A stretch of 64,000 bases of DNA, taken from NCBI GenBank assembly GCA_039186235.1, contig JBCDAE010000003.1, positions 65,934 to 129,933 of the forward strand, written 5' to 3'. This stretch comes from Pseudomonadota bacterium (GTDB taxonomy: Bacteria > Pseudomonadota > Alphaproteobacteria > Sphingomonadales > Sphingomonadaceae). The translations under genes and the position numbers were made by a program. Positions within the stretch are counted from its first letter, which is position 1, and every line of letters begins with the position of its first letter. The notes below the pieces were generated by a model that worked only from the letters and a program-made list of their open reading frames with translations, had not been told where the DNA came from and did not search any database. Below, one piece after another: positions 1 through 64,000 of this stretch.

Positions 1-1
1 C

Positions 2-625
2 CAAAGCCCGGAAAGCCTGTTCACGCATGTGGCGGGCCTCAAGACGGTGATCCCGGCGACGCCTCATGACGCCAAGGGGCTGCTGATCGCGTCGATCGAA
101 GACAACGACCCGGTCATCTTTTTCGAGCCCAAGCGGATTTATAACGGTCCGTTTTCGGGCTTTTACGACAAGCCGGTGGAGCCCTGGAAGAAGCACAAGG
201 ACAGCGTGGTGCCGGAAGGGTATTACCGCATCCCGCTGGGCAAGGCGCGCCACGTCACCGAAGGCGACGAAGTCACCGTGCTCGCCTATGGCACGATGGT
301 TCACGTGGCCGAAGCGGTGTGCGCGGACAAGGGTATCGAAGCCGATATTCTCGATCTGCGCACGCTGGTGCCGCTCGACATCGAAGCGATCGAAGCGTCG
401 GTCAAAAAGACCGGCAAGTGCCTGATCGTGCACGAAGCGACACGCACCAGCGGCTTTGGCGCCGAGCTTTCCGCGCTGGTAACCGAGCGTTGCTTTTACC
501 ACCTCGAAGCGCCGGTGGAGCGCGTCACCGGCTTTGATACGCCCTATCCGCACAGCTTGGAATGGGCGTATTTCCCGGGCCCCGTGCGTATCGGCGAGGC
601 TCTCGACAAGATTTTGAAAGACTGA
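2..625 (+). CDS. bkdA2: Branched-chain 2-oxoacid dehydrogenase E1 beta subunit (5' end outside window)
   Basis: Motifs DNDPVIFFEPKRIY, DLRTLVPLD, RVTGFDTPYPH; frame open to window edge; directly upstream of E2. Confidence 0.93.
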   Translation, partial: QSPESLFTHVAGLKTVIPATPHDAKGLLIASIEDNDPVIFFEPKRIYNGPFSGFYDKPVEPWKKHKDSVVPEGYYRIPLGKARHVTEGDEVTVLAYGTMVHVAEAVCADKGIEADILDLRTLVPLDIEAIEASVKKTGKCLIVHEATRTSGFGAELSALVTERCFYHLEAPVERVTGFDTPYPHSLEWAYFPGPVRIGEALDKILKD

Positions 626-629
626 CGCA

Positions 630-1886
630 ATGGCGACATTCACATTCAACATGCCCGATGTGGGCGAAGGCGTGGCCGAGGCGGAAATCGTCGAGTGGCA
701 CATCAAGGTGGGCGACGCGGTTGAGGAGGACCAGCACCTCGTCGATGTGATGACCGACAAGGCCACGATTGACATTGAAAGCCCGGTGACGGGCAAAGTG
801 CTCGAAGTGGCCGGCGATCTGGGCGACACGATCGCCGTTGGCTCGATGCTGCTCGTTATCGAAGTCGAAGGCGAGCAGGATGATCCCGCACCCGCCGAAG
901 AGACCCAGCCCGAACCCGCTGCTGAACCCGAGGTCAAAGCCGACCCGGAGCCCACTCCGGCTCCGGCACCGGCTCCTGCACCCGCGCCAGCCCCTGAGCC
1001 CGCTCCGGCGTCTGCAAAAGTTCTCGCCAGTCCGGCTGTGCGCCAACGCGCGAAAGATCTTGGTATCGACCTGGCCGAAGTCAGCCCCGCCGAAGATGGC
1101 CGCGTGCGTCACGGCGATCTTGACCAGTTCCTCGCCTATAATTCGGGCGGCGGCTTCTCGCCGGCGGGCGCGACCCGCGCCGACGAGACGATCAAGGTTA
1201 TTGGCCTGCGCAAACGCATCGCGCAAAACATGGCCGCCTCCAAGCGCCACATTCCGCACTTCACCTATGTCGAAGAATGCGATGTGACCGAGTTGGAGCG
1301 TATGCGCGGCGATCTGAACGCCAATCGCGGGCAAAAGCCAAAGCTGACCATGCTGCCGCTGCTGATCACCGCGATCTGCAAGAAACTACCTGATTTTCCG
1401 ATGATTAACGCGCGCTATGATGATGAGGCGCAAGTCGTGACCCGGCATGGCAGCGTTCATCTGGGCATGGCCACGCAAACCGATACCGGCCTTATCGTCC
1501 CCGTCATTCGCGACGCGCAGGCGCGCAATCTGTGGCAGCTGGCGAGCGAAATCGGTCGTTTGGCGGGCGCCGCGCGCGATGGGTCGGCCAAGTCGGAAGA
1601 GCTTTCTGGTTCGACACTGACCGTCACCTCGCTTGGGCCCTTGGGCGGGGTGGCCACCACGCCCGTCATCAACCGCCCTGAAGTCGCGATCATCGGCCCC
1701 AACCGCATTATTGAGCGCCCGATGTTCGTAACAGGGTCAGACGGTGTGGAGCGCGTGGAAAAGCGCAAGCTCATGAACATCTCGATCTCATGCGATCACC
1801 GCGTGGTCGATGGGTATGACGCGGCGAGCTTCATCCAGGAGATCAAAAAGCTGGTCGAAACCCCGGTTTTGCTGCTGTCGGATTGA
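630..1886 (+). CDS. bkdB: Dihydrolipoamide acyltransferase (E2) of BCKDH
   Basis: Lipoyl domain (MTDKATIDI), Pro/Ala linker, ASPAVR E3-binding motif, catalytic DHRVVDG. Confidence 0.93.
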   Translation: MATFTFNMPDVGEGVAEAEIVEWHIKVGDAVEEDQHLVDVMTDKATIDIESPVTGKVLEVAGDLGDTIAVGSMLLVIEVEGEQDDPAPAEETQPEPAAEPEVKADPEPTPAPAPAPAPAPAPEPAPASAKVLASPAVRQRAKDLGIDLAEVSPAEDGRVRHGDLDQFLAYNSGGGFSPAGATRADETIKVIGLRKRIAQNMAASKRHIPHFTYVEECDVTELERMRGDLNANRGQKPKLTMLPLLITAICKKLPDFPMINARYDDEAQVVTRHGSVHLGMATQTDTGLIVPVIRDAQARNLWQLASEIGRLAGAARDGSAKSEELSGSTLTVTSLGPLGGVATTPVINRPEVAIIGPNRIIERPMFVTGSDGVERVEKRKLMNISISCDHRVVDGYDAASFIQEIKKLVETPVLLLSD

Positions 1887-1986
1887 GGGACAAATAAAGT
1901 TTGAAATCGGGCTTTGAGTGCGTTGACAGCCTTGGCGCACTGCCTTAGAGGCCCGGCTTCCCAAGAGGCGCTAGCCGCTTAAATGC

Positions 1987-2063
1987 GCGGGTGTAGCTCA
2001 GTTGGTTAGAGTATCGGCCTGTCACGCCGAGGGTCGCGGGTTCGAGTCCCGTCACTCGCGCCA
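1987..2063 (+). tRNA. tRNA-Asp(GTC)
   Basis: Acceptor GCGGGTG/CACTCGC, anticodon arm TCGGC-CT-GTC-AC-GCCGA, TTCGA T-loop, encoded CCA. Confidence 0.97.
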
Positions 2064-2093
2064 CTTGGGACATTTCATCAATTTCGTTGACAC

Positions 2094-2148
2094 TCAACCA
2101 CCTGGTTGACTTTTCGCGCCTTGCCGTATTACTTAACCAAATGGTTGA
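2094..2148. promoter_or_regulatory. Two inverted repeats, probable ArsR-family autoregulatory operators
   Basis: TCAACCA-CC-TGGTTGA (2094-2109) and TTAACCA-AA-TGGTTGA (2133-2148); the second overlaps the ATG at 2141. Confidence 0.65.
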
Positions 2149-2464
2149 GCGAATCGACACTGTGTTCCGGGCCCTGGGCGATCCCATTCGCGTAGCGATG
2201 GTGGAGCGCCTCACCAAGGGACCGGCAAGCGTCGGAACGCTGGCGGAACCGCACGACATCTCACTCGCGGGCGCATCAAAGCATATTGGTGTTCTGGAAA
2301 GCGCAGGCCTCGTCGTGCGCGAAAAGCGAGGGCGCGAACGCATGTGCACGCTCCAACCCCTCGCGCTGATGACCGCGCGGGATTGGATCGAACGCTACAG
2401 TCAATTCTGGAACGAGCGCCTCGATGCGCTGGATGCCGCTTTGAGGGAGGATGGCGATGAGTGA
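2141..2464 (+). CDS. ArsR/SmtB family transcriptional regulator
   Basis: FRALGDPIR, wHTH ASKHIGVLESAGLV, GRER wing; coupled to SRPBCC gene. Confidence 0.9.
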   Translation: MVERIDTVFRALGDPIRVAMVERLTKGPASVGTLAEPHDISLAGASKHIGVLESAGLVVREKRGRERMCTLQPLALMTARDWIERYSQFWNERLDALDAALREDGDE

Positions 2465-2984
2465 TTATGGCAAGCAGATCGGCCCCGCCACGCTGGCTTT
2501 TGATCGGCGATTTGACGCGCCGATAGAGAAGGTCTGGCAGTTTCTGGTGGATCCAGAGAAACGCAAGCTGTGGTTTTGCGGCGGTGCAACGGGAGACGCG
2601 CCCGGAGGCGAAATCGTCTTTGACTTCGACCATCGGCGCCTCTCCGAAAGTGACCCTCCCGAGAAATACGCGGGCGAGGAGGTTGTCACACACCGCGGAG
2701 AGATCTTGGAATACGACCCACCGCGGCGTTTTGTCTTCACATGGTTTGAAAGCGCTGGGGAGCAGCAATCAACCGTTGCAATCGATCTCGCCGCTAACGC
2801 CGATGGAACGACGCAGCTATCGCTTGTGCATCAAGGCGTTGTGGAGCGTGATATCGTGCTTGGCGTACTCGCTGGATGGCATGGTCATTTTGATCTCTTG
2901 GCCGAGGTGCTGGTGGGACCACGCGAGACGGATTTCTGGGTTCGCGATCAAGAGCTTGAGGCTGAGTACGCCAAGAAAATCTAG
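2457..2984 (+). CDS. SRPBCC/Aha1 domain protein
   Basis: FDAPIEKVW, GEILEYDPPRRFVFTW, C-terminal GWHGHFDLL; overlaps ArsR stop. Confidence 0.88.
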   Translation: MSDYGKQIGPATLAFDRRFDAPIEKVWQFLVDPEKRKLWFCGGATGDAPGGEIVFDFDHRRLSESDPPEKYAGEEVVTHRGEILEYDPPRRFVFTWFESAGEQQSTVAIDLAANADGTTQLSLVHQGVVERDIVLGVLAGWHGHFDLLAEVLVGPRETDFWVRDQELEAEYAKKI

Positions 2985-3214
2985 CTTTTCTTGTCTGGAT
3001 GCGACCAACTGCCAGTTTCCATCCAGATTAGGAAACGGCCCAGAGGTAGCAGCCAGATGACACCGAGAACAACGTAAACAATGGTCTGCGCCCAACCGGG
3101 CCACGCGGCGAGGACATCGGCGAGGTAGACCGCAATCAGCACGCCATAGACCATCAGCGCTACGAACAGGCCGAGAATACCGATCGGGATTCGCCAGGTC
3201 GGAGTTTCGCGCAT
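2981..3214 (-). CDS. Small two-TM membrane protein (DUF2842-like)
   Basis: 77 aa, two hydrophobic helices, WLLPL motif; coupled to ygfA. Confidence 0.75.
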   Translation of the reverse strand: MRETPTWRIPIGILGLFVALMVYGVLIAVYLADVLAAWPGWAQTIVYVVLGVIWLLPLGRFLIWMETGSWSHPDKKS

Positions 3215-3795
3215 CAGAGATTTCCGTACATCCGGGTTGGGGTGACTACCGCGTCGAGCTTTATATCGTGCGGTTCGGTCGGGAGCGCGTCAGCGGGTTC
3301 AATCAACTGCACGTCCCACGCCAGTCCAATCGTTTTGACGTCGGGATGTTCCGCTAGCCAGCGATCATAATGCCCGCCGCCTTGTCCCAAACGCTGGCAA
3401 TGCGTGTTGAACGCGATCAATGGGACGAAAAGGACATCGGGTGTTGCGGAGGGCGCCGCAGCACCGGGTTGCGAAAGGCCAAAAGGTCCGCTTTCCAAAT
3501 CGCTTTCGGCAAACGCGTCGGAGTGCACCGCGAAACGCATCGGCGCTTTGGGGCCTTCGAAGTGGGGGAGGGCCAGAGTGTGGCCGTTCTCCTGAAAGAA
3601 CCGCGCGTAGCCCGCTGCGGGAGCTTCAGAAGAAGTGGCGTGGTAAAGGCCGATGACCGCGTTTTGCGGGATGGATCCCAAGATGGGCCGCGGCGGATGA
3701 TTGAATAACAGTCCGCGCACAGAGTCAGGCTGCGCGTTCACGTGCTCCCGGCGGGCGGCTCGCATTTGGTCTCTAAATTGCGATTTGGAAGTCAA
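3214..3795 (-). CDS. ygfA: 5-formyltetrahydrofolate cyclo-ligase
   Basis: LFVPLIAF..RLGQGGGHYDRWL, EPHDIKLDAVVTP; downstream of 6S RNA. Confidence 0.93.
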   Translation of the reverse strand: MTSKSQFRDQMRAARREHVNAQPDSVRGLLFNHPPRPILGSIPQNAVIGLYHATSSEAPAAGYARFFQENGHTLALPHFEGPKAPMRFAVHSDAFAESDLESGPFGLSQPGAAAPSATPDVLFVPLIAFNTHCQRLGQGGGHYDRWLAEHPDVKTIGLAWDVQLIEPADALPTEPHDIKLDAVVTPTRMYGNL

Positions 3796-3865
3796 AACGG
3801 GCCTTCTTGCAGGGATGACGGGACCACCATAGGTCGTTGCCAGAGAAATCCTCTGACGCCGAAAA

Positions 3866-3992
3866 CGTCAGGTGGGCGCCGTGTATCCGGGCCCCACAGC
3901 CGAACTGGTGGACCCAGACAGGGACAGCTCCCATGGATTGCTTATAGCCTCAGGGATATTCAATCGGCTCGTGCCGGGCAGCCCCGCCATCC
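3866..3992 (-). ncRNA. ssrS: 6S RNA (ends approximate)
   Basis: Canonical zapA-ssrS-ygfA position; minus strand contains GAATATCCCTGAGGCTATAAGCAATCCATGGGAGCTGTCCCT and complementary termini GGCGGGGCTGCC/GGCGCCCACC. Confidence 0.85.
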
Positions 3993-4020
3993 ACGCAATT
4001 AGGGTGTATCGCGGTGGTCT

Positions 4021-4560
4021 TCAAGCCGAACTGGGCTGGGCCGCGCTTTCCATGGCCGACGCCGCGGCCTCCGCTTTGTCGGCCAGCTTTTCGAGCGCAA
4101 TCGCAATCGCTTCTTCGTCGACCGGCGATCCGAACAGATCGTGTTGATGCTCGTTTGCCTCGCGCATCTGCATGATCTCTTCCTTGAGCGCCTTCACCTC
4201 GTCGCGCGCGCGTTTCTCGGCTTTTTGAAGAGTTTCGATCTCGGCGCGCAGCTCGGCCTTCTTGCCGCCGCCGCGAGACTTCTCGTGCTCCACTTTCGTG
4301 ACGGCGGTTTCCAGAGCTGTACGCGCGTCTTTCGCGGCCTTGTACGCCTCGCTTTCGCGCTTTCGCGTTTCGGAAAGATCATCGGCCAAGAACAGGGCGG
4401 TGAACAACAGATTGTCGGATTCCAGCGGCGCGCGAGCGGGGCCCAGCTGCGCGTACTTTTCCGCGATCATATCGCCCAGCGCGCTGATCCGGTCCTGCTC
4501 ACCTTCGCCGCAGCGGACTTGATAGGTCTTGGGGCCAATCTTGATCGAGACTTCGGGCAT
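4021..4560 (-). CDS. zapA: Cell division protein ZapA with C-terminal coiled-coil extension
   Basis: VSIKIGPKTYQVRCGEGEQDRI...LLFTALFLADDL; synteny with ssrS. Confidence 0.85.
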   Translation of the reverse strand: MPEVSIKIGPKTYQVRCGEGEQDRISALGDMIAEKYAQLGPARAPLESDNLLFTALFLADDLSETRKRESEAYKAAKDARTALETAVTKVEHEKSRGGGKKAELRAEIETLQKAEKRARDEVKALKEEIMQMREANEHQHDLFGSPVDEEAIAIALEKLADKAEAAASAMESAAQPSSA

Positions 4561-4568
4561 AGGCTGAC

Positions 4569-4820
4569 CTAACCCTCTAATTCTTCGATCAATGTGTCGA
4601 GATCGCGCAAGGTGTCCGATACCTCTTCTCGCAGCTTTTCATGCGCGTTGACCAGTTCCATCACGCGCGCGGCGCTTTCGGGTTCTGCGTTCGTTGTAGC
4701 CGCACTGCCCGATCCCGTGTTTGCGCCCGCAGCGGCGACTACCTCGACCCGCGCTTCGTCCATACGCGCCACCGCGGCCTCTATCCGCTCCACAGCTTTA
4801 TCAATCCGGCTCTCGCCCAT
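4569..4820 (-). CDS. Small coiled-coil hypothetical protein upstream of zapA
   Basis: 83-aa helical ORF 8 nt from zapA start, position typical of the alphaproteobacterial zapA operon. Confidence 0.7.
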   Translation of the reverse strand: MGESRIDKAVERIEAAVARMDEARVEVVAAAGANTGSGSAATTNAEPESAARVMELVNAHEKLREEVSDTLRDLDTLIEELEG

Positions 4821-5080
4821 GCATGTGGAAATACCAAGATTAACCATGCGATGCAAAGATTTGGGCGGCGCTGTTGATAACTGATCTTTGCCCTCATTTG
4901 GGCCGTCAATGGGCGCGTGGTGTTGACCTTGCCGAAACGCTCGGCAATGGCGGGCGCGACGAAATCTAATAGGATCGAATCGAAGCGTTTTTCGGCGTCA
5001 TCGTGACTCGCCGAAAAGGGGGAGATGGGACCTCATTTCCCTCCAGTGACGACCGACATGCTGGAGGCACATTCAAGCTC

Positions 5081-7060
5081 ATGACACTCGACGCCGCTCG
5101 CCTTGGTTCGATGGCCAACGCCATTCGCGCGCTTTCGATGGACGCTGTGCAAGCGGCGAATTCAGGGCACCCTGGAATGCCGATGGGCATGGCGGATGTG
5201 GCGAGCGTTCTGTACGCGCGTCATCTGAAATTTGACCCGGTCCGGCCCGACTGGGCGGATCGCGACCGATTTGTCCTGTCCGCCGGTCACGGCTCGATGC
5301 TCATTTATGCGCTCCTGCATCTCACCGGGTATGAGCGCCCGACTATGGACGATATTCGCAACTTCCGGCAGCTTGGAAGTCCGTGCGCTGGCCACCCTGA
5401 GAACTTCCTGCTCGATGGCGTGGAATGCACCACCGGCCCGCTGGGGCAGGGGTTAGCGATGGCGGTGGGCATGGCGATGGCCGAGCGCCACCTCAACGCG
5501 GTGTTTGGCGACGATCTTGTCGATCACCGCACCTGGGTCGTGGCGGGCGATGGATGCCTGATGGAAGGCATCAACCACGAAGCGATCGGGCTCGCTGGCC
5601 ACCTTCATCTCGGCGGGCTTAACGTTCTGTGGGACGACAACCGCATCACGATTGATGGGGCGACCGATCTTTCGACCAGCGAAGACGTGAAAGCGCGCTA
5701 CGCCGCGACGGGTTGGCACGTTTGTGAGTGCGATGGGCACGACTTCGCCGACATTGATCGCGCTCTTAATGAAGCGAAAGCCGATCCGCGTCCCTCGCTG
5801 GTGGCCTGCCGCACCGTGATCGGGAAGGGCGCGCCGACCAAACAGGGCACAAGCGCGACCCACGGCGCCGCCTTGGGCGAAGATGAAGTGGCGCGCACGC
5901 GCGGGGCGCTGGGATGGACGGCGGCTCCGTTTGGAGTTCCTGAGGATATTCTGGCGGATTGGCGATCCACTGGCGCGGCGGGTCGTGAGGCTTCGGCGGC
6001 GTGGGACGCGCGTCTCGCGGCTTCGCCGCACAAGGATGAGTTCGAGCGGCGCATGGCCGGCGACCTGCCCAACGGGAATGCCATGCAGGACTACGTCGCT
6101 TCGCTTATCGCGGAGCCCGCGAATGTCGCCAGCCGCAAGGCAAGCGAAATGGCTTTGGCCCAGATCAATCCGAGGCTTCCCGATACGCTCGGCGGAAGCG
6201 CGGACCTGACCGGATCGAACAACACCAAGGCGGGCGATATCGGTCCCTTTACAGCCGACGATTACTCCGGGCGCTACGTCTATTACGGCATCCGTGAATT
6301 CGGCATGGCCGCCGCGATGAACGGTATGGCGCTGCACGGGGGCGTGATCCCTTATGGGGGGACGTTCCTGGTCTTCACCGATTACGCGCGCGGTGCGATC
6401 CGCCTATCGGCTCTGCAACAAGCCCGCGTGATCTATGTGATGACGCATGATTCCATTGGTCTGGGCGAAGACGGGCCGACGCACCAGCCGGTCGAACACC
6501 TCGCTTCGCTGCGCGCCATGCCCAATGTGCTGGTGATGCGCCCCGGCGACGCGGTGGAAACCGCCGAGGCATGGCAAGTGGCACTCAGCCAGAAGGATCG
6601 CCCGACCATACTCGCGCTGTCCCGCCAAGGGCTTCCGCAATACCGCTTGGAAAGCGCGGATGAGAACCTGTCGGCACGTGGTGGGTACCGCGTTAAAGCG
6701 GCGGATGCGGCGCGTAAGGTCGTGATCCTCGCGACCGGGTCTGAAGTCGGCCTCGCGCTCGACAGCGCCAAGGCGCTCGAAGAGCAGGGCATTGGCGCGG
6801 ACGTCGTCTCCATGGTGTGCACCGAACTGTTCGACGAGCAGGAGGACGCTTATCGCGCCGGTCTTCTTCCGCAGGATTCGCTCATCGTGAGCCTCGAGGC
6901 GGCCAGCACGTTCGGGTGGCAGCGCTACACCGGCGCGGATGGTCTCAACATCGGTATCGACCGCTTCGGAGGGTCCGCGCCCGCCAAGGATCTTTTTGCC
7001 CATTTCGGCTTCACGGTCGAAGCGGTCACGGCACAAATTACAAACACTTTGAAAGCTTAA
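5081..7060 (+). CDS. tkt: Transketolase
   Basis: SGHPGMPMG, DRFVLSAGHGSMLIY, GDGCLMEG, THDSIGLGEDGPTHQPVEH. Confidence 0.98.
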   Translation: MTLDAARLGSMANAIRALSMDAVQAANSGHPGMPMGMADVASVLYARHLKFDPVRPDWADRDRFVLSAGHGSMLIYALLHLTGYERPTMDDIRNFRQLGSPCAGHPENFLLDGVECTTGPLGQGLAMAVGMAMAERHLNAVFGDDLVDHRTWVVAGDGCLMEGINHEAIGLAGHLHLGGLNVLWDDNRITIDGATDLSTSEDVKARYAATGWHVCECDGHDFADIDRALNEAKADPRPSLVACRTVIGKGAPTKQGTSATHGAALGEDEVARTRGALGWTAAPFGVPEDILADWRSTGAAGREASAAWDARLAASPHKDEFERRMAGDLPNGNAMQDYVASLIAEPANVASRKASEMALAQINPRLPDTLGGSADLTGSNNTKAGDIGPFTADDYSGRYVYYGIREFGMAAAMNGMALHGGVIPYGGTFLVFTDYARGAIRLSALQQARVIYVMTHDSIGLGEDGPTHQPVEHLASLRAMPNVLVMRPGDAVETAEAWQVALSQKDRPTILALSRQGLPQYRLESADENLSARGGYRVKAADAARKVVILATGSEVGLALDSAKALEEQGIGADVVSMVCTELFDEQEDAYRAGLLPQDSLIVSLEAASTFGWQRYTGADGLNIGIDRFGGSAPAKDLFAHFGFTVEAVTAQITNTLKA

Positions 7061-7075
7061 GCAGGAGTTTCTTAC

Positions 7076-8083
7076 ATGGCCACTAAAGTTGCCATCAACG
7101 GTTTTGGGCGCATCGGGCGCCTGGTTGCGCGCGCTATTCTGGAGCGCAGCGATCACGATCTGGACCTCGTTTCGATCAACGATCTTGCGGACACGAAAGC
7201 CAACGCGCTGCTGTTTCAATACGATTCCACCCACGGTCGTTTCCCCGGCACGGTGGAAGTTGCCGATGGCGCGATGGTCGTGAACGGAAAGAGCATCGCG
7301 GTCACCAGCGAGCGCGATCCCGGCAACCTGCCGCACTCCGCGCAAGGCGTCGACATTGTGCTCGAATGCACGGGCTTCTTCCAAAGCCACGAAGCGGCCG
7401 AACCGCATCTTCAGGCGGGTGCTAAGCGCGTCTTGATCTCTGCCCCAGCCAAGAACGTCTCGGCCACCATCGTGTACGGCGTGAACCACGAAACGCTTAC
7501 CGCCGAGGACGTTATCGTGTCCAACGCGAGCTGCACCACAAACTGCCTCGCCCCCGTGGCCAAGGTTCTCAACGACGCCGTCGGCATCGAGCGCGGTTTC
7601 ATGACCACAATCCACTCGTACACCAACGATCAGCGTATGCTGGATCAGATGCACAGCGACATGCGCCGTGCGCGTGGCGGGGCGCAGAACATGATCCCGA
7701 CAACAACCGGCGCGGCGCGCGCGGTGGGTCTGGTTCTACCCGAGCTCGCCGGCAAGCTGGATGGGTCGTCGGTGCGCGTTCCGACGCCGAATGTCTCGCT
7801 GGTCGATCTCGTGTTCACGCCCAAGCGCGACACCAGCGCCGAGGAACTCAACGCCGCGCTCAAAGCCGCCGCCAATGGCGCGATGAAGGGCGTGCTCGAC
7901 TACACCAGCGATCCGCTGGTCAGTTCCGACTTCAACCACCATCCGGCTAGCTCCACGGTCGACAGCCTTGAGACCAGTGTCATGGAAGGCAAGCTGGCGC
8001 GCGTGGTCAGCTGGTATGACAATGAATGGGGCTTCTCCAACCGCATGATCGACACCGCTGGTGTCATGGCGACATTCCTCTGA
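7076..8083 (+). CDS. gap: Glyceraldehyde-3-phosphate dehydrogenase
   Basis: [30 protein letters not shown]. Confidence 0.98.
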
Positions 8084-8106
8084 TCGTTACATAAGGGGCG
8101 CGAGGG

Positions 8107-9306
8107 ATGGCGGCTTTCGAAACGCTGGACGATCTGGGCGATGTGACCGGCAAGGTCGCTCTCGTACGGGTCGATCTGAACCTGCCGATGAAGGATGGCT
8201 CGGCCACCGATGTGACGCGGGTCGAAGCGGTGAAGCCCACCATCCTCGAATTGAGTGAGCGCGGGGCAAAAGTCCTGATGCTCGCGCATTTCGGTCGCCC
8301 GAATGGGCAACGATCCTCGGTGCTTTCCACCAGCATGGTAGTGGGCGATGTCGAAGGTGTGCTGGGCAAGGAAATCATGTTCATACCCGAGGTGTCCGGC
8401 CCCGTGGTGGAACAGTCGATCGGCATCCTGCGGAACGGCGATATCGGCCTGCTCGACAACACGCGCTTTTGGCCGGGCGAGGAGTCCAACGATCCCGGGT
8501 TTGCCAAAGCGATCGCAGCCAACGGGGATTTTTACGTAAACGACGCCTTCAGCGCCGCGCACCGCGCGCACGCGACGACCGAGGGTTTGGCGCATCTCCT
8601 TCCGGCCTATGCAGGGCGGGCGATGGAGAAAGAGCTCCAGGCGCTCGACAGCGCGCTGGGCACTCCTGAGCCGCCCGTAGCTGCGGTTGTGGGGGGCGCG
8701 AAGGTGTCTACCAAACTGGCGGTGCTCGAAAACCTCGTGGGCCGCGTGCAGCACCTGATCATCGGTGGTGGGATGGCCAACACCTTCTTGGCGGCGCGCG
8801 GGGTCAGTGTGGGCAAGTCGCTGTGCGAACACGATCTCACCGACACCGCTTCCCGGATCATGGACGAGGCGGACCACGCAGGCTGCACGGTTCATCTGCC
8901 CTACGATGTCGTCGTGGCGAAGGAGTTTGCCGCGAATCCGGACAGCTTGCGCACCTGCAACGTGCACGAAGTCGCCGAAGACGAGATGATCCTCGATATC
9001 GGCCCGCAAGCCACCGAGGCGCTGGCTGATGTGCTCAAGACGTGCCGCACCCTTGTCTGGAACGGTCCGTTGGGCGCGTTCGAGACCGAACCGTTCGACG
9101 CGGCGACGATGACCTTGGCGCGCCATGTGGCGGCGCTGACGCTTGAAGATTCGCTTGTGAGCGTGGCCGGGGGCGGCGACACCGTCGCGGCTTTGGCGCA
9201 GGCCGGTGTGGCTCAGGATGTGAGCTACCTTTCCACCGCCGGGGGAGCGTTCCTCGAATGGATGGAAGGTAAGGTCTTGCCCGGTGTCGCGGCGCTGGAG
9301 CGATAG
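8107..9306 (+). CDS. pgk: Phosphoglycerate kinase
   Basis: RVDLNLP, VNDAFSAAHRAHA, GGAKVSTK, STAGGAFLEWMEG. Confidence 0.98.
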   Translation: MAAFETLDDLGDVTGKVALVRVDLNLPMKDGSATDVTRVEAVKPTILELSERGAKVLMLAHFGRPNGQRSSVLSTSMVVGDVEGVLGKEIMFIPEVSGPVVEQSIGILRNGDIGLLDNTRFWPGEESNDPGFAKAIAANGDFYVNDAFSAAHRAHATTEGLAHLLPAYAGRAMEKELQALDSALGTPEPPVAAVVGGAKVSTKLAVLENLVGRVQHLIIGGGMANTFLAARGVSVGKSLCEHDLTDTASRIMDEADHAGCTVHLPYDVVVAKEFAANPDSLRTCNVHEVAEDEMILDIGPQATEALADVLKTCRTLVWNGPLGAFETEPFDAATMTLARHVAALTLEDSLVSVAGGGDTVAALAQAGVAQDVSYLSTAGGAFLEWMEGKVLPGVAALER

Positions 9307-9317
9307 AAGGTTGCGCA

Positions 9318-9968
9318 ATGGCTGACACTCGGCTCCTTTTCGGCACACCCTTCGTCATTGATCAGCTGCAAAGCCCGGAGGGCCTGCAAGCGCTCAAGGA
9401 TGCGATTGTGGCCGAACAGGCGCGCGATCCCGGCGGTGTGAACATCTCGAATGTCGGTGGCTGGCATTCGAACACCGAGATGCTGAATTGGGGCGGGGAG
9501 GCGGCCAGAGCGCTCGCGTACAAGGCGATGACGTTGGCTGACGAAGCCACGATTGATATCGGCAGCCCCAATGCCAATCGCTACAGCTGGGTCCCGGAAA
9601 TGTGGGCCAATGTCAGTCAGGCGGGCAACGCGAATTTCCATCACACGCATCCGGGAAGCTTTTGGTCCGCGGTGGCGTATGTCGATGATGGCTATGAAGG
9701 GTCAACCGATCCGGCCCTGGGCGGCGAGCTGCAATTGCTCGATCCGCGCATGCCTATGATCCGCATGACGGCGCCGGATCTGCGCATGAAGGACGGCAGC
9801 GGCAAGCTGATGGACAACGAACCCAAACTGCGTCCGTCGACCGGTATGATCGTCATGTTCCCAAGCTGGCTGCAACACGCGGTGCGCGCCTTTCACGGCA
9901 CCGGCACGAGGATTTCGATTGCCATCAATCTCATCCCCGCGATGGCGAAAAAGGACGTCAAAGAGTGA
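9318..9968 (+). CDS. Putative 2OG-Fe(II) oxygenase (TIGR02466-like)
   Basis: SNVGGWHS, H-x-H (HTHPGSFWSAVAYV), distal His (WLQHAV), RISIAIN. Confidence 0.8.
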   Translation: MADTRLLFGTPFVIDQLQSPEGLQALKDAIVAEQARDPGGVNISNVGGWHSNTEMLNWGGEAARALAYKAMTLADEATIDIGSPNANRYSWVPEMWANVSQAGNANFHHTHPGSFWSAVAYVDDGYEGSTDPALGGELQLLDPRMPMIRMTAPDLRMKDGSGKLMDNEPKLRPSTGMIVMFPSWLQHAVRAFHGTGTRISIAINLIPAMAKKDVKE

Positions 9969-10027
9969 CCGCGTCTCAATTTTTGAGCATCGACAACCGT
10001 CAGTCATGCCGGAAAGAATTCTGACCG

Positions 10028-10456
10028 ATGGCCAACATTCCGGCCATGATTGACGAGCGCCAGAGGCGTTTCCTGTATTCCTGGATGCACCGCAATCCGG
10101 CTGATCTCAAAAAGCTGGCCTCGCGCGATTGCATGTTTGTCTTCGCCACTAATCCGCCGGAGGTGCTCGATCGGCCAAGCTTTACCGCGAGCGTCGAGAA
10201 CGATTTTCGATGCCTCGGATACCGAGTGGGCGAAAGCGTCGTTCGACGCCACGGACGGGCCGTATGGTTCACGGCGTCGGCCGACCTCGAACTGAAACTC
10301 GGCGCGCGAGAATGGCAGGGCCGGTTCCTGATGACGGGCCTTTGGAACAAGTTTCGGATCGGCGGCTGGAAGTTGGTCGAACACAGCCTTGCCCCGCTCG
10401 AGAACGACAAACGATTTGCAGACAGCGTGCGCCGTTTGCAGATGTGGCAAGGCTAG
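10028..10456 (+). CDS. NTF2-like (DUF4440-type) protein
   Basis: Length and pattern (MTGLW...GGWKLVEHSL) of SnoaL/NTF2 fold. Confidence 0.65.
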   Translation: MANIPAMIDERQRRFLYSWMHRNPADLKKLASRDCMFVFATNPPEVLDRPSFTASVENDFRCLGYRVGESVVRRHGRAVWFTASADLELKLGAREWQGRFLMTGLWNKFRIGGWKLVEHSLAPLENDKRFADSVRRLQMWQG

Positions 10457-10466
10457 GAGGCGAGAC

Positions 10467-10925
10467 ATGAGCGAGACGAAGACCGAATACGGCTACGGCA
10501 ACGCCGTCGAAGCCACCGAAGGCGAGTTTGCAGGTTGGTACCATTGGAACCACGATCCGTTTGAGACCCGGTCCGGACCTTTCTTCATGCGCCGCGAAGA
10601 GGATGGGTCATACCTCAGCGCGTTCAGGGCCGAAGAAAAGCACATGAACGGGGCAGGCTCGATGCACGGCGGCTGTTTGATGACCTTTGCCGATTTTGCC
10701 TTGTTCGCCATCGCGACCGATGAGCTCGGAGGCGCGAACGCGGTGACGCTGAACCTGTCCGGCGATTTTCTGGGAGGCATTACGCCCGGAGCCTTGGTAG
10801 AGGCGCGCGGTGAAGTCACGCGCGGCGGCGGCAAAACGATCTTTGTTCGCGGGTTGATTACAGGCGACGGGAAACCCGCTTTCAGCTTTACCGGGATCAT
10901 CCGAAAGTTCTCGCCGCGCAGCTAG
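10467..10925 (+). CDS. PaaI family thioesterase
   Basis: Hotdog motif HMNGAGSMHGGCLMTFAD. Confidence 0.9.
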   Translation: MSETKTEYGYGNAVEATEGEFAGWYHWNHDPFETRSGPFFMRREEDGSYLSAFRAEEKHMNGAGSMHGGCLMTFADFALFAIATDELGGANAVTLNLSGDFLGGITPGALVEARGEVTRGGGKTIFVRGLITGDGKPAFSFTGIIRKFSPRS

Positions 10926-11073
10926 CCTTGCGAGGTCTAACTTCGAGTGTTTTGGTGCCAGTGCCATCCTCGCGGCGGAAAACGCTTACAACGCCGCTGT
11001 GTCCGGTTGCGAGGGCGGGTAGGGCGCTTTAAGGCCCACGCCAAACGGACAATCAGGACTTTGAGGACGCCAC

Positions 11074-11964
11074 ATGAACACGCAGGAAATGACGGCCAAG
11101 ATCGCCGAAGGCCAAGGTTTTATCGCGGCGCTCGATCAATCGGGCGGCTCCACGCCCAAGGCGCTGCGTGGCTATGGTGTGGACGACAGCGAATGGTCGG
11201 GCGACGAGGAAATGTTCGCACAGATCCATCAGATGCGCAGCCGAGTGATCACGTCGCCATGCTTTGCCAGCGGGAAGGTGCTCGGCGCGATCCTGTTTGA
11301 AAAGACAATGGACGGCGAAGTCGACGGATTGCCCACACCGGACGCGCTCAAGGCGCGCGGGGTCGTCCCCTTTATCAAGGTGGACCAAGGGCTCGCCGAC
11401 GAGGCCGATGGCGTCCAGTTGATGAAGCCGCTCGATAAGCTTCCGGCCTTGCTCGAAAAGTCGGTGGCTAAGGGCATGTTCGGCACAAAGATGCGCTCGG
11501 TAATCAAGTCGGCCAATCCTGCCGGCATCGCGGCGGTTGTCGCTCAGCAGTTTGAAGTGGGCAATCAGATCGCGGACGCTGGCCTCGTCCCGATGATTGA
11601 ACCGGAATACGATATCACCGCCGACGATCGCGAGGCGGGCGAGGATATCCTTTTGGCCGAAATCATGAAGCAACTCGGCGCTTTGCCTGAGGGTCGCAGT
11701 GTTATGCTCAAGTTGTCGATACCCGTGAAACCAGGCCTTTACGCGCCCGCGATTGCCCATCCGAACGTTCTGCGCGTGGTCGCGCTTTCGGGAGGGTACT
11801 CCACCGATGACGCCTGCGCGCATCTTGCCAAGAACGCCGGAATGATCGCCAGCTTTTCGCGCGGGCTTTTGCAGGATTTGCGCAAGGGCCAGTCGGAAGC
11901 CGAGTTCGATGGTGCCCTGGGCAAAGCGATCGATCAGATCGCCGCCGCGAGCGCTGCTGGGTAA
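11074..11964 (+). CDS. fda: Fructose-bisphosphate aldolase class I
   Basis: GFIAALDQSGGSTPKAL, GAILFE, FGTKMRSVI, VVALSGGYS. Confidence 0.93.
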   Translation: MNTQEMTAKIAEGQGFIAALDQSGGSTPKALRGYGVDDSEWSGDEEMFAQIHQMRSRVITSPCFASGKVLGAILFEKTMDGEVDGLPTPDALKARGVVPFIKVDQGLADEADGVQLMKPLDKLPALLEKSVAKGMFGTKMRSVIKSANPAGIAAVVAQQFEVGNQIADAGLVPMIEPEYDITADDREAGEDILLAEIMKQLGALPEGRSVMLKLSIPVKPGLYAPAIAHPNVLRVVALSGGYSTDDACAHLAKNAGMIASFSRGLLQDLRKGQSEAEFDGALGKAIDQIAAASAAG

Positions 11965-11967
11965 GTC

Positions 11968-12372
11968 TTAGCTTCCCTCAGAGGCGCTTTGGTCTGGCAA
12001 GAACCTAAGCTCCAACCGGTACTTTTCGATTGAAATCGCGCCATTGGCGCTGGGCTCGACGCCCGTATTGGAAAGCATCAGGAAACCACCTGGCACACGA
12101 ATAGGTTGCCCCAGTCGCAGGTCCATCCGTTGTGGACCTCGCTCGTCTACCATGAACACCGAAACGACCGCGCTGTTCGTTTTGAAGCAAAAATCGGGAT
12201 CCGCGCAGCGTGTGTCCGAGATCAAGTTGTACGGGGTGACCTCAAGCTCGCCGACTTTGGCAGGCTGGAAAAACGAAAGTCCGCTCTCGACAACAACTTG
12301 AGCGCTTGCAGACGATGTAAGCGCGGCCAAGAGAGCAAGAGCTGCGGGGGCGAAACGTGTTCCAATGATCAT
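11968..12372 (-). CDS. Hypothetical exported protein
   Basis: Signal peptide (ASA-Q) and Cys pair (RCADPDFC). Confidence 0.7.
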   Translation of the reverse strand: MIIGTRFAPAALALLAALTSSASAQVVVESGLSFFQPAKVGELEVTPYNLISDTRCADPDFCFKTNSAVVSVFMVDERGPQRMDLRLGQPIRVPGGFLMLSNTGVEPSANGAISIEKYRLELRFLPDQSASEGS

Positions 12373-12500
12373 TTAGACGTCTCCTCAAAATCTGTTTACC
12401 ATAACTGAGGCGGCGAGTCTGGCCGTCCACCCATGTGTCTCACTCCCGGACACTCGCTTCGCGCTTGGCTTGATCCCCGCTCGCGCGCTAAGGGCGCGGC

Positions 12501-13160
12501 ATGAGTGACACTACCCCTTCAACCCAGCTTTATCTGATATCGCCGCTCGATGTGGGAGGCGACTTTCCCGTGCGGCTTGAGCGCGCTTTGCAAGCGGGCC
12601 AACAAGACGACGGTAATCTGATCGCCGCCTTCCAATTCCGGGTGAAGGATATCGATCAGCACGAAGCCGCACGCCTAGCAGAACCGTTGCAAGCCATCTG
12701 CGCGGCGCACGAATGCGCCTTTATCGTCAACGATAGCGTTCCGCTGGCTAAACGGTTGCAGGCGGATGGCGTGCATCTGGGGCAAGACGATGGCGATCCG
12801 CGCGACGCGCGCGAAGCGTTGGGGCGCGAGGTACAGATCGGGGTAACTTGCCACGCGTCCAAGCATCTCGCGATGGAAGCGGGGGAAGCGGGCGCGGACT
12901 ATGTGGCGTTTGGCGCCTTCTTTCTTTCAACCACCAAGGATAAGGGCGAGGACGCTGAGCGGCCTACGCTCGATTTGATCGAGTGGTGGGTGAAGCTGTT
13001 CGAAATCCCGGTCGTCGCCATAGGCGGAATAACGTCCGAGAATTGCGGGCCGCTTGTGAGCGCGGGCGCGGACTTTCTCGCCGTTTCGGGCGGAGTTTGG
13101 AATAGCGACGAGGTGGAAGCGGTCGGAGCCTTCGCCAAAGCTATCGAAGGCGCCGAATAG
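12501..13160 (+). CDS. thiE: Thiamine-phosphate synthase
   Basis: FQFRVK, FIVND, ADGVHLGQDD, GADYVAFGAFF, PVVAIGGI. Confidence 0.93.
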   Translation: MSDTTPSTQLYLISPLDVGGDFPVRLERALQAGQQDDGNLIAAFQFRVKDIDQHEAARLAEPLQAICAAHECAFIVNDSVPLAKRLQADGVHLGQDDGDPRDAREALGREVQIGVTCHASKHLAMEAGEAGADYVAFGAFFLSTTKDKGEDAERPTLDLIEWWVKLFEIPVVAIGGITSENCGPLVSAGADFLAVSGGVWNSDEVEAVGAFAKAIEGAE

Positions 13161-13161
13161 T

Positions 13162-13860
13162 CTATTCCGCTTTACCTTCTGCCGCCTCCGCCTGTTTCAT
13201 CCGCACATAAAAGCCCAGCGTGCTCCCGGTGAATTGGCCAATTGGCGTGGCTTTGCCGCTTTCATCGAAGCTCAAAACACCAACTTCTCCTTCGCTCAGG
13301 CGAAGCCCAGTGCCTTCGTAGATGTTGCCGCCATGCGAAATGAGCGCGACGTTGCCACCCTTGCTTAACGGGGCCAGCTCGCTGACAAGCTCCGCGGTCT
13401 CTTGCGCCGCCTGGTCGAGCGGTCGATCGCTGTTTTCGGCTGGATTGTGGTGCATCAATCGCGCGTCGGTCGTGTAGTCGACGCCAAACATGTAACGCGC
13501 GGTTTCCGCAGCGCGGCACATCGGGCTGGAGATCACGCGCGACACCGGAATGCCTGCCGCGCGGATCAGGCCACCGTTCTCGTGAGCGCCCACGACGCCC
13601 GCGACCGACAGATTGCGCTGGGCGCGGCATTCACTGGCTGGCTGCGTGTAATCATCTTCTCGCGAAGGCATTTCGGTGCGCTCGTGCCGGATCACCATAA
13701 TAAGCCCGCCTTCCTTGAGTCTCTCGATAACTTCGAAAGCTGTCGGGATCGGTATGGCGGGACTGTCCGTTTCCGACTGTGCGGTAAGGGGAGTCGTAAA
13801 GCCCAGGCTAACGACAATGGCCAGGCTCATAAATGCGCTGGATAGGGGGCGGTTTGGCAA
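13162..13860 (-). CDS. Exported histidine phosphatase family protein (start may be 13830)
   Basis: Signal peptide, IRHE..RNLS, SSPMCRAAETA, LISHGGNI. Confidence 0.8.
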   Translation of the reverse strand: MPNRPLSSAFMSLAIVVSLGFTTPLTAQSETDSPAIPIPTAFEVIERLKEGGLIMVIRHERTEMPSREDDYTQPASECRAQRNLSVAGVVGAHENGGLIRAAGIPVSRVISSPMCRAAETARYMFGVDYTTDARLMHHNPAENSDRPLDQAAQETAELVSELAPLSKGGNVALISHGGNIYEGTGLRLSEGEVGVLSFDESGKATPIGQFTGSTLGFYVRMKQAEAAEGKAE

Positions 13861-13896
13861 GAATGTGTCCTCCTAGTTTGCCTAACGGTCGGGGTG

Positions 13897-14328
13897 TTAC
13901 CCAGACCCTGCGATACGAATGCAGGTTAGGCGGCCCAATTCTCCATCATCTCGCAGGCGCTTTATCGTGTTGTCGCCGATGCGGCGAAAGCGTTGCCCCT
14001 TTTTTGAGCCACTCGTGAAAACAATTTCCCGCCCCCGCAGCAGATAGAGCCCACGCGCGCCCTCCGCGTCGCGGTAAGCTGAGCCGGGAATTATGAAAAT
14101 GGTCTCGCTGGCAATCGGCTCGAAGGGCTCGGCCAACGCGTCGCCCGGAAGCGAGCATTCGTATGTCCCATGAGTCAGCGTGCCAAGCGGCCCGCCCACT
14201 TGAGCGGCCAATGGGAATACGGCGGCGCTCGCTACAACCATCGCTGAAAAGATGGTCGCGCGCTTTTTCCGACTGGATCGCAGGTCACGCATGAGGAAGC
14301 GATACCACCGCTCAAAAGGCAGTTCCAC
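13897..14328 (-). CDS. Hypothetical exported protein (start uncertain)
   Basis: Signal-like segment ending PLAA; two Cys (YECSLPGD, LTCIR). Confidence 0.65.
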   Translation of the reverse strand: MELPFERWYRFLMRDLRSSRKKRATIFSAMVVASAAVFPLAAQVGGPLGTLTHGTYECSLPGDALAEPFEPIASETIFIIPGSAYRDAEGARGLYLLRGREIVFTSGSKKGQRFRRIGDNTIKRLRDDGELGRLTCIRIAGSG

Positions 14329-14497
14329 TTGCTAATCGTATGCGCGACATAGGGCGCGCGGATTCACACGGCTTGCTGTCCTCACGGGCACAGGCTATGC
14401 GCGCCCATCACCCGAGCCGGGCGAGGCCAGCGCGTAGGCGCGTCTATCCTTCGGCCAGCCCGCCCACACATTTCTGAGAAAGCCCGAGAGAACCTCC

Positions 14498-15061
14498 ATG
14501 AAGATCAGCGGCGTCGACATTCGTCCCGGCAACATCATCGAATACGAAAACGGCATCTGGAAAGTCGCCAAGATCCAGCACACCCAGCCGGGCAAGGGCG
14601 GGGCCTATATGCAGGTCGAGATGAAGAACCTGCAGGACGGGCGCAAAACGAATGTGCGCTTTCGCAGCGCGGACACCGTTGAGAAGGTGCGTCTCGACAC
14701 TCAGGAATATCAGTTCCTCTACGAAGACGGCGACATGCTCGTCTTTATGGACACGAACACCTACGAGCAGATCAACCTGCCCAACGATCTTCTGGGCGAC
14801 GCGCGCCCGTTCCTTTCCGATGGGATGCAGGTGATGCTCGAGCTCTGGGAGGAAAAGCCGATCAGCGTGCAGCTGCCCCAGCAGGTTGAGGCCGATATCG
14901 TCGAAGCCGACGCGGTGGTGAAAGGCCAAACGGCGTCTTCCAGCTACAAGCCCGCCGTGCTTGATAACGGTGTGCGCATCATGGTGCCCCCGCATATCGA
15001 AAGCGGCACGCGTATCGTCGTCGACGTGTACGAGCAGACCTATGTCGGGAAGGCTGGCTAA
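14498..15061 (+). CDS. efp: Elongation factor P
   Basis: [27 protein letters not shown]. Confidence 0.97.
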
Positions 15062-15067
15062 CTTCCT

Positions 15068-15886
15068 ATGAGCATGTTTTCCGGCCTCATCCGCGTGATG
15101 GAACGCGCCGCGCGCAAAGCGGGCGGACGTTTGCGGCGCGACTTTGGCGAAGTCGAGCACTTGCAGGTGAGCCGCAAGGGGCCAGCCGACTTCGTGTCGA
15201 AAGCCGATATGCGCGCTGAGCGCACAATCTACGATGAACTCCTTCACGCGCGTCCCGATTGGGGCTTTGTGATGGAAGAAGCCGGCGTGATTGAAGGCGA
15301 CGCGAACAAGCCGCGCTGGATTGTCGACCCCCTCGATGGCACAAGCAACTTTCTGCACGGCATCCCGCATTTCGCGATCAGCATCGCGGTTCAAGAACCC
15401 CGGCTGGATGGCAAGGGATGGGGCGATGTGACCGCCGGGATTGTCTACGATCCCATTCAGGACGCGACTTACTGGGCCGAAAAGACCCGCGGAGCGTGGC
15501 TTCAGGACGCGCGCTTACGCGTCTCGGCGCGCCGCTCGCTGCCCGAAGCGCTGATCGCGACCGGCATTCCTTTTCAGGGCCATGGCGATTTTGCCGAATG
15601 GAGCCGCATTTTCGGCGCGATTGGGCCCGAAGTGGCCGGGATTCGCCGCTTCGGCGCGGCCTCGCTTGACCTCGCTTATCTCGCGCAAGGGCGCTTTGAT
15701 GGATTCTGGGAAAGCGGCCTCAACGATTGGAACACCGCGGCGGGATGCTTGCTCGTGCGCGAGGCGGGCGGGTTCGTCAGCGATTTTCGTGGCCGGTCAA
15801 ACCCGATCCATTCGGAGCAGATCCTCGCGGCCAACGACACGCTGCATTCCAAGCTGCACAAGATCCTCGCCGGATCGCTGCGCTAG
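15068..15886 (+). CDS. suhB: Inositol monophosphatase family protein
   Basis: WIVDPLDGTSNF, RRFGAASLDLAY, WNTAAG. Confidence 0.93.
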   Translation: MSMFSGLIRVMERAARKAGGRLRRDFGEVEHLQVSRKGPADFVSKADMRAERTIYDELLHARPDWGFVMEEAGVIEGDANKPRWIVDPLDGTSNFLHGIPHFAISIAVQEPRLDGKGWGDVTAGIVYDPIQDATYWAEKTRGAWLQDARLRVSARRSLPEALIATGIPFQGHGDFAEWSRIFGAIGPEVAGIRRFGAASLDLAYLAQGRFDGFWESGLNDWNTAAGCLLVREAGGFVSDFRGRSNPIHSEQILAANDTLHSKLHKILAGSLR

Positions 15887-15889
15887 GAA

Positions 15890-17230
15890 TCATTCGGTGC
15901 GCAGCGCTTCGATGGGCGAAAGCCGCGAGGCGCGCACCGCCGGATAGCCTCCGAAAACGAGCCCGATGACGGCGGAGAAAAGCACCGCGCCCAACGCTGT
16001 GGTGATCCCGACGGGGACCGGGAAATCGGCGTAGTTCGAGAGCGCAAGGCCTGCAATCCAGGCGAGCGCCAGCCCCACGGCCCCACCCAAAGTGCACAAG
16101 ACCGCGGCTTCGACTAGAAACTGGTTGCGGATGTCGCTTTTGCGTGCGCCTAGCGCCATTCGCAGGCCAATTTCCCGGGTCCTTTCGGTCACGCTCACCA
16201 ACATGATGTTCATAATCCCGATGCCTCCCACCAAAAGGGAAATCGAAGCGATCGAAACCAAAACCGCTTGGAGAATTCCAGTGATCACCTGGCTTTGCTC
16301 TACAAACTCTTCCGTCGTGCGGATCTTGAATGGCGTCGTTTCGCCAGGGAGCACATTGTAACGATCAGAAAGCACGCTGATCATCTTGCGCTTTCCCTCT
16401 TTCAAAGAGGCGCCCTCTTCGAAGCCGACAAACGCCAGAACCAAGTCGTCTGGGCCGGGTAAAGAGTCCCCGGCGAAACGCTGCCGCATCGTAGAGATTG
16501 GCATGATGAGGATATCATCGTTATCGTCGCCAAAGGTCGATCCCTTCTCTTCGAGCAGGCCAATAATCGTAAAGGGCACGCCGGAGAGCCTGACGGTTTC
16601 TCCCACGGGATCAAACTCACCAAACAAGGCTTCGGATACGGTGCGACCGATAACGATGACGCGAGCCGCTGAACGAACGTCAGAATTGTTGATGTACCGT
16701 CCAACGTCAGTCAGATGAGCCGTAACGAGGCCATAGCCTCCGGTCGTTCCGACCGCTTCTGTCGCTACGGAATTGCCCGCGACGGCGACGTCAAGCTGTT
16801 GGCGCAGTTGGGGAGCCACCGCCCGAATATAGGGCACCTCGTTTTGGATCGCCCGAAGATCGCGCATGGTTAGCCTTCCTCGCTCAAGCGAGCGTCGCGG
16901 AGGGCCTCCTTGTTCTCCATCATCAGGCTCGGGTACGAGAATGGCCATATTTGACCCGAAACTGTTGATTTGCGTGGTGATCGATTCCGAAGCGCCGTTT
17001 CCCACGGCCACCGCAAGCGTAACGGCAAAAACACCAATCAGAACGCCGAGCATCGTCAATAGCGATCGCATGATGTTGGTTCTTAGCGCTGTAAGCGCGA
17101 TCGCGACGTTCACGCCCCAGCTTGAGAAAAAGCTACGCTTTGTGGAAAGGTCCGGCGCAAGCGCGCTGGCGTCCGCGGCCGCAGAACCCGATCGACTGGG
17201 TGCATCGGCGCTAAAGTGCTGGCTGGCCAT
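15890..17230 (-). CDS. MacB-like ABC transporter permease
   Basis: RSLLTMLGVLIG, GGIGIMNIMLVSVTERTREIGLRMALGA, PIEALR. Confidence 0.93.
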   Translation of the reverse strand: MASQHFSADAPSRSGSAAADASALAPDLSTKRSFFSSWGVNVAIALTALRTNIMRSLLTMLGVLIGVFAVTLAVAVGNGASESITTQINSFGSNMAILVPEPDDGEQGGPPRRSLERGRLTMRDLRAIQNEVPYIRAVAPQLRQQLDVAVAGNSVATEAVGTTGGYGLVTAHLTDVGRYINNSDVRSAARVIVIGRTVSEALFGEFDPVGETVRLSGVPFTIIGLLEEKGSTFGDDNDDILIMPISTMRQRFAGDSLPGPDDLVLAFVGFEEGASLKEGKRKMISVLSDRYNVLPGETTPFKIRTTEEFVEQSQVITGILQAVLVSIASISLLVGGIGIMNIMLVSVTERTREIGLRMALGARKSDIRNQFLVEAAVLCTLGGAVGLALAWIAGLALSNYADFPVPVGITTALGAVLFSAVIGLVFGGYPAVRASRLSPIEALRTE

Positions 17231-18000
17231 TAGACGGTTTCCTCACGTGGTTGCGCCACAATGCGGTTCTCTACGGCGTGGTCTTCAATCACTTTGCCAT
17301 CGCGAAACTCAATACGACGTTTGGCGTGCTCGGCGATTTCGTCTTCATGAGTCACCACGATCACGGTGATACCCTGCCTGTTGAGCTCCTCAAATATCGC
17401 CATGATATCTTCACTAGTCTTGGTATCGAGCGCGCCGGTCGGCTCGTCTGCCAGCAGGATCAGGGGTTCGGTCACTAAAGCGCGGGCGATAGCGACGCGC
17501 TGTTGCTGACCGCCCGACAGCTTGGCGGGCGTGTTTTGCAACCTCTCGCCAAGACCCATAGCGATCAGCTTGGCAGTTGCCCGTTCACGGCGTTCTGCGG
17601 TTTCGAGCCCTGCGTAGATCAGAGGCACCGCGACATTATCAATCGAAGTCGTGCGTGCGAGCAGATTGAACTGCTGAAAAACAAAGCCAATCTTGCGGTT
17701 TCGCAAGGCTGCCAACTCGTCGGTCGACATGTCGCCGGTTTCAATTCCATCGATGAAAACCCTGCCTTCGCTTGGCACATCGAGACACCCGATCATGTTC
17801 ATGAAGGTGGATTTGCCTGAGCCAGACGCGCCCATGATGGCCACGTACTCGCCCTGATGGATAGTCAGAGAAACGCCGTTCACCGCATGAATTGTTTCGC
17901 CACCCAATTTGTACGTCTTTACAAGCTGCTGGGTCTCAACGAGCGGGCGTGCGCTGCCCACAGCCGATGCGTGACGCTCCGAGGAAGTGGAGATCGCCAT
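17230..18000 (-). CDS. ABC transporter ATP-binding protein (MacB/LolD type)
   Basis: [35 protein letters not shown]. Confidence 0.95.
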   Translation of the reverse strand: MAISTSSERHASAVGSARPLVETQQLVKTYKLGGETIHAVNGVSLTIHQGEYVAIMGASGSGKSTFMNMIGCLDVPSEGRVFIDGIETGDMSTDELAALRNRKIGFVFQQFNLLARTTSIDNVAVPLIYAGLETAERRERATAKLIAMGLGERLQNTPAKLSGGQQQRVAIARALVTEPLILLADEPTGALDTKTSEDIMAIFEELNRQGITVIVVTHEDEIAEHAKRRIEFRDGKVIEDHAVENRIVAQPREETV

Positions 18001-18012
18001 GGGCCTCTCTTC

Positions 18013-19236
18013 CTATTCCTCGATCTCACGCGATCGAACGAGGACTTTCTGACCTTCTTCAAGCCCGCCTGTAATCTCGGTGTAGTCTTCACCGGCGAGT
18101 CCGAGAGAAACTTCCACTCGATTGGGTTCGTACGGACCATCTCCTGGCACCCAGACCGTTGAAGAATCGGTGGCGTTCTCGTTTGCCTCAGCCTCCTCCT
18201 CATCGATAGCGGCGCGGTCATCCTCGCGCGGCAGAAAACGGGTTGCGGCGATGGGAACGCGCAGCACATTCTCTTTCTTGCCGGTGATGATATCGACATT
18301 CGCCGTCATCCCGGTGAGCAATTTGCCGTCTGGATTGGCCACATCGAGGATCACCAGGTAGCTGACCGCTGAGGCGTCTTGAGTGGCGGACTGGCGAATC
18401 TGCTGGACGCGCGCCTCAAAGGTGTCGTCGGGGTAGCTGTCGACCGTGAAGCGAACCGTCTGACCGTCGACCACCTGGCCGATATCGGCCTCATCGACCG
18501 CCGCTTCGACCTGCATACGGCTTGTATCCGCGGCGATGGTGAAGAGATTGGGCGTTTGGAAATTGGCCGCCACCGTGGTGCCTGGCTCGACCAGCTTATC
18601 GATGACCACGCCGCTTGTCGGTGCGATGATCCGGGTGCGTGACAAGTCGAGCTCGGCGGATCGCAGGATCGCGCTGCTCTGCGCGATTTGTGCCTTGGCG
18701 CTCTGCGCTTGCGCGCGCGAGGTGTTCAAGTTGGCCTTGGCCGCGACGAGCGCGTTCTGCGCCTGATCAACGCCCGCGCTGGAGACAAAGCCCTTTTTCT
18801 GAAGCTCGAGGCGGCGTTCATACTCGCGGGTCTGCACGTCCACATCAGTCAAAGCGCGCGATATGGCCGCTTCGGCTTGCGCAAGGCTGGCGCGGGCCAA
18901 ATCCACTTGCGCTCGGGCCTGCGTCACCTGCGCTTTGGGTCGGGTAGCGTCGATCTCAGCCAGCAATTGCCCCTGAGTGACCGGCGAGTTGAAATCGACG
19001 TAAACGGCCGTGATTTGGCCTGAAATTTCGGAGCCGACGTTAATGGTGTTGAGCGCCCGTAGCGTTCCACTGGCCGACACGAGCCTGACGACTTCGCCCT
19101 TTTCGGCATCTTCGACGACATATTCATAGGTGCGCTCGCTCGGAACCAGGAAAGTGTACAACGCGAAGAGTGTAACGATTAAAATCGCCCCCGACAGGAT
19201 TGGCCGGACCCGGATCCAGCCTACGAACCTGTTCAC
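18013..19236 (-). CDS. MacA-like periplasmic adaptor subunit
   Basis: N-terminal TM, VGSEISGQI, helical hairpin, IIAPTSGVV, LLTGMTANV. Confidence 0.92.
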   Translation of the reverse strand: MNRFVGWIRVRPILSGAILIVTLFALYTFLVPSERTYEYVVEDAEKGEVVRLVSASGTLRALNTINVGSEISGQITAVYVDFNSPVTQGQLLAEIDATRPKAQVTQARAQVDLARASLAQAEAAISRALTDVDVQTREYERRLELQKKGFVSSAGVDQAQNALVAAKANLNTSRAQAQSAKAQIAQSSAILRSAELDLSRTRIIAPTSGVVIDKLVEPGTTVAANFQTPNLFTIAADTSRMQVEAAVDEADIGQVVDGQTVRFTVDSYPDDTFEARVQQIRQSATQDASAVSYLVILDVANPDGKLLTGMTANVDIITGKKENVLRVPIAATRFLPREDDRAAIDEEEAEANENATDSSTVWVPGDGPYEPNRVEVSLGLAGEDYTEITGGLEEGQKVLVRSREIEE

Positions 19237-19422
19237 ATTTCACCCTTTCTTTGACCCCTGGTGGGAGTAGTCATGGCATTGGCCCGCTTTAGTCTCAAGG
19301 GTTTTGGCTGTCGCGAGAGGTAACAATCGTCGGCAGTCATCGGACGATTGTCGAATATTGAGGGAAAGCTTGAAGAGAGACGCGGCGGACGCTAACAGCG
19401 CGTTCCGCTCTTGAAGAGCTGT

Positions 19423-19508
19423 GCCCCTGTGGTGGAATTGGTAGACGCGAGCGATTCAAAATCGCTTTCCTTTTAGGAGTGCCCGTTCGAGTCGGGCCAG
19501 GGGCACCA
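19423..19508 (+). tRNA. tRNA-Leu(CAA)
   Basis: Acceptor GCCCCTG/CAGGGGC, anticodon arm AGCGA-TT-CAA-AA-TCGCT, long variable arm, encoded CCA. Confidence 0.97.
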
Positions 19509-19639
19509 CCACTGTCTTTCCGGGTTCTGTGGGCCTTCTTCTTGAAGGGTCTCGTGTCGCAACATCGCATCGGGCCTTGGAACAAACCCCTTGCCATTCG
19601 TGAGAGCCTCAGGGATTAACACGCCCGGACGAGACACCC

Positions 19640-21439
19640 ATGCTGGCTTACCCATCCTATCACGCGATCGCCGCAATGGCGGTGACCGTTGCGATGTTTA
19701 TCGCCTTTGCCCGCGGGCGCCTTTCAATCGAAATCATCAGCCTTCTGACTATCGCGGTCATCGCTGTCGGGCTGTATTTCTTTCCGCTCGAAGGGGCCAA
19801 ACCCATTGACGGCTTGGCGCTCGCCTTCGGGGGCTTTGGCCATTACGCGCTCATCACGATTTGTGCCCTGATGATAATGGGACGAGGGTTGGTGGTCACC
19901 GGTGCTTTGGACCCGGCGGCGCGCGTGCTGGAGCGATTGTTTCGCTATAACATACAGTTAGGTCTGCTGTTTTCGCTAGTCATCGCGCTTGTGCTGTCGA
20001 TGTTCGTCAACAACACGCCGGTCCTGGTGCTGATGATCCCGATTTTCGCAGCGCTGGCGCAACGCGGCGCGTTGGCGACCTCCAAAACCCTGATGCCATT
20101 GAACGCGGCCTCGCTGATTGGCGGGCTGGCAACAACCATCGGCACGTCGACCAACATTCTGGTGGTGTCTATCGCGGTCGATCTCGGCATGCGCGAGATA
20201 GGCGTGTTCGATTTCACCCCGATCGTCCTGATCGCCGCCTTGGTGGCGCTGCCTTACATGTGGCTCGTCATGCCGAGATTGCTGAACGACAACCGCACCG
20301 AGACGCAGGCCGCGGCGCGCCAGTTTCACACGCGTTTGCGCGTCGGAACAAATTCCGTTTTGGCCGGAAAGGAATTGTGGGAAGTTGAGGAAAAGCTTCC
20401 CAAGGGGATAACGCTGCACAGCGCGCCAAAAGGAGTGCTCCAGCCGCAGCAGCAATTGCACATCTCGGGCAGCCACGAAGCGCTGGAAGACGCCACGCGC
20501 GAGTTGAAAGGGCAGTTGGCGCCGAACTGGGTTCTCGACCGGATCAAGCGGACCGCTTCGGCCGAGGGCGACGATGTGATGGTGTTCGAGATGACCGTCA
20601 CAGCGGATTCGCGGCTTATCACCCGGACGCTTCCCAGCTCTGGTATAGCCGATCTTTACGGTGTGGCGGTGCTGGGTATTCACCGGCCCGAACGCTTGCT
20701 GGGTGAGAAAGACCAATACTCCGACGGCGGCGACCTACGCATCGCGGAAGGCGATGTGCTTCTGGTCATGGGGCTTGAGGCCGATCTTCAAACCTTCGCG
20801 CGCAGCGACAGTCTGCTGATGCTGGACGGCGCGCGCGAATTGCCGCGACGATCAAAGGCGTTTCTGGCCGCCGCGATCATGGCCTTTTCGGTCGTCACCG
20901 CGGCGACTGGTTTTCTACCGATTGCGATTTCGGCGCTTGCTGGTTCGATCCTAATGTTCGTGACGGGTTGTGTGAAGTTCGACCGGGTGGGCAGGGCGCT
21001 GTCGGGGCAGGTCATTGTGCTCGTGGCGGCCAGTATCGCCATTGGGCGCGTGATCGACGAAAGTGGAGCAGCCGCCTGGCTAGGGGAAGTTCTCGGGCTG
21101 GGTCTGGCTTTCTTGCCGCCCGCGCTAGTGCTTGCCGCGATCATGGCGTTTGTCACCTTCATCACAAATTTCGCGTCGAACGCGACAGCGGCGACGGTGG
21201 GCACGCCCATCGCCTTTAGCATTGCGACACAGCTTGGCATTTCACCCGAGCCGCTGATCCTTGCCGTGCTGTTCGGCTGCAACCTCTGTTACGCGACGCC
21301 CATCGCCTATCAGACCAACATGCTGATCATGTCCGAGGGTTCGTACGAATTTGCCGATTACATCCGGACCGGGGTTCCACTGGTGGCGCTGATGGTCACG
21401 GTTTTGTCGATCTTATTGGTGGTCTTCTACGGGTTATAA
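19640..21439 (+). CDS. SLC13/DASS family permease with TrkA-C domain
   Basis: SMFVNNT, TTIGTSTNI, TNFASNATAA, YATPIAYQTN; central soluble domain. Confidence 0.9.
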   Translation: MLAYPSYHAIAAMAVTVAMFIAFARGRLSIEIISLLTIAVIAVGLYFFPLEGAKPIDGLALAFGGFGHYALITICALMIMGRGLVVTGALDPAARVLERLFRYNIQLGLLFSLVIALVLSMFVNNTPVLVLMIPIFAALAQRGALATSKTLMPLNAASLIGGLATTIGTSTNILVVSIAVDLGMREIGVFDFTPIVLIAALVALPYMWLVMPRLLNDNRTETQAAARQFHTRLRVGTNSVLAGKELWEVEEKLPKGITLHSAPKGVLQPQQQLHISGSHEALEDATRELKGQLAPNWVLDRIKRTASAEGDDVMVFEMTVTADSRLITRTLPSSGIADLYGVAVLGIHRPERLLGEKDQYSDGGDLRIAEGDVLLVMGLEADLQTFARSDSLLMLDGARELPRRSKAFLAAAIMAFSVVTAATGFLPIAISALAGSILMFVTGCVKFDRVGRALSGQVIVLVAASIAIGRVIDESGAAAWLGEVLGLGLAFLPPALVLAAIMAFVTFITNFASNATAATVGTPIAFSIATQLGISPEPLILAVLFGCNLCYATPIAYQTNMLIMSEGSYEFADYIRTGVPLVALMVTVLSILLVVFYGL

Positions 21440-21595
21440 TGTCGTTTCAACGCGCCATAAGCTGCGTTGGCGCCTCCCAAAAGATAACGACCGCCAAGAC
21501 GCTGATCACCAGCGTAATGACGGTCGTCTTCTCCTCCCCAGGAGAAGTGATGATCTGTTGTATTCCCCCGGTCAGCCGAAGCTGGCCTGAAAGCG

Positions 21596-21793
21596 TCAAG
21601 CGCTCGGGACGTAAGTGCCCAGGCGGTGGTGCAACGCGTTGATTTTGGCGAGTTCCTCGCGGTCCTCTGTGGTCCGCGCGTGGCTTTCCAGAGCGCGGCG
21701 CAGCAGCTTCATATCCGCGGTCGAAAGGAGGGCGCGAGCGCGTCCGGGTTCTGCTGGCTTGGGGGTGGCGTTTTGCGTGTCGGTGTCGCTCAT
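21596..21793 (-). CDS. Small hypothetical protein
   Basis: 65 aa with GGGAGA RBS; fills the gap downstream of aceA. Confidence 0.65.
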   Translation of the reverse strand: MSDTDTQNATPKPAEPGRARALLSTADMKLLRRALESHARTTEDREELAKINALHHRLGTYVPSA

Positions 21794-21909
21794 CAATTCT
21801 CTCCCTGGGATCACGAAAAAGGGACCGGTGATCCTACAGTGTTTGCGATGGCAGAGCGTTCCCACGGGGCCGCATCATATGCAACCCCGTGAACAACGCT
21901 GAACCCAAA

Positions 21910-23508
21910 TTACGCCGCGGCGAACTGGTTCATGGTGTTGTCTTTACCGCCCGCTTTCAAAGCGGCTTCACCGGCGAAGTACTCTTTGTGATCATCGCCG
22001 ATGTCGCTGCCGGCCATGTTCTGGTGCTTCACGCAGGCGATGCCCTGACGGATTTCCTCACGCTGAACGTTCAGGACGTAGCCGAGCATGGCTTCTTCGC
22101 CGAAGTAACGCTTGGCGAGGTTATCCGTGCTGAGCGCCGCGGTGTGGTAGGTCGGCAGGGTGATGAGGTGGTGGAAGATGCCCGCGCGTTTCGAGGCGTC
22201 GGCCTGGAAGGTGCGGATCTTCTCATCGGCCTCGGCGGCGAGCTCGGTGCTGTCGTAATCGACGCTCATCAGCTTGGCGCGATCGTAGCCTGACACGTCC
22301 TTGCCGGCTTCTTCCCAGGCATCAAACACTTGCTGACGGAAGTTCAGCGTCCAGTTGAAGCTCGGCGAGTTGTTGTAGACGAGCTTGGCGTTGGGCACCG
22401 TTTCGCGCACGCGGTCGACCATTTCGGCGATCTGCTCAACGTGGGGCTTCTCGGTCTCGATCCACAGTAGGTCCGCGCCGTTCTGGAGCGAAGTGACGCA
22501 GTCGAGCACGACGCGGTCCACACCGGTGCCAGCGCGGAACTGGTATAGGTTTGAGGGCAGACGCTTGGGTTCAAGCAGTTGACCGTCGCGGCTGATGTAA
22601 ACCTGGCCGTTCTTGATATTGGCCGGATCGACCGGATCGGCGTCGATAAAGCTGTTGTACTGGTCGCCCAAGTCGCCCGGCTCGGTCGAGTAGGCGATTT
22701 GCTTGGTGAGGCCGGCGCCCAGCGAGTCGGTGCGCGCCACAATGATGCCATCGTCCACACCCAGCTCAAGGAAGGCGTGGCGGCAGGCGCGGATCTTCTG
22801 GATGAAGTCTTCGTGCGGGACGGTGACCTTGCCGTCCTGGTGGCCGCACTGTTTCTCGTCCGACACCTGGTTTTCGATTTGCAGCGCGCAGGCGCCCGCT
22901 TCGATCATTTTCTTGGCAAGCAGATAGGTCGCTTCCGCGTTGCCGAAGCCCGCGTCGATGTCGGCGATGATCGGAACAACGTGCGTTTCGTAGTTGTCGA
23001 TCTGGTTGGTGAGGTCTTGCGCCTTCACTTCGTCGCCCGCTTCACGTGCGGCGTCGAGTTCGCGGAACATACCGCCCAGCTCGCGCGCATCGGCCTGCTT
23101 GAGGAAGGTGTAGAGTTCTTCGATCAGCATCGGCACAGAGGTTTTCTCGTGCATGGATTGGTCGGGAAGGGGGCCAAACTCGCTGCGCAGCGCGGCGACC
23201 ATCCAGCCCGAAAGATAGAGGTACCGCTTCTTGGTGGAGCCGAAGTGCTTCTTGATCGAGATCATCTTCTGCTGACCGATAAAACCATGCCAGCAGCCCA
23301 GGGACTGCGTGTAGTCCGCCGGGTTAGCGTCGTACGCTTCCATATCGGCGCGCATGATCTTGGCGGTGTATTTCGCGATGTCGAGGCCGGTGTTAAAGCG
23401 GTTTTGGAGAACCATGCGCGCCGCGCTTTCGGGATCGATGGCGGCCCAGCCTGCGCCGTTTGCCTCGACAAGGCTGCGCATTTGGCTGATAGTTTCGTTG
23501 TACGACAT
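21910..23508 (-). CDS. aceA: Isocitrate lyase
   Basis: KQCGHQDGK catalytic loop, PIIADIDAGFG, ARTD, YNNSPSFNW. Confidence 0.97.
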   Translation of the reverse strand: MSYNETISQMRSLVEANGAGWAAIDPESAARMVLQNRFNTGLDIAKYTAKIMRADMEAYDANPADYTQSLGCWHGFIGQQKMISIKKHFGSTKKRYLYLSGWMVAALRSEFGPLPDQSMHEKTSVPMLIEELYTFLKQADARELGGMFRELDAAREAGDEVKAQDLTNQIDNYETHVVPIIADIDAGFGNAEATYLLAKKMIEAGACALQIENQVSDEKQCGHQDGKVTVPHEDFIQKIRACRHAFLELGVDDGIIVARTDSLGAGLTKQIAYSTEPGDLGDQYNSFIDADPVDPANIKNGQVYISRDGQLLEPKRLPSNLYQFRAGTGVDRVVLDCVTSLQNGADLLWIETEKPHVEQIAEMVDRVRETVPNAKLVYNNSPSFNWTLNFRQQVFDAWEEAGKDVSGYDRAKLMSVDYDSTELAAEADEKIRTFQADASKRAGIFHHLITLPTYHTAALSTDNLAKRYFGEEAMLGYVLNVQREEIRQGIACVKHQNMAGSDIGDDHKEYFAGEAALKAGGKDNTMNQFAAA

Positions 23509-23549
23509 GGGTGTTCTCCATTTTCATGAATTGGGGAGGTGATGTGAGC

Positions 23550-23654
23550 GCGTTGCAATATTGCAGCGCATCATAACAGGAAAATTTGCATACTTTCGTG
23601 TCAGTATCCGGCGAAATGGGCTTGATCTTGTGTCAATGTGTAAATTTATTTACA
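23550..23654. promoter_or_regulatory. Palindromes in the divergent aceA/ramB intergenic region
   Basis: TGCAATATTGCA (23554-23565) and TGTAAAT-TT-ATTTACA (23639-23654). Confidence 0.5.
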
Positions 23655-23664
23655 AGCTGAGATC

Positions 23665-24942
23665 ATGTCTGATTCAGCTCTACTCGCCGGTCCCTCCCTG
23701 CGCCGCCTCCGCAAACGCGAAGGTCTAACCCAAGCCGCGATGGCCGCCTCGCTGGGCATATCCCCCAGCTATCTCAATCTCATCGAACGAAACCAGCGAC
23801 CGCTTTCTGCGCGCGTGTTGGTGCAGGTGATTGAACGTTTTGACTTTGATCCCAGTTCGTTGCGCGAAGACGAGGCGATCGGCGGCGTGGACGGACTGGT
23901 CCGCCGTATGGCGGATAAGCGCTTTGCGGACCTAGGTATCGATCGCGAGGAGGTGCAGGAGTTCCTATCCGCGGCTCCGCAGGCGGCGGCGGCTTTTGCC
24001 CGTCTCTATGATAATTCGCATCCAGACACCGAGCGCGTGGAAGATCCCGCAGGCGAAGCTCGCCGGGCGATCGAAAGATGGCAAAACCATTTTGCCGATC
24101 TCGATCATTCGGCCGAGGATTTGGCGGATGAGCTGCGCCTTTCGCGCGGTGATATCAGCGCCGCCCTGATTGAACGCTTACGCGAAAAGCACCGCCTCAC
24201 CGTCCGCACTTTGCCTGCGGATGTTGTGCCCGGCCTCGTGCATCGGCTCGACCTGCATGCGCGGCAATTGCAATTGTCGGAAATGCTTGGCGGGGCCGCG
24301 CGACGGTTCCAGATTGCGCGTCAGATCGCCAGTCTGGAATACCGCGATGCGATTGACACTTTGGTTGGGGGCGCGGGCCTCTCCTCAGCCGAAGCCCGGC
24401 AGATATTCCGGGATCATGTTACCGAATACGTCGCACACGCGCTTTTGATGCCCTATCGACGGTTTTTACGAGCGTGCGAGCAAACCAGTTACGATCTCAC
24501 CATCCTTGTTCGGCGCTTTACGGTGAGTTTTGACCAGCTGGCACAGCGGCTCACAACTATGCAGCGCGTCGGAGAACGTGGACTACCCTTCTTCTGCGCG
24601 CATTTTGATCGCGCGGGCTCTATGCTGCACTTTACAGCTGGTGCCAGCGGTGCCGTCTATCCTTTGGAAGGCGTTCGACGCCCTCAATGGGTCCCCTACG
24701 CCACCTTTGAGAGGCGCGGAGCTTTGCTCACGCAGTTCGTGACTTTTGGCGAGGGGGAGGCGGCCCCAAGGCAATGGTTCAACCTTGCCCGTACCATTGA
24801 GGATGACGGCGTAGCCTTTTACTCTCGGCGAGCCATTGTCCTTGGCCTTGAGGCGCGGTTTTCGGAGCAGTTGGTCCAGTCTCAGGGAATTGCGCTCGGG
24901 CCTCTTGATACTTCGGGGCTTGAAGCGGAGCTGTCGCGCTAG
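23665..24942 (+). CDS. XRE-family short-chain acyl-CoA regulator (RamB/ScfR-like)
   Basis: N-terminal HTH (ISPSYLNLIERNQRPLS), LLMPYRRF, QLAQRLTTMQR; divergent from aceA. Confidence 0.88.
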   Translation: MSDSALLAGPSLRRLRKREGLTQAAMAASLGISPSYLNLIERNQRPLSARVLVQVIERFDFDPSSLREDEAIGGVDGLVRRMADKRFADLGIDREEVQEFLSAAPQAAAAFARLYDNSHPDTERVEDPAGEARRAIERWQNHFADLDHSAEDLADELRLSRGDISAALIERLREKHRLTVRTLPADVVPGLVHRLDLHARQLQLSEMLGGAARRFQIARQIASLEYRDAIDTLVGGAGLSSAEARQIFRDHVTEYVAHALLMPYRRFLRACEQTSYDLTILVRRFTVSFDQLAQRLTTMQRVGERGLPFFCAHFDRAGSMLHFTAGASGAVYPLEGVRRPQWVPYATFERRGALLTQFVTFGEGEAAPRQWFNLARTIEDDGVAFYSRRAIVLGLEARFSEQLVQSQGIALGPLDTSGLEAELSR

Positions 24943-25209
24943 GCTTACAGCACCATTTCGCCGGTCGCGCGGTGAAGCGTAACCGTCGCGTTAACCCTGC
25001 AACGCTTGATAACTTCGGCCTTTTGAGCTGGGCTGTAAAGTTTACCGACACTTAAGCTCTCGCTGATATTCAGAGGTCAAGGAAGGCCTTTTGCGAGCTG
25101 TTGGTCACGCCATGATTGTTCTTGCTGCAACCGCTTTTAAAGAAACGTGCTGTGCGCGTCGATTGGCGCTGCAAAAGTGGCGCGCGCGGTTCAACGGCAG
25201 GGTGTGAGC

Positions 25210-27351
25210 ATGGTCGCGGACAGCCTCTCAGGCTTCGAACTCAGCCTCGCTTTCGAGACCTTCGCCTATTTCGCCGGAGCGGTTCTGGCGCTGGGCGCGG
25301 GCCTTTGGGTGGCACGTTTCGGCGACCGCGATCGGCCTGATCGTCCTGCGGCGTTGATGGTCTGCGGTGTAACAGCAATTTGGTGCGCCTTAGTGTTGCT
25401 GCAGGGCACGGATCACCCAGGGGCCGTGTTTGCTGGTAGCCTGCGTAACTTCGCTTTCCTTTTTCTCATTTTGAGGATGTTTGCAGCGGATGGACGCGAC
25501 GAGAGCCTGCGTCCCATCCGGCCCTTGCTCATTACCCTCACTCTGGTCGAGTGCTTCCAACCGCTCCTGCTTGTCATAGCGGCTCGTGTTGCGTTGGTCC
25601 CGGAACTCGTTGTTCTCACGTACGAGGTTTCCCTGGTCCTAAACCTGCTTGTGGCCGTTGGCGCCCTTATGCTTTTGCATAACTTGTACGCTGGCGCCGC
25701 TGCATCCTCGCGCGAGATTTTGCGATGGGGAGCCGTGGGCGCAGCGGGCGTCTTCGCCTTTGACCTTAATCTGTTCACTATCAGCTATCTCTCAGGGGAA
25801 AGCCCGGAATTCCTGTTTGGTCTGCGTGGGCTTTTTTGTGGGATCATGGCTGTCTTTCTAGCGCTGGGTGGCAACGCCCAAAGTGCTGGAATCCAGTTTC
25901 GCCCGAGTCGCGCCGTCACGTTTCAAACGCTTTCGCTCTTGTTCATTGGCACATATGTGTTGCTGATGGTGCTGGTGACGCGTTCGCTCTCCCTTATCGG
26001 GGGCGACGTCGCGCCAGCCAGCCAGATCGTATTCCTTGCCATTGCTGTGGTCCTGGCGGTCTTTTGGATTCCGTCGCAGCGACTTCGAGGTCTGGTCCGC
26101 GTCACGCTCGCAAAACACCTTTTCCAGCATCGCTACGATTATCGTGAGGAGTGGCTTCGTTTCACACGAACGGTGGGACGCGGCTCTATCGCGAGCGCGA
26201 GTTTTCACGAGCGCGCTATCCAAGCCATTGCGGACATAACCGATAGCCCCGCCGGCCTGCTATTGATCCCTAACGAAGAAGCGCAGCTTGAACTGACGCA
26301 GCGCTGGAATTGGCCGATGATTGAGGTGCCAGCTATAGCCGGCGAGTATGGGCTGTGCGGCCTCTTGGAACGGCACAACCACATACTGGATCTGGATGAA
26401 GCGCGCGGCGGCGTCGATCATCATGGCGAGTTGGTTGAAGTGCCTGAATGGCTGTTCGAAGCGGATGATGCATGGGCGCTTGTTCCGCTGATCCATTATG
26501 ATCGGTTGGTCGGATGCATCGTACTCGCGCGGCCGCGAATCACCCGACGGCTCGACTGGGAAGATTTTGATCTCTTGCGGGTCGTGGGCCAGCAGCTCGC
26601 GAGCTATCTCGCCGAACAGGCCGGGCAACAAGCTTTGATGGACGCAAGCCGATTTGATGAATTCAATCGCCGGATGGCGTTCGTGATGCACGACATCAAG
26701 AACCTGGCCAGCCAGCTTTCGCTACTCGCCGCGAACGCGCAAAAACACGCCGAAAACCCCGAGTTCCGGGCAGATATGCTGGTTACACTGCGCAAGTCGT
26801 CCGAGAAGTTGAATGCGCTTCTTGCGCGATTGGGCCGATATGGCTCGGGCCCGGTGGATGCGATCGGAGAAATTGATCTGGCGGACATAGCAAGGGCGTT
26901 AGAGAAACGATTCGAACCGAGCCATCCTGTGGTCGTTACGTCGACTAAATCAGCCACTGTTTTGGCTGATGCAGAGGCTCTGGAGCAGGCCTTAATCCAC
27001 CTCGTGCAAAACGCCATCGATGCCAGCGAAGGAGACTCGCCCATTCACATCTCGGTGGCCGGCGACGCCTTGCAAGGCTGCCTCGATATTGTTGACGCTG
27101 GCTGCGGTATGTCGCCCGAATTCGTGCGCACCGGTCTGTTCAAGCCGTTCGTGTCCTCAAAGCAAGGCGGTTTCGGCATAGGTGCGTTCGAAGCGCGCGA
27201 GATGATCAAGGCGATGGGCGGCCGCCTGCAAGTCGAATCGAGAGAGGGAGTGGGCACGCGCTTTTCTGTCCAGCTTCCGGCGCCAGAGGCCGTTCGCATC
27301 GCAACTTCCAACGCGGTACCAATATCCGCATCCTCCAGAGAGGTGGCCTGA
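25210..27351 (+). CDS. prsK: PEP-CTERM/XrtA system histidine kinase
   Basis: Multi-TM N-terminus, HRYDYREEWLRF, GAF domain, AFVMHDIKN H-box, GFGIGAFE. Confidence 0.92.
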   Translation: MVADSLSGFELSLAFETFAYFAGAVLALGAGLWVARFGDRDRPDRPAALMVCGVTAIWCALVLLQGTDHPGAVFAGSLRNFAFLFLILRMFAADGRDESLRPIRPLLITLTLVECFQPLLLVIAARVALVPELVVLTYEVSLVLNLLVAVGALMLLHNLYAGAAASSREILRWGAVGAAGVFAFDLNLFTISYLSGESPEFLFGLRGLFCGIMAVFLALGGNAQSAGIQFRPSRAVTFQTLSLLFIGTYVLLMVLVTRSLSLIGGDVAPASQIVFLAIAVVLAVFWIPSQRLRGLVRVTLAKHLFQHRYDYREEWLRFTRTVGRGSIASASFHERAIQAIADITDSPAGLLLIPNEEAQLELTQRWNWPMIEVPAIAGEYGLCGLLERHNHILDLDEARGGVDHHGELVEVPEWLFEADDAWALVPLIHYDRLVGCIVLARPRITRRLDWEDFDLLRVVGQQLASYLAEQAGQQALMDASRFDEFNRRMAFVMHDIKNLASQLSLLAANAQKHAENPEFRADMLVTLRKSSEKLNALLARLGRYGSGPVDAIGEIDLADIARALEKRFEPSHPVVVTSTKSATVLADAEALEQALIHLVQNAIDASEGDSPIHISVAGDALQGCLDIVDAGCGMSPEFVRTGLFKPFVSSKQGGFGIGAFEAREMIKAMGGRLQVESREGVGTRFSVQLPAPEAVRIATSNAVPISASSREVA

Positions 27352-27352
27352 T

Positions 27353-28717
27353 ATGGCTGACAAGAAACCCACATTGCTGATCGTTGAAGATGATGAAGGC
27401 CTGCAAGCGCAGCTCAAATGGGCGTATGACGATTTCGAAGTCGCCATCGCCAGTGATCGTGACAGCGCCATGACGGCGCTGCGAAGCGAGGAACCCGCCG
27501 TCGTGACACTGGATCTGGGACTTCCGCCAGATCCCGATGGCACAACCGAAGGCTTCGCTGTGCTTGATGCGATTATGGAACTGAAGCCAGATACCAAGGT
27601 CATCGTCGCGAGCGGCCACGGCGCGCGTGAAAGCGCTCTACAGGCGATCGATCGCGGCGCGTACGATTTCTATCAGAAGCCGCTGGATATTGAGGCGCTG
27701 GGCCTGATTGTGCGCCGCGCGTTTAACCTGCACGAAATTGAGGGCGAGAATCGCCGCCTTGTGGCCAATGCAAGCGAGGACAAAACGGTTCTGGGCAAAC
27801 TCATCACGGGCGCACCTGAAATGGTCAAGGTGGCCCGCACGATTGAGCGTGTGGCGTCTACGAGCGTATCGGTCATGCTGCTCGGTGCGAGCGGAACCGG
27901 CAAAGAACTGCTCGCGCAAGGTCTGCACAATGCAAGCGATCGGGCCGATGGACCCTTTGTAGCGATCAACTGCGCCGCGATCCCGGAAAACTTGCTGGAA
28001 AGCGAGCTGTTCGGTCACGAAAAGGGCGCTTTTACTGGCGCGGTCAAAACCACCGAAGGCAAGATCGAAAGCGCGCATGGTGGCACGCTGTTTCTCGATG
28101 AGGTCGGGGACATTCCTTTGCCCTTGCAGGTCAAACTGCTGCGTTTTCTTCAAGAACGCACAATCGAGCGTATTGGTGGGCGCAAGACTATCCCGGTCGA
28201 CACACGCATTGTGTGCGCCACCCATCAAGACCTTGAGAGCATGATCGGTGACGGAAGATTCCGCGAAGACTTGTTCTATCGTTTGGCGGAGATTGTGGTG
28301 CGCATTCCGGGTCTGGCTGAGCGGCACGGTGACGCGGTTCTGCTCGCCAAGGCGTTCCTCAAGCGCTTTGCTAGCGAGATGAACCCGGCGGTGACTGGTT
28401 TTGCGCCGGATGCGTTGACCGCGATTGACGCGCATGAATGGCCCGGCAACGTGCGCGAGCTGGAAAACCGGGTGAAGCGGGCGGTCATCATGGCCGACGG
28501 TAAACTGGTCCATGCCGAAGATCTCGATTTCGATGATGACCAAGAGGAAGCCAGTGATGTGCTCAACCTTAAGGTTGCGCGCGAACAGGCCGATCGCCGT
28601 GTCATCCGTCACGCATTGGCGCGCAGCGAGGGCAACATATCAAGCACGGCCAAGATGCTCGGAATCAGCCGGCCAACGCTGTATGACCTGCTCAAGCAAT
28701 ACGATTTGCATGCCTGA
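27353..28717 (+). CDS. prsR: PEP-CTERM-box sigma54 response regulator
   Basis: REC with [33 protein letters not shown], Fis HTH; follows prsK. Confidence 0.93.
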
Positions 28718-28791
28718 TTAGACAGATGGGTGGGCCGGCCTGCTGTGTCCGGTCTCGACATTTGACAAGGTGAAGGGCAGGGGAGCGCGCC

Positions 28792-29757
28792 ATGCTAGCG
28801 CGCCTAAAGCTTCTTGCCGATCCCATGATCGCCGTCCTGCTGGTCGCCACGGCCTTGGCGCTTGTTGTACCGGCCACAGGCGATGCCCGCACGACGGCTC
28901 AAGTGATCTCGAGTGTCGCGATTTTCATTCTCTTTCTAGTCAACGGGATGCGCATTGCGCGCAGTGAAATCGCCAAGGGTCTGGCCAATTGGCGCTTCTT
29001 TGCCCCGCTTTTCCTGTGGGTGTTCGGGGTTATGTCGCTCGCCGGTTGGGGGTTAGGGGCGCTCGCCGCCGGTGCACTGCCACCCCTTGTGGCGCTGGGT
29101 TTTGTCTATCTCGGTGTCCTGCCTTCGACGATCCAATCCGCCACGTCCTACACCACACTCGCCAACGGCAACGCGGCGCTTTCGGTTGTTGGTGCGGCTT
29201 TGATCAACATAGCGGGTGTCTTCATTTCCGCCCCTCTGTTCGCCTTCTTGGGCGGTGAGAGCGGGGCCAACATCGGCCACGAGATGATTGTGCGTATCGC
29301 CGTCATTCTCGTGCTGCCGTTCCTGATCGGGCAGGCGGTTCAGGGGTGGACGCGCGATTGGATCGTGGAACGAAAGACACGCGTTGTCTGGCTTGATAGG
29401 ATTGTGATTGGCATCGCGGTGTATGTCGCCTTCTCCGGCGCGGTCGAAGAGGGGCTGACAACCCTGTTTTCAGCGCTCGATTGGGCGGTGTTGTTTGGAC
29501 TGGTTGTGGTGTTTCTGGTCTTCGCTACCATCGGCGCTTGGTCGGTGAGCGGCGCGCTGGGATACGCAAAGCAAGATCGGATCGCGTTTCTGTTTGCGGC
29601 TGTTCAAAAGAGCGTGGCGATTGGCGCGCCTCTCGCGGCCATTCTGTTTCCCGCCGAAGTCGCCGGCTTTGTGATCGCCCCGCTGCTGCTCTATCACCTG
29701 CTCCAGTTGATGTGGGCGGCGCCACTCGCGACTATGTTTGCGCGGTCGCCGAGTTAG
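28792..29757 (+). CDS. Bile acid:sodium symporter family protein
   Basis: LPSTIQSA, QKSVAIGAPLA, about 9 TM segments. Confidence 0.88.
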   Translation: MLARLKLLADPMIAVLLVATALALVVPATGDARTTAQVISSVAIFILFLVNGMRIARSEIAKGLANWRFFAPLFLWVFGVMSLAGWGLGALAAGALPPLVALGFVYLGVLPSTIQSATSYTTLANGNAALSVVGAALINIAGVFISAPLFAFLGGESGANIGHEMIVRIAVILVLPFLIGQAVQGWTRDWIVERKTRVVWLDRIVIGIAVYVAFSGAVEEGLTTLFSALDWAVLFGLVVVFLVFATIGAWSVSGALGYAKQDRIAFLFAAVQKSVAIGAPLAAILFPAEVAGFVIAPLLLYHLLQLMWAAPLATMFARSPS

Positions 29758-30802
29758 GCGCTTCCGTCTTGCGGTTGTGTCGCACCGACCACAGGAACGA
29801 TAGGCCGATAAGCGTCGCTCCGATCAGGCCTGTGATCGTCTCATTGATGTGATAGCGAGCGGATAGCAGCATGATCACGCCCAACACGATGATCGCCCAG
29901 AACGCTCCGTGCTCCAGGAAACGGAACTGAGAGAGCGTGCCGGTTTTGACCAGATGCACGGTCATCGAGCGCACGAACATCGCGCCCACCGAGAGGCCCA
30001 GCGCAATCACGATCATGTTGTTGGAAAGGGCGAAAGCGCCGACAACGCCGTCAAAGCTGAAGCTGGCGTCGAGTACTTCGAGATAGAGAAACCCACCCAG
30101 GCCCGACCGTACGATTTCTCCTGCCGCTTTCTTGCGCGCCTCGCGTTGTTCAATCACCTCACCAAGGGCATGAACCGCGATGTAGGTGAGAAGACCAAAG
30201 ATCGCAGCGGTAAGGAAGGTCAGCGCGTCGGAGGGTTCAAGCAGCGTCGAAACCCCCGCGATGACTGAAAGGACCAAAGCGATCTCGAGCGCGGGAATAC
30301 TCGAAAAACGCGCCGCCGATTCTTCAATAGACTTGATCCAGTGGACGTCTTTCTCTTCGTCGAAGAAGAACGTGAGGCCGACCATCGAGAGGAACGCGCC
30401 GCCAAACCCGGCAATGCCGATATGCGCCGCCGAAACGATGCGTTCGTATTCTTCCGGATCCCCCAAGGATAGCTCAACCGCGGCCCAAGGGCCGATATTG
30501 GCCGCGACCGATACGATAGCGATGGGGAAGACAATCCGCATGCCGAAGACCGCGATCAAGATACCGATCGTTAGGAAGCGTTGCTGCCAGACCGGGTCCA
30601 TTTCGCGCAGCACCGTGGCGTTCACCACAGCGTTATCGAAACTGAGAGAGACTTCGAGGATCGAAAGCACAAAGACGATCCACAAGACTGTCAGCATGCC
30701 GCTTACGCTGCCGGTGCTGGCCCAGCCGTACCAAGCGGCTAGGCCCATACACACCGCGGTGAACAGCAGCGAGAAGCTGTAGTAGCGAAGCAGCGTTTGC
30801 AT
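29732..30802 (-). CDS. DUF475 / TerC-like membrane protein
   Basis: LEVSLSFDNAVVNA, FLYLEVLDASFSFDGVVGAFA, LEHGAFWAI. Confidence 0.9.
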   Translation of the reverse strand: MQTLLRYYSFSLLFTAVCMGLAAWYGWASTGSVSGMLTVLWIVFVLSILEVSLSFDNAVVNATVLREMDPVWQQRFLTIGILIAVFGMRIVFPIAIVSVAANIGPWAAVELSLGDPEEYERIVSAAHIGIAGFGGAFLSMVGLTFFFDEEKDVHWIKSIEESAARFSSIPALEIALVLSVIAGVSTLLEPSDALTFLTAAIFGLLTYIAVHALGEVIEQREARKKAAGEIVRSGLGGFLYLEVLDASFSFDGVVGAFALSNNMIVIALGLSVGAMFVRSMTVHLVKTGTLSQFRFLEHGAFWAIIVLGVIMLLSARYHINETITGLIGATLIGLSFLWSVRHNRKTEAPNSATAQT

Positions 30803-30820
30803 GATCCCTCTCGCTCGCGC

Positions 30821-31693
30821 TTAGGCTTTGGGCTGGTATGTCTGCTCTTCGCCTGGGAAGGCGCGGCTGCGCACCTCCTCGGCGTAGGTCTCGACCGTTT
30901 TCTCGATCATACCGGCAATATCGTCATACTTCTTCACGAAGCGCGGCACGCGTTCAAACATGCCAAGCATGTCTTCTGTGACCAGCACCTGGCCATCGCA
31001 TTTCGCCGAGGCTCCGATACCGATAGTGGGGCAGGAGACGGCTTCGGTCGCGGCGATGGCGATAGGCTCCACCACGCCTTCAATGACGATGCCGAAAGCG
31101 CCCGCTTGATCCAGCGCGACTGCGTCGGTCACGATCTTGTCCGCTTCGGCGTCGGAGCGTCCGCGCGCCGCGTATCCGCCGAGCACGTTCACAGCCTGCG
31201 GAGTGAGCCCGACATGGCCCATGACGGGTATTCCGCGCGAGTTCAGGAAGTCGACCGTGGGGGCCATCGCTTCACCGCCTTCCAGTTTCACGGCCGCCGC
31301 ACCGGTTTCTTTGAGGAGGAAAGCGGCGCTTTCGAAGGCTTGCTCCGGCGAGCTTTCGTAAGAGCCAAACGGCATATCGACGATGACCACCGAATGATAG
31401 CTGCCGCGCACCACCGCCGCGCCGTGATTGGCCATCATTTCCAGCGTCACCGGAATGGTGGAGGGCAGGCCGTAGATCACCTGGCCCAGCGAATCTCCGA
31501 CCAAAAGCAGGTCGCAATGCGCGTCCAAAAGCTGGGCTTGCCGAGCCGTGTAAGCGGTCAGCATCACCAGCGGCTCTTCGGTCACGCCGTCCTTTTTTCG
31601 GGCGCGAATGCGCGGGACGGTGAGGCGGCGGAGCGGCTTGGGCGTGGGGTTCGCCCGGCTGGTGCTCGTGTCGAGTTGGAAGGTCGTGGACAT
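30821..31693 (-). CDS. panB: 3-methyl-2-oxobutanoate hydroxymethyltransferase
   Basis: [39 protein letters not shown]. Confidence 0.97.
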
Positions 31694-31854
31694 GGCTTGC
31701 GCGTTTAGCGTCCGGCTTGGGTAAAGGCAAAACCCCAATTGCAGCCGCAAACAAGCCCAATTGCACCCTTGGCGCGGGGCCTGAAACATTGCACAGAGGT
31801 GACAAACGAGATCTAAGCGCTCGGGGCAGCGCGCATTCGGGGAAAATTCACTTC

Positions 31855-33255
31855 ATGGCAGCATCGGGTTCAGGCCACGAAAATTGGTCGTCGCGCAGCG
31901 CGTTTATCTTGGCCGCGGTGGGATCCGCGGTGGGTCTTGGGAACATGTGGCGTTTTCCCGCAGAGGCGGGCGAGAATGGCGGTGGCGCCTTTGTGTTGTT
32001 CTACATCTTTTGCGTGCTGCTGATCGGCTTGCCGGTGCTCTTGTCCGAGGTGTTGATCGGGCGGCACGGACAAGCCAACGCCCCTGAAAGCGTGCGACGT
32101 CTCGCGCGCGATTCCAAGGCGCCTGAAGGGTGGAGCATTCTCGCTTCGCTGGGCGTATTTGCCGCGTTTTTGATCTTGAGCTTTTATTGCGTCGTGGGCG
32201 GCTGGGTCGTCTACTACATCGGTGTGTTTCTGAGCGACCTGTTTCAGACCGGCCTTTCCGGCGGCGCGTTCGAAGGGCGCGCGGCTGAGGATATCGAAGG
32301 GCTTTTGCCAGGTCTTTTCGGAGATGGCGGGCTGATGGTCTCGCTCAATCTCGGTTTTCTAGCGGTGACGATGTTCTTCGTCGCGCGGGGCGTTTCGAGC
32401 GGTATCGAGTGGGTGGCGGTGTATCTGATGCCGTTGTTCTTTGCGCTGTTTTTGGGAATCACCGTCTACGGCGCTTTCACCGGGAATTTCGGCGAAGCGC
32501 TGAGCTATCTGTTCACCTTCGATTTCTCCAAGCTGACCGGCGAGGTCATGTTGGCTGCTGTGGGGCAGGCGTTCTTCTCCTTGTCGCTGGGTGTGGCCGG
32601 GATGATGACGTACGGTGCTTACGCCAGCCGCGAGACCAATCTGGCTGAGACAAGCGGAATCATTGCAAGCGCGGACACAGCGGTGGCGATGTTGGCGGGT
32701 CTGGCGATTTTTCCGATCGTGTTCGCCGCCGGTCTCTCGGCGAGCGCAGGGCCAGGCTTGATGTTCCAATCTCTGCCGATTGCGTTTCAGGCGATGCCTT
32801 TCGGCTCTCTTATCGGGCTGCTTTTTTTCACGATGGTGTTTTTCGCAGCTTTGACCAGTTCGGTTTCGCTGCTTGAGGCGCCGGTGGCTTGGGTCTTTGA
32901 GAAGTTCAACATGAAACGGCCGGTTGCGACCATTTTGGTCGGTGTCGGCGCGGCAGTGCTGGGCGTGTTCTCCTCGCTTTCATTCAACGAAATGGCGGAG
33001 TTTTATCCTCTCGTCTTCATCCCGATTTTTGCAGAGGCGAATTTCTTCGACGCGCTTGATGGGGTGACAGCCAAGCTGTTTATGCCGATCGGAGCGATTT
33101 TGACCTGTGTGTTTGTGGGCTGGATCGCGGACGCTAAGTTGGTCGATCAAGAAAACGGGCTCGATGGGGCGCTGCACAAATTGTGGCGCGCTCTGGTGCG
33201 GTTTGTGTGCCCAGTGGTGTTGGTGGTGATTATGCTGGTCGGCCTGTTCGGCTAG
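31855..33255 (+). CDS. Sodium-dependent transporter (NSS/SNF family)
   Basis: GSAVGLGNMWRFP, GQAFFSLSLG, AALTSSVSLLE. Confidence 0.94.
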   Translation: MAASGSGHENWSSRSAFILAAVGSAVGLGNMWRFPAEAGENGGGAFVLFYIFCVLLIGLPVLLSEVLIGRHGQANAPESVRRLARDSKAPEGWSILASLGVFAAFLILSFYCVVGGWVVYYIGVFLSDLFQTGLSGGAFEGRAAEDIEGLLPGLFGDGGLMVSLNLGFLAVTMFFVARGVSSGIEWVAVYLMPLFFALFLGITVYGAFTGNFGEALSYLFTFDFSKLTGEVMLAAVGQAFFSLSLGVAGMMTYGAYASRETNLAETSGIIASADTAVAMLAGLAIFPIVFAAGLSASAGPGLMFQSLPIAFQAMPFGSLIGLLFFTMVFFAALTSSVSLLEAPVAWVFEKFNMKRPVATILVGVGAAVLGVFSSLSFNEMAEFYPLVFIPIFAEANFFDALDGVTAKLFMPIGAILTCVFVGWIADAKLVDQENGLDGALHKLWRALVRFVCPVVLVVIMLVGLFG

Positions 33256-33311
33256 GCCTTCCCTCACACATGGGTTTGCGGAACACCCATTGCATTCGTC
33301 CCATATGTGTG

Positions 33312-33326
33312 GAACATAATAGGAAC
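33312..33326 (+). promoter_or_regulatory. Alphaproteobacterial LexA (SOS) box upstream of imuA
   Basis: GAAC-ATAATAG-GAAC, exact GAAC-N7-GAAC. Confidence 0.85.
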
Positions 33327-33339
33327 AAATAGACTCGCA

Positions 33340-34302
33340 ATGAGTCTGCCTAAGTGTTCTATGACCCGTTTGAATGCCTCTTCCAGCGCGCGTGCGCTTC
33401 GTGATTTTCCCGTGCCTTCGCGCTCTAAAAGCGCAGCCGATTCAGCGGCGTGCCTGAGTGATGCGACGCTGTCGGCGCGCGATATCGCCGCGATCTCCAG
33501 GGCGCGCGAGGCGCGTTGGCGTCCCGGATTGTTGGATCAGCCGCTGCACAGCGAAGTTTTTGCGAGCGCGCGCGAGGCCAGCGGAGTGGGGCTGGCGCTG
33601 GCCTTGGCGCGCGACGCTTTGCGAAGCGCGTCCAGCGCGGATGATCCTCTCGCGGAAGCGCAGGATCGACGTCAGATTTTATGGGTGCAAGACGCGCGTG
33701 CGATCCGGCTAGGAGGGCGGCCTTATCGCCATGGGCTGCCGCGCGAGATGCGCGACCGTTTGATCCATGTCGAGGCCAAGACCCCGGAGGACGCGCTCTT
33801 TGCGCTGGAAGAAGGGCTGCGCTGCCGCGATCTGGCCTGCGTGATCGGGGAAATCGTCGGGAATCCGCGCGCGCTCGATTTCACCGCCTCGCGCCGGCTG
33901 AGTCTCGCAGCGGAAAAGCACCGCGTGCCCTTGTGGTTGGTGCGGATCGACGCGGAGCCGGATCTCTCCTCAGCGCGGATGCGCTGGCGTGCGGAGCCTG
34001 CGACTTCGCAAGCTCCGCGTTGGAACGCGCACGCTCCTGGACAGCCAAGCTTGCGCGCCGAGCTGTTCCGTGCGCGTTCCCACGCTCCCGGACAATGGAT
34101 TATAAGCGATGACGAAACCGCTCTTAGAGCCCAGCGCCCTGAACGAGCCGAGCCCGCGCTCCAACCGCTTGGACCCGCGCTCGCGCGAAAGCGGCGCTTC
34201 TGGCGGTCGAGTGGCCCTTCTGCGCCAAAGTCAGCGCCGGATCCTTGCCATTTGGTGCGCGCGACTGTCGGTCGATCGCTGGCGGCTCACGCAAGGGCTT
34301 GA
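33340..34302 (+). CDS. imuA: ImuA, RecA-like mutagenesis protein (start uncertain: 33340 or 33361)
   Basis: LWVQD, ALFALEEGLRC..LACVIGE, RRLSLAAE; LexA box; precedes imuB. Confidence 0.88.
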   Translation: MSLPKCSMTRLNASSSARALRDFPVPSRSKSAADSAACLSDATLSARDIAAISRAREARWRPGLLDQPLHSEVFASAREASGVGLALALARDALRSASSADDPLAEAQDRRQILWVQDARAIRLGGRPYRHGLPREMRDRLIHVEAKTPEDALFALEEGLRCRDLACVIGEIVGNPRALDFTASRRLSLAAEKHRVPLWLVRIDAEPDLSSARMRWRAEPATSQAPRWNAHAPGQPSLRAELFRARSHAPGQWIISDDETALRAQRPERAEPALQPLGPALARKRRFWRSSGPSAPKSAPDPCHLVRATVGRSLAAHARA

Positions 34303-35821
34303 ACGCGGCGAGGGCGCGGACGCCAAACCTATCGCGCTGATCACAGAGACTGCGCATGGTCCCCGCATCGAAGCCGTGAACGACGCCGCGCGCGAAGGCG
34401 GCGCGCATATTGGCACGACGCTGGCCGACGCGCGCGCTGTGTGCCCAGCTCTTGAAGCGATACCGTCCGATCCGGCGGGCGATCTTGCCTTTCTGGAAAA
34501 GCTGGCTGTGTGGGCGCAGCGCTGGGGGCCATGGAGCGCTCTCGACGCGCCGGATGGGATAATCGTTGATGTGAGCGCGGTGGCCCATCTGTTCGGCGGG
34601 GAGGCGCGGCTTGTCGCCGATGTCGAAGCCGCCTTTGCGGCGCGCAAGCTGGCGGTGCGCTGCGCGATAGCGCCCACGGCGGGCGCGGCCTGGGCCTTGG
34701 CGCATTACGGGCCCGCAGGGGCGATTGTCGAGGGGCAGGACGCGTCTCAGATTCATCGTGCGCTCGCCGATCTGCCCGTGGCGGCTTTGCGGCTTGATGC
34801 TGACGTCCTGACCGTTCTGCGCCGTCTGGGTCTGAAGTCTTTGGGTCAGCTTGCCGGAGTGGCCAATGGAGAGGACAGCGACCTTGGCCGCGCTTCGGGA
34901 CGCGACGCGCTCCAGCGCCGCTTCCGCAACCGCAAATCACCCTCCGCCAATCCACTGGTCCGTCTTGACCAATTGCTGGGGGGCGTCCCTGAGCCTTTGC
35001 TGCCCATCATTCCTCAAGCCATGCCGCTGGTTCAGCGTCGCCTGATGGAGCCGATCCGTCACCGCTCGCTGCTCGATACGGTGCTGGAAGATCTCGCTCA
35101 GGATATGGCGCGCGCGCTTGAGGGACGTGGGGAGGGCGCGCGGCGGCTCGAATTGGGGCTTTGGCGGGTTGATGGCGAGGTGGTGGTGCGTCAGCTTGAA
35201 CTGGCCGCCGCGACGCGTGAGGCGGCGCATATAACGCGGCTTTTTGCCGCCAAGCTGGACGATGTCGAAGCGGGCTTCGGAATTGAAACCGTGCGGTTGC
35301 GCGCCAGTTGGGCTGAACCGCTTGACGTCGACCAAAGTGATATGGAGCAAGCCTGTGACCGGCATGGCACTTCGCTGAGCGCTTTCGTTGACCGCCTGAC
35401 CGCGCGCCTGGGGGCGTATGCGGTGCGCCGTCCCGTGGGCTACCCCAGCCATTGCCCCGAGCGCGCGCAGCGTTGGCAGCCCCCTTTAGAGCTCCAAACG
35501 ACCTTACAGATGAACTTAGAATTCCATGACAGGCCACTTAAAATATTGGATAAACCAGAAAAAGTTGCTGTTCTTTACGCGACGCCTGATGGGTTTCCCC
35601 AGAGGTTCCGATGGCGCGATAAGGTGCGCGAAGTGGCGCGGGTGGAAGGCCCGGAACGCCTTGCTCCCGAATGGTGGCGCGAGAAATCGACGACACGTTT
35701 GCGCGACTATTACCGGATCGAAGACGAGGCCGGGGGACGCTACTGGATTTACCGAGATGGGATAGCTGGCGATGGTCGCGGCGGACTTCCGGATTGGTAC
35801 CTGCAAGGGCTCTTCGCTTAG
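34211..35821 (+). CDS. imuB: ImuB, Y-family polymerase-like protein (start uncertain)
   Basis: GTTLADARAVCP, RWGPWSALD, IAPTAGAAWALA, GPERLAPEWW, RDYYRIEDE.G.RYW. Confidence 0.92.
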   Translation: MALLRQSQRRILAIWCARLSVDRWRLTQGLERGEGADAKPIALITETAHGPRIEAVNDAAREGGAHIGTTLADARAVCPALEAIPSDPAGDLAFLEKLAVWAQRWGPWSALDAPDGIIVDVSAVAHLFGGEARLVADVEAAFAARKLAVRCAIAPTAGAAWALAHYGPAGAIVEGQDASQIHRALADLPVAALRLDADVLTVLRRLGLKSLGQLAGVANGEDSDLGRASGRDALQRRFRNRKSPSANPLVRLDQLLGGVPEPLLPIIPQAMPLVQRRLMEPIRHRSLLDTVLEDLAQDMARALEGRGEGARRLELGLWRVDGEVVVRQLELAAATREAAHITRLFAAKLDDVEAGFGIETVRLRASWAEPLDVDQSDMEQACDRHGTSLSAFVDRLTARLGAYAVRRPVGYPSHCPERAQRWQPPLELQTTLQMNLEFHDRPLKILDKPEKVAVLYATPDGFPQRFRWRDKVREVARVEGPERLAPEWWREKSTTRLRDYYRIEDEAGGRYWIYRDGIAGDGRGGLPDWYLQGLFA

Positions 35822-35882
35822 CTCGCTAGACGGTCAAACCACCTAAGCCACCAGTGCATCAGCCGTGACGTCAAGAATATGG

Positions 35883-35920
35883 TTAAACGGTGTTCACCTG
35901 CGCGCTTAAGATTCCTTTAC
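35883..35920 (+). promoter_or_regulatory. Possible CtrA-like sites upstream of PilZ gene
   Basis: TTAA-N7-TCAC (35883-35897) and TTAA-N7-TTAC (35906-35920). Confidence 0.4.
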
Positions 35921-35942
35921 ACTTTTGTGCGATCTCAGCGGC

Positions 35943-36281
35943 ATGACCATTGACTCAATCACACGCTCATCGGATCGGCGCCCGCTTCGCCTGCTTGTGA
36001 AAAGCCGGGTTCAGTCGCGCGTCGTCTTTGTGGACCTCATCGACATATCCGAAGGGGGCTGCAAACTCTTAGGCGGCAATGGCTTCGCCCGTGTCGGCGA
36101 TCGGATTGTCATCAAGGTAGGACAGGTCAACGCGCCTTTGGGTACCGTCGCGTGGATGGACGGGCGCACCGCTGGCGTGGCGTTTGATGGGGAAATGCAT
36201 TCGGCTGTGCTCGATCATTTGTGCGCCAGTCTGAACCCGCCGATTAAAGAGCGTCTGAAAGCGAGCAACGCGGCGAGCTGA
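35943..36281 (+). CDS. Single-domain PilZ protein
   Basis: RxxxR-like (RSSDRR) and DISEGG motif; GVAFD. Confidence 0.85.
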   Translation: MTIDSITRSSDRRPLRLLVKSRVQSRVVFVDLIDISEGGCKLLGGNGFARVGDRIVIKVGQVNAPLGTVAWMDGRTAGVAFDGEMHSAVLDHLCASLNPPIKERLKASNAAS

Positions 36282-36479
36282 TCAAGACGGCAAGACGCTT
36301 GCGATTGATCCGAATCCCGCCGATCTCTCGCGCAACCACAAAACACCAGAATCGCTGGAACAAGGCGAACCGCGCTGACATAGATACGTCGCGCGTCCAA
36401 TCGACGCGCACGCAATATCTTTGCGTTTCCTGACAACCGCCCTGTCCCCCGCAAATGCAGGGCTTTAAGGAGATGAAAT

Positions 36480-37079
36480 GTGAACCCCCCCTTATTCGCA
36501 CTCGCATCCACGCTGTCTGTCTTCTCCTTGGCGATATCAGCCGCCGCGCAACCTCTCGCCCCCCTTGGCGCGAACACACCGCGCGCGCCGACCGAAGAAC
36601 AATTGCGCTGCATCACCGAAGAGGAAGTGGTGGCCGCTCAACTCGCCTGGGGTGAGGGCATTGTGGCCATTGGCAAAGCCTACAGCGAGGGCGGCGATTA
36701 CACGAAGGCCGCCGCTGAGCACATCAACACCTTCTACGCCTACGATATGGCGACGGTGCTGTTCAAACCGACGCTTGCGTCCGACGACCAGTTTCGCCTG
36801 ACTTTTGATGGGGCCTTGTCTTACTTCGTGGGCGGCAACGCGTCCTACCCCGAAGATGGCGGCTTTGCGATCAAGCCATGGTCAAAAGTGCGCTGGAAGA
36901 ACGCCGGGATCACCAACAATGTCTGTCATATGGCGGTGGCTATGGGGAATTACTACTTCACCCCGGTCGAAGGTGGTGAAGAGACCAAGGTGGAATACAC
37001 GATTGGCTATATCCGCGACGCGGAGGGCGATCTGCGTATGATGATCCATAAATCAACCATCCCGTATAACGGTGGTTGA
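36480..37079 (+). CDS. Exported COG4337-like protein, candidate iota-class carbonic anhydrase
   Basis: AAGGAG RBS, signal peptide, VLFKPTLA, GALSYFVGG, GFAIKPW, AMGNYYF, KVEYT, C-terminal IHKSTIPY. Confidence 0.72.
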   Translation: MNPPLFALASTLSVFSLAISAAAQPLAPLGANTPRAPTEEQLRCITEEEVVAAQLAWGEGIVAIGKAYSEGGDYTKAAAEHINTFYAYDMATVLFKPTLASDDQFRLTFDGALSYFVGGNASYPEDGGFAIKPWSKVRWKNAGITNNVCHMAVAMGNYYFTPVEGGEETKVEYTIGYIRDAEGDLRMMIHKSTIPYNGG

Positions 37080-37090
37080 TTGCATTTGTT

Positions 37091-37126
37091 TGCAAGCCGT
37101 GCCTGGTTCAGCCAGCGCGGCTTGCA
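37091..37126. terminator. Hairpin between COG4337 gene and SOS promoter
   Basis: TGCAAGCCGTG/CGCGGCTTGCA 11-bp stem plus inner CTGG/CCAG. Confidence 0.55.
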
Positions 37127-37143
37127 CGCTTTGCATTTGTAGA

Positions 37144-37169
37144 GAACAGCTTTGGAACATATAAAGAAC
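37144..37169 (+). promoter_or_regulatory. Tandem LexA boxes upstream of radical SAM operon
   Basis: GAAC-AGCTTTG-GAAC-ATATAAA-GAAC (two overlapping GAAC-N7-GAAC). Confidence 0.85.
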
Positions 37170-37182
37170 AAAAGGTTCTTTT

Positions 37183-38421
37183 ATGACTCAGCTAACTCTG
37201 CGCGAAAAACTCGAAATTCTGGCCGATGCAGCCAAGTATGACGCTTCATGCGCGTCCTCCGGCACGGCCAAGAAGAACTCGCTGGGCGGCAAGGGGATTG
37301 GGTCCACCGAGGGGATGGGCATTTGCCACGCCTACGCGCCCGATGGCCGGTGCATCTCTCTCCTCAAAATTCTGCTGACCAATCACTGCATTTTCGATTG
37401 TCACTACTGCATCAACCGCAAGAGCTCGAACGTGCGCCGCGCGCGTTTTACACCGCAGGAAGTCGCGGACCTCACGCTCAATTTCTATCGCCGCAACTAT
37501 ATCGAGGGGCTGTTTCTCTCATCGGGTATCATCAAGAGCTCGAACCACACGATGGAGCTGCTTGTTGAGGTCGCTCGGATTCTGCGCGAAGAACACGATT
37601 TTCGCGGCTACATCCATTTGAAGACGATACCCGAGGCCGATCCCGAGCTGATCCATCAGGCTGGGCTTTATGCGGATCGAGTCTCGATCAATGTCGAACT
37701 GCCGACCAAGAAAGGCCTCACGCGCCTCGCGCCCGACAAGGACGAGGGCACGATTGAAGGCGCGATGCACAAGACCAAGGCGCGCATCATCGAGGCGAAG
37801 GACGAAAGGAAGCGATTCAAACACGCGCCGCGCTTTGCGCCCGCGGGTCAGTCGACACAGATGATTGTGGGCGCGGACGATGCAAACGACGCGGCGATCG
37901 TCACCAAGGCGAGCGGTCTGTACAAAGGTTTTGGCCTGAGGCGGGTCTATTACAGCGCCTTCTCGCCGATCCCGGACGCGAGCGCTGTTCTGCCTCTGAA
38001 ACGTCCGCCCCTCATGCGCGAGCACCGTCTCTACCAGTCTGATTGGCTGATGCGGTTTTACGGCTACGCGCCGCAAGAGGTGGCACGGGCGACAGGCAAA
38101 GACGGCAACCTGCCGCTCGATATCGATCCCAAGCTCGCTTGGGCGCTGAAGTTCCGTGAGCACTTCCCGGTTGATGTGAACCGCGCTTCGAAGGAGCAGC
38201 TTTTGCGGGTGCCAGGGCTGGGCACAGTGGCGGTGCAGCGCATTCTGCGCGCGCGGCGGCATCGCACTTTGCGGCTTGATGATGTGGCCAAGCTCACCCA
38301 GTCGATCACCAAGGTGCGCCCCTTCCTGATCGCGCTCGATTGGCGACCGACCACGCTAACGGACCGGGCGGATCTGCGCAGTCTGCTCGCGCCGAAATCG
38401 GAACAGTTGGAGCTGTTCTGA
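37183..38421 (+). CDS. Putative DNA modification/repair radical SAM protein with C-terminal HhH (TIGR03916-like)
   Basis: CIFDCHYC (CxxxCxxC), DAAKYDASCASSG, REHRLYQSDW, LLRVPGLG. Confidence 0.93.
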   Translation: MTQLTLREKLEILADAAKYDASCASSGTAKKNSLGGKGIGSTEGMGICHAYAPDGRCISLLKILLTNHCIFDCHYCINRKSSNVRRARFTPQEVADLTLNFYRRNYIEGLFLSSGIIKSSNHTMELLVEVARILREEHDFRGYIHLKTIPEADPELIHQAGLYADRVSINVELPTKKGLTRLAPDKDEGTIEGAMHKTKARIIEAKDERKRFKHAPRFAPAGQSTQMIVGADDANDAAIVTKASGLYKGFGLRRVYYSAFSPIPDASAVLPLKRPPLMREHRLYQSDWLMRFYGYAPQEVARATGKDGNLPLDIDPKLAWALKFREHFPVDVNRASKEQLLRVPGLGTVAVQRILRARRHRTLRLDDVAKLTQSITKVRPFLIALDWRPTTLTDRADLRSLLAPKSEQLELF

Positions 38422-38431
38422 TGGTGGCCCA

Positions 38432-39883
38432 ATGACAGCTATGCAGAACGTATCCTTGGGCGCGCATTATGTCGTCTACCTGCCGGAGCCGGATGATTTC
38501 GCCTTCTGGCGCGAGCGGGCGCGGGGCCTGATCCAGTGCGATGTACCACCGGACCGCGTCTCGTGGGTGGAGCCGGGCGGGACGGGCGATCTGTTCGCGC
38601 AAGAAGGGCCATCGCGGGGTGAGCGCCGCTTGCCGGTGCCGGGTGAGGATGCGCGCCAAGTCCGCGCCTCGAAGCGCTTTATGAGCCTCGCGCGCAACGC
38701 CGCGCTGCATTCCGACCCTGAGCGCTTCAGCCTGCTCTATCGTTTGCTCTGGCGGCTTCAGTCGAATTCGCGCTGCATGGAAGACAAGGCCGACCCGGAT
38801 GTGCGCCGTGTCGAAGAGCTCGACAAATCGGTGCGGCGCGACAGCCATAAAATGCACGCCTTTGTCCGCTTTCGCGAAGTTACCGATGACAGCGGCGCGG
38901 AGCACTACGTGGCCTGGTTTGAGCCCGATCACCACATTGTACGCGCCAATGCTGGCTTCTTCATGCGCCGCTTTGCCAATATGAATTGGTCGATCCTCAC
39001 CCCGCGCGGATGCTTGCATTGGGACGGGACTACGATGCGCGAAAGCGGCCCAGCGCGCCGTGAGGACGCGCCCAGCGGCGACCCGGTCGAGGCGCTTTGG
39101 AAGTCGTATTACTCCTCCATCTTCAACCCCGCGCGCCTGAAAGTCGGCGCGATGCTGGCGGAGATGCCCAAGAAATACTGGAAAAATATGCCTGAAGCTG
39201 AGCTCATCCCTGAGCTGATCGCCGGAGCGCAGGCGCGTGAGGCGGGGATGGTGGCGGCCGGAGCACGGGAGGAGCGGAACCGGCCGCATACCCTCGAAGC
39301 GATCGCGCAAGGCATGGTGGCCTGCCGCGACTGCCCGATTACCGAATGCGGGACGCGTAGCGTGATGGGCGAGGGCGCGGTGGAAGCGCCGCTGATGATT
39401 GTAGGCGAGCAGCCGGGCGATCACGAAGACGAGCAGGGCAAACCCTTTGTGGGGCCAGCGGGGCAATTGCTTGATGAATATCTTGCGCAGGCCGGGATCA
39501 ACCGCTCGCAGGCTTACGTCACCAACGCGGTCAAACACTTCAAGTTCACTTGGAAAGGCAAGCGCCGCCTCCACCAATCGCCCACCGCCAAAGAGATCGA
39601 CACCTGCCGCTGGTGGCTCGAAGCCGAGCGCAGCGTTGTTAAACCATGCGTTGTCTTGGCTCTGGGCGCGAGCGCGGCGCGGGGCCTGCTTGGCAAAACG
39701 GTCAGTATCGCCCGCGCGCGAGGCGCGCCGATTGAACTCGAAGACGGGTCAGAGCTGTGGGTCACTGCGCACCCCTCCTATCTGTTGCGTCTCGGCGGCT
39801 CCGCGCGCGCAGAGCAGGCGGTCAAGTTTGCCGAAGACCTTGCGGCTGTGAAGGCGCGGTTGATCCAAATCGCCGGCTGCTAG
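38432..39883 (+). CDS. DUF4130 domain fused to UdgX-type uracil-DNA binding protein
   Basis: HKMHAFVRF and YWKNMPE (DUF4130); CRDC, GEQPGD.ED, KRRLHQSP, HPSYLLR (UdgX). Confidence 0.9.
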   Translation: MTAMQNVSLGAHYVVYLPEPDDFAFWRERARGLIQCDVPPDRVSWVEPGGTGDLFAQEGPSRGERRLPVPGEDARQVRASKRFMSLARNAALHSDPERFSLLYRLLWRLQSNSRCMEDKADPDVRRVEELDKSVRRDSHKMHAFVRFREVTDDSGAEHYVAWFEPDHHIVRANAGFFMRRFANMNWSILTPRGCLHWDGTTMRESGPARREDAPSGDPVEALWKSYYSSIFNPARLKVGAMLAEMPKKYWKNMPEAELIPELIAGAQAREAGMVAAGAREERNRPHTLEAIAQGMVACRDCPITECGTRSVMGEGAVEAPLMIVGEQPGDHEDEQGKPFVGPAGQLLDEYLAQAGINRSQAYVTNAVKHFKFTWKGKRRLHQSPTAKEIDTCRWWLEAERSVVKPCVVLALGASAARGLLGKTVSIARARGAPIELEDGSELWVTAHPSYLLRLGGSARAEQAVKFAEDLAAVKARLIQIAGC

Positions 39884-39886
39884 GCC

Positions 39887-42800
39887 ATGCCCGACGCTCC
39901 GCTTACGCCCGATAAACGCACGCTCGAGATCGATTCCGACCTCATTGAAGCGCCTGAACGCGCGCCCTTTGTTGAACTGGGTCTGGTGAGCTGTTTCAGT
40001 TTCCTGCGCGGCGCGTCGGACGCGGTCGACATTGTGATGACGGCGCGCGCGCTGGGATATGACGCGATTGGCATTGCCGATGCGAACAGTTTTGCCGGAA
40101 TCGTGCGCATCCACACCGAAGCGGCGACGCTTAAGCTGCGCCCCGTGATCGGCGCGCGGATCGAGACGGTGGAGGGCCTGACCTTCCTTGCATATCCGAA
40201 GGACCGCGCCGCCTACGGACGATTGTGCCAGCTGATCAGCGCGGGCCGCATGAGGACGCTGACCGGTGAGTGGCAGGAAAAGGGGGTATGCGAGATCGAC
40301 TTGAGCATGCTGGCCGAGCATGCCGAAGGGGTGCAGCTTATCCTGCTCCCCCCTGAGAACTTGGAGACCAGCTTCACGGTTTCAGACTGGGCGAGCAATG
40401 TGGTCGCGCTCGACGGCAGCGGGCGGTTCGGTGTGGTGAAGGGGGCGTTGGGGGAAATCCTTCCGCACCTCGCAGCGGGTCTGCCCAGCCTGAAGCATCT
40501 TGCGGCCAGCTATCTTTATCGTGGTGATGATATCGCGCGGATCGACCGGCTCGACGCTTTGGCGCGCGCAAATGGCCTCACTCTGCTCGCTACAAACGAT
40601 GTCCACTACCACGCGCCTGAACGCCGTCCCCTGCAGGATGTGATGACGGCGATTGCCAACAAGACGACTGTGGCCGAAGCCGGGCACCTGCTCCACGCCA
40701 ACGCGGAGAGGCATCTCAAATCGCCGCAGGAGATGGTGCGCCTCTTCGCTCGCTGGCCACACGCAATCGCCGCCGCGCGCGACGTGGCGGATGCGTGCGA
40801 TTTCTCCCTGGACGAGCTGCGCTACGAATACCCGGAGGAGATTTACCCAGGCGGCCAATCCCCGCAGGAATATCTCGAAAGCGAAACCTGGAAGGGCGCG
40901 GATTGGCGCTATCCCGAAGGATTGCCGGAAACGGTGCGCGAGACGCTTCAAAAAGAGCTCGCGCTTATCGGTAAGATGGACCTCGCGCGCTATTTTCTGA
41001 CGATCAAGGATATTGTCGACTTTGCCCGTAACGAAGTGTCCCCACCGATCCTGTGTCAGGGGCGCGGCAGCGCTGCCAACTCCGCTGTATGCTATTGCCT
41101 CAGCATCACCAGCGTTGATCCGGCCAAGCACGCGCTCCTGTTTGATCGGTTCATCTCAGAAGACCGCAAGGAACCGCCCGATATCGACGTTGATTTCGAG
41201 CACGAGCGGCGTGAGGAGGTGATCCAGTATCTCTATCGCAAATATGGCCGCCACCGAGCGGGTCTGACCGCGACCGTCATCCACTACCGCCCGCGCATGG
41301 CGATCCGCGAAGTGGGTAAGGCGATGGGCCTCAGCGAGGATGTCACGAGCAGCCTCTCACGCACCGTGTGGGGTGGGTGGGGCCGCGAGATCAGCGAGAA
41401 GCACGCTGCGGAAACCGGCCTCGACGTGAGCGATCCACATTTGAAGCGTGTGCTCAAGCTGACCGAGCAGATGATTGGTATGCCCCGCCACCTCAGCCAG
41501 CATGTCGGCGGGTTTATTCTGACCCACGGTCCGCTGACCGAGACCGTACCTATCGGTAACGGCGCGATGCCCGATCGCAGCTTTATCGAATGGGACAAGG
41601 ACGACATCGAGGCGCTCGGTATCCTCAAGGTCGACGTGCTGGCGTTGGGTATGCTGACCTGCATCAAGAAATGCCTTGATCTGCTGGAGGATCATCACGA
41701 CCGCGCGCTGACGTTGGCGACGGTCCCGCGCGAGGATCCGGAGACCTACGCGATGCTGCGCAAGGGTGATTCGCTCGGCGTGTTCCAGGTTGAGAGCCGC
41801 GCGCAGATGAACATGCTGCCGCGCCTGCGTCCACGCGAGTTTTACGATCTTGTCATTCAGGTGGCGATTGTGCGCCCGGGGCCAATCCAGGGCGATATGG
41901 TGCATCCGTATCTGAAGCGCCGCCGTGGGGCCGAACCTGTTCAGATCCCTGCGCCATCGCCGCAATATGGACCTCCTGACGAGCTCTCCAGCATTCTGGA
42001 GCGGACGCTGGGCGTACCTATTTTCCAGGAGCAGGCGATGAAGATCGCGCTGGATGCGGCCAAGTTCACCTCCAAGGAAGCGAACCGGCTTCGCAAGGCG
42101 ATGGCGACCTTCCGTTCGCGCGGCATGGTGGACGAGTTGCAGGACATGATGGTCGAGCGCATGGTCACGCGCGGCTACGAGCGCGACTTTGCGGAGAGGT
42201 GCTTCAACCAAATCCGCGGCTTTGGCGAATACGGTTTTCCTGAAAGCCATGCGGCGAGTTTTGCGCATCTGGTCTATGTGTCGAGCTGGCTCAAATGCCA
42301 CTTTCCAGCGGCGTTTGCGGCCGCGCTCCTGAACTCACAGCCCATGGGTTTCTACGCGCCTGCACAGATCGTGCGCGACGCAAGAGAACATGGGGTCAAA
42401 GTGCTGCCGGCTGATGTGAATGGGTCGGATTGGGACTGCACGTTGCAAGAGATCGGCGAGGTCGGGGATGCGCAATCGGGTCGGTTGGACCGCCATATCG
42501 CGCTACGACTTGGCCTCCGGCAGATTGATGGTCTGCCTGAACATATCGCGGCGCAATTGATCACCGAGCGTGCCGAGAATGGTCCCTATTGTGATGTTGC
42601 CCAATTGCGGGAGCGGGCAGGGCTCAGCCCAGCGCATATTGAACGGCTTGCCAGCGCGGATGCGTTTTCGTCGCTCGAAGTTTCGCGCCGAAAGGCTTTG
42701 TGGGACGCGCGCAGCCTGATTGCGGGTCCGGACCTACCGCTCTTTCGTGCCGCTGACACGCGTGACGAGGGCGCGGAGCGGCGCGCGACGAAGCTTCCCA

Positions 42801-43423
42801 TCATGCCACTGTCTGAAGAGGTCGTGGCCGATTACCAGACCACCCGACTCAGCCTCAAAGCGCATCCTATGTCGTTTCTGAGGCCTGAACTGGCGGAGCG
42901 CGGCTTTGTGCGCGCGTGCGACCTTCGCAACCGCAAGTTTCGATCCATGGTGCAGGTGTCCGGCGTGGTGCTGATCCGCCAGCGCCCGGGCAGCGCCAAG
43001 GGCGTGTGCTTTATCACGCTGGAAGACGAAACCGGCGTGATCAACCTCGTGGTGTGGCCTGATCTGAAGGAAAAACAGCGCAAAGTGGTTATGGGGGCGC
43101 GGCTGATGGAGGTGCGGGGGCGCGTCGAATACGATGACGAAGTAATCCACGTGATCGCGCATCATATGACCGACGCGACGGGCAAACTCTACGCTCTTTC
43201 TGATGACATGCTCGACGCCCCGATCGCGCGCGCAGACCACGTCAATTCGCCTATCAGCAGCCACAAAATGCCAGCCAGTCGAGCGACCATTGCTCTGGGA
43301 GAGGTGAAGGAAGAGGACATCCGCCAAGCCCCGCGCCCGCGCGAGATCATCGACGAACTACCTCAACCCAGAGGGCACCCGCGCAATCACAGGATCATCC
43401 CGAAATCGCGCGATTTTCACTGA
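39887..43423 (+). CDS. dnaE2: Error-prone DNA polymerase III alpha homolog (ImuC)
   Basis: SCFSFLRGAS PHP domain, GRGSAANS, PDIDVDFEH, C-terminal SRDFH tail. Confidence 0.97.
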   Translation: MPDAPLTPDKRTLEIDSDLIEAPERAPFVELGLVSCFSFLRGASDAVDIVMTARALGYDAIGIADANSFAGIVRIHTEAATLKLRPVIGARIETVEGLTFLAYPKDRAAYGRLCQLISAGRMRTLTGEWQEKGVCEIDLSMLAEHAEGVQLILLPPENLETSFTVSDWASNVVALDGSGRFGVVKGALGEILPHLAAGLPSLKHLAASYLYRGDDIARIDRLDALARANGLTLLATNDVHYHAPERRPLQDVMTAIANKTTVAEAGHLLHANAERHLKSPQEMVRLFARWPHAIAAARDVADACDFSLDELRYEYPEEIYPGGQSPQEYLESETWKGADWRYPEGLPETVRETLQKELALIGKMDLARYFLTIKDIVDFARNEVSPPILCQGRGSAANSAVCYCLSITSVDPAKHALLFDRFISEDRKEPPDIDVDFEHERREEVIQYLYRKYGRHRAGLTATVIHYRPRMAIREVGKAMGLSEDVTSSLSRTVWGGWGREISEKHAAETGLDVSDPHLKRVLKLTEQMIGMPRHLSQHVGGFILTHGPLTETVPIGNGAMPDRSFIEWDKDDIEALGILKVDVLALGMLTCIKKCLDLLEDHHDRALTLATVPREDPETYAMLRKGDSLGVFQVESRAQMNMLPRLRPREFYDLVIQVAIVRPGPIQGDMVHPYLKRRRGAEPVQIPAPSPQYGPPDELSSILERTLGVPIFQEQAMKIALDAAKFTSKEANRLRKAMATFRSRGMVDELQDMMVERMVTRGYERDFAERCFNQIRGFGEYGFPESHAASFAHLVYVSSWLKCHFPAAFAAALLNSQPMGFYAPAQIVRDAREHGVKVLPADVNGSDWDCTLQEIGEVGDAQSGRLDRHIALRLGLRQIDGLPEHIAAQLITERAENGPYCDVAQLRERAGLSPAHIERLASADAFSSLEVSRRKALWDARSLIAGPDLPLFRAADTRDEGAERRATKLPIMPLSEEVVADYQTTRLSLKAHPMSFLRPELAERGFVRACDLRNRKFRSMVQVSGVVLIRQRPGSAKGVCFITLEDETGVINLVVWPDLKEKQRKVVMGARLMEVRGRVEYDDEVIHVIAHHMTDATGKLYALSDDMLDAPIARADHVNSPISSHKMPASRATIALGEVKEEDIRQAPRPREIIDELPQPRGHPRNHRIIPKSRDFH

Positions 43424-43424
43424 C

Positions 43425-44114
43425 TCAGTTGGTTTCGAGCGCGTATCCAGCCGAACGCACGGTGCGGATCGGATCCTTGACGCCATCAATGCCTATAGCT
43501 TTGCGCAGGCGGCGGATGTGAACATCCACGGTGCGCAGCTCAATATCCGAACCCGTTCCCCAGACCCCATCGAGCAATTGCCCACGGCTGAAGACGCGAC
43601 CCGGACTTTCCATGAAGAACTTGAGCAGTCGGTATTCGGTTGGCCCAAGTTGCAACGAACGACCACGCCGCTGCACCTTATGGGCGACGGGATCGAGCTT
43701 GATATCGCCAACTTCGATCGTTTCACCGGCCAAGGCGGGGCGGATGCGCCGCATCACCGCCGCGACGCGCGCCAAAAGCTCGCGCGGGGAAAAAGGCTTG
43801 GTGAGATAGTCGTCTGCGCCCGTTTCAAGCCCGCGCACCCGATCATCTTCCGCCTCGCGCGCCGTCAACATGATGATCGGCACATGCGCCGTTTCCTTGT
43901 CGCGGCGCAGGCGACGGCACACTTCGATACCGCTGGTGCCTTCGATCATCCAGTCCAGGATGATCAAGTCCGGCACGTCCTCGCTCGCCAGCACAAGCGC
44001 TTCATCCCCATCGCCTGTGCAACGGACATGGTACCCTTCGTTCTGAAAGCGGTATTCGAGCAGTTCCGAGAGAGCCGGATCATCCTCGACCAAAAGCAAC
44101 TTCGCGGCAGACAT
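43425..44114 (-). CDS. phoB: Phosphate regulon response regulator
   Basis: ILDWMI, GADDYLTKPFS, RTVDVHIRRLRK, IRTVRSAGY. Confidence 0.96.
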   Translation of the reverse strand: MSAAKLLLVEDDPALSELLEYRFQNEGYHVRCTGDGDEALVLASEDVPDLIILDWMIEGTSGIEVCRRLRRDKETAHVPIIMLTAREAEDDRVRGLETGADDYLTKPFSPRELLARVAAVMRRIRPALAGETIEVGDIKLDPVAHKVQRRGRSLQLGPTEYRLLKFFMESPGRVFSRGQLLDGVWGTGSDIELRTVDVHIRRLRKAIGIDGVKDPIRTVRSAGYALETN

Positions 44115-44169
44115 GGCGTTTCAGCCTCCTGTGCACGGCGCCCCTCGCGCCAATCGCTTGTGATCCCCT

Positions 44170-44198
44170 GTTTCAGTTTTGCTGCAATTTGATGAAAG
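44170..44198 (-). promoter_or_regulatory. Possible Pho box upstream of phoB
   Basis: Minus strand CTTTCAT-CAAA-TTGCAGC-AAAA-CTGAAAC, 11-bp periodic heptamers. Confidence 0.5.
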
Positions 44199-44245
44199 TT
44201 GGCGCTGCTAGTTCTCCACAGGCCGCGAACGTCGATGCAAGGCCA

Positions 44246-44914
44246 CTAGCGGTCCTCTTCAGGCGGATACATGCCCGTGGCTGCAAAATGGACCATTTCG
44301 GCCACGTTCGTCGCGTGATCGCCAATGCGTTCCAGATTTCGCGCTACAAACAAAAGCTGCGCTGCGCTGGAAATCGTTGCTGGATTCTCGACCATGTGGC
44401 TGACCAGATTGCGAAAAATGCTGTTATAAAACGCGTCGACCTTCGCGTCCGTGCTGATCACTTCGCGAGCCAAGCCTGGATCGCGCGCCGCGTAGGCGGT
44501 CAACACATCGTGCACCATTTCGCTGGCCACTTCGCCCATGGCGGGAAGCAGTGTGAGTGGTTCAAAGCGATCACGGCCCTCGATCATCCCGATGCGCTTG
44601 GCGATATTCTTTGAGTAGTCGCCAATTCGCTCGATCACGCCCGCAATTTTCAGCGCGGCAATGACCTCGCGAAGGTCGTCCGCCATCGGGGCGCGCAACG
44701 CGATGATGCGCACCGCAAGCTTGTCGACCTCTGTTTCCAAGGCATCGATCTTCTTATCGCGAGCGACGACATCGTTACCCAATTGCTCATCACCGCGAAT
44801 CAGCGCGTCCAAGGCGTCGGCAATCGCCACTTCGGCAAGGCCGCCCATCTCCGCGATCAAGCCGCGAAGCCGGGTGATGTCCTCATCGAACGCTTTGACT
44901 GTGTGTTCTGCCAT
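44246..44914 (-). CDS. phoU: Phosphate signaling protein PhoU
   Basis: APMADDLR, IERIGDYSKNI, ARNLERIGDHATNVAE. Confidence 0.96.
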   Translation of the reverse strand: MAEHTVKAFDEDITRLRGLIAEMGGLAEVAIADALDALIRGDEQLGNDVVARDKKIDALETEVDKLAVRIIALRAPMADDLREVIAALKIAGVIERIGDYSKNIAKRIGMIEGRDRFEPLTLLPAMGEVASEMVHDVLTAYAARDPGLAREVISTDAKVDAFYNSIFRNLVSHMVENPATISSAAQLLFVARNLERIGDHATNVAEMVHFAATGMYPPEEDR

Positions 44915-45705
44915 TAGCCGTACCGCCCCGTGATATAGTCTTTCGTGCGCTCTTCAATCGGATTGGTGAAGATATCGGAGGTCGGGCCGTATTCGACCAT
45001 TTTCCCGAGATTAAAGAACGCCGTGCGCTGGCTTACCCGCGCGGCCTGTTGCATCGAATGGGTGACGATGACGATGGCATAACGGCCGGACAGTTCATCG
45101 ATGAGCTCCTCGATCCGCGCGGTGGCAATGGGATCGAGCGAGCTTGCCGGCTCGTCCATAAGAATGACCTCTGGATCAACAGCAAGCGCACGAGCTATGC
45201 AAAGCCGTTGCTGCTGTCCGCCCGACAGTGTTGTACCGAGTTCGTCCAGACGATCTTTGACTTCGTCCCATAGTCCGGCGCGGACCAGTGAAGTCTCCAC
45301 CACAGCGTCCAGATCCGCTTTCTTGTCCGCCAGCCCGTGAATGCGCGGCCCATAGGCGATGTTCTCATAAATCGATTTGGGGAAGGGGTTGGGCTTTTGA
45401 AACACCATTCCCACCCGCGCGCGCAGTTGGACCACATCCATCGCTTCATCGTGAATATCATCCCCTTCGAGCTCGATCGAGCCGGTGACGCGGGCGTTGG
45501 AGATCGTGTCGTTCATCCGGTTGAAGCACCGCAAGAACGTGGATTTCCCGCAGCCAGAGGGACCGATAAACGCGGTTACATATTCGCGAGAAACATCGAT
45601 CGACACACTGTCGAGGGCCTTTGTCGGGCCATAGTAAACCGAGACATCGCGCGCCTTCATCATGGGCGACGTGTCATCGATTATGGTCTCATGAATACGG
45701 GTCAC
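44914..45705 (-). CDS. pstB: Phosphate ABC transporter ATPase
   Basis: [46 protein letters not shown]. Confidence 0.97.
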
Positions 45706-46970
45706 AGATCTTTCTCAAACCTGTTGCGAAGGTAGATCGCTAGGCTGTTCATCAAAAGTAGGAATACCAGAAGAACAAGAATTGCCGCGCTGGTGCGTTC
45801 GACGAACGCGCGATCAATCTCGTCCGACCAAAGGAAAATCTGGACCGGCAGGACTGTGGCTGGCGATGCTAAATCGTTGGGCGGCGTCGCGATAAAAGCA
45901 CGCATACCGATGAGCAGCAAAGGGGCCGTTTCGCCAAGCGCGCGGGCCATGCCGATAATGGTGCCGGTCAGCATGGCTGGCAGAGCAAGCGGCAAAACAT
46001 GGTGAAACACCACCTGCACCTGAGACGCGCCGACCGCTAAAGCCCCATCTCGGATCGAATTCGGTATGGCCTTAATCGCGTTGCGGCCGGAAATCACAAT
46101 GACCGGCATGGTCATGAGAGCGAGCGTCATTCCGCCGATCAAGGGCGCGGACCGCAAGTTTGGAAACAGGGTCAGGAAAACCGCAAGGCCTAATAAGCCG
46201 AAGATGATCGAAGGAACCGCAGCCAGATTGTTGATCGACACCTCTATCAGCTCAGTCCAGCGGTTCTTGGGCGCGTATTCCTCAAGGTAAAGCGCGGCAA
46301 AGACACCGATCGGGAACGCGAGCAGAAACGTGACGAACATGGTGAGCATTGAACCCTTGAGCGCTCCCCATATGCCAACGGATTGAGGGCTGGTCGCGTC
46401 CGATCTCGTGAAGAAACCCCAATCCCAGTTGCGCGCCAGTTTTCCTTGCGCGGCAAGGTCGGTTGCGAGCGCCTGCATGTCGCTCGAACCCTCGCCCGCC
46501 AATCCGGCGGCCAAATCGGTCGAAGCGGCCAACTGAAACACTATCGGGTCGCTCCGGTCGATCCATTCGGGGTGTTCCCTCAGGGCTGCCGCCACGTCGC
46601 GCCAAGCCTGATCGCTGAGCTCCTTTGCGCCTGCCGAACCAAGGGCGTCTTCGGCAAACGCACGAACGCTCTCGCCTATGCCCTGCATCTCAAGCGTTTC
46701 CAAAGCTGTGGGTGCTGTAAGCGAGATTTCATCGCCTGTGAGGCCGCTCGACGCAAATTGGATGGGGACGGTTAACTCCGCGCGCTGGAACCCGCCCAGA
46801 CCGTTGGCCAGCATTGTCCCTATGAGGAAAATCAGAGCGGAAAGCGAAAACAGGATCGCGCTCAAACCCGCCAGCTTAAAGGCGCGCTCGGATCGATATC
46901 GCTTGCGTAGCCGTTTCTCAAACTTGGCCGTACGCGTTGGGCGTTCAAGGGCGAGTGGTGCGTCACGCAT
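45702..46970 (-). CDS. pstA: Phosphate ABC transporter permease
   Basis: [27 protein letters not shown]. Confidence 0.95.
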
Positions 46971-48348
46971 AAGCTTCTCGGAAGCGCTTGACGACGCGCA
47001 AGGCGCCGAAATTGAGAGTTAGTGTGACGAGAAAGAGCACGAGGCCAAGAGCGTAGGCGCTGAGTGTGGTGGGGTGATCAAAACTGCCTTCGCTCGTCAG
47101 CATGCGGACAATTTGCACTGTGACCGTTGTCATCCGCTCCAGTGGATTGATGCTGAGGTTGGCCGCAGCCGAGGCGGCCATGACCACGATCATGGTTTCG
47201 CCGATGGCTCGGCTGATGGCGAGCATGATTCCAGCGACAATCCCGGGAAGCGCTGCGGGAATAAGGACGCGGGTGATCGTCTCCGATTTGGTCGCTCCCA
47301 TCGCCAATGAAGCGTCCCGCATCTCTTTTGGAACGGCCGCGATAGAATCATCGGCCATGGAGGACACGAATGGAATAATCATTACCCCCATGACGAGCCC
47401 TGCGGCGAGGGCGCTTTCGGTCGAAGCGTTTGATACGCCTAGCGCCAAGGCCAAATCGCGCACCAGCGGCGCGATAGTGAGGGCGGCGAAGTACCCGTAA
47501 ACCACCGTGGGAATACCGGCCAAGACTTCCAGCGCTGGTTTGACGACCGCGCGCAGCTTTGGATCGGCGTATTGAGTTAGGAAAATGGCACTCATCAAGC
47601 CTAGCGGGATGGCAACGAGCATGGCGATGATTGCCCCGATGAAGATCGTACCCCAGAACAAGGGGACCGCGCCATAACGCGATCCGTCATGGGCATCGGC
47701 GGCGCTCATTGGATCCGGCGCCCAGAACGTCCCAAAGAGAAAGTCTACCGGGGAAACGAGTCCGAAGAAGCGGACCGTTTCGATAATCAGACTGGCGAGG
47801 ATCCCGAAAGTGGTCAGGATCGCCGCGAGAGAGGCGAACAAGAGAGACAGCATCACCGCGCGTTCGACTTTGGTGCGTGCTCGCAGCTCCGGCGTGACGT
47901 TGAGATAGGCAAACGAACCGCCACAAAACGCAATCACGAGAGTGATGGCTAGGCCGATCCAGGTGTAAAACGAGATAGCCTCGCGAAACGGCTCGACGAG
48001 AGGGGCAGCCTCTTCGTGAAAGACCCCGGTCGCGCGCCCAGAGGCGACCGCGCGCGCTTCACCAAGCCAGGCGTCCCGCTCCAGCCCAAAAGAGGTTAAA
48101 TCCGCCGCCCCCGGAGAAGACATAACGCTTTGCGTCACAAGTTGGGGGGCAAGAAACGACCACAAAGCAATGAAGGCCAACGCTGGAGCGAACACCCAAA
48201 CGGCAAGATACCACGCGTGGTAATCTGGTAGCGCCACCGGAGCTTTTTCGGGCGCTGTTCTTGCAAAACTCCACGCCTTGCTTCGCCCAATGAGCCAACC
48301 GCTAAGGCCAAGCCCTAACGCGATCAGAAGGAGTGGGATGGGCGACAT
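46963..48348 (-). CDS. pstC: Phosphate ABC transporter permease
   Basis: LAGIPTVVYG, SRAIGETMIV, ALGLVLF. Confidence 0.95.
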   Translation of the reverse strand: MSPIPLLLIALGLGLSGWLIGRSKAWSFARTAPEKAPVALPDYHAWYLAVWVFAPALAFIALWSFLAPQLVTQSVMSSPGAADLTSFGLERDAWLGEARAVASGRATGVFHEEAAPLVEPFREAISFYTWIGLAITLVIAFCGGSFAYLNVTPELRARTKVERAVMLSLLFASLAAILTTFGILASLIIETVRFFGLVSPVDFLFGTFWAPDPMSAADAHDGSRYGAVPLFWGTIFIGAIIAMLVAIPLGLMSAIFLTQYADPKLRAVVKPALEVLAGIPTVVYGYFAALTIAPLVRDLALALGVSNASTESALAAGLVMGVMIIPFVSSMADDSIAAVPKEMRDASLAMGATKSETITRVLIPAALPGIVAGIMLAISRAIGETMIVVMAASAAANLSINPLERMTTVTVQIVRMLTSEGSFDHPTTLSAYALGLVLFLVTLTLNFGALRVVKRFREAYA

Positions 48349-48459
48349 AGACTTAGAATTCCGTGGGAAGAATAAAGATGCAGTTGTCGCGCGGACATCG
48401 CGGCGCGCAAGCAACTACGTGTGCGACTGCGGGTGGGATGGGCAATGAATACGACAGCG

Positions 48460-49737
48460 CTAAGACACTCTTTGCGCTGATCCGAAGCCAGCGTTTGTGT
48501 GGTCTGATGTCGCTTCCTCGGTCCCTGCCAGTGCGTTCGCATCCCCCTCCTCGATCGGCAGTCGAACAATCACCCGCGTTCCATCACCCAATGCGCTTTC
48601 GATATCGAGCCGCCCTTTGTGGCGTTCGACAATGTGTTTAACGATCGCAAGACCAAGTCCGGTCCCGCCCGAAGCGCGACTGCGCCCGGGGTCTGTGCGG
48701 TAAAAACGACGGGTAAGATGGGGGATTTGCTCTGGGGCGATCCCTTCGCCCTTGTCCGAGACGGTCAGTCGCGCGCGGCCATCCTCGTTACGCGCCAGCT
48801 CCACCTTAACCGGTGTGTCAGGCGATCCATATTTTAGCGCGTTGTCGACTAGGTTGCGCACCAATTGCTCTATCTGCTGGCCATCCCCGCGAACTTCAGC
48901 AGGGTGGGAGAGATGAAGATCGAGCCGTTCCATTCGAGCGGTGCCCGCAGCGTCGCGCGCAGCCCGATCAATCAGGGGGCCAAGATCAAGCAGTTCTGTG
49001 GGCAAATCGTGCTTTTCGGCTTCGACCCGGCTCAAGCTCATAAGATCGCTGACCAGGCTTTGGAGCCGCTGCGCTTCGCGTTCAATTATGCCCAAGAACT
49101 TCTGTGACGTGGGCGAGTCCAGTGTGTCCGAGCTGTCCGCGAGCGTTTCGACATAGCCCAGAATAGAGGCGAGCGGGGTGCGAAGCTCATGGCTGGCGTT
49201 CGCGACAAAATCGGTGTGGGCCCGGCTAATGTCCGCTTCCGCGCTTTGGTTGATGAGCTCGAGTATGGAGAGCTTACGGTCAATGACGTGACGATTGATT
49301 TGCCAAACGTCCTGACGACGCACGAGCCCACGGACGAGCGCCTGACCGCTGCGGTCGTCGCCCAAAAGGTGGATCGCTTCGGGTTGACGGAACGCCACGC
49401 GCGCGTCTTGGCCGATGATGTGCTGACCCAGCATAAGTCTGGCAGCGCGGTTCGCTCCAGAGATTGTGCCGCGCTCAGTCACTAGGAGCGGTGTCGAAAA
49501 CTCCTCAATCACTTTCTGCATACGGCTGTCCCGCGTAGCGGAAAGCTCAACCTGCGCGACATCTTCAACCACGCTCGGCTCTTCCGGGGGGCGCAAGGAT
49601 GCGAGAAGCAGAGTGCCAACCCACAAAATGAAAATCGCGAATGAGGCTATGGGATCCACGCTCAAAAGCAGAAGCGCCACGAGGGTGAGACTGGCCAGCA
49701 GAATACCGGAAATAGGAAGGTCGGTGCGAGCGCCCAT
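48460..49737 (-). CDS. phoR: Phosphate regulon sensor kinase
   Basis: DFVANASHELRTPL, NLVDNALKY, GGTGLGLAIVKHI; heads pst/pho cluster. Confidence 0.9.
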   Translation of the reverse strand: MGARTDLPISGILLASLTLVALLLLSVDPIASFAIFILWVGTLLLASLRPPEEPSVVEDVAQVELSATRDSRMQKVIEEFSTPLLVTERGTISGANRAARLMLGQHIIGQDARVAFRQPEAIHLLGDDRSGQALVRGLVRRQDVWQINRHVIDRKLSILELINQSAEADISRAHTDFVANASHELRTPLASILGYVETLADSSDTLDSPTSQKFLGIIEREAQRLQSLVSDLMSLSRVEAEKHDLPTELLDLGPLIDRAARDAAGTARMERLDLHLSHPAEVRGDGQQIEQLVRNLVDNALKYGSPDTPVKVELARNEDGRARLTVSDKGEGIAPEQIPHLTRRFYRTDPGRSRASGGTGLGLAIVKHIVERHKGRLDIESALGDGTRVIVRLPIEEGDANALAGTEEATSDHTNAGFGSAQRVS

Positions 49738-49847
49738 ATCGGCCACGTGTCTAGCTTTGCAAAGCGCGACTGGAAAGGACCCAAAACGCCTGCACCGGGT
49801 GAGGCACAAGAATTGGCGCTTATCCGCTTCAAACTCTGTGAGAGTGG

Positions 49848-49922
49848 TGGTGACCCGTACGGGAATCGAACCCGTGTTTCAGCCGTGAAAGGGCCGCGTC
49901 CTAACCGCTAGACGAACGGGCC
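49848..49922 (-). tRNA. tRNA-Glu(TTC)
   Basis: Acceptor GGCCCGT/ACGGGTC, anticodon arm CGGCC-CT-TTC-AC-GGCTG, encoded CCA. Confidence 0.97.
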
Positions 49923-50038
49923 ACGCTCGTTGCGAGAGCGCGCATCTAGGGGTGGGCGCGTAAGCGGTCAACCCCCAGCCGCGCTTCTTTTGCTAAATTT
50001 GTGACAGTCCTAATAGCTGCGCCGCATTTAGCGGGTGA

Positions 50039-51847
50039 TCAGTCCGCGAACGCCGCGTCTTCCAGATGCAGCTCGGCAGCCGGGCGAGGGCCCCAATCGT
50101 CGATCTTGACGCGGCCCGCCAAATGGAATCGCCGACCCTGACTGCGGTGCAAAAGCGTTTGTGCCATCTCGGTCTCCGCCGCACGGAACGCGATCGCTTT
50201 AAACGACTTTTGGTCTGAGCCGCTGGCGATAAGGCGCAGATGGTCCTTCCCAACGATATCCGCCCTTATAATCCGCACGGGGCCAACCGCTACGCGCGGG
50301 GCTGGCCACCCGACGCCATAGGGACCCGCTGCATCCAGTGTCTCGACGAGCTCGGGCGTCAGGCCGCCTGGGGCGAGCGCCAGATCCAGCTTCATCGATT
50401 GCCCGAGCAGCGCCTTGTCGACGTCTCGCGCGAGACGTTCATCCAGGAACTGAGTGAAATCGGCGAGCTTGTCAGTCGCGATGGTGAGACCGGCCGCCAT
50501 GGCGTGCCCGCCGCCGGCTGCCAGAAGGCCGTTTTCGCGCGCCGCGATGATGGCCGCGCCTAGATCAACGCCGCCAATGGAGCGTCCACTTCCCTTGCCC
50601 GACCTCTCGTCTTCGTCGAGAGCGATGACTATGGATGGTCGTCCTGTCTTTTCCTTTATGCGCCCGGCCACAATGCCGATCACGCCGGGATGCCATCCTG
50701 AGCCCGCTAGCACGTGGACCGCCATGTTGTGCTGACCTGACAACTGCGCTTCGGCCGCTTCTTGCACGGCCGCTTCGATCGCTCGGCGCTCTTCGTTGAG
50801 GGCGGAGAGTTGCTCCGCGATCTCGCGGGCCTCTTCGGGATCGCGTGTCGTAAGCAAACGCACCCCAAGAGTGGATTCCCCGATGCGACCTCCGGCGTTT
50901 ATCCGTGGCCCAAGGGCAAATCCCAAGTCCGAGGCGATCGGAGCGCGCTTGAGACGGCTGGCGTCAATTAAGGCGGACATGCCTGTGCGCTTGCGCTGGG
51001 CAAGAACTTTCAAACCTTGCGCCACAAACACTCGATTAAGGCCATGCAGCGCGGCAACGTCGGCTACGGTGCCAAGAGCCACCAAATCGAGAAGCTCCAT
51101 CAGCTTGGGTTCGGGTCGGTCCTCAAAAAAGCCACGCTCGCGTAAGGTGCGGACCAACGCGACGGATAGCAGAAACGCGACCCCGACAGCTGCCAAATGC
51201 CCGTGAGCCGCGCCCACATCATTTTCATCGAGTCGGTTCGGATTGACCAAAGCTGCGGTCGGCGGAAGCTCGGGAGAGCACTTGTGATGATCGACAACAA
51301 TCACTTCGACGCCGGCGTCTCGCGCCATGGTCAGCGCTTCATGCGCCATGGCCCCGCAATCCACTGTCACGATCAGGCTGGACCCGTCCTCAGCAAGCTT
51401 GACGAGCGCTTCGCCCGAAGGCCCGTATCCTTCAAGGAGCCGATCGGGGATGTAGTAATCCGCGTGATGACCAAGAGAACGCAGCGTCTCCACAAGCAGC
51501 GCCGCGCTCGTCGCTCCATCGACGTCGTAGTCGCCATAAATGGTGATCTTTTCGCGAGACAGGACCGCATCGGCTATCCGCTCGGCCGCGCGATCCATAT
51601 CGCGAAATTCAGAAGGATTGGGGAGGAACTCGCGCAGAGTAGGGTTGGCGTGCCGGGCCACATCAACTTCGGCCACGCCCCGTGTCATCAGCAACTGGCT
51701 CGTAATATCGTGATTGAGCCGCGCTGCATCGCCGTTGGAATCCATCTCCATATTGCCGCCACGCCATTGCCATGCGCGATCAGATAACGAGTTCGAAACT
51801 CCCAGAACATGCGATAGTGGCGCAGCGCGGCGAACTTTGGTCTCCAT
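50039..51847 (-). CDS. recJ: ssDNA-specific exonuclease RecJ
   Basis: YGDYDVDGATS, VDCG, VDHH, GTVADV, GKGSGRS, GGGHAMAAG. Confidence 0.97.
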   Translation of the reverse strand: METKVRRAAPLSHVLGVSNSLSDRAWQWRGGNMEMDSNGDAARLNHDITSQLLMTRGVAEVDVARHANPTLREFLPNPSEFRDMDRAAERIADAVLSREKITIYGDYDVDGATSAALLVETLRSLGHHADYYIPDRLLEGYGPSGEALVKLAEDGSSLIVTVDCGAMAHEALTMARDAGVEVIVVDHHKCSPELPPTAALVNPNRLDENDVGAAHGHLAAVGVAFLLSVALVRTLRERGFFEDRPEPKLMELLDLVALGTVADVAALHGLNRVFVAQGLKVLAQRKRTGMSALIDASRLKRAPIASDLGFALGPRINAGGRIGESTLGVRLLTTRDPEEAREIAEQLSALNEERRAIEAAVQEAAEAQLSGQHNMAVHVLAGSGWHPGVIGIVAGRIKEKTGRPSIVIALDEDERSGKGSGRSIGGVDLGAAIIAARENGLLAAGGGHAMAAGLTIATDKLADFTQFLDERLARDVDKALLGQSMKLDLALAPGGLTPELVETLDAAGPYGVGWPAPRVAVGPVRIIRADIVGKDHLRLIASGSDQKSFKAIAFRAAETEMAQTLLHRSQGRRFHLAGRVKIDDWGPRPAAELHLEDAAFAD

Positions 51848-51929
51848 AGCCTGAGGTTAGGCTATCCTCGCGTCGGGAAATAGGCCTCTCCGTTGACAAT
51901 CGACAGCCATCCTTGCTTTGCCGGGAGCG

Positions 51930-52433
51930 ATGGGAAATCCGGCATCAGACAAGCGCCTTTTGATCGTATGGCATAGCCGGACGGGCGCAGGCGAGACGAT
52001 GGCCTTCGAGGCGGCCCACGCGGCCCAAGATGAGATTCGTGTCGATCTGCTCAGGGCCGACGATACGACGGTTGAAGATGTTCTTGCTGCGGCCGCCTTC
52101 CTGTTTGTCTGTCCAGAGAATCTGGGAACCATGAGTGGCTCGATGAAAGAGTTCTTTGATCGGTCCTACTATCCTGTCCTTGGTCGGATTGAGGGCCGTC
52201 CATACGGCACCATCATCGCAGCTGGGTCCGATGGGACCGGCGCCGAGCGTCAGTTGGACAGAATAGTCACGGGTTGGCGACTTAACCGGGTAATCGACCC
52301 TTTGATTGTCAACTTCGAAGCGCAAGACGCTGTGTCAATCCTGGCTCCCAAGCGCGTCTCCAACGAGATAGTCGAGAAGTGTCGCGAGATCGGCGCTACG
52401 CTAGGCGCGGGCGCCGCCATGGGAGTATTCTGA
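51930..52433 (+). CDS. Flavodoxin-like FMN-dependent reductase
   Basis: WHSRTG, PENLGTMSGSMKEFFDR, AGSDGTGA. Confidence 0.85.
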   Translation: MGNPASDKRLLIVWHSRTGAGETMAFEAAHAAQDEIRVDLLRADDTTVEDVLAAAAFLFVCPENLGTMSGSMKEFFDRSYYPVLGRIEGRPYGTIIAAGSDGTGAERQLDRIVTGWRLNRVIDPLIVNFEAQDAVSILAPKRVSNEIVEKCREIGATLGAGAAMGVF

Positions 52434-52563
52434 AGGGAACTGTCCGGCTTGGGGATGCTGATTAATCCTGACTCGACGCTCCAATCAAGTATAGGCACGA
52501 TGAAGACTTAGACATGAGACGCTGTTCTTTGGGGACATATTAGGAACTTGGCCAATCGTTAAC

Positions 52564-53379
52564 TTGGTACAACCCGAATCCACCGGGCTTTTCTTGCTCT
52601 TCCCAGCGGGAAAACGGCCCACGCGCGCTGCGTTGAATGAGTTTGCGAAGGCTCAGCAAGCCGTTTTGCTTACGCACGACCCAGCCAGCGAAATCAATCT
52701 GCAGCTTGTCGATCCCAGCCAGAGTCACCCTCAAGTCTTCCGGGAACCCAGCAACGTTTCAACCACTAACGATCCTATTTGGGTCGAGCTTCTGCGAGAG
52801 GGACTGGCTTTTGATCTCATGGGCTTAGCGCCCGGCCCAAGCTACGATTTTTCTGCCTGCGACAATCTTCTTGATCTCGAGACTTCGCCCACGGCCTTTC
52901 GTACCGATGCGCTCTTTCTGACCCTCGGGCAGCATTTGACGGGGGGACAACGCAGTTTGCCCGTGGTCAAAGGATTGGTGGGGCTTGCGCGCGACCTGGT
53001 GCATCATTTTGAAGATGTCGAGGCCGTGATCTGGCCACCCTCGCGCAGCGCGATTGGCCGCGTCCATTTCGAGTCGGTGGCTACCGCGTGGCTCGAAGGG
53101 GGCGCGTTTCCAGCTCCCGGATTAATCGCCTTCAAGCCAGCGATAGACGGCGCGCTGGAAACCGAGGGTCTGGATTACTGGATTGATCAGGAGCTAAGGA
53201 TCGAACCGCCTTTGTCGAACGACAGATTGGCTGCGACGCGGCTCGCAGTGCGCCTGGTCAATCGGCTGGTTATTCTTGGCAATCTGCGGGACTCCGAACG
53301 TATGGCCGGGCCTGATGGCCGAACTTTGGTCTTGCGCCCGTCCGAGAATCGAAAATTCGTGAGGGTTTGGCAAGAATAG
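52564..53379 (+). CDS. Hypothetical protein (possibly DUF4261-like)
   Basis: 271-aa open frame with TTG start; family guess only. Confidence 0.6.
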   Translation: MVQPESTGLFLLFPAGKRPTRAALNEFAKAQQAVLLTHDPASEINLQLVDPSQSHPQVFREPSNVSTTNDPIWVELLREGLAFDLMGLAPGPSYDFSACDNLLDLETSPTAFRTDALFLTLGQHLTGGQRSLPVVKGLVGLARDLVHHFEDVEAVIWPPSRSAIGRVHFESVATAWLEGGAFPAPGLIAFKPAIDGALETEGLDYWIDQELRIEPPLSNDRLAATRLAVRLVNRLVILGNLRDSERMAGPDGRTLVLRPSENRKFVRVWQE

Positions 53380-53417
53380 GATGGCCGAGGCGCTTTGGGC
53401 CTCGACCTGAGGTCCCA

Positions 53418-54422
53418 TTATTCGGCGGCTTCGGCCATGTCCTGCCAGCTGACATAGCCCGATTTGGCGGCCAACGCGGCCTTGGCCTCGTGATATTCAC
53501 GCTCAAACCGCGCCACCATGTCCTCGACCGTACCGACCGACTTAACCGAACCGATGCCTTGACCCGAGCCCCAGATATCTTTCCAGGCTTTGGCCTTGGT
53601 GTTGCCGCCCGAGCCAAAGTTCATCTTGGACGGGTCGCTTTCCGGCAGGTCATCGGGATCCAATCCCGCGTTCTCGATGGAGGAGCGCAGGTAGTTGCCG
53701 TGCACGCCGGTGAAGAGGTTGGAATAGACGATGCCTTCCGCGGAGCCTTCCACGATACCGTTCTTGTAGCCCTGATCGGCGTTGGCCTCCTCGGTCGCGA
53801 TGAACGCGCTGCCGCAATAGCCGAAATCGGCGCCCATCGCCTGAGCAGCCAAGATGGACGACCCGTGCGCGATCGAGCCCGACAGAGCGATCAATCCATC
53901 GAACCATTCGCGAATTTCGCGCATCAGAGCGAAGGGCGACTGCGTGCCCGCGTGACCACCCGCGCCCGCGGCGACGGGGATCAGGCCATCGGCGCCTTTC
54001 TCGATCGCTTTGTTGGCAAAGCGGTTGTTGATGATGTCGTGCATCGTGATCCCGCCCCAGTTGCGCACCGCGTCGAAGATCTCGGTGCGCGCGCCGAGCG
54101 AGGTGATGATCATCGGCACCTGCCATTTTTCGCACGTCGCCATGTCCTGCATCACACGGTCGTTCGACTTATGAACGATCTGGTTGACCGCATACGGCGC
54201 TGCCGGGCGATCCGGATTTTCACGATTGTGCTTTGCCAATTCTTCGGTGATTTGGTGCAGCCATTCATCAAGAAGAGACTGCGGCCGCGCGTTCAGCGCC
54301 GGAAAGCTGCCCACTATGCCCGCTTTGCATTGCGCGATCACCAATTCGGGGCCCGAGACAATAAACAGCGGGGAACCGATCAGCGGCAGGCGCATGCGAT
54401 CGAAAGGGGCGGGAAGGGACAT
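53418..54422 (-). CDS. Nitronate monooxygenase family flavoprotein
   Basis: PLIGSPLFIVS, AGAGGHAG, MGADFGYCGSAFIAT, WGSGQG. Confidence 0.92.
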   Translation of the reverse strand: MSLPAPFDRMRLPLIGSPLFIVSGPELVIAQCKAGIVGSFPALNARPQSLLDEWLHQITEELAKHNRENPDRPAAPYAVNQIVHKSNDRVMQDMATCEKWQVPMIITSLGARTEIFDAVRNWGGITMHDIINNRFANKAIEKGADGLIPVAAGAGGHAGTQSPFALMREIREWFDGLIALSGSIAHGSSILAAQAMGADFGYCGSAFIATEEANADQGYKNGIVEGSAEGIVYSNLFTGVHGNYLRSSIENAGLDPDDLPESDPSKMNFGSGGNTKAKAWKDIWGSGQGIGSVKSVGTVEDMVARFEREYHEAKAALAAKSGYVSWQDMAEAAE

Positions 54423-54479
54423 AGGGTACTCTCCGTCTGAAAGTCAGATTTTCAGTGGCTGATAAAGACTGGTTTTGTC

Positions 54480-55523
54480 TCAGGCAAGCGTATCATCAAG
54501 CGCATAGAACGCTCTCGCGTTCCCGGCATAAAGCGCCGCTTTCTCCTCGGCGCTGGCACCGGACGTGATCCGCTTGAAGGTGTTCCACAACACAGGATAG
54601 GTCGCGCCCCAGCGATCCACCGGGTAATTGCTTTCAAACATGGCCCGATCCGTACCGAACGCTTCGATGCAGGTTTCGATGTAAGGCTTCCAAAGCGGCG
54701 CGAGGCGTTCGGACGACCAGCCGGCCGCGGGTCCTTCAGGCGGCAAGTCGCAATTATGCATGGCGAGCCCGCCGAGTTTCACCATCACATTCTCGCATTT
54801 GCCGAGTTCGAGGATGTTGGCGCGCCAGATATCAAACCGCTCTTCAAGCTTGCTCGAATAGCTCGCGTTGCCAAGAGGCGTGCCGCAGTGGTCCAAGCAA
54901 ATCGGCGTGTCCGGAAAGGCGCGGGCCAAATCGATCACGTCGGGGATTTGAGGCTCGAGGATCCATGCATCGAAACTCATCCCGCGCTTGCCCAGTTCGG
55001 CGAATCCTTCGCGGAAAGTCGCGTCTTTGTAGAGTTCGGGCGGGGCGTGGAACGGAGGGCCGAGAACCTCGGGGTCGGCGTCCCACGCGCCCTGGTGCCG
55101 AATGCCCTTAAAGCGGTCGGACGAGGCGGCTTTCAGCGCGTCCAGTACGTCGCCCGCCGCCGCGCCTTGGAGCAGGTCCGCGTGACCCACGATCCCGGCG
55201 CACAGCCGCAGATCGCCGTAAAGACCGCTTGCGCTTTGCGCGGCGACGCCGTTGACAAACTCGACTTCGCCTACGACTTTTTTCGCTTCGCCATAGGCTG
55301 CGTTGTAGAAGGCCCCGCACTCCATAAAGACGGTGGCGATGACGTTGTGGCCAGACGTGACTTCGGCGTGGAGATGGTCAAACCCGTAATAAGCCACCGG
55401 AATGAGCGTTTCGATGAAGCGATGCCTGGGTTCGGGAAACATCGGCAACATGGCCCGCAAGTCCCAGAGGTGATGGTGCGGGTCGATGATCGACAGATCG
55501 GGTTCAAGAATTTCTTCGGTCAT
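54480..55523 (-). CDS. Amidohydrolase family protein
   Basis: IIDPHHHLW, LDHCG, VKLGG, RAMFESNYPVD. Confidence 0.92.
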   Translation of the reverse strand: MTEEILEPDLSIIDPHHHLWDLRAMLPMFPEPRHRFIETLIPVAYYGFDHLHAEVTSGHNVIATVFMECGAFYNAAYGEAKKVVGEVEFVNGVAAQSASGLYGDLRLCAGIVGHADLLQGAAAGDVLDALKAASSDRFKGIRHQGAWDADPEVLGPPFHAPPELYKDATFREGFAELGKRGMSFDAWILEPQIPDVIDLARAFPDTPICLDHCGTPLGNASYSSKLEERFDIWRANILELGKCENVMVKLGGLAMHNCDLPPEGPAAGWSSERLAPLWKPYIETCIEAFGTDRAMFESNYPVDRWGATYPVLWNTFKRITSGASAEEKAALYAGNARAFYALDDTLA

Positions 55524-55819
55524 GGCTGCACATCTCTCCTTTGTGCGTCCGGTATCTGGTTTCGATATGGCAGATCGCCGCGCGTTCTGAAACTGGCCAT
55601 TCTGTCCGCTGCAAAAGTGACAAAAGTGACAGTGTGTCCGGGGTCAACAATCACAATTTAGTTAAAGATTGCAATAATCTATCCGACGAACTTAAAAGTG
55701 ACACTTCTCAAGATTTTTTCGACCTTTAGGCGATGAGCAAGCAGACTGACGCAACCTGCTTACTCGCTCGCCGATGCAATTGTAGGAAAGGCAAAAGGGG
55801 CTAGATGTTCTCTGCGATG

Positions 55820-57505
55820 TCAGCCTTCGGCGGTTTGCACCACGCTGTTCGCCGCGCTCAGAACCGCGCGCACGCTGGCGGTGGCGACGTCGGTGTCGAT
55901 CCCGCAGCCCCAGATCACGCGGCCGCCGGATTGGCACATCAAATAGGCCGCGGCGCGCGCATCACGACCGGTGCCTAGCGCGTGTTCGGTGTAGTCGAGC
56001 ACTTTGAGATCCAGGTCGAACGCTTGCTCCAACGTGGTGACCACGCTGGAAATCAAGCCGTTGCCCCGGCCCGACACGCTTTGTTCTCCACCTAGCACCG
56101 CAATCTTGCCTGAAAAGACGCGCGTGCCGTCCGAGGCGCGGCTTTCTTCGTAGTCGACCAGTTGAAAGTGCTTGTCCGGCGTTTGCACGTGGTAGGCGCG
56201 TTTGAACGCGTCCCAGATGTCATCCGCGTTAAGCTCGCGCCCCAATTCATCCGCTAGGTTCTGCACCGCGCGGCTGAAATCAGCTTGCATCTTTTTGGGC
56301 AGTTTGAGGCCCTGATCCTTTTCGAGCACCCAGGCGAAGCCGCCTTTGCCGCTTTGCGAATTGACCCGGATGACCGCTTCGTAATTGCGGCCCAGATCGG
56401 CAGGATCAATCGGCAGATAGGGAACGCGCCAGCCTTCGTCGTTCTGCGTTTCGCGGGCTTCGAACCCTTTCTTGATCGCATCCTGATGGCTGCCGGAAAA
56501 GGCGGTGTAGACCAGTTCGCCTCCATAGGGATGGCGCTGGTGGACGGGCAGGTCGTTGCAATATTCGACAGTCTCAATCACGCGGTCGATATCGGAGAAG
56601 TCAAGCCCCGGATCGACGCCCTGGGTGTACATATTAAGCGCCATCGTCACGAGGCAGCAATTGCCCGTGCGCTCTCCATTGCCGAACAAGCACCCTTCGA
56701 CGCGGTCCGCGCCCGCCATCAGGCCCAATTCCGCCGCTGCGACGCCGGTGCCGCGATCGTTATGCGTGTGGAGGCTGATCACCGCGCTCTCGCGATTGGG
56801 CAGATTGCGGCAGAAGTACTCGATCTGGTCGGCGTAGATATTGGGCGTTGCCGCTTCGACTGTGGCTGGAAGATTGAGGATGATGGGCTTTTCGGGCGTG
56901 GGGGCGAGCACTTCCATCACAGCCGCGCACACCTCGATGCTGAAATCGATTTCGGCGGTTGAGAAGGTTTCGGGGCTGTATTGGAAGTTCCAGTCCGTGT
57001 TCGGTTGCTTGGCCGCTTCGTCGCGCATCACCTTTGCGCCCGCCTCAGCAATGCCGCGCACCTCGTCTTTCGACATGCGGAACACGATATCGCGCCAGGC
57101 GGGCGAGACCGCGTTGTAGAGGTGAACGATCGCCTGTTTCGCGCCGGTCAGGCTTTCAAACGAGGTGCGGATCAGGTCTTCGCGCGATTGGGTGAGCACC
57201 TGCACGGTTACATCATCGGGCACAGCGCCCGATTGCACGAGGCCAGAAATAAAGTCGAACTCGGTCGCGCCCGCGCTGGGAAAGCCGATTTCGATCTCCT
57301 TTACCCCGACTTCGACGAGCAGGTCGAAGAAGCGCCGCTTTTTCACCGCGTCCATCGGATCAATGATCGATTGATTTCCGTCGCGCAGATCAGTGGAAAG
57401 CCAGCGTGGCGCCTTCTCAATCAGGCGCGCGGGCCATTGGCGATCGGGCAAATTGATCTGGCCAAAGGCGGCGTATTTGCGGGAGGGGTCTTTCAACATG
57501 GACAT
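55820..57505 (-). CDS. leuA: 2-isopropylmalate synthase
   Basis: [38 protein letters not shown], regulatory GRGNG. Confidence 0.97.
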
Positions 57506-57592
57506 GACGGGTGACTTTTCGCGAGAACGTTTGGGAAGAGCGTTGGGCGGGTCCCTTGGAAGATCAGCCCCGCGCGTCTCACGCCAAAGCCT

Positions 57593-57643
57593 TCACCTCC
57601 AAGGGCGAATAAGTCGTAGGCTAAGGAGCGCAATCGTCGTCAT
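57593..57643 (-). CDS. leuA attenuator leader peptide MTTIALLSLRLIRPWR
   Basis: 16 codons with Leu cluster CTC CTT AGC CTA CGA CTT, ending 87 nt before leuA. Confidence 0.7.
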   Translation of the reverse strand: MTTIALLSLRLIRPWR

Positions 57644-57685
57644 CCGCAGTCTCTTTGCGGAAAAAATCGCGTTGCGCAAGATCGC

Positions 57686-57714
57686 GTGTAACCTTGGGCT
57701 CATGTTGCGCGAAC
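57686..57714 (+). promoter_or_regulatory. ECF sigma promoter (sigmaF/ECF16-like) of YHS gene 1
   Basis: GTGTAACC-N16-CGAAC (GTAACC 57688-57693, CGAA 57710-57713). Confidence 0.7.
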
Positions 57715-57787
57715 TGGCGAGTGTTACCTCGGAAACAGGCATCTGAGGTTTCGATTACGAATTCCATTCCCCAGGAGGAGAATACCA

Positions 57788-58342
57788 ATGAAGACTTCGA
57801 TTTTTGCCCTCGCTCTCGTCGCTGGCCTTGCGGCGTGCTCGGCCCCGGCCGAAACCACGGAAGCCCCCGTTGACGCGATGGCGGCGGAAGCTCCGGCTGA
57901 CGCAGGCCTTTACCGCGATCTTGGCGGCGAAGCGACCGGCCCCGTTTTCCGCAAAGCCAAAGCCGACACGCTCGCCGTATCCGGCTTTGACGTGGTCAGC
58001 TACTTCACCGGCGAAGGCGTCCCCACCGAAGGATCGGAAGAATTCACCGTGCGCTATCAGGGCTACGACTATCTTTTCGCCAGCGCGGAGAACGCCGACA
58101 CCTTTATCGCGGACCCGACCAAGTACGCGCCGGCCTATGGCGGCTATTGCGCCTGGGCGATCGGTGCCAACGACGCCCTCGCGCCGGGTGATCCCAACGT
58201 CTACAAGATCGTCGACGGTACGCTCTATCTGAACTTCAACGAGAGCGTCGCTGAGCGTTGGAACGCTGACATCCCCGGCTTTATCGCCAAGGCGGACACC
58301 AACTATCCGACCCACTCGGCCGATGAGCACTACCAAGACTAA
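57788..58342 (+). CDS. YHS-domain (seleno)protein-family lipoprotein, paralog 1
   Basis: Lipobox LAA-C, AVSGFDVVSYF, APAYGGYCAWA, KIVDGTLYLNFN. Confidence 0.8.
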   Translation: MKTSIFALALVAGLAACSAPAETTEAPVDAMAAEAPADAGLYRDLGGEATGPVFRKAKADTLAVSGFDVVSYFTGEGVPTEGSEEFTVRYQGYDYLFASAENADTFIADPTKYAPAYGGYCAWAIGANDALAPGDPNVYKIVDGTLYLNFNESVAERWNADIPGFIAKADTNYPTHSADEHYQD

Positions 58343-58394
58343 GGCGCGAGCCTAAACGTGTTGAGCTGATGCAACCTCTGGTCGGCTCAAAACG

Positions 58395-58422
58395 AACCCC
58401 CGTCACCGTGGTGGCGGGGGTT
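58395..58422. terminator. Bidirectional intrinsic terminator
   Basis: AACCCCCGTCAC/GTGGCGGGGGTT hairpin between convergent genes. Confidence 0.8.
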
Positions 58423-58428
58423 TCGCGT

Positions 58429-58899
58429 TTAGCCGCAGCGAATGTCGCGGATAATCCCGTCCACCGCGATCATCACGTTCAGGCGTGGGTTGGTGGGATC
58501 GGGTTTGATGTAGTCGCCGCCCGGCGCGATAAAGCGAACTTCGGTCACATCGTTGGCGACTTCGAGAATTTGGGCGCGCACATCGGCGTCGGGCTGTTGG
58601 CCGATGAACTGTCCGAACAGGTTTGCGTTGCACGCCGTGTTGGGGTCGGTCGCGGTGCCGGGGTTGAAAGGGCCTGACGCGATGGTTTCGAGCGGCTCGG
58701 CCACGGTTGGCGCCGCCACGGGCGCGCCGGGCGTCGCCTCAGCAGTTGGCGCGTCGGCCTTCGAAGTTTTCTCGCCGTTGATGCGCGCGGCGTAGTCGTC
58801 CGCCTGGCTGGCGGCCGCGGTGTCTTCCTCCGCCGGAGCGCCGCACGCGGCCAAAGCCAGCAGCGCCGCCGGAACCATGGATTTGCCATGAATCGTCAT
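58429..58899 (-). CDS. Lipoprotein with peptidase-inhibitor I78-like domain
   Basis: Lipobox LAA-C, C..N..GQFIGQ, DP.NPRLNV, terminal IRCG. Confidence 0.75.
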   Translation of the reverse strand: MTIHGKSMVPAALLALAACGAPAEEDTAAASQADDYAARINGEKTSKADAPTAEATPGAPVAAPTVAEPLETIASGPFNPGTATDPNTACNANLFGQFIGQQPDADVRAQILEVANDVTEVRFIAPGGDYIKPDPTNPRLNVMIAVDGIIRDIRCG

Positions 58900-58987
58900 G
58901 TCGTGCCCCAAGACTAAGCCTTCGTGCTCCCCGCGCTAAAGAGACATTTTCGTGTCAGCTTAATGACACGGAGCCCCTCGAGTCTCA

Positions 58988-60136
58988 TCACCGGACTCTC
59001 AAACGGCTGCGTGTCAGCTGATCGACCTTCGTGACGCCCATCAGCCGCATGCCGCGTTCTATCTCGTCCTTGAGCAGGCTAAGCGCCCGCTCAACACCGT
59101 CTTGGCCCGCGGCCGCCAGCGCGTAGAGATAAAGCCGTCCGCCCGAAGCCGCGGTCGCCCCTGTGCACAGCGCTTTCAAAGCGTGCGTCCCGCGCCGCAC
59201 GCCGCCGTCGCAGATAATCTCGATGTCGCCGCCCACCGCGTCAACAATCTCTTCCAATTGGTCGAACGGCGCGCGGCTGCCGTCCAGTTGCCGCCCGCCA
59301 TGGTTCGACAGCATGATCCCATCCGCGCCGATTTCGACCGCGCGGCGCGCGTCAGCGACGCTCATAACGCCTTTGAGCACAAAGGTGCCGCCCCATTGTT
59401 CGCGAATGGAGGCGGCGGTGGACCAATCCATCGAGGTGTCGAGCATCGTGTTGAAATATTCCGCGATGCTGACCGCCTGGCTCGATCCTTCGCTGACATG
59501 CGTGTCGAGATTGGGCAGGCGGAATTTCTCACGAAGGACATAGTCGAGCGTCCACTTGGGTCGCGTGGCGTAGCTCCACACGCTTGCGGGGGTAAAGCGG
59601 GGCGGGGTGGTGAAACCGGAACGCAGACACCGCTCACGCTTGCCCGAAACGATCGTGTCGACCGTCAAAGCCATACAATCGAACTTTGCCGCCTGGCACC
59701 GCTCGATCATGTGCGTGTTGAGCCCCTTGTCCTTGTGAACATAGAGCTGGAACATCTTGGGTCCGCTTGTAAGCGCGGCGATTTCTTCAATCGAACGCGT
59801 AGCGAGGCTGGAAATGCCGAACCACAGCCCGAACTTTTCCGCTGCCTTGGCGACGGCGGTTTCGCCCTGCCAGTGGAACGCGCGCTGGACGGCGGTCGGA
59901 GAAAGCAGCAGGGGCAGGGCGCTCTGGCGGCCAAGGATCGTGCAGGACGTGTCGATTTCGTCCACCCCGGCCAGCACATCTGGCACAAGGTCCACAGCCT
60001 CATAGGCCACGGTGTTGCGCGCTTTGGTCAGCTCGTCATCCGCCGCGCCATCGATGTAATCGAACACCGGGAAGGGCAGCCGCTTCTTCGCCAGCGTGCG
60101 AAAATCGTCGATATTATGACAGTCTGAGAGGCGCAT
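58988..60136 (-). CDS. lldD: FMN-dependent alpha-hydroxy-acid oxidase / L-lactate dehydrogenase
   Basis: FDYIDGAA, FQLY, LSNHGGRQLD, DGGVRRGT; substrate not determinable from sequence. Confidence 0.85.
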   Translation of the reverse strand: MRLSDCHNIDDFRTLAKKRLPFPVFDYIDGAADDELTKARNTVAYEAVDLVPDVLAGVDEIDTSCTILGRQSALPLLLSPTAVQRAFHWQGETAVAKAAEKFGLWFGISSLATRSIEEIAALTSGPKMFQLYVHKDKGLNTHMIERCQAAKFDCMALTVDTIVSGKRERCLRSGFTTPPRFTPASVWSYATRPKWTLDYVLREKFRLPNLDTHVSEGSSQAVSIAEYFNTMLDTSMDWSTAASIREQWGGTFVLKGVMSVADARRAVEIGADGIMLSNHGGRQLDGSRAPFDQLEEIVDAVGGDIEIICDGGVRRGTHALKALCTGATAASGGRLYLYALAAAGQDGVERALSLLKDEIERGMRLMGVTKVDQLTRSRLRVR

Positions 60137-60227
60137 AGCTGCCCGAGCCTCTGGCCGATTGCGCTTTCCAAGTCGACCCTTTCCGCTTGGGCGCGGCGCT
60201 TCGACGCATACTTTTTTTTGAAAGACA

Positions 60228-60256
60228 GTGTCACCAATCGGGCGGGCGCTGCGAAC
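60228..60256 (+). promoter_or_regulatory. ECF sigma promoter (sigmaF/ECF16-like) of YHS gene 2 / Cys-rich operon
   Basis: GTGTCACC-N16-CGAAC (GTCACC 60230-60235, CGAA 60252-60255). Confidence 0.68.
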
Positions 60257-60264
60257 ACTTGGAT

Positions 60265-60367
60265 GTGAGCGGCCATCGGGCGGCGATCGATGAACAAAGC
60301 GCTGGTCCCCTGCCGGCACTCCCCTGACACCCCTTGTTCATCGAGGTGACCGTCCGATGGCTCTCGC
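60265..60367 (+). other. Long stem-loop in predicted 5' UTR
   Basis: GCCATCGGGCGG/CCGTCCGATGGC and TCGATGAACAA/TTGTTCATCGA arms around a C-rich loop. Confidence 0.75.
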
Positions 60368-60397
60368 GCAGGCTCAGATCCCCAGGAGAACCCAAGA

Positions 60398-60883
60398 ATG
60401 AAACTTCAAACCCTTTTGTTGGCCGCCGCAGTGCTCGCTGCTCCGCTGGCGATTTCGGCCCCGGCTCACGCCGATGGCGGCGTGTTTGTTGGCGTCGAAG
60501 GCCAAAACATTGCCGTGAGCGGCTATGACACCGTCAGCTATTTCCAGGGCGACGGCGTGCCGGTCAAAGGCGACGCGCGCTTCGCGGTCAAATATGACGG
60601 CGCGGTCTGGCATTTTGCCAATCAAGCCAACGCCGACGCGTTCAAGGCCAATCCCAACGCCTACGCCCCCCGCTATGGTGGCCACTGCGCGTGGGCACTT
60701 GGAGCAAATGGTGCGCTCGCACCGGGCGATCCCAAGCTCTACAAGATCGTCGACGGCAAGCTCTACCTGAACTTCAACAAGAACGTTCAGAACCGTTGGC
60801 TCAAGAACATTTCCGGCTTCATCAGCAAAGCGAACGTCGCGTGGGCGGATACGCCCGACGGCAAAGTCTTCGGCGACAGCTGA
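60398..60883 (+). CDS. YHS-domain (seleno)protein-family exported protein, paralog 2
   Basis: Signal peptide AHA-D, AVSGYDTVSYF, APRYGGHCAWA, KIVDGKLYLNFN. Confidence 0.82.
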   Translation: MKLQTLLLAAAVLAAPLAISAPAHADGGVFVGVEGQNIAVSGYDTVSYFQGDGVPVKGDARFAVKYDGAVWHFANQANADAFKANPNAYAPRYGGHCAWALGANGALAPGDPKLYKIVDGKLYLNFNKNVQNRWLKNISGFISKANVAWADTPDGKVFGDS

Positions 60884-60919
60884 GCCGGTCAAACTTCACT
60901 TTTTCAAAGGATTGATACC

Positions 60920-61297
60920 ATGACAAAACCCGTTTCCCTTACCCGCCTTTTGATGGTCGCTGGTGGCCTTGCCGTCACGACAGCGGCGGCTCCCACCTTT
61001 GCCAGCGGTCAATGCGCTCCGGCGACGTGCACGGTGGCCGCGTGCTCGGCGTGCAGCGCGTGTTCGGCGTGCGACGCGTCGGCCTGCGACGCTTCAGGAT
61101 GTGACGCCTCAGCATGTGCAGCCGCAGGTTGTGCGGCGGCGGCCTGTGCGGCTTCGACCTGTGCAGCCTCGGCTTGTGCCGCTTCGGCTTGTGGCGCGGA
61201 CGCTTGCGCGGCGAGCGCGTGCGACGCGGCAGCATGTTCAGCGGCGGCTTGCTCGGCAAGCCCCTGCGACGCAGCGGATTGCGCACCGGCTGCCTGA
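60920..61297 (+). CDS. Secreted Cys-rich pentapeptide-repeat protein (20 Cys)
   Basis: AAGGA RBS, 28-aa signal peptide, 17 C-x4 units and 3 CSA units; synonymous codon variation between repeats. Confidence 0.8.
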   Translation: MTKPVSLTRLLMVAGGLAVTTAAAPTFASGQCAPATCTVAACSACSACSACDASACDASGCDASACAAAGCAAAACAASTCAASACAASACGADACAASACDAAACSAAACSASPCDAADCAPAA

Positions 61298-61440
61298 CGG
61301 TGCGTGTCCTGGTGTGGCCGGGGTGAACGCTCCTCCTAGTTGATCTCCGGTCACACCTTTTTTCCAAGCTTGGCCTTGGAAGGATGGCAGCCATTTCAGG
61401 AGGTTGCTTCGTGCATGTGTGCCTCTTTGCACGGAGCTTT

Positions 61441-61486
61441 GGCCCGCAAGACCCCAGCGCTTAGGGGCCTTGCGGGCCCTTTTTTT
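61441..61486 (+). terminator. Intrinsic terminator of the YHS2/Cys-rich operon
   Basis: GGCCCGCAAG/CTTGCGGGCC 10-bp stem, inner CCCC/GGGG, then a T7 run. Confidence 0.9.
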
Positions 61487-61488
61487 GA

Positions 61489-62085
61489 TCAGCAGCTGGG
61501 GTTCGCGCCCAACTGGCGCGCGGTGAGATCTTCATAACTGTAGCGCTGTTCGGGCTCGAAGTCGGGGCAGGGCCGATAGTTTGGGTCTTGCGCCAGACAG
61601 CCCGGCCCGCAGATCTGGATCGCGGTGGGGCCGCGCGCGTCGACACGCCAAAAGCGCCCGCCCGGTGTCGCGACATAGCCGTCCATTCCGCTTGAGGCGT
61701 CGCTGGCCAAATCCTGAAGCGAGGGCACTTCGCTGTCATAGGCCGCGTTTTGCGCGGCGTGGGTGTGAAAGCTGGCAATGGGGCGCATTCCGGGTTCATC
61801 AAAATACGCAATGCCGCAGCTGGCCTCGTCCCCTTGGCGGGTGGGGGACGCGCCCAAACTGCCATCGCTGCGTTCAAAGATGATGCCGCACAGTTCGACA
61901 TCCTGGGCAAAGCTCTGTTGTTGCAGCGCGTTAAGCTGAATGCGCGCGAAGGCTTGCACCTCCTCCTGCGTCACCGTGATGATGAAATCGTCGGCGCCCT
62001 TGGTGTTCATGATCCCGCGCGCGACAATCCCCGCCCAGACAAGCGCCATCAGGATGAACAGTATGCGGGTGGTGCGGGCGCTCAT
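61489..62085 (-). CDS. Membrane-anchored DUF4329-like protein
   Basis: N-terminal TM, ELCG, ASFHTH, PSLQD, GYVATPGGR. Confidence 0.75.
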   Translation of the reverse strand: MSARTTRILFILMALVWAGIVARGIMNTKGADDFIITVTQEEVQAFARIQLNALQQQSFAQDVELCGIIFERSDGSLGASPTRQGDEASCGIAYFDEPGMRPIASFHTHAAQNAAYDSEVPSLQDLASDASSGMDGYVATPGGRFWRVDARGPTAIQICGPGCLAQDPNYRPCPDFEPEQRYSYEDLTARQLGANPSC

Positions 62086-62107
62086 AAAGGCTCCCGCACG
62101 ATAGGCG

Positions 62108-63157
<1,050 letters not shown>

Positions 63158-63172
63158 TCAGGAAAAATGGGC

Positions 63173-63688
63173 TTACACGCTCTGCAGACCGCGCATCATG
63201 CCGACGACGCCCGAGCGGCCGACCGATACGAGGCCAAGCTCGCGCATCAAAGTGATAAAGCTGTCAATCTTATCGGGCGCGCCGGTAAGCTCGAAAACGA
63301 AGCTCTCGGTGGTCGTGTCGACCACTTTGGCGCGGAAAAGCTCGGCGATGCGGAGCGCTTCAACCCGCATTTCACCTTTACCAGCGACTTTGATGAGGGC
63401 GAGTTCGCGCTCGACATGTGGCCCTGCGGCGGTGAGGTCGAGCACTTTGTGCACCGGCACCAAGCGCTCCAGCTGCGCTTCGATCTGGTCAATCACTTCG
63501 GGCGGGCCGTTGGTGACGATGGTGATCCGGCTGATCGCGTTGTCGTCGGAAATGTCGGCGACCGTAAGGCTGTCAATGTTGTAGCCGCGGGCGGTGAAAA
63601 GGCCGGTGATCTTGGCCAGGATGCCCGGCTCGTTATCGACCGTCACCGCGAGGACGTGCCGTTCGCTTTCGGCGGTTGTGATTTTCAT
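63173..63688 (-). CDS. ilvH: Acetolactate synthase small subunit
   Basis: ACT domain DNEPGIL.KITGLFTARGYNIDSL, ERELALIK. Confidence 0.96.
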   Translation of the reverse strand: MKITTAESERHVLAVTVDNEPGILAKITGLFTARGYNIDSLTVADISDDNAISRITIVTNGPPEVIDQIEAQLERLVPVHKVLDLTAAGPHVERELALIKVAGKGEMRVEALRIAELFRAKVVDTTTESFVFELTGAPDKIDSFITLMRELGLVSVGRSGVVGMMRGLQSV

Positions 63689-64000
63689 CAAACTAGCGCC
63701 TTCGCTTCGTCGTCCATCGTGCCGTCTACGCGGTCGCCGTAGAGGATCATATCGGTGTGCGCGGCGCCTGACGGGATCATCGGCAAGCAATTCGCATCAG
63801 GCGCGACGCAGCAATCGACCATGACCGGGCCGTCGTGCTCCATCATGGCGAGGATTCCGGCGTCGAGCTCGTCTTCGCTGGTGATGCGGATGCCCTTCCA
63901 GCCGTAGCTTTCGGCGAGCTTCACGAAATCGGGCAGGCTGTCTGAATAGCTGTTCGAATAGCGGCCTTCATAGGTCAGCTCCTGCCACTGGCGGACCATG
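63688..64000 (-). CDS. ilvB: Acetolactate synthase large subunit, C-terminal fragment (5' end outside window)
   Basis: MVRQWQ, PDFVKLAES, NCLPMIPSG; ATGA overlap with ilvH. Confidence 0.95.
   Translation of the reverse strand, partial: MVRQWQELTYEGRYSNSYSDSLPDFVKLAESYGWKGIRITSEDELDAGILAMMEHDGPVMVDCCVAPDANCLPMIPSGAAHTDMILYGDRVDGTMDDEAKALV

What the first reader, a model, noticed from the sequence alone, without database searches (positions are those of the whole stretch)
57686..61486. Candidate new ECF-controlled envelope metal/thiol-stress system: twin YHS proteins plus a 20-Cys secreted repeat protein
Seen: two YHS-type paralogs (one lipoprotein, one soluble exported) 2.6 kb apart share a promoter motif and a TCCCCAGGAG pre-RBS sequence; the second is followed 36 nt later by the Cys-rich gene and one terminator. 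Established (from memory): Caulobacter sigmaF uses GTAACC-N16-CGAA and controls heavy-metal genes, including DUF692/MNIO-modified copper-binding peptides (bufferins). Inference: the Cys-rich protein is an exported metal sink or RiPP-like precursor, and the single-Cys YHS proteins are its chaperones or redox partners. No MNIO or other modifying enzyme is encoded in this window.
Basis: partly seen in the sequence, partly recalled or inferred. Interest (0 to 1): 0.88.

Follow-up and report, generated by a model that had tools for sequence, protein, structure and literature searches.

The report
Stress-switched YHS and poly-cysteine protein module
Two exported single-cysteine "YHS" proteins and a secreted, disordered protein with a cysteine about every fifth residue form a conserved gene set in Erythrobacter-like bacteria; it sits behind stress-sigma-factor promoters and is tied to the known copper-binding "bufferin" peptide system, so it extends a known envelope defence with two uncharacterised parts.

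Summary
Both YHS paralogs, the 20-Cys secreted ORF 36 nt after YHS2, the terminator and the shared TCCCCAGGAG are at the stated coordinates.

- **Promoters:** YHS1 has an exact SigF consensus (GTAACC-N16-CGAA). YHS2 has GTCACC-N16-CGAA. Both motifs are conserved before their orthologs while the spacers vary.
- **Genome context:** contig C23 carries bufA-doxX-sigF-nrsF and a divergent bufB (MNIO)-bufC, each behind the same motif.
- **Conserved pairing:** YHS2 plus a Cys-repeat gene recurs in about 50 Sphingomonadales loci. In Sphingorhabdus-type genomes YHS2, the Cys-repeat gene and YHS1 are contiguous.
- **Link to bufferins:** YHS genes lie inside bufferin operons in several lineages. In one Erythrobacteraceae genome the order is sigF-YHS2-CysRich-DUF6969-bufABC-doxX. 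All 43 tested genomes with the pair have an MNIO, against 32% of the family sample.
- **Cys-rich protein:** no Pfam match, predicted disordered, and poorly or wrongly annotated.
- **Leader RNA:** a roughly 110-nt covarying 5' leader, absent from Rfam, precedes YHS2.

Best reading: a SigF-regulon accessory module of the bufferin/captophorin system, with the Cys-pentad protein as a trans-encoded precursor. An unmodified, redox-recycled thiol buffer is nearly as likely. Function is untested. I class it as a new variant of a known kind.

The parts
57688..57713 (+). SigF (ECF16)-type promoter of YHS1: GTAACC-N16-CGAA, about 75 nt before the ATG
   Evidence: Exact match. The consensus is as published for Caulobacter SigF. 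The same motif stands before 24 of 36 YHS1 orthologs. All 7 exact N16 genome matches lie upstream of ORFs.
57768..57777 (+). TCCCCAGGAG, an extended Shine-Dalgarno context of YHS1
   Evidence: only 3 copies in the genome, 2 of them before YHS genes.
57788..58342 (+). YHS1: lipoprotein-type YHS domain-containing (seleno)protein-family member, 184 aa, one invariant Cys (YGGYCAWA)
   Evidence: NF041384 140.3 bits and Pfam YHS. The lipobox LAAC is conserved in orthologs. Synteny is shown.
60230..60255 (+). SigF-type promoter of the YHS2/Cys-rich operon: GTCACC-N16-CGAA
   Evidence: G[T/A][C/A]ACC(A/T)3...GCGAA is conserved before the YHS2 orthologs in about 45 loci, with a variable spacer.
60262..60371 (+). 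Conserved structured 5' leader RNA: long hairpin, inner GCCAG/CUGGC hairpin, unpaired CCCCUGAC motif
   Evidence: Folding gives -60.7 kcal/mol, z = -4.0. In 20 orthologs 97% of cells are paired, 11 of 22 pairs show compensatory change, and 0 of 500 shuffles reach this. The covariance model finds one copy in the genome and 43 hits, all before YHS2 orthologs. There is no Rfam match.
60379..60388 (+). TCCCCAGGAG, an extended Shine-Dalgarno context of YHS2
   Evidence: It is conserved only in the nearest relatives.
60398..60883 (+). YHS2: soluble exported YHS domain-containing (seleno)protein-family member, 161 aa, invariant Cys97 (YGGHCAWA)
   Evidence: NF041384 142.5 bits. The AF2 model has pLDDT 85 and two beta-hairpin/helix units, with no PDB fold match at E<=1e-3. 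C97 is invariant in 42 sequences.
60920..61297 (+). Cys-pentad secreted protein, 125 aa, 20 Cys: conserved signal peptide (LLMVAGGLA), Cys/Ala/Ser/Asp repeats, C-terminal CAPAA
   Evidence: Orthologs follow YHS2 in about 50 loci. They keep the frame, the signal peptide and the CAPxA end, while the repeat units vary (CAASA, CAANP, CGA). There are no Pfam hits and CefA scores 16.6 bits, below the 30-bit cut-off. AF2 gives pLDDT 46. The 15-nt DNA repeats are imperfect.
61463..61488 (+). Intrinsic-terminator-like hairpin with T-run, between the convergent Cys-rich and DUF4329 genes

Best explanation
The locus is an accessory module of the SigF/NrsF envelope-stress regulon. It works with the bufferin (captophorin) copper-defence system encoded on another contig.

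**Shown**
- YHS1 and the YHS2/Cys-rich operon carry conserved SigF-type promoters.
- The genome has bufA-doxX-sigF-nrsF and bufB(MNIO)-bufC behind the same motif.
- The three genes travel together in Sphingomonadales.
- YHS-family genes recur inside bufferin operons.
- Every genome tested that has the YHS2/Cys-rich pair also has an MNIO.

**Inferred mechanism**
1. On metal or oxidant stress NrsF releases SigF.
2. SigF switches on BufB/BufC, BufA, both YHS proteins and the Cys-pentad protein together.
3. The Cys-pentad protein is a trans-encoded, repeat-type captophorin-like precursor. In the cytoplasm BufB/BufC turn its Cys residues, mostly spaced five apart as in EGKCG-type precursors, into thiooxazoles.
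4. The Sec pathway exports it, and it acts as a high-capacity periplasmic Cu(I)/soft-metal sink.
5. The single-Cys (elsewhere Sec) YHS proteins, one membrane-anchored and one soluble, act as periplasmic metal-transfer or thiol-redox partners of bufferin-type products.

**Confidence**
- General claim (SigF-controlled, bufferin-linked, Cys-based periplasmic defence): about 0.8.
- Specific claim that the cysteines are MNIO-modified: about 0.45.
For: **Promoters**
- Exact and near-exact SigF motifs stand before both YHS genes.
- The published consensus is GTAACC-N16-CGAA.
- Footprints are conserved in about 45 YHS2 loci and 24 of 36 YHS1 loci.
- All 7 exact N16 genome hits are promoter-placed. They precede bufA, a thioredoxin, DUF1223, DUF2147, a DedA-disulfide-oxidoreductase fusion, an outer-membrane protein and YHS1.
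- bufB has GTAACG-N16-CGAA.
- sigF-nrsF, bufA, bufB, bufC and doxX are all in the genome.

**Synteny**
- The pair is conserved in about 50 loci. The trio is contiguous without a second promoter in L043-L047.

**Bufferin link**
- The order YHS-doxX-bufABC is found in Pseudomonas/Halopseudomonas.
- The order YHS-bufA-bufB-bufC-doxX is found in two Sphingomonadaceae genera.
- L034 reads sigF-YHS2-CysRich-DUF6969-bufA-bufB-bufC-doxX.
- YHS and MNIO co-occur with odds ratio 7.3 (p 1e-5, family sample) and 3.6 (p 4e-6, phylum sample).
- 43 of 43 pair-bearing genomes have an MNIO. The family background is 32%, and my manual estimate from the and 91 lists is about 65% of NrsF-positive genomes.

**Precedents**
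- Sec-exported Cys-repeat MNIO substrates with 5-mer repeats are described, as are MNIO enzymes of this cluster that likely accept varied precursors.
Against:
- In the window genome, and in the loci examined here other than L034, no MNIO lay within the 4-kb flanks. The single BufB/BufC has its own DUF2282 precursor next door.
- Published work finds that BufB1/C1 recognise part of the folded BufA core. This protein is predicted disordered and shares no homology with DUF2282, BufA2 or EGKCG precursors.
- Repeat units and Cys spacing vary (5, 4, 3, even adjacent Cys). That fits a generic thiol function at least as well as an enzyme substrate.
- MNIO co-occurrence could reflect dependence on SigF or on the bufferin product, and the genomes are phylogenetically clustered.
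- Most YHS-family genes across the phylum are not next to an MNIO.
- The YHS2 -35 element differs from the consensus (GTCACC/GAAACC).
Confidence: 0.45

Rival explanations
1. The Cys-pentad protein is an unmodified, recyclable periplasmic thiol buffer, the cysteine counterpart of the SigF-controlled MrpX/MsrP system. It is exported with free thiols. These either scavenge hypochlorite-type oxidants by forming disulfides or bind Cu(I)/Cd as thiolates. The co-transcribed single-Cys YHS protein, with the SigF-regulon thioredoxin-like proteins and DoxX, exchanges disulfides or metal with it and regenerates it.
For: - SigF/NrsF drives a Met-rich, natively unfolded periplasmic sink plus its reductase in Azospira.
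- Here the protein is predicted disordered. It is hypervariable apart from its Cys residues and is always paired with a Cys protein of a named (seleno)protein family.
- The candidate SigF regulon of this genome is rich in exported thiol-redox proteins: thioredoxin, DUF1223 and a DedA-disulfide-oxidoreductase fusion.
- ANPCA pentads also occur fused to a c-type cytochrome domain (P0029). That suggests repeats that are redox-cycled in the periplasm.
- The variable Cys spacing needs no enzyme recognition.
Against: - The perfect MNIO co-occurrence (43 of 43) and the placement inside a buf cluster are not needed by this model.
- Free thiols in a DsbA-containing periplasm would be oxidised quickly.
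- No electron source for a single-Cys YHS protein is identified.
- The dominant 5-residue period matches captophorin precursors.
Confidence: 0.35
2. The Cys-rich protein is a radical-SAM-matured 'Cys-every-fifth' (CefA-type) RiPP.
For: It gives a weak periodic match to NF038108 (16.6 bits). One ortholog reaches 33.7 bits.
Against: The window protein and 10 of 11 family members tested fall below the 30-bit cut-off, and the match is low-complexity periodicity. The genome has no SPASM-domain protein. That CefA systems use such a maturase is from my memory of the family naming. The protein also has a Sec signal peptide and a YHS partner.
Confidence: 0.02
3. The genes share only a neighbourhood and are not one system. 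The Cys-rich ORF is a non-functional by-product of a GC-rich 15-nt repeat, or an unrelated envelope structural protein.
For: The ORF is low-complexity, gene callers often miss it or call another frame, and alternative-frame ORFs exist.
Against: The frame, signal peptide, N-terminal PCGPS and C-terminal CAPxA are conserved across about 50 orthologs whose repeat DNA differs. The position is fixed right after YHS2, with an RBS and a shared terminator. The pair moves as a unit between genome contexts.
Confidence: 0.05

Closest known systems
Bufferins / captophorins (BufA-BufB(MNIO)-BufC(DUF2063)-DoxX, SigF/NrsF-regulated; Caulobacter vibrioides; also oxazolin/fontiphorin EGKCG-repeat precursors and the 'CxxxxC' precursor group)
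   Same: It has the same type of sigma-factor promoter. The product is Sec-exported, Cys-based and periplasmic. The Cys period of 5 matches the 5-mer repeat precursors. It is in the same genome as, and in one relative the same cluster as, bufABC-doxX. MNIO co-occurrence is strict.
   Different: It is not adjacent to the MNIO in the window genome. It has no homology to DUF2282, BufA2 or EGKCG precursors. It is an Ala/Ser/Asn-Pro-rich, Lys-poor, disordered repeat protein. Its obligatory partner is a YHS-family protein, which the bufferin/MNIO papers read here do not mention. No modification has been demonstrated.
MrpX-MsrP(YedY) hypochlorite-scavenging system of Azospira suillum (SigF/NrsF regulon)
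   Same: It is SigF/NrsF-type controlled. It has a small exported low-complexity protein enriched in one oxidisable residue, and this is co-transcribed with a partner protein.
   Different: The residue is cysteine, not methionine. The partner is a single-Cys YHS protein, not a molybdoenzyme with MsrQ. No oxidation data exist.
YHS domain-containing (seleno)protein family, NCBIfam NF041384 (first noted as a selenoprotein family in Olavius symbionts)
   Same: Both YHS1 and YHS2 are clear members (140-142 bits) with the invariant Cys.
   Different: The family has no assigned function. The SigF promoters, the link to bufferin operons and the pairing with a Cys-pentad protein are new context.
Cys-every-fifth RiPP peptide CefA (NF038108)
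   Same: It has Cys at every fifth residue in a small Ala-rich peptide.
   Different: It scores below the cut-off. It has a signal peptide and a YHS partner, and the genome has no SPASM maturase.
Copper storage proteins (Csp1/Csp3)
   Same: It has many cysteines and, for Csp1, an exported high-capacity Cu(I) store (from general knowledge).
   Different: Csp proteins are folded four-helix bundles. This protein is predicted disordered and is unrelated in sequence.

Membership tests
YHS domain-containing (seleno)protein (NF041384) / Pfam YHS (PF04945) | Profile score above the curated cut-off | tested here: met
   YHS1 scores 140.3 and YHS2 142.5 bits against a cut-off of 70. Pfam YHS gives 31.3 and 36.0 against 30.3.
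YHS domain-containing (seleno)protein (NF041384) / Pfam YHS (PF04945) | Conserved Cys at the position that is selenocysteine in some members | tested here: inconclusive
   Cys97 is invariant in 42 sequences. The one TGA-containing hit found (G416) is a frameshifted copy and not a Sec form, so the Sec alignment could not be checked.
SigF (ECF16)/NrsF regulon | Promoter GTAACC-N16-CGAA upstream of the gene | tested here: met
   It is exact for YHS1 and has one mismatch for YHS2. It is conserved in orthologs. The consensus comes from PMC3511200.
SigF (ECF16)/NrsF regulon | sigF-nrsF pair present in the genome | tested here: met
   NrsF (PF06532, 115 bits) lies next to an ECF sigma gene on C23, downstream of bufA-doxX.
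SigF (ECF16)/NrsF regulon | SigF-dependent, stress-induced transcription | not testable with these tools
Bufferin / captophorin precursor | Sec signal peptide plus Cys-containing core | tested here: met
   This was read from the sequence and its orthologs. No signal-peptide predictor was available.
Bufferin / captophorin precursor | Homology to a described precursor family (DUF2282, BufA2/Buf_6/12Cys, EGKCG) | tested here: not met
   Neither Pfam nor NCBIfam gives a hit other than weak CefA. The published 'CxxxxC' profile is not available, so it was not tested.
Bufferin / captophorin precursor | Encoded next to MNIO and DUF2063 genes | tested here: not met
   In this genome the only MNIO is on contig C23. 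The feature is met in relative L034, where the pair lies between sigF and bufABC.
Bufferin / captophorin precursor | MNIO present in the same genome | tested here: met
   The window genome has one, as do 43 of 43 genomes carrying the pair.
Bufferin / captophorin precursor | Cys converted to 5-thiooxazole; copper binding | not testable with these tools
   This needs mass spectrometry, UV or NMR.
CefA (NF038108) Cys-every-fifth RiPP | Profile score of at least 30 bits | tested here: not met
   The window protein scores 16.6 bits. Only 1 of 11 family members tested exceeds 30.
CefA (NF038108) Cys-every-fifth RiPP | Radical SAM/SPASM maturase (association recalled from memory) | tested here: not met
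   The genome has no SPASM (PF13186) match, while 8 of 14 control genomes do.
MrpX/MsrP-type sacrificial sink | Exported, unstructured protein enriched in an oxidisable residue under SigF control | tested here: met
   It has 16% Cys and AF2 pLDDT 46, with a conserved SigF-type promoter.
MrpX/MsrP-type sacrificial sink | Met-rich composition with an MsrP/YedY reductase in the operon | tested here: not met
   It is Cys-rich, not Met-rich, and its partner is a YHS protein.

The most novel reading that the evidence does not exclude
The YHS (seleno)protein family is a new class of periplasmic single-Cys/Sec thiol-exchange or metal-transfer protein. Its dedicated client is a disordered poly-cysteine 'thiol battery'. 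This would be a cysteine-based counterpart of the MrpX/MsrP cycle: SigF switches it on, and the regulon's thioredoxin-like proteins and DoxX recharge it. It would give a first function to an orphan selenoprotein family and define a new kind of envelope redox/metal buffer that runs alongside bufferins.
Probability: 0.25. Interest if true: 0.8.

Novelty: new variant of a known kind. Interest (0 to 1): 0.62.

Why it matters
[quoted passage not shown] This locus adds two uncharacterised components to the SigF regulon. One is the YHS (seleno)protein family, which has no known function and is not mentioned in the bufferin/MNIO papers read here. The other is an under-annotated family of Cys-pentad secreted proteins.
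- **A testable question.** It allows a direct test of whether one MNIO/DUF2063 pair services a second, unrelated precursor encoded at a distant locus and coordinated only by a sigma factor. The alternative is that bacteria also deploy an unmodified poly-thiol buffer.
- **A new RNA.** It also brings out a conserved, covarying leader RNA that is not in Rfam.
- **Tractable strains.** Cultured carriers exist, including Erythrobacter longus DSM 6997, Erythrobacter sp. NAP1 and E. rubeus KMU-140.

Tried and rejected
- **CefA-type RiPP:** rejected. The score is below the cut-off and the genome has no SPASM protein.
- **Solved-structure relatives of YHS2:** none by sequence or by fold at E<=1e-3. The only local match is the 27-residue YHS unit of toluene monooxygenase.
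- **Fold of the Cys-rich protein:** AF2 gave no confident model (pLDDT 46), so a beta-helix like the oxazolin models could not be supported.
- **Homolog searches with the Cys-rich protein:**
  - The single-sequence search gave one partial hit in 5.8 billion proteins.
  - The exact sequences are absent from the collection.
  - The profile search gave 428 hits. Most are repeat-only matches in unrelated long proteins, and about ten clusters match full-length.
- **Selenocysteine position:** the only TGA-containing YHS hit is a frameshifted copy.
- **Rfam:** no match for the leader.
- **Published 'CxxxxC' precursor profile and captophorin precursor tables:** the sequences are not held.
- **TCCCCAGGAG as a conserved regulatory box:** real and rare in this genome, but for YHS2 kept only in the closest relatives. 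I treat it as paralog or clade-level RBS context.
- **I78-like lipoprotein, FMN dehydrogenase and DUF4329 genes:** they lie on the opposite strand and are absent from Sphingorhabdus-type loci, so I did not count them as parts.

Full report
**1. What is in the sequence**

Searches confirm three plus-strand genes.
- YHS1 is 57788-58342, 184 aa, with the N-terminal lipobox L-A-A-C.
- YHS2 is 60398-60883, 161 aa, with a signal peptide ending AHA|DG.
- A 125-aa ORF at 60920-61297 starts 36 nt after YHS2. It has a signal peptide and 20 Cys, mostly five residues apart.

A terminator-like hairpin with a T-run follows at 61463-61488. An I78-like lipoprotein gene and an FMN-dependent dehydrogenase gene lie on the minus strand between the two YHS genes. 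The dehydrogenase's likely true start is 60136. A DUF4329 gene converges on the terminator.

Both YHS proteins belong to NCBIfam NF041384, 'YHS domain-containing (seleno)protein', at 140 and 142 bits against a cut-off of 70. The literature knows this family only as a predicted selenoprotein family of unknown function. The Cys-rich protein has no Pfam match. Its only NCBIfam match is a sub-threshold, periodicity-driven hit to CefA (16.6 bits, cut-off 30).

**2. Promoters**

The published Caulobacter SigF site is GTAACC-N16-CGAA (PMC3511200). It occurs exactly once in the window, 75 nt before YHS1. YHS2 has GTCACC-N16-CGAA at 60230-60255. Neither is significant alone, but three things make them so.

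- **Genome context.** The genome carries bufA(DUF2282)-doxX-sigF-nrsF on contig C23, with an exact motif before bufA. The divergent bufB(MNIO)-bufC has GTAACG-N16-CGAA.
- **Placement of exact matches.** All seven exact N16 matches in the genome lie 20-75 nt upstream of ORFs. These ORFs are bufA, YHS1, an exported thioredoxin, DUF1223, DUF2147, a DedA-fused pyridine-nucleotide disulfide oxidoreductase and an outer-membrane beta-barrel protein. By my reading of the ORF listing, most N15/N17 variants look intragenic.
- **Conservation.** In about 45 related loci the YHS2 ortholog is preceded by G[T/A][C/A]ACC(A/T)3...GCGAA with a freely varying spacer. In 24 of 36 loci the YHS1 ortholog is preceded by exact GTAACC-N16-CGAA.

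The shared TCCCCAGGAG is real. It has 3 copies in the genome against about 10 expected, and 2 of them precede YHS genes. For YHS2 it is kept only in the closest relatives.

**3. Conservation of the gene set**

The relatives are Erythrobacter/Porphyrobacter-type Sphingomonadales. Nearly every YHS2 ortholog is followed by a secreted Cys-repeat ORF.

I collected 55 entries, some of them duplicate copies of the same locus, giving about 50 members. They are 92-180 aa long with 11-25 Cys. Cys-Cys spacing is 5 in 604 cases, 4 in 93 and 3 in 93. The family has a strikingly conserved signal-peptide core (M/L-L-M-V-A-G-G-L-A). It often has a PCGPS motif and a basic ERKARK linker, and it nearly always ends in C-A-P-x-A. 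His is almost absent (0-2 per protein) and the proteins have few aromatic residues. Repeat units differ between lineages (CAASA, CAANP, CGA), so selection acts on the cysteines and the termini.

The gene order in Erythrobacter is leuA | YHS1 | I78 | FMN-dh | YHS2 | CysRich | DUF4329 | ilvC. In Sphingorhabdus/Parasphingorhabdus-type genomes the order is leuA | YHS2 | CysRich | YHS1 | ilvC, with no separate YHS1 promoter. The three genes therefore form one unit.

Gene callers handle the Cys-rich gene badly. The exact sequences are absent from a 15-billion-protein collection, and a search gave one partial hit. The E. rubeus gene call in the collection lies in a different frame.

**4. Link to bufferins**

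YHS-family genes sit inside bufferin operons in several lineages.
- The order YHS-doxX-bufA-bufB-bufC occurs in four Pseudomonas/Halopseudomonas loci.
- The order YHS-bufA-bufB-bufC-doxX occurs in two Sphingomonadaceae genera.
- YHS lies within 1-2 kb of an MNIO in two further genomes of the phylum sample.
- In Erythrobacteraceae bacterium CCH12-C2 the order is sigF, YHS2, CysRich, DUF6969, bufA, bufB, bufC, doxX.

Phylogenetic profiles show the same link.
- In 201 genomes of the family, YHS is present in 25, MNIO in 64 and NrsF in 94.
- 18 of the 25 YHS genomes have an MNIO (odds ratio 7.3, p 1e-5).
- In 401 genomes of the phylum the odds ratio is 3.6 (p 4e-6).
- All 43 genomes tested that carry the YHS2-CysRich locus have an MNIO. 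The family background is 32%, and I estimate about 65% among NrsF-positive genomes from the lists.

The genomes are phylogenetically clustered, so this is strong but not decisive.

The bufferin and MNIO-landscape papers and the captophorin paper do not mention YHS. They do describe Sec-exported Cys-repeat precursors. These include 5-mer repeats (EGKCG), a small 'CxxxxC' group, and MNIO enzymes that likely accept varied precursors.

**5. Structure**

AF2 models YHS2 confidently (pLDDT 85) as two beta-hairpin-plus-helix units, with the invariant Cys97 between them. No PDB fold matches at E<=1e-3. The Cys-rich protein gives pLDDT 46, so it is probably disordered.

**6. A conserved leader RNA**

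Between the YHS2 promoter and the RBS lies a roughly 110-nt hairpin (60262-60371) that folds at -60.7 kcal/mol, z = -4.0.
- In 20 orthologs 97% of cells pair, and 11 of 22 pairs show compensatory changes.
- No shuffle of 500 reaches this, and slid controls pair in 30-43% of cells.
- A covariance model finds a single copy in the genome.
- It finds 43 copies in the held loci, all upstream of YHS2 orthologs of the Erythrobacter type and none in Sphingorhabdus-type loci.
- Rfam has no match.

Its role is unknown. It could stabilise the 5' end or occlude the RBS through the conserved unpaired CCCCUGA, which can pair with UCAGG(A)G. That is inference only.

**7. Mechanism**

Shown:
- the locus has a conserved SigF-type promoter architecture;
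- it is a conserved three-gene unit;
- it has a recurrent physical and phyletic link to the bufferin/MNIO system.

Inferred, and my best reading at 0.45: the Cys-pentad protein is a trans-encoded, repeat-type captophorin-like precursor. BufB/BufC modify it, Sec exports it, and it serves as a high-capacity Cu(I)/soft-metal sink. The YHS proteins act as periplasmic partners of bufferin-type products.

The main rival, at 0.35, is an unmodified, recyclable poly-thiol buffer. It would be a cysteine analogue of the SigF-controlled MrpX/MsrP system.
- Against the rival: the strict MNIO co-occurrence and the 5-residue period.

A CefA/radical-SAM route is rejected, and the ORF is not an artefact.

**8. 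Novelty and limits**

The kind of system is known: a SigF/NrsF regulon with bufferin-type Cys-based periplasmic defence. What is new:
- the Cys-pentad protein family;
- its obligatory pairing with YHS (seleno)protein-family members;
- the link between that family and bufferin operons;
- the leader RNA.

The Sec-equivalent position of the YHS Cys could not be verified.

Noticed in passing
window 60262-60371 (+): A conserved, covarying leader RNA of about 110 nt sits between the SigF-type promoter and the YHS2 RBS. It has one copy in the genome and 43 copies before YHS2 orthologs, with no Rfam family. The conserved unpaired CCCCUGAC could pair with the UCAGGAG RBS region.
   Followed up: yes
L094 (G151, same genus) 940-1060 (-): A congener keeps the leader RNA in the 575-nt gap between DUF4329 and the FMN dehydrogenase but has lost YHS2 and the Cys-rich gene. 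It retains YHS1.
   Followed up: partly
own genome: C4:29819, C13:19859, C10:34346(-), C28:31372(-), C1:4182(-): Exact GTAACC-N16-CGAA sites lie 20-61 nt upstream of DUF1223, an exported thioredoxin, DUF2147, a DedA(VTT)-fused pyridine-nucleotide disulfide oxidoreductase and an outer-membrane beta-barrel protein. This is a candidate extended SigF regulon with a thiol-redox theme.
   Followed up: partly
L079 3193-3480 (Erythrobacter rubeus KMU-140) versus my ORF at L015 4608-4937: The gene call recorded for this genome downstream of YHS2 is in a different frame from the conserved Cys-pentad ORF. The family is largely missing from protein databases.
   Followed up: partly
L034 4951-5592 (+): A DUF6969 protein is encoded between the Cys-rich gene and bufA in the sigF-YHS2-CysRich-bufABC-doxX cluster of Erythrobacteraceae bacterium CCH12-C2.
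   Followed up: no
P0029, P0063, P0038: ANPCA-type Cys pentads also flank a c-type cytochrome domain (CNTCH) in a 320-aa protein. Two full-length relatives with the same signal-peptide core have a lipobox (…ATAACS…), so they are lipoprotein versions with CAAKP repeats.
   Followed up: no
L055 4784-5261 and L058 4001-4397: The YHS2 ortholog matches in two pieces in two MAGs. This is either a frameshift or an assembly error.
   Followed up: no
window 21535-21544 (+): The third and only other genomic copy of TCCCCAGGAG lies before a 30-codon ORF (GTGATG...). Its significance is unknown.
   Followed up: no
L115 (G416:C1:2969500-2970400): A YHS-family copy with an in-frame TGA turned out to be frameshifted. 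Its signal peptide is in another frame, so it is not a selenocysteine form.
   Followed up: yes

Follow-up and report, generated by a model that had tools for sequence, protein, structure and literature searches.

Two genes encoding YHS-domain proteins, here called YHS1 and YHS2, are located in the stretch of 64,000 nucleotides (nts) from an Erythrobacter genome that was analysed here (the window), and a similar bipartite sequence is found upstream of each, which raises the question of whether the two genes are transcribed from promoters of one stress sigma factor, and of which one. Direct reading of the sequence gave GTGTAACC-N16-CGAAC at 57686-57714 for the YHS1 site and GTGTCACC-N16-CGAAC at 60228-60256 for the YHS2 site, both on the + strand, and the core motifs that a previous sequence-only reading had placed at 57688-57713 and 60230-60255 were exact to the base. 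That reading had also regarded the spacers as unrelated and the two matches as unlikely by chance. The two 16-nt spacers have 4 of 16 bases in common, as expected by chance, and GTMACC-N16-CGAA was found twice in the window versus 0.23 expected, with only 1 of 100 shuffles reaching two. The extended forms, TGTAACC-N16-GCGAAC at 57687-57714 and TGTCACC-N16-GCGAAC at 60229-60256, were the sole two matches within the window.

The earlier assignment of both downstream ORFs as YHS proteins was confirmed by profile scores above the cut-offs, as YHS1 and YHS2 scored 31.3 and 36.0 bits for PF04945 (cut-off 30.3) and 140.3 and 142.5 bits for NF041384, ‘YHS domain-containing (seleno)protein’ (NCBIfam cut-off 70). 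The paralogs are only ~50-54% identical, and their promoter spacers and flanks are unrelated. YHS1 (57788-58342, + strand) is a monocistronic gene for a 184-aa protein, which is a probable lipoprotein, judging from the LAAC lipobox in its translation. The -35 box TGTAACC (57687-57693, +) was assigned from the motif match, the matrix rank described below and the ortholog footprint, the -10 box GCGAAC (57709-57714, +) lies 16 nt after GTAACC, and transcription would start near 57719-57722. Both boxes were found in all the 30 YHS1 orthologs (22 exact and 8 with one mismatch in the -35 box), and the spacers had diverged. From its sequence, an A-tract at 57661-57666 (+), ~21-26 nt upstream of the -35 box, is possibly UP-element-like; it is weakly conserved among orthologs, and A/T tracts are also present upstream of the YHS2 and bufA -35 boxes. 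The YHS1 leader showed no significant structure (z = -1.0), and downstream of the gene a hairpin CCCCCGTCACC/GGTGGCGGGGG followed by TTT is located at ~58390-58425 between convergent genes.

The YHS2 promoter consists of the -35 box TGTCACC (60229-60235, +), a variant of TGTAACC assigned from the motif match and the ortholog footprint, and the -10 box GCGAAC (60251-60256, +), assigned from sequence and the same footprint; the predicted transcription start is near 60261-60264. A UP-element-like T-tract (60212-60219, +) lies 10-17 nt upstream of the -35 box. In the orthologs, a TG[T/A][C/A]ACC -35 box was found in 48 of ~51 loci, where the boxes are kept and the spacers have diverged, and the block AAATTTTTTT at -19 to -10 is kept in 48 orthologous promoters. 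Cultivable species with the locus include Erythrobacter longus (DSM 6997) and E. rubeus (KMU-140). Scanning of both intergenic regions with a sigma-70-like consensus gave no candidate. YHS2 itself (60398-60883, +; PF04945 and NF041384) encodes a 161-aa secreted YHS-domain protein with a signal peptide ending AHA-D, preceded by the Shine-Dalgarno sequence AGGAGA (60384-60389, +), for which CAGGAG/TGGAG is conserved in orthologs. The second ORF of the operon (60920-61297, +) encodes a 125-aa secreted peptide with ~20 Cys residues, one at every fifth position, which had no Pfam or NCBIfam match at the thresholds used (NCBIfam E <= 0.001). A comparable Cys-rich ORF was found 3′ of YHS2 in ~44 of 48 orthologous loci, 46 having met the filter of at least 6 Cys, two of these being doubtful. 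According to its sequence, the operon ends with two hairpins (61280-61364, +): GCGCACCG..CGGTGCGT overlaps the stop codon of the Cys-rich peptide gene, and the terminator hairpin GGTGTGGCCGG..CUCCUCCUAG..CCGGTCACACC with T6 comes next, its loop containing the anti-SD-like CCUCCU. This 3′ element recurs, with compensatory stem changes, at 17 or more of the 39 orthologous loci and at all the six loci, described below, that lack the genes.

The motif GTAACC-N16-CGAA is known from the SigF-NrsF system of Caulobacter crescentus/vibrioides, where the sigma operon carries it as well and where Kohler et al. (2012), whose own motif search tolerated two substitutions, confirmed it experimentally with promoter fusions and 5′ RACE (PMC3511200). 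The YHS1 site agrees exactly with this consensus and the YHS2 site differs by one substitution (GTCACC). The present genome has one ECF sigma gene directly followed by a gene for an NrsF (DUF1109) anti-sigma factor, at C23. The sigma gene, sigF (C23:31324-31854), encodes the domains Sigma70_r2/r4_2/ECF, and NrsF matched PF06532 with 115 bits (cut-off 26.8); both proteins fall below the NCBIfam equivalog cut-offs. TGTAACC-N16-CGAA is present at C23:30402, upstream of the operon bufA-doxX-sigF-nrsF, and this was the only one of 13 sigma-like genes in the genome with the motif upstream. In relatives, TGTAAC[C/T/G]-N16-CGAA preceded sigF in ~13-15 of the 18 examined. The order of sigma gene and DUF1109/NrsF gene is that of Caulobacter, and Cys143 and Cys193 of NrsF are 50 residues apart, which, judged by residue numbers, is the spacing of the signal-relevant pairs C131/C181 of Caulobacter and C129/C179 of Brucella. 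As in Caulobacter, the predicted regulon includes genes for a DUF2282 bufferin precursor, DUF692 and DoxX (PMC3511200, PMC11626156). Unlike in Caulobacter, bufA-doxX-sigF-nrsF here apparently forms one unit, with the DUF692 gene divergent.

A genome-wide motif scan, which the sequence-only reading had suggested as a check, was performed over the 2.9-Mb genome, using a matrix derived from 15 sigF-operon promoters, all from other genomes. The YHS1 site ranked first of ~5.9 million positions (24.8 bits), and the YHS2 site scored 12.8 bits with this GTAACC-trained matrix (rank 48). Each of the top 8 matches was located ~25-105 nt upstream of a gene on the same strand, and most of these genes were of the envelope thiol/metal kind. 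We propose from these sequence data that both YHS units belong to a regulon of ~10 operons with envelope thiol/metal functions, whose other predicted members are the bufferin precursor-DoxX-SigF-NrsF operon, the divergent DUF692 gene and genes for thioredoxin-CcdA, a DsbD-like protein, DUF1223 and DUF2147. The Caulobacter regulon comprises 8 genes and no YHS gene (PMC3511200); compared with it, the regulon here would add the last four of these, the two YHS genes and the Cys-every-fifth peptide, and would have one promoter, with GTCACC, that drives a structured RNA.

The distribution of the components was then compared across 151 genomes of the genus. NrsF was found in 77 of the 81 YHS-positive genomes versus 53 of the 70 YHS-negative ones, and the YHS homologs that occur elsewhere in the order, in other families, were accompanied by neither NrsF nor the motif. 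TGTAACC-N15-GCGAA was present in 4-5 copies in three sigF-positive genomes and 0-1 in six sigF-negative genomes (0-2 matches for reversed-pattern controls); G061, in which no sigF was detected, had five. Counts of TGTCACC, tried likewise as a marker of sigF, were uninformative, since sigF-negative genomes hold 0-4 matches, the extra ones being mostly intragenic. The conserved TGTCACC sites seen outside coding sequence all belonged to YHS2, YHS1 or DsbD-like genes and, with a single exception, came from sigF-positive genomes.

Taken with the presence of a sigF-nrsF pair whose own operon carries the motif, the matrix rank and the footprints, this co-occurrence supports the SigF/ECF16 identity put forward in the sequence-only reading, and we consider it highly likely that both sites are SigF (ECF group 16)-type promoters with the regulon as proposed. 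The assignment is less certain for YHS2, given its variant -35 box, than for YHS1, and it is here that the main alternative has to be weighed, namely that one or both sites are recognised by another ECF sigma factor whose specificity overlaps that of SigF, most plausibly the TGTCACC/TGAAACC sites of YHS2 and the DsbD-like gene. The -35 sequences differ systematically, since every sigF-operon promoter seen has GTAAC[C/T/G], the YHS1 promoters being of this form too, and the YHS2 box reads GTCACC in this genome and either GTCACC or GAAACC in almost every ortholog. About 10 further ECF-like sigma genes are present in the genome, and two well-assembled genomes retain sites with no sigF found: in G061 (99% complete), neither sigF nor nrsF was detected but five TGTAACC sites were, some of which precede the genes for the bufferin precursor, DUF1223 and YHS1, and G121 (complete, 2.3 Mb), likewise with no detectable sigF or nrsF, has TGTCACC-N16-GCGAAC 61 nt upstream of YHS1. 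Against this, no related motif was found upstream of any other sigma gene, the GCGAAC -10 box and 16-nt spacing are identical to those of the sigF-operon promoters, and both the NrsF counts in YHS-positive genomes and the near restriction of conserved non-coding TGTCACC sites to sigF-positive genomes favor SigF, so that we give another sigma factor a small probability.

A pair of conserved blocks with constant spacing could in principle also be the half-sites of an operator for a DNA-binding regulator. This reading is very improbable, as one block does not repeat the other in either direct or inverted orientation, and the blocks are strand-specific, always pointing toward the gene at ~25-200 nt from its start, and match the experimentally mapped -35 and -10 of Caulobacter (PMC3511200), and no alternative sigma-70 promoter was apparent. 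The resemblance might lastly be due to chance or be a remnant of the duplication of the paralogs, considering that just two sites are present in the window and that the pattern TGTMACC-N15-GCGAAC was defined post hoc, once both were known. With this pattern, 2 matches were found versus 0.00 expected and not one of 100 shuffles contained any; the low identity of the paralogs and their unrelated spacers and flanks likewise speak against a remnant. The conservation of the boxes across orthologs (30/30 and 48/~51), in which the spacers drift, refutes this explanation, to which we assign a negligible probability.

With SigF as the preferred reading, the following scheme can be drawn. A single SigF would be held at the membrane by the anti-sigma factor NrsF and released by envelope stress; the characterised relatives answer to Cu, Cd, chromate or hypochlorite. 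SigF-RNA polymerase would then bind TGT(A/C)ACC (-35) and, across the 16-nt spacer, GCGAAC (-10), probably with assistance from an upstream A/T tract. Unit 1 would yield an mRNA that encodes only the probable lipoprotein YHS1, and unit 2 a transcript with a rod-like leader of ~125 nt followed by YHS2, the secreted Cys-every-fifth peptide and the terminator hairpin. We infer both the SigF dependence of the two promoters and the inducing signal from the sequence comparison. It is very probably a known kind of switch, SigF under metal/oxidant stress, that is wired here to two YHS genes and a conserved folded RNA.

Other ECF16 regulons contain bufferins as well as Met-rich peptides with a sacrificial role (PMC11626156, PMC8315932). 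BcrS-AbcS of Brucella melitensis and SigF-NrsF of Azospira suillum are hypochlorite-responsive ECF16 systems, and as proposed for the present case, a sigma/NrsF-type pair controls a secreted residue-biased peptide; in these species the peptide is Met-rich (MXKDX), is thought to be a sacrificial sink and is controlled along with a periplasmic repair system (PMC8315932). Unlike in those systems, the peptide here is rich in Cys instead of Met, and its partner is a YHS-domain protein instead of MsrPQ. RpoE7-EcfR7 of Sinorhizobium meliloti shares the ECF16-type promoter motif and is apparently autoregulated; its reported regulon is small, consisting of its own operon and a divergent four-gene operon, which the authors equate with CC3254-CC3257 of Caulobacter (since named buf1), and YHS is not mentioned (PMC6180224). 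In a literature search, we found no paper treating both NrsF and YHS, and none giving the YHS (seleno)protein-family genes or the Cys-every-fifth peptide a role. The SigF/ECF16 regulon, so far mainly bufferin and methionine-sulfoxide-repair genes, would therefore be extended to the YHS (seleno)protein family and the Cys-every-fifth peptide, and these would gain a testable physiological setting in envelope copper, thiol or oxidant stress. It also appears that sequence data can suffice to outline an entire regulon in a marine genus that is not a model system.

The YHS2 transcript would begin with a structured leader RNA of ~125 nt (60262-60381, +), indicated by fold and covariation. Its minimum free energy (MFE) was -60.7 kcal/mol (z = -4.0), and a conserved transcript block, GATGTG(C/A)GCGG, starts 6-7 nt downstream of the -10 box, where the sequence-only reading had expected the transcription start (near 60261). 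In the predicted fold, ~60264-60285 pairs with ~60348-60369 as a long outer helix, ~60300-60317 folds into an inner hairpin whose loop reads UCCCCUG, and the segment CUCCCCUGACA at ~60319-60329 is unpaired. This architecture was common to 38 of 38 orthologs folded independently. Compensatory changes were found at 14 of the 21 pairs of the outer helix, and 87.5% of its cells were paired versus at most 41% with the partners slid. MAFFT/RNAalifold resolved the outer helix only, and the inner hairpin and junction rest on the 38 MFE folds, not on column-wise covariation. An Rfam covariance-model scan of 57400-61400 on both strands (E <= 5) gave no match for the leader or the 3′ hairpin.

In six genomes, which are scattered on the YHS1 tree, YHS2 and the Cys-peptide gene have been lost with differing deletion end points, and each of the six still has both promoter boxes, the helix that shows covariation and the terminator. 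Because promoter, helix and terminator are retained after loss of both genes, we tentatively raise the possibility, which we hold to be the less probable one, that the second promoter has the RNA, and not YHS2, as its conserved target, namely a stand-alone SigF-dependent riboregulator formed by the ~125-nt rod and its CCCCUG loops, and perhaps also by the terminator hairpin with the CCUCCU loop at the 3′ end. Enterobacteria have the sigma-E-dependent small RNAs (sRNAs) RybB, MicA and MicL, and alphaproteobacteria have the CcsR or ‘cuckoo’ RNAs with CCUCCUCCC loops. The present RNA would resemble these in combining a stress sigma factor, a structured RNA and C-rich, anti-SD-like single-stranded loops, and it is kept even without a downstream ORF; it differs from them in that its leader and the 3′ hairpin are without an Rfam family and that its action in trans is hypothetical. 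To our knowledge, no ECF16-dependent sRNA is known. If the riboregulator reading is true, it would give the ECF16 envelope-stress response its first small RNA arm, analogous to RybB, MicA and MicL under sigma-E. The structured RNA, conserved and probably driven by a stress promoter, can persist without its coding genes and is a concrete candidate for a missing RNA arm of the ECF16 family. The leader is single copy in this genome, and among the 151 genomes of the genus, one copy was found in 52 and two copies in one more (G070).

The sequence-only reading had placed a copy of one promoter motif ahead of each of two YHS paralogs. As read from the sequence, both copies lie on the forward strand, GTGTAACC-N16-CGAAC at 57686-57714 and GTGTCACC-N16-CGAAC at 60228-60256, and the genes downstream of them, YHS1 (57788-58342, +; 184 aa, with an LAAC lipobox) and YHS2 (60398-60883, +; 161 aa, carrying a Sec signal peptide), each gave hits to Pfam PF04945 and to the 'YHS domain-containing (seleno)protein' family of NCBIfam, NF041384, which bears out this placement. 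GTMACC-N16-CGAA matched only these two sites in the window, where 0.23 matches were expected, and two or more were obtained in 1 of 100 shuffles; the extended pattern TGTMACC-N15-GCGAAC, defined post hoc after the sites had been seen, also matched twice and was found in none of 100 shuffles. Between the spacers, 4 of 16 bases are identical, no more than chance would give. The earlier claims that two copies are unlikely by chance and that the spacers are unrelated therefore hold. The intergenic region common to YHS1 and the divergent leuA (55820-57505) contains a small minus-strand hairpin with a T-run (TTGCGCAACGCGA TTTTTTCC, window 57657-57680); the A-tract ahead of the YHS1 -35 box overlaps with it.

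The window is C3:65934-129933 of the source assembly (2.94 Mb, 60% G+C). In this genome, a profile search detected one gene for the anti-sigma NrsF (PF06532, 115 bits; C23:31896-32528), and the gene order is DUF2282 bufferin-type precursor (bufA), DoxX, a 176-aa ECF sigma and NrsF. TGTAACC-N16-CGAA is located approximately 85 nt upstream of the likeliest DUF2282 start codon, and a second site, TGTAACG-N16-CGAA, points in the opposite orientation toward a DUF692 gene. The DUF692/DUF2282 intergenic region, outside the window, carries back-to-back SigF-type promoters (C23:30314, -; C23:30400, +), leading leftward to DUF692 and rightward to bufA-doxX-sigF-nrsF. The genome encodes 13 sigma-like genes, and among them the motif was found upstream of this operon alone. 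The Caulobacter SigF regulon (PMC3511200, PMC11626156) has the same motif, sigma/NrsF pair and bufferin genes; there the bufferin gene set forms a single operon, and here the divergent promoters split it. The NrsF cysteines at 143 and 193 are 50 residues apart, the same spacing as C131/C181 of Caulobacter and C129/C179 of Brucella. In Brucella and Azospira, related ECF16 systems govern the defence against hypochlorite, in which a Met-rich sacrificial peptide is secreted (PMC8315932), and in S. meliloti they govern bufferin genes (PMC6180224). YHS proteins are not mentioned in these four papers, and our literature search found no paper with both NrsF and YHS; the two YHS promoters are very probably additions to known SigF-type regulation.

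A genome-wide motif scan, proposed as a check in the sequence-only reading, was performed with a matrix built from the sigF-operon promoters of 15 loci in relatives, with no YHS site included. The YHS1 site ranked first among approximately 5.9 million positions (24.8 bits), and each of the top eight hits precedes a gene on its own strand by about 25-105 nt: YHS1, thioredoxin with CcdA/DsbD_TM, bufA-doxX-sigF-nrsF, DUF2147, DUF1223, DUF692, an outer-membrane beta-barrel protein and a 454-aa product. Weaker but plausible further members are a DsbD-like protein, whose site also has TGTCACC, and a VTT/DedA-flavoprotein disulfide reductase fusion. At 12.8 bits, the YHS2 site came 48th, because the third -35 position was never C in the training set.

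The sites are also conserved. TGTAAC[C/T/G]-N16-[G/C]CGAA was present 71-123 nt before the start codon in all 30 YHS1 orthologs of the genus (22 of them exact matches, the other 8 with a single mismatch at -35), with diverged spacers. For YHS2 orthologs, TG[T/A][C/A]ACC-N16-GCGAA was found in 48 of about 51 loci of Erythrobacter and neighbouring Sphingomonadales, with a AAATTTTTTT tract 10-19 nt further upstream and nearly no information in the spacer. More distant homologs, in gammaproteobacteria and other groups, showed no similar motif. Among 151 genomes of the genus, NrsF was present in 130 and a YHS gene in 81; NrsF accompanied 77 of the 81 YHS-positive and 53 of the 70 YHS-negative genomes (odds ratio about 6, uncorrected for phylogeny). 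Other families of the order were represented by 16 genomes, none of them with NrsF and 8 with YHS homologs that lack the motif. Exact TGTAACC-N15-GCGAA occurred in 4-5 copies in three sigF-positive genomes and 0-1 in six sigF-negative ones (reversed-pattern controls, 0-2).

Four YHS-positive genomes gave no NrsF. In G143 a contig end cuts sigF, and G077 is 69% complete. In G061 (99% complete, 50 contigs) neither sigF nor nrsF was detected, and five TGTAACC sites were present, with a bufferin precursor, DUF1223 and YHS1 among the genes they precede. The closed 2.3-Mb genome G121 yielded no sigF and no TGTAACC site, but TGTCACC-N16-GCGAAC precedes its YHS1 by 61 nt. For the sites kept in these last two genomes, both well assembled, a gap in the assembly or a different sigma factor would be the explanation. 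The -35 box of the YHS2 promoters also differs consistently, and together with it these exceptions make it possible that the TGTCACC form is read by another sigma. TGTCACC counts do not follow sigF presence, but the surplus matches of sigF-negative genomes fall within coding sequence. The motif at the sigF-nrsF operon, the matrix scan, the footprints and the co-occurrence support the SigF (ECF16) identity first proposed for the two sites, and both promoters are very probably of this type on these sequence grounds, with higher support at YHS1 than at YHS2.

The more surprising element is a conserved RNA behind the SigF-type promoter of YHS2. A conserved block, GATGTGCGCGGCCA, starts 6-7 nt after CGAA, and the 136 nt up to the YHS2 start codon are predicted to form a rod-like fold (-60.7 kcal/mol, z = -4.0); the YHS1 leader showed no structure (z = -1.0). 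The conserved rod with CCCCUG loops spans window 60262-60381. All 38 orthologous leaders, each folded independently, gave the same architecture, consisting of a long outer helix, an inner hairpin with a C-rich loop (xCCCCUG), an unpaired CCCCUGACGA segment and then the SD. In the alignment, pairing across the 21-pair outer helix reached 87.5%, versus at most 41% with the partners slid; 14 of the 21 pairs showed compensatory double changes, and the covariation score was reached by none of 500 shuffles. Rfam had no match. A covariance model found the leader in 53 of the 151 genomes, one copy each as in the source genome (G070 with a second, partial hit), and always directly after the promoter. 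Its apparent 5′ end lies where the promoter would predict transcription to start.

At the 3′ end of the operon, one hairpin overlaps the stop codon, followed by a terminator whose loop, CUCCUCCUAG, is anti-SD-like (61280-61364). This element is conserved in at least 17 of 39 loci, its stems showing compensatory changes, and also where the genes are missing; it is a possible 3′-UTR-derived sRNA. By tblastn, YHS2 and the peptide gene that follows it were absent from the locus in G006, G012, G088, G090, G106 and G108; these six loci keep the promoter boxes, leader RNA and 3′ hairpins, about 45-105 nt apart, with remnants between them that are not mutually alignable. In the YHS1 tree, which comes from one short gene and is moderately supported, the four placeable gene-less genomes were scattered among full-operon lineages. 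Such repeated loss of the reading frames with the RNA parts kept suggests that the RNA may have a function of its own.

The gene 3′ of YHS2 (60920-61297, +) encodes a secreted peptide with Cys at every fifth residue and was found in about 44 of 48 loci. The peptide varies strongly among relatives, with CAASA/CAAAA repeats here and CAANP in others, and a Lys/Arg-rich 'ERKARK' linker, present in many relatives, is absent here. An in-frame TAG was reported in one YHS2 ortholog (G149 C1:345486-345989). The family takes its name from selenoprotein members, which would use TGA, so a pseudogene or a sequencing error is the probable explanation for this ortholog. About 100 nt past the first terminator, within 61365-61490, a second terminator-like hairpin (61463-61481, +) followed by T7 adjoins the stop of a convergent DUF4329 gene (61489-62085, -).

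What the first reader, a model, noticed from the sequence alone, without database searches (positions are those of the whole stretch)
60920..61297. Secreted 97-residue mature protein with 20 Cys in C-x4 periodicity
Seen: after a 28-aa signal, SGQ-CAPAT-CTVAA-(CSA)3 then 15 pentads such as CDASA, CAAAG and CSASP. The mature part is almost only Cys/Ala/Ser/Asp with no Lys, Arg, His or aromatic residues. Repeats vary at synonymous sites, suggesting selection on the protein rather than recent slippage. Gene callers may miss or mask it. Inference: an exported metallothionein-like chelator, a disulfide-laddered beta-solenoid, or a substrate for MNIO/radical-SAM modification in trans.
Basis: partly seen in the sequence, partly recalled or inferred. 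Interest (0 to 1): 0.9.

Follow-up and report, generated by a model that had tools for sequence, protein, structure and literature searches.

The report
Exported poly-cysteine peptide paired with YHS protein
A real but usually unannotated gene encodes a secreted, probably unstructured peptide with a cysteine at every fifth residue; it is always paired with a YHS-domain protein behind a metal/oxidant-stress promoter, so it most likely works as a thiol sponge in the cell envelope.

Summary
ORF 60920-61297 (+) encodes 125 aa: a 28-aa signal peptide and a 97-aa mature part (A44 C20 S14 D7, no K/R/H/aromatics). Cys spacing is 5,5,3,3,3, then 14 x 5. It is under purifying selection in this frame (pN/pS 0.21). 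Its run of 15 period-5 Cys is unique in the genome.

The organism belongs to the Erythrobacteraceae.

- **Operon:** the gene is the second gene after a YHS-domain (seleno)protein gene. This pair is conserved in all 18 close YHS2 loci sampled.
- **Fusion:** in cyanobacteria the Cys repeat is fused to the same YHS domain.
- **Promoter:** the operon carries a conserved SigF-type motif (GTCACC-N16-CGAA). The same motif precedes the genome's bufferin/sigF-nrsF locus and several thiol-redox genes.
- **Maturases:** none is adjacent. The single MNIO enzyme has its own precursor, and no SPASM domain is present in the genome.
- **Fold:** AlphaFold2 gives none (pLDDT 42).

Best reading (about 0.45): an exported, disordered poly-thiol buffer for thiol-reactive stress (copper or other soft metals, oxidants), working with the Cys/Sec YHS partner.

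Rivals are a RiPP precursor modified in trans, a sulfur/selenium carrier, and a structural protein.

Related NPC-repeat modules are widespread and undescribed in the literature searched. NCBIfam's 'CefA' model is the only named relative, and the window protein scores below its cut-off.

The parts
60230..60255 (+). SigF-type (ECF) promoter motif GTCACC-N16-CGAA upstream of the YHS2-peptide operon
   Evidence: One of only two matches to GT[AC]ACC-N16-CGAA in the 64-kb window; both lie before YHS paralogs. The hexamer and CGAA are conserved upstream of YHS2 orthologs while the spacers differ. [quoted passage not shown]
60398..60883 (+). YHS2: exported YHS-domain (seleno)protein family member, first gene of the operon, with conserved GGHC97AWA
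   Evidence: NF041384, 142.5 bits against a cut-off of 70; PF04945 YHS. Cys97 is invariant in 32 homologs. The family is described with a GxU/GxC motif (PMC13188914).
60907..60911 (+). Ribosome-binding site AAGGA of the peptide gene
   Evidence: Read directly; 8 nt before the ATG.
60920..61003 (+). Sec-type signal peptide (28 codons, MTKPVSLTRLLMVAGGLAVTTAAAPTFA, cleavage inferred after TFA)
   Evidence: The M-x(5-8)-[LM][LM]MVAGGL core is conserved in 28 distinct orthologous peptides. No signal-peptide predictor was available.
61004..61294 (+). Mature poly-Cys region: SGQ-CAPAT-CTVAA-(CSA)3 and 15 pentads ending CAPAA (stop 61295-61297)
   Evidence: pN/pS is 0.22 in the mature part. AlphaFold2 pLDDT is below 50. 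The C-terminal C-A-P-x-A is shared by most orthologs.
61463..61488 (+). Intrinsic-terminator-like hairpin plus T-run, probable end of the operon
   Evidence: This is a consensus match only; two such sites were found in the region against 2.3 expected from shuffles.
57688..57713 (+). Exact SigF motif GTAACC-N16-CGAA before the paralog YHS1
   Evidence: conserved before YHS1 orthologs.
57788..58342 (+). YHS1: lipoprotein-type paralog of YHS2, with no peptide gene after it
   Evidence: NF041384, 140 bits. No Cys-rich ORF was found in the six YHS1-type loci examined (L140-L142, L145; L143, L144 only).

Best explanation
The gene encodes a Sec-exported, intrinsically disordered poly-cysteine peptide: 20 thiols in 97 small, mostly Ala/Ser/Asp residues. 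It is co-transcribed with an exported YHS-domain protein that carries one invariant Cys, which is selenocysteine in some family members.

The operon is driven by a SigF/NrsF-type ECF promoter. In Caulobacter and Azospira this regulon answers copper, cadmium, chromate or hypochlorite.

Proposed mechanism: on such stress the cell floods the periplasm with a high-capacity thiol(ate) sponge. The sponge captures thiol-reactive species, soft metals such as Cu(I) first, and also oxidants. The YHS partner uses its Cys/Sec to load, unload or redox-recycle the peptide. Co-regulated envelope reductases (DsbD-like, thioredoxin-like) would keep the peptide reduced.

Shown: the gene, its selection, the conserved operon, the domain fusion, the promoter motif and its conservation, the absence of an adjacent maturase, and the lack of a predicted fold.

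Inferred: export and cleavage, SigF dependence, the chemical species bound, and the role of the YHS protein.
For: Real gene: purifying selection in this frame only. The signal peptide is conserved in 28 distinct orthologs.

Partner: the gene lies 36 nt after YHS2. All 18 loci with YHS2 at >=65% identity, plus one at 57%, carry the peptide directly downstream.

Fusion: 54 of the 120 best homologs of a cyanobacterial YHS fusion protein carry an N-terminal (C-A-[AG]-[ND]-P)n. Most of the rest inspected have NPC repeats of mixed period.

Regulation:
- The motif stands at 60230-60255 and is conserved in 11 of 15 ortholog loci checked, with variable spacers.
- The same motif precedes bufA (DUF2282) next to doxX-sigF-nrsF.
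- It also precedes DUF1223, a secreted thioredoxin, a VTT-fused pyridine-nucleotide-disulfide oxidoreductase and a DsbD-like gene.
- In relative L100 the genes lie in one row: sigF-YHS-peptide-DUF6969-bufA-MNIO-DUF2063-DoxX.
- In Rhodobacterales a related NPC-repeat protein has the exact motif and a divergent sigF-nrsF.

Literature: the sigma-F motif and the metal response (PMC3511200); bufferins as SigF-controlled copper chelators (PMC11626156); MrpX, a SigF/NrsF-controlled periplasmic Met-rich sacrificial peptide with a partner reductase (PMC4436054).

Other support: disorder, with pLDDT 42. Copper context: in Zobellella an NPC-cytochrome gene lies beside copA, 982 bits. TlpA-like and DsbD-like reductases lie beside related genes.
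Against: The promoter in this operon has C instead of A at position 3 of the -35 element, and SigF dependence is inferred from a motif.

This YHS subfamily has no characterised function, no PDB relative by sequence or fold, and a single Cys rather than a metal-binding Cys cluster.

In an oxidising periplasm DsbA might turn the peptide into disulfides.

Several contexts of related repeats point to sulfur or selenium chemistry rather than metals: rhodanese plus YeeE/YedE-like transporter, SoxA/TsdA-like cytochrome, and weak Ext-operon-like hits.

The terminator call is no better than chance.
Confidence: 0.45

Rival explanations
1. RiPP precursor. The Cys residues are enzymatically modified before export, for example to thiooxazoles by the genome's MNIO/DUF2063 pair acting in trans, or by another enzyme. 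The product would be a bufferin-like metallophore.
For: NCBIfam names look-alikes 'Cys-every-fifth RiPP peptide CefA'. Ortholog L016 scores 34.2 against a cut-off of 30.

MNIO enzymes are known to act on Sec-signal, Cys-rich precursors with up to 58 Cys (PMC12452194).

MNIO is present in 18 of 19 peptide-bearing genomes against 15 of 26 without (Fisher p=0.0066, not corrected for phylogeny).

In L100 the peptide lies 1.1 kb upstream of bufA-MNIO.

In relatives with NPC-type repeats a cytoplasmic His-rich DUF6969 gene always follows the peptide: 11 of 11, against 0 of 17 for the NP-less type.
Against: The window protein scores 16.6 bits, below the cut-off.

No maturase-like gene stands next to it. 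The only MNIO is on another contig with its own DUF2282 precursor. No SPASM domain is in the genome.

Among the loci fetched with an NPC-repeat query, MNIO was a neighbour in only one.

The repeats also flank folded haem and YHS domains on one or both sides, which is unusual for a leader/core RiPP.

The MNIO correlation is equally expected if both simply depend on sigF-nrsF, which is encoded at the buf locus.
Confidence: 0.2
2. Sulfane-sulfur or selenium/tellurium carrier. The thiol arms accept persulfide, thiosulfonate or selenotrisulfide groups handed over by the Cys/Sec YHS protein, in the manner of the SoxY carrier arm.
For: In 14 distinct Thalassospira/Rhodospirillales loci an all-repeat NPC protein follows a secreted rhodanese and a YeeE/YedE-type transporter.

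In Oceanospirillales, Mariprofundaceae and Myxococcota the repeats flank a SoxA/TsdA-type cytochrome c domain. That domain has a conserved Cys about 39 residues after CxxCH.

Those operons also hold a Sulf_transp protein and a multihaem cytochrome weakly like ExtKL. The partner family contains selenoproteins.
Against: None of these sulfur genes lies near the window's gene. The Erythrobacteraceae context is SigF/bufferin, which is linked to metals and oxidants. The Ext-like and SoxA-like scores are far below family cut-offs.
Confidence: 0.15
3. Structural protein: a disulfide-laddered solenoid or an intermolecularly cross-linked envelope matrix.
For: Strict period of five over 15 repeats. A conserved C-terminal CAPxA.
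Against: AlphaFold2 pLDDT is 42, pTM 0.18, with no strands. No pentapeptide-repeat hit appears. Orthologs use spacings of 3, 4, 5 and 6 and CC doublets.
Confidence: 0.05
4. Not a gene: a chance open frame across a GC-rich 15-bp repeat.
For: Three frames are open across the region. Public protein sets largely lack it.
Against: The signature of frame-specific purifying selection, the RBS, the signal peptide conserved across 28 orthologs with diverged DNA, and the fusion to YHS domains elsewhere.
Confidence: 0.02

Closest known systems
NCBIfam NF038108 'Cys-every-fifth RiPP peptide CefA' (curated HMM; no paper found)
   Same: Cys at every fifth residue in an Ala-rich repeat. Orthologs of the window peptide and other NPC-repeat proteins reach or approach the cut-off (L016 34.2 bits, L030 33.6, L024 29.3).
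   Different: The window protein scores 16.6 against 30. It has a Sec signal, a YHS partner and no maturase neighbour. The RiPP status in the model's name could not be traced to any partner gene or publication.
Bufferins / oxazolins (BufA1 DUF2282, BufA2, Buf_EGKCG), MNIO-modified periplasmic copper chelators of the SigF regulon
   Same: Sec signal, Cys-based, periplasmic, same promoter type. The genome's own bufA carries the same motif, and in L100 both lie in one gene row.
   Different: No sequence similarity and no DUF2282 hit. The window gene is not adjacent to MNIO/DUF2063. It is a low-complexity repeat rather than a small folded domain.
MrpX-YedY1Z1 of Azospira suillum (SigF/NrsF-controlled periplasmic Met-rich sacrificial peptide plus its reductase)
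   Same: SigF/NrsF-type control, a signal peptide, a low-complexity probably unfolded peptide with about 20% of one redox-active sulfur amino acid, and co-transcription with a partner protein.
   Different: Cys rather than Met. The partner is a YHS Cys/Sec protein rather than a molybdoenzyme. The composition is Ala/Ser/Asp rather than highly charged.
Metallothioneins and copper storage proteins (SmtA, MymT, Csp1) - comparison from general knowledge
   Same: Very high Cys density and absence of aromatic residues.
   Different: Those are cytosolic or Tat-exported, and use CxC/CxxC clusters or a four-helix bundle. Here the protein is Sec-exported, spaced C-x4-C, and has no predicted fold.
SoxY carrier arm with SoxAX (sulfur oxidation) - comparison from general knowledge
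   Same: A Cys on a flexible arm of small residues serves a His/Cys-type cytochrome. Relatives have NPC arms fused to a SoxA/TsdA-type domain.
   Different: SoxY has a single Cys on a folded carrier. No sox context exists at the window locus.

Membership tests
NF038108 CefA (Cys-every-fifth RiPP peptide) | HMM score at or above the curated cut-off (30 bits) | tested here: not met
   16.6 bits, E 0.0054; 15.3 bits in the genome scan. Ortholog L016 reaches 34.2.
NF038108 CefA (Cys-every-fifth RiPP peptide) | Cys at every fifth residue across a repeat region | tested here: met
   Fourteen consecutive intervals of 5.
NF038108 CefA (Cys-every-fifth RiPP peptide) | Association with a dedicated maturase (implied by 'RiPP') | tested here: inconclusive
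   The partner of true CefA is not known to me and no paper was found. No SPASM domain is in the genome and no maturase-like gene is adjacent.
Bufferin-type MNIO RiPP precursors | DUF2282, Buf_6/12Cys, EGKCG or CxxxxC precursor signature | tested here: not met
   No Pfam hit at E<=1. The authors' own profiles (Buf_6/12Cys, EGKCG, CxxxxC) were not available to test.
Bufferin-type MNIO RiPP precursors | Precursor gene adjacent to MNIO (PF05114) and DUF2063 | tested here: not met
   The only MNIO is at C23:29353-30264, next to its own DUF2282 gene, on another contig. The two are adjacent only in relative L100.
Bufferin-type MNIO RiPP precursors | Sec signal peptide and SigF-type regulation | tested here: met
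   Signal-like N-terminus. Motif at 60230-60255, conserved. Regulation is inferred from the motif only.
Pentapeptide-repeat proteins (PF00805 and relatives) | Match to a pentapeptide-repeat profile; right-handed beta-helix | tested here: not met
   No Pfam hit at E<=1. The AlphaFold2 model has no strands and pLDDT 42.
Metallothionein | A recognised MT family profile with CxC/CxxC clusters | tested here: not met
   No Pfam or NCBIfam MT hit. Only three C-x2-C intervals.
Metallothionein | Metal-thiolate cluster formation | not testable with these tools
   Needs metal titration or ICP-MS.
MrpX-type sacrificial periplasmic peptide | SigF/NrsF control, signal peptide, low-complexity peptide co-transcribed with a partner enzyme | tested here: met
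   Control is inferred from the motif; nrsF is present at C23:31896-32528.
MrpX-type sacrificial periplasmic peptide | Methionine-rich; recycled by YedY/MsrP | tested here: not met
   No Met in the mature part; the partner is a YHS protein.
NF041384 YHS domain-containing (seleno)protein (the partner gene) | HMM score above the cut-off and the GxC/U motif | tested here: met
   142.5 bits against 70. GGHC97 is invariant; GxU is described in PMC13188914.

The most novel reading that the evidence does not exclude
Poly-cysteine small-residue repeats (NPC / C-x4 type) are a widespread, undescribed periplasmic module found in hundreds of marine and other bacterial species. They would supply multi-thiol arms to Cys/Sec, haem and sulfurtransferase partners, often under ECF (SigF-type) stress control. 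On this reading the stand-alone Erythrobacteraceae peptide plus YHS protein is a new two-component envelope defence. The cytoplasmic His-rich DUF6969, which tracks the Asn-Pro-Cys motif perfectly (11/11 against 0/17), would be a new enzyme acting on such repeats.
Probability: 0.35. Interest if true: 0.8.

Novelty: new variant of a known kind. Interest (0 to 1): 0.72.

Why it matters
If correct, this adds a third kind of SigF/NrsF-controlled periplasmic 'sponge', next to bufferins (modified Cys) and MrpX (Met). It would also give the first functional handle on the YHS-domain (seleno)protein family, whose role is unknown.

The link is unusually testable: one small operon, a clear partner and a defined promoter.

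It also shows that gene callers and protein databases systematically miss these peptides, and that a large set of NPC-repeat extensions on periplasmic cytochromes, YHS and other domains has gone undescribed.

The perfect co-variation of the Asn-Pro motif with DUF6969 offers a direct route to the function of that domain.

Tried and rejected
- **Pentapeptide-repeat or solenoid fold:** no Pfam hit and a low-confidence AlphaFold2 model.
- **Solved structures:** none by sequence for the peptide, YHS2 or DUF6969. The YHS2 model (pLDDT 65) has no significant PDB fold match, only weak hits to the YHS part of diiron hydroxylases.
- **Radical SAM/SPASM maturase in trans:** no SPASM domain in the genome.
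- **Neighbours of other repeat proteins (L023, L030, L081, L113, L059, L096):** no shared maturase and no NCBIfam 'Cef' partner.
- **Literature:** nothing for 'CefA'+RiPP, the NPCAANPC string, or 'every fifth residue'. One search was badly framed and wasted.
- **Earlier scan notes:** nothing by words or by sequence.
- **Single-sequence protein search with the peptide:** one hit only, because of composition correction and missing gene calls.
- **Profile search of 1.84 billion representatives:** 512 hits, but only about 7 full-length orthologs. Many hits are junk translations of 15-bp simple repeats such as CHAMP and CLALP.
- **SigF motif before the second peptide gene on contig C8:** not found.

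Full report
**1. The observation.**
The ORF 60920-61297 (+) is present exactly as described. It has an AAGGA ribosome-binding site 8 nt upstream. Its N-terminus looks like a signal peptide (MTKPVSLTRLLMVAGGLAVTTAAAPTFA).

The mature part is 97 residues: A44 C20 S14 D7 G4 P3 T3 Q1 V1. The Cys intervals are 5,5,3,3,3 and then fourteen of 5. No other place in the six-frame translation of the 2.94-Mb genome has more than 5 Cys in register at period five.

The 15-nt units are only 60% identical on average, and identical pentads use different codons. The array is therefore old rather than a recent slippage product.

Against the 90%-identical ortholog L015, pS is 0.278 and pN 0.059 in this frame, while the other two frames show pN above pS. 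The protein is thus real and constrained.

The exact sequence, and five of seven relatives tried (including all five stand-alone peptides), are absent from a collection of about 15 billion proteins. The gene is indeed usually not called.

**2. Family and partner.**
The organism belongs to the Erythrobacteraceae; relatives are named Erythrobacter, Qipengyuania, Pontixanthobacter and Altererythrobacter.

I recovered 28 distinct orthologous peptides. All share the signal peptide core [LM][LM]MVAGGL, and most end in C-A-P-x-A. Most also carry a D-x-P-C-G-P-S start and a Lys/Arg-rich linker, which the window's protein lacks.

The repeat unit differs between species: CAASA, CAANP, CKANP, CCAAxG, CNPCAAKK. 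Dense Cys among small residues is conserved, but the spacing of five is not universal.

The peptide gene always lies directly after a gene for an exported YHS-domain (seleno)protein (NF041384, 142 bits). In a 61-genome sample of the genus, all 18 loci with YHS2 at >=65% identity, plus one at 57%, have the peptide downstream. Two at 58-59% do not. No Cys-rich ORF was found in the YHS1-type loci examined.

In cyanobacteria the two are fused. 54 of the 120 best homologs of one fusion protein have an N-terminal (C-A-[AG]-[ND]-P)n of three or more units. Most of the rest inspected have NPC repeats of mixed period 5/6. Conserved gene order plus fusion is strong evidence that peptide and YHS protein work together.

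The YHS family has one invariant Cys (GGHC97 here), which is selenocysteine in some members. No function or structure is known for it.

**3. Regulation.**
GT[AC]ACC-N16-CGAA occurs only twice in the window, once before each YHS paralog. This is the published sigma-F binding sequence of Caulobacter (PMC3511200).

The hexamer and CGAA are conserved upstream of YHS2 orthologs while the spacers differ.

In this genome the exact motif also precedes several other genes:
- a DUF2282 bufferin precursor that lies next to doxX, an ECF sigma gene and nrsF, with MNIO-DUF2063 divergent from it;
- DUF1223, DUF2147, a secreted thioredoxin and a VTT-fused disulfide oxidoreductase;
- a DsbD-like gene, with the C variant of the motif.

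In one relative the order is sigF, YHS, peptide, DUF6969, bufA, MNIO, DUF2063, DoxX.

Bufferins are SigF-controlled copper chelators (PMC11626156). In Azospira the SigF/NrsF regulon centres on MrpX, a periplasmic Met-rich sacrificial peptide, and its reductase (PMC4436054).

**4. Maturases and fold.**
The window holds no maturase-like gene near the peptide. The genome's only MNIO has its own precursor on another contig, and there is no SPASM domain.

MNIO co-occurs with the peptide: 18 of 19 genomes against 15 of 26, p=0.0066 uncorrected for phylogeny. This is also expected from shared dependence on sigF-nrsF, which is encoded at the buf locus.

AlphaFold2 finds no fold (pLDDT 42), and there is no pentapeptide-repeat hit.

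**5. The wider module.**
They occur in several arrangements:
- stand-alone proteins of 100-400 aa;
- after a secreted rhodanese and a YeeE/YedE-type transporter in 14 distinct Thalassospira/Rhodospirillales loci;
- on both sides of a SoxA/TsdA-type cytochrome c domain in several marine Gammaproteobacteria, Mariprofundaceae and Myxococcota. Those operons include an ECF sigma/anti-sigma pair, a TlpA-like redoxin, a multihaem cytochrome and a Sulf_transp protein. In Zobellella the gene lies beside copA;
- fused to a weakly P460-like haem domain in Rhodobacterales, with an exact SigF motif and a divergent sigF-nrsF-DUF6969;
- fused to YceI, cyclophilin and DM13 domains.

The common denominators are export, thiol redox, metal or sulfur/selenium chemistry, and stress sigma factors.

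**6. DUF6969.**
Within Erythrobacteraceae, peptides with three or more Asn-Pro-Cys motifs are always followed by a cytoplasmic His-rich DUF6969 gene (11 of 11). NP-less peptides such as the window's never are (0 of 17; p=5e-8, not corrected for phylogeny).

The window's genome keeps one DUF6969 on contig C8, directly after a second poly-Cys peptide gene of (CCAAEG)n type. DUF6969 is a candidate modifier or handler of such repeats. It has no NCBIfam or PDB relative.

**7. Verdict.**
The most likely reading (about 0.45) is an exported, disordered poly-thiol sponge of the SigF envelope-stress response that works with the Cys/Sec YHS protein. What it captures is not settled: copper or other soft metals are my first choice, then oxidants, then sulfur/selenium species.

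A RiPP precursor modified in trans (about 0.2) and a sulfur/selenium carrier (about 0.15) remain open. A structural solenoid or a non-gene is unlikely.

The only named relative is NCBIfam's CefA model, whose cut-off the window protein does not reach. No paper describing such peptides was found.

Noticed in passing
outside the window: own genome contig C8:20896-21177 (+), with DUF6969 at C8:21360 onward: A second exported poly-Cys peptide gene lies here (93 aa, similar signal peptide, (CCAAEG)n with Cys doublets). A DUF6969 gene follows it directly. There is no YHS gene and no SigF motif nearby.
   Followed up: partly
L004, L006, L008, L016-L019, L022, L040-L057, L100, L124, L138 and others, against the window, L005, L007, L013, L015, L020, L027, L031, L118-L133: In Erythrobacteraceae the Asn-Pro-Cys form of the repeat co-varies perfectly with a DUF6969 gene right after the peptide (11/11 against 0/17). 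DUF6969 has seven invariant His, no signal peptide, and no NCBIfam or PDB relative. It also neighbours NPC-repeat genes in Rhodobacterales, Zobellella, Oceanisphaera, Terasakiella and Thalassospira.
   Followed up: partly
own genome C23:28574-32528: A bufferin-type locus. bufA (DUF2282) with an exact GTAACC-N16-CGAA motif is followed by doxX, an ECF sigma gene and nrsF on one strand. MNIO (29353-30264) and DUF2063 lie divergent from them.
   Followed up: yes
own genome C4:29819, C10:34346, C13:19859, C28:31372, C13:35146: Further SigF-motif sites precede DUF1223, DUF2147, a secreted thioredoxin, a VTT(DedA)-fused pyridine-nucleotide-disulfide oxidoreductase and a DsbD-like protein. Together they suggest a thiol-redox flavoured candidate regulon.
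   Followed up: partly
L048, L052, L063, L064, L071, L078, L092, L112 (Marinobacterium, Amphritea, Motiliproteus): A conserved operon: TlpA-like redoxin (in Amphritea L052 preceded by an ECF sigma and a zf-HC2 anti-sigma); a SoxA/TsdA-type cytochrome c flanked on both sides by NPC repeats; a multihaem cytochrome weakly like ExtKL; a 155-165-aa secreted unknown; and, in at least four of the loci (L048, L063, L071, L092), a Sulf_transp (YeeE/YedE-like) protein.
   Followed up: partly
L067 (Zobellella aerophila) 683-8320: An NPC-cytochrome gene lies between a copA multicopper oxidase (982 bits) with a response regulator on one side and DUF6969 plus a DsbD-like membrane protein on the other. This is a copper-resistance context.
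   Followed up: partly
L033, L051, L058, L076, L077, L079, L089, L093, L095, L099, L101-L104: Thalassospira and relatives have a secreted rhodanese, a YeeE/YedE-like transporter and a 150-270-aa protein made almost wholly of NPC repeats, in one row.
   Followed up: partly
L023:5614-6687 and L030:3804-4754, 5593-6537: Secreted proteins of 314-357 aa carry a (C-x-G-S-x)n period-five Cys array and a C-terminal domain. Two large membrane proteins follow. They score 25-34 bits on the CefA model, and the neighbours tested have no family hit.
   Followed up: partly
L085, L097, L115: NPC repeats are fused to a YceI domain (Poribacteria), a cyclophilin domain, and a protein annotated 'Electron transfer DM13' (Leptolyngbya PCC 7375).
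   Followed up: no
protein representatives P0135-P0173 and others: Many database 'proteins' with period-five Cys (CHAMP, CLALP, CRAVP units) look like translations of 15-bp simple repeats. They pollute profile searches for this family.
   Followed up: no
window 61489-62085 (-): A convergent DUF4329 gene (102 bits) follows the operon. It is syntenic in most orthologous loci. No link to the peptide was seen.
   Followed up: no
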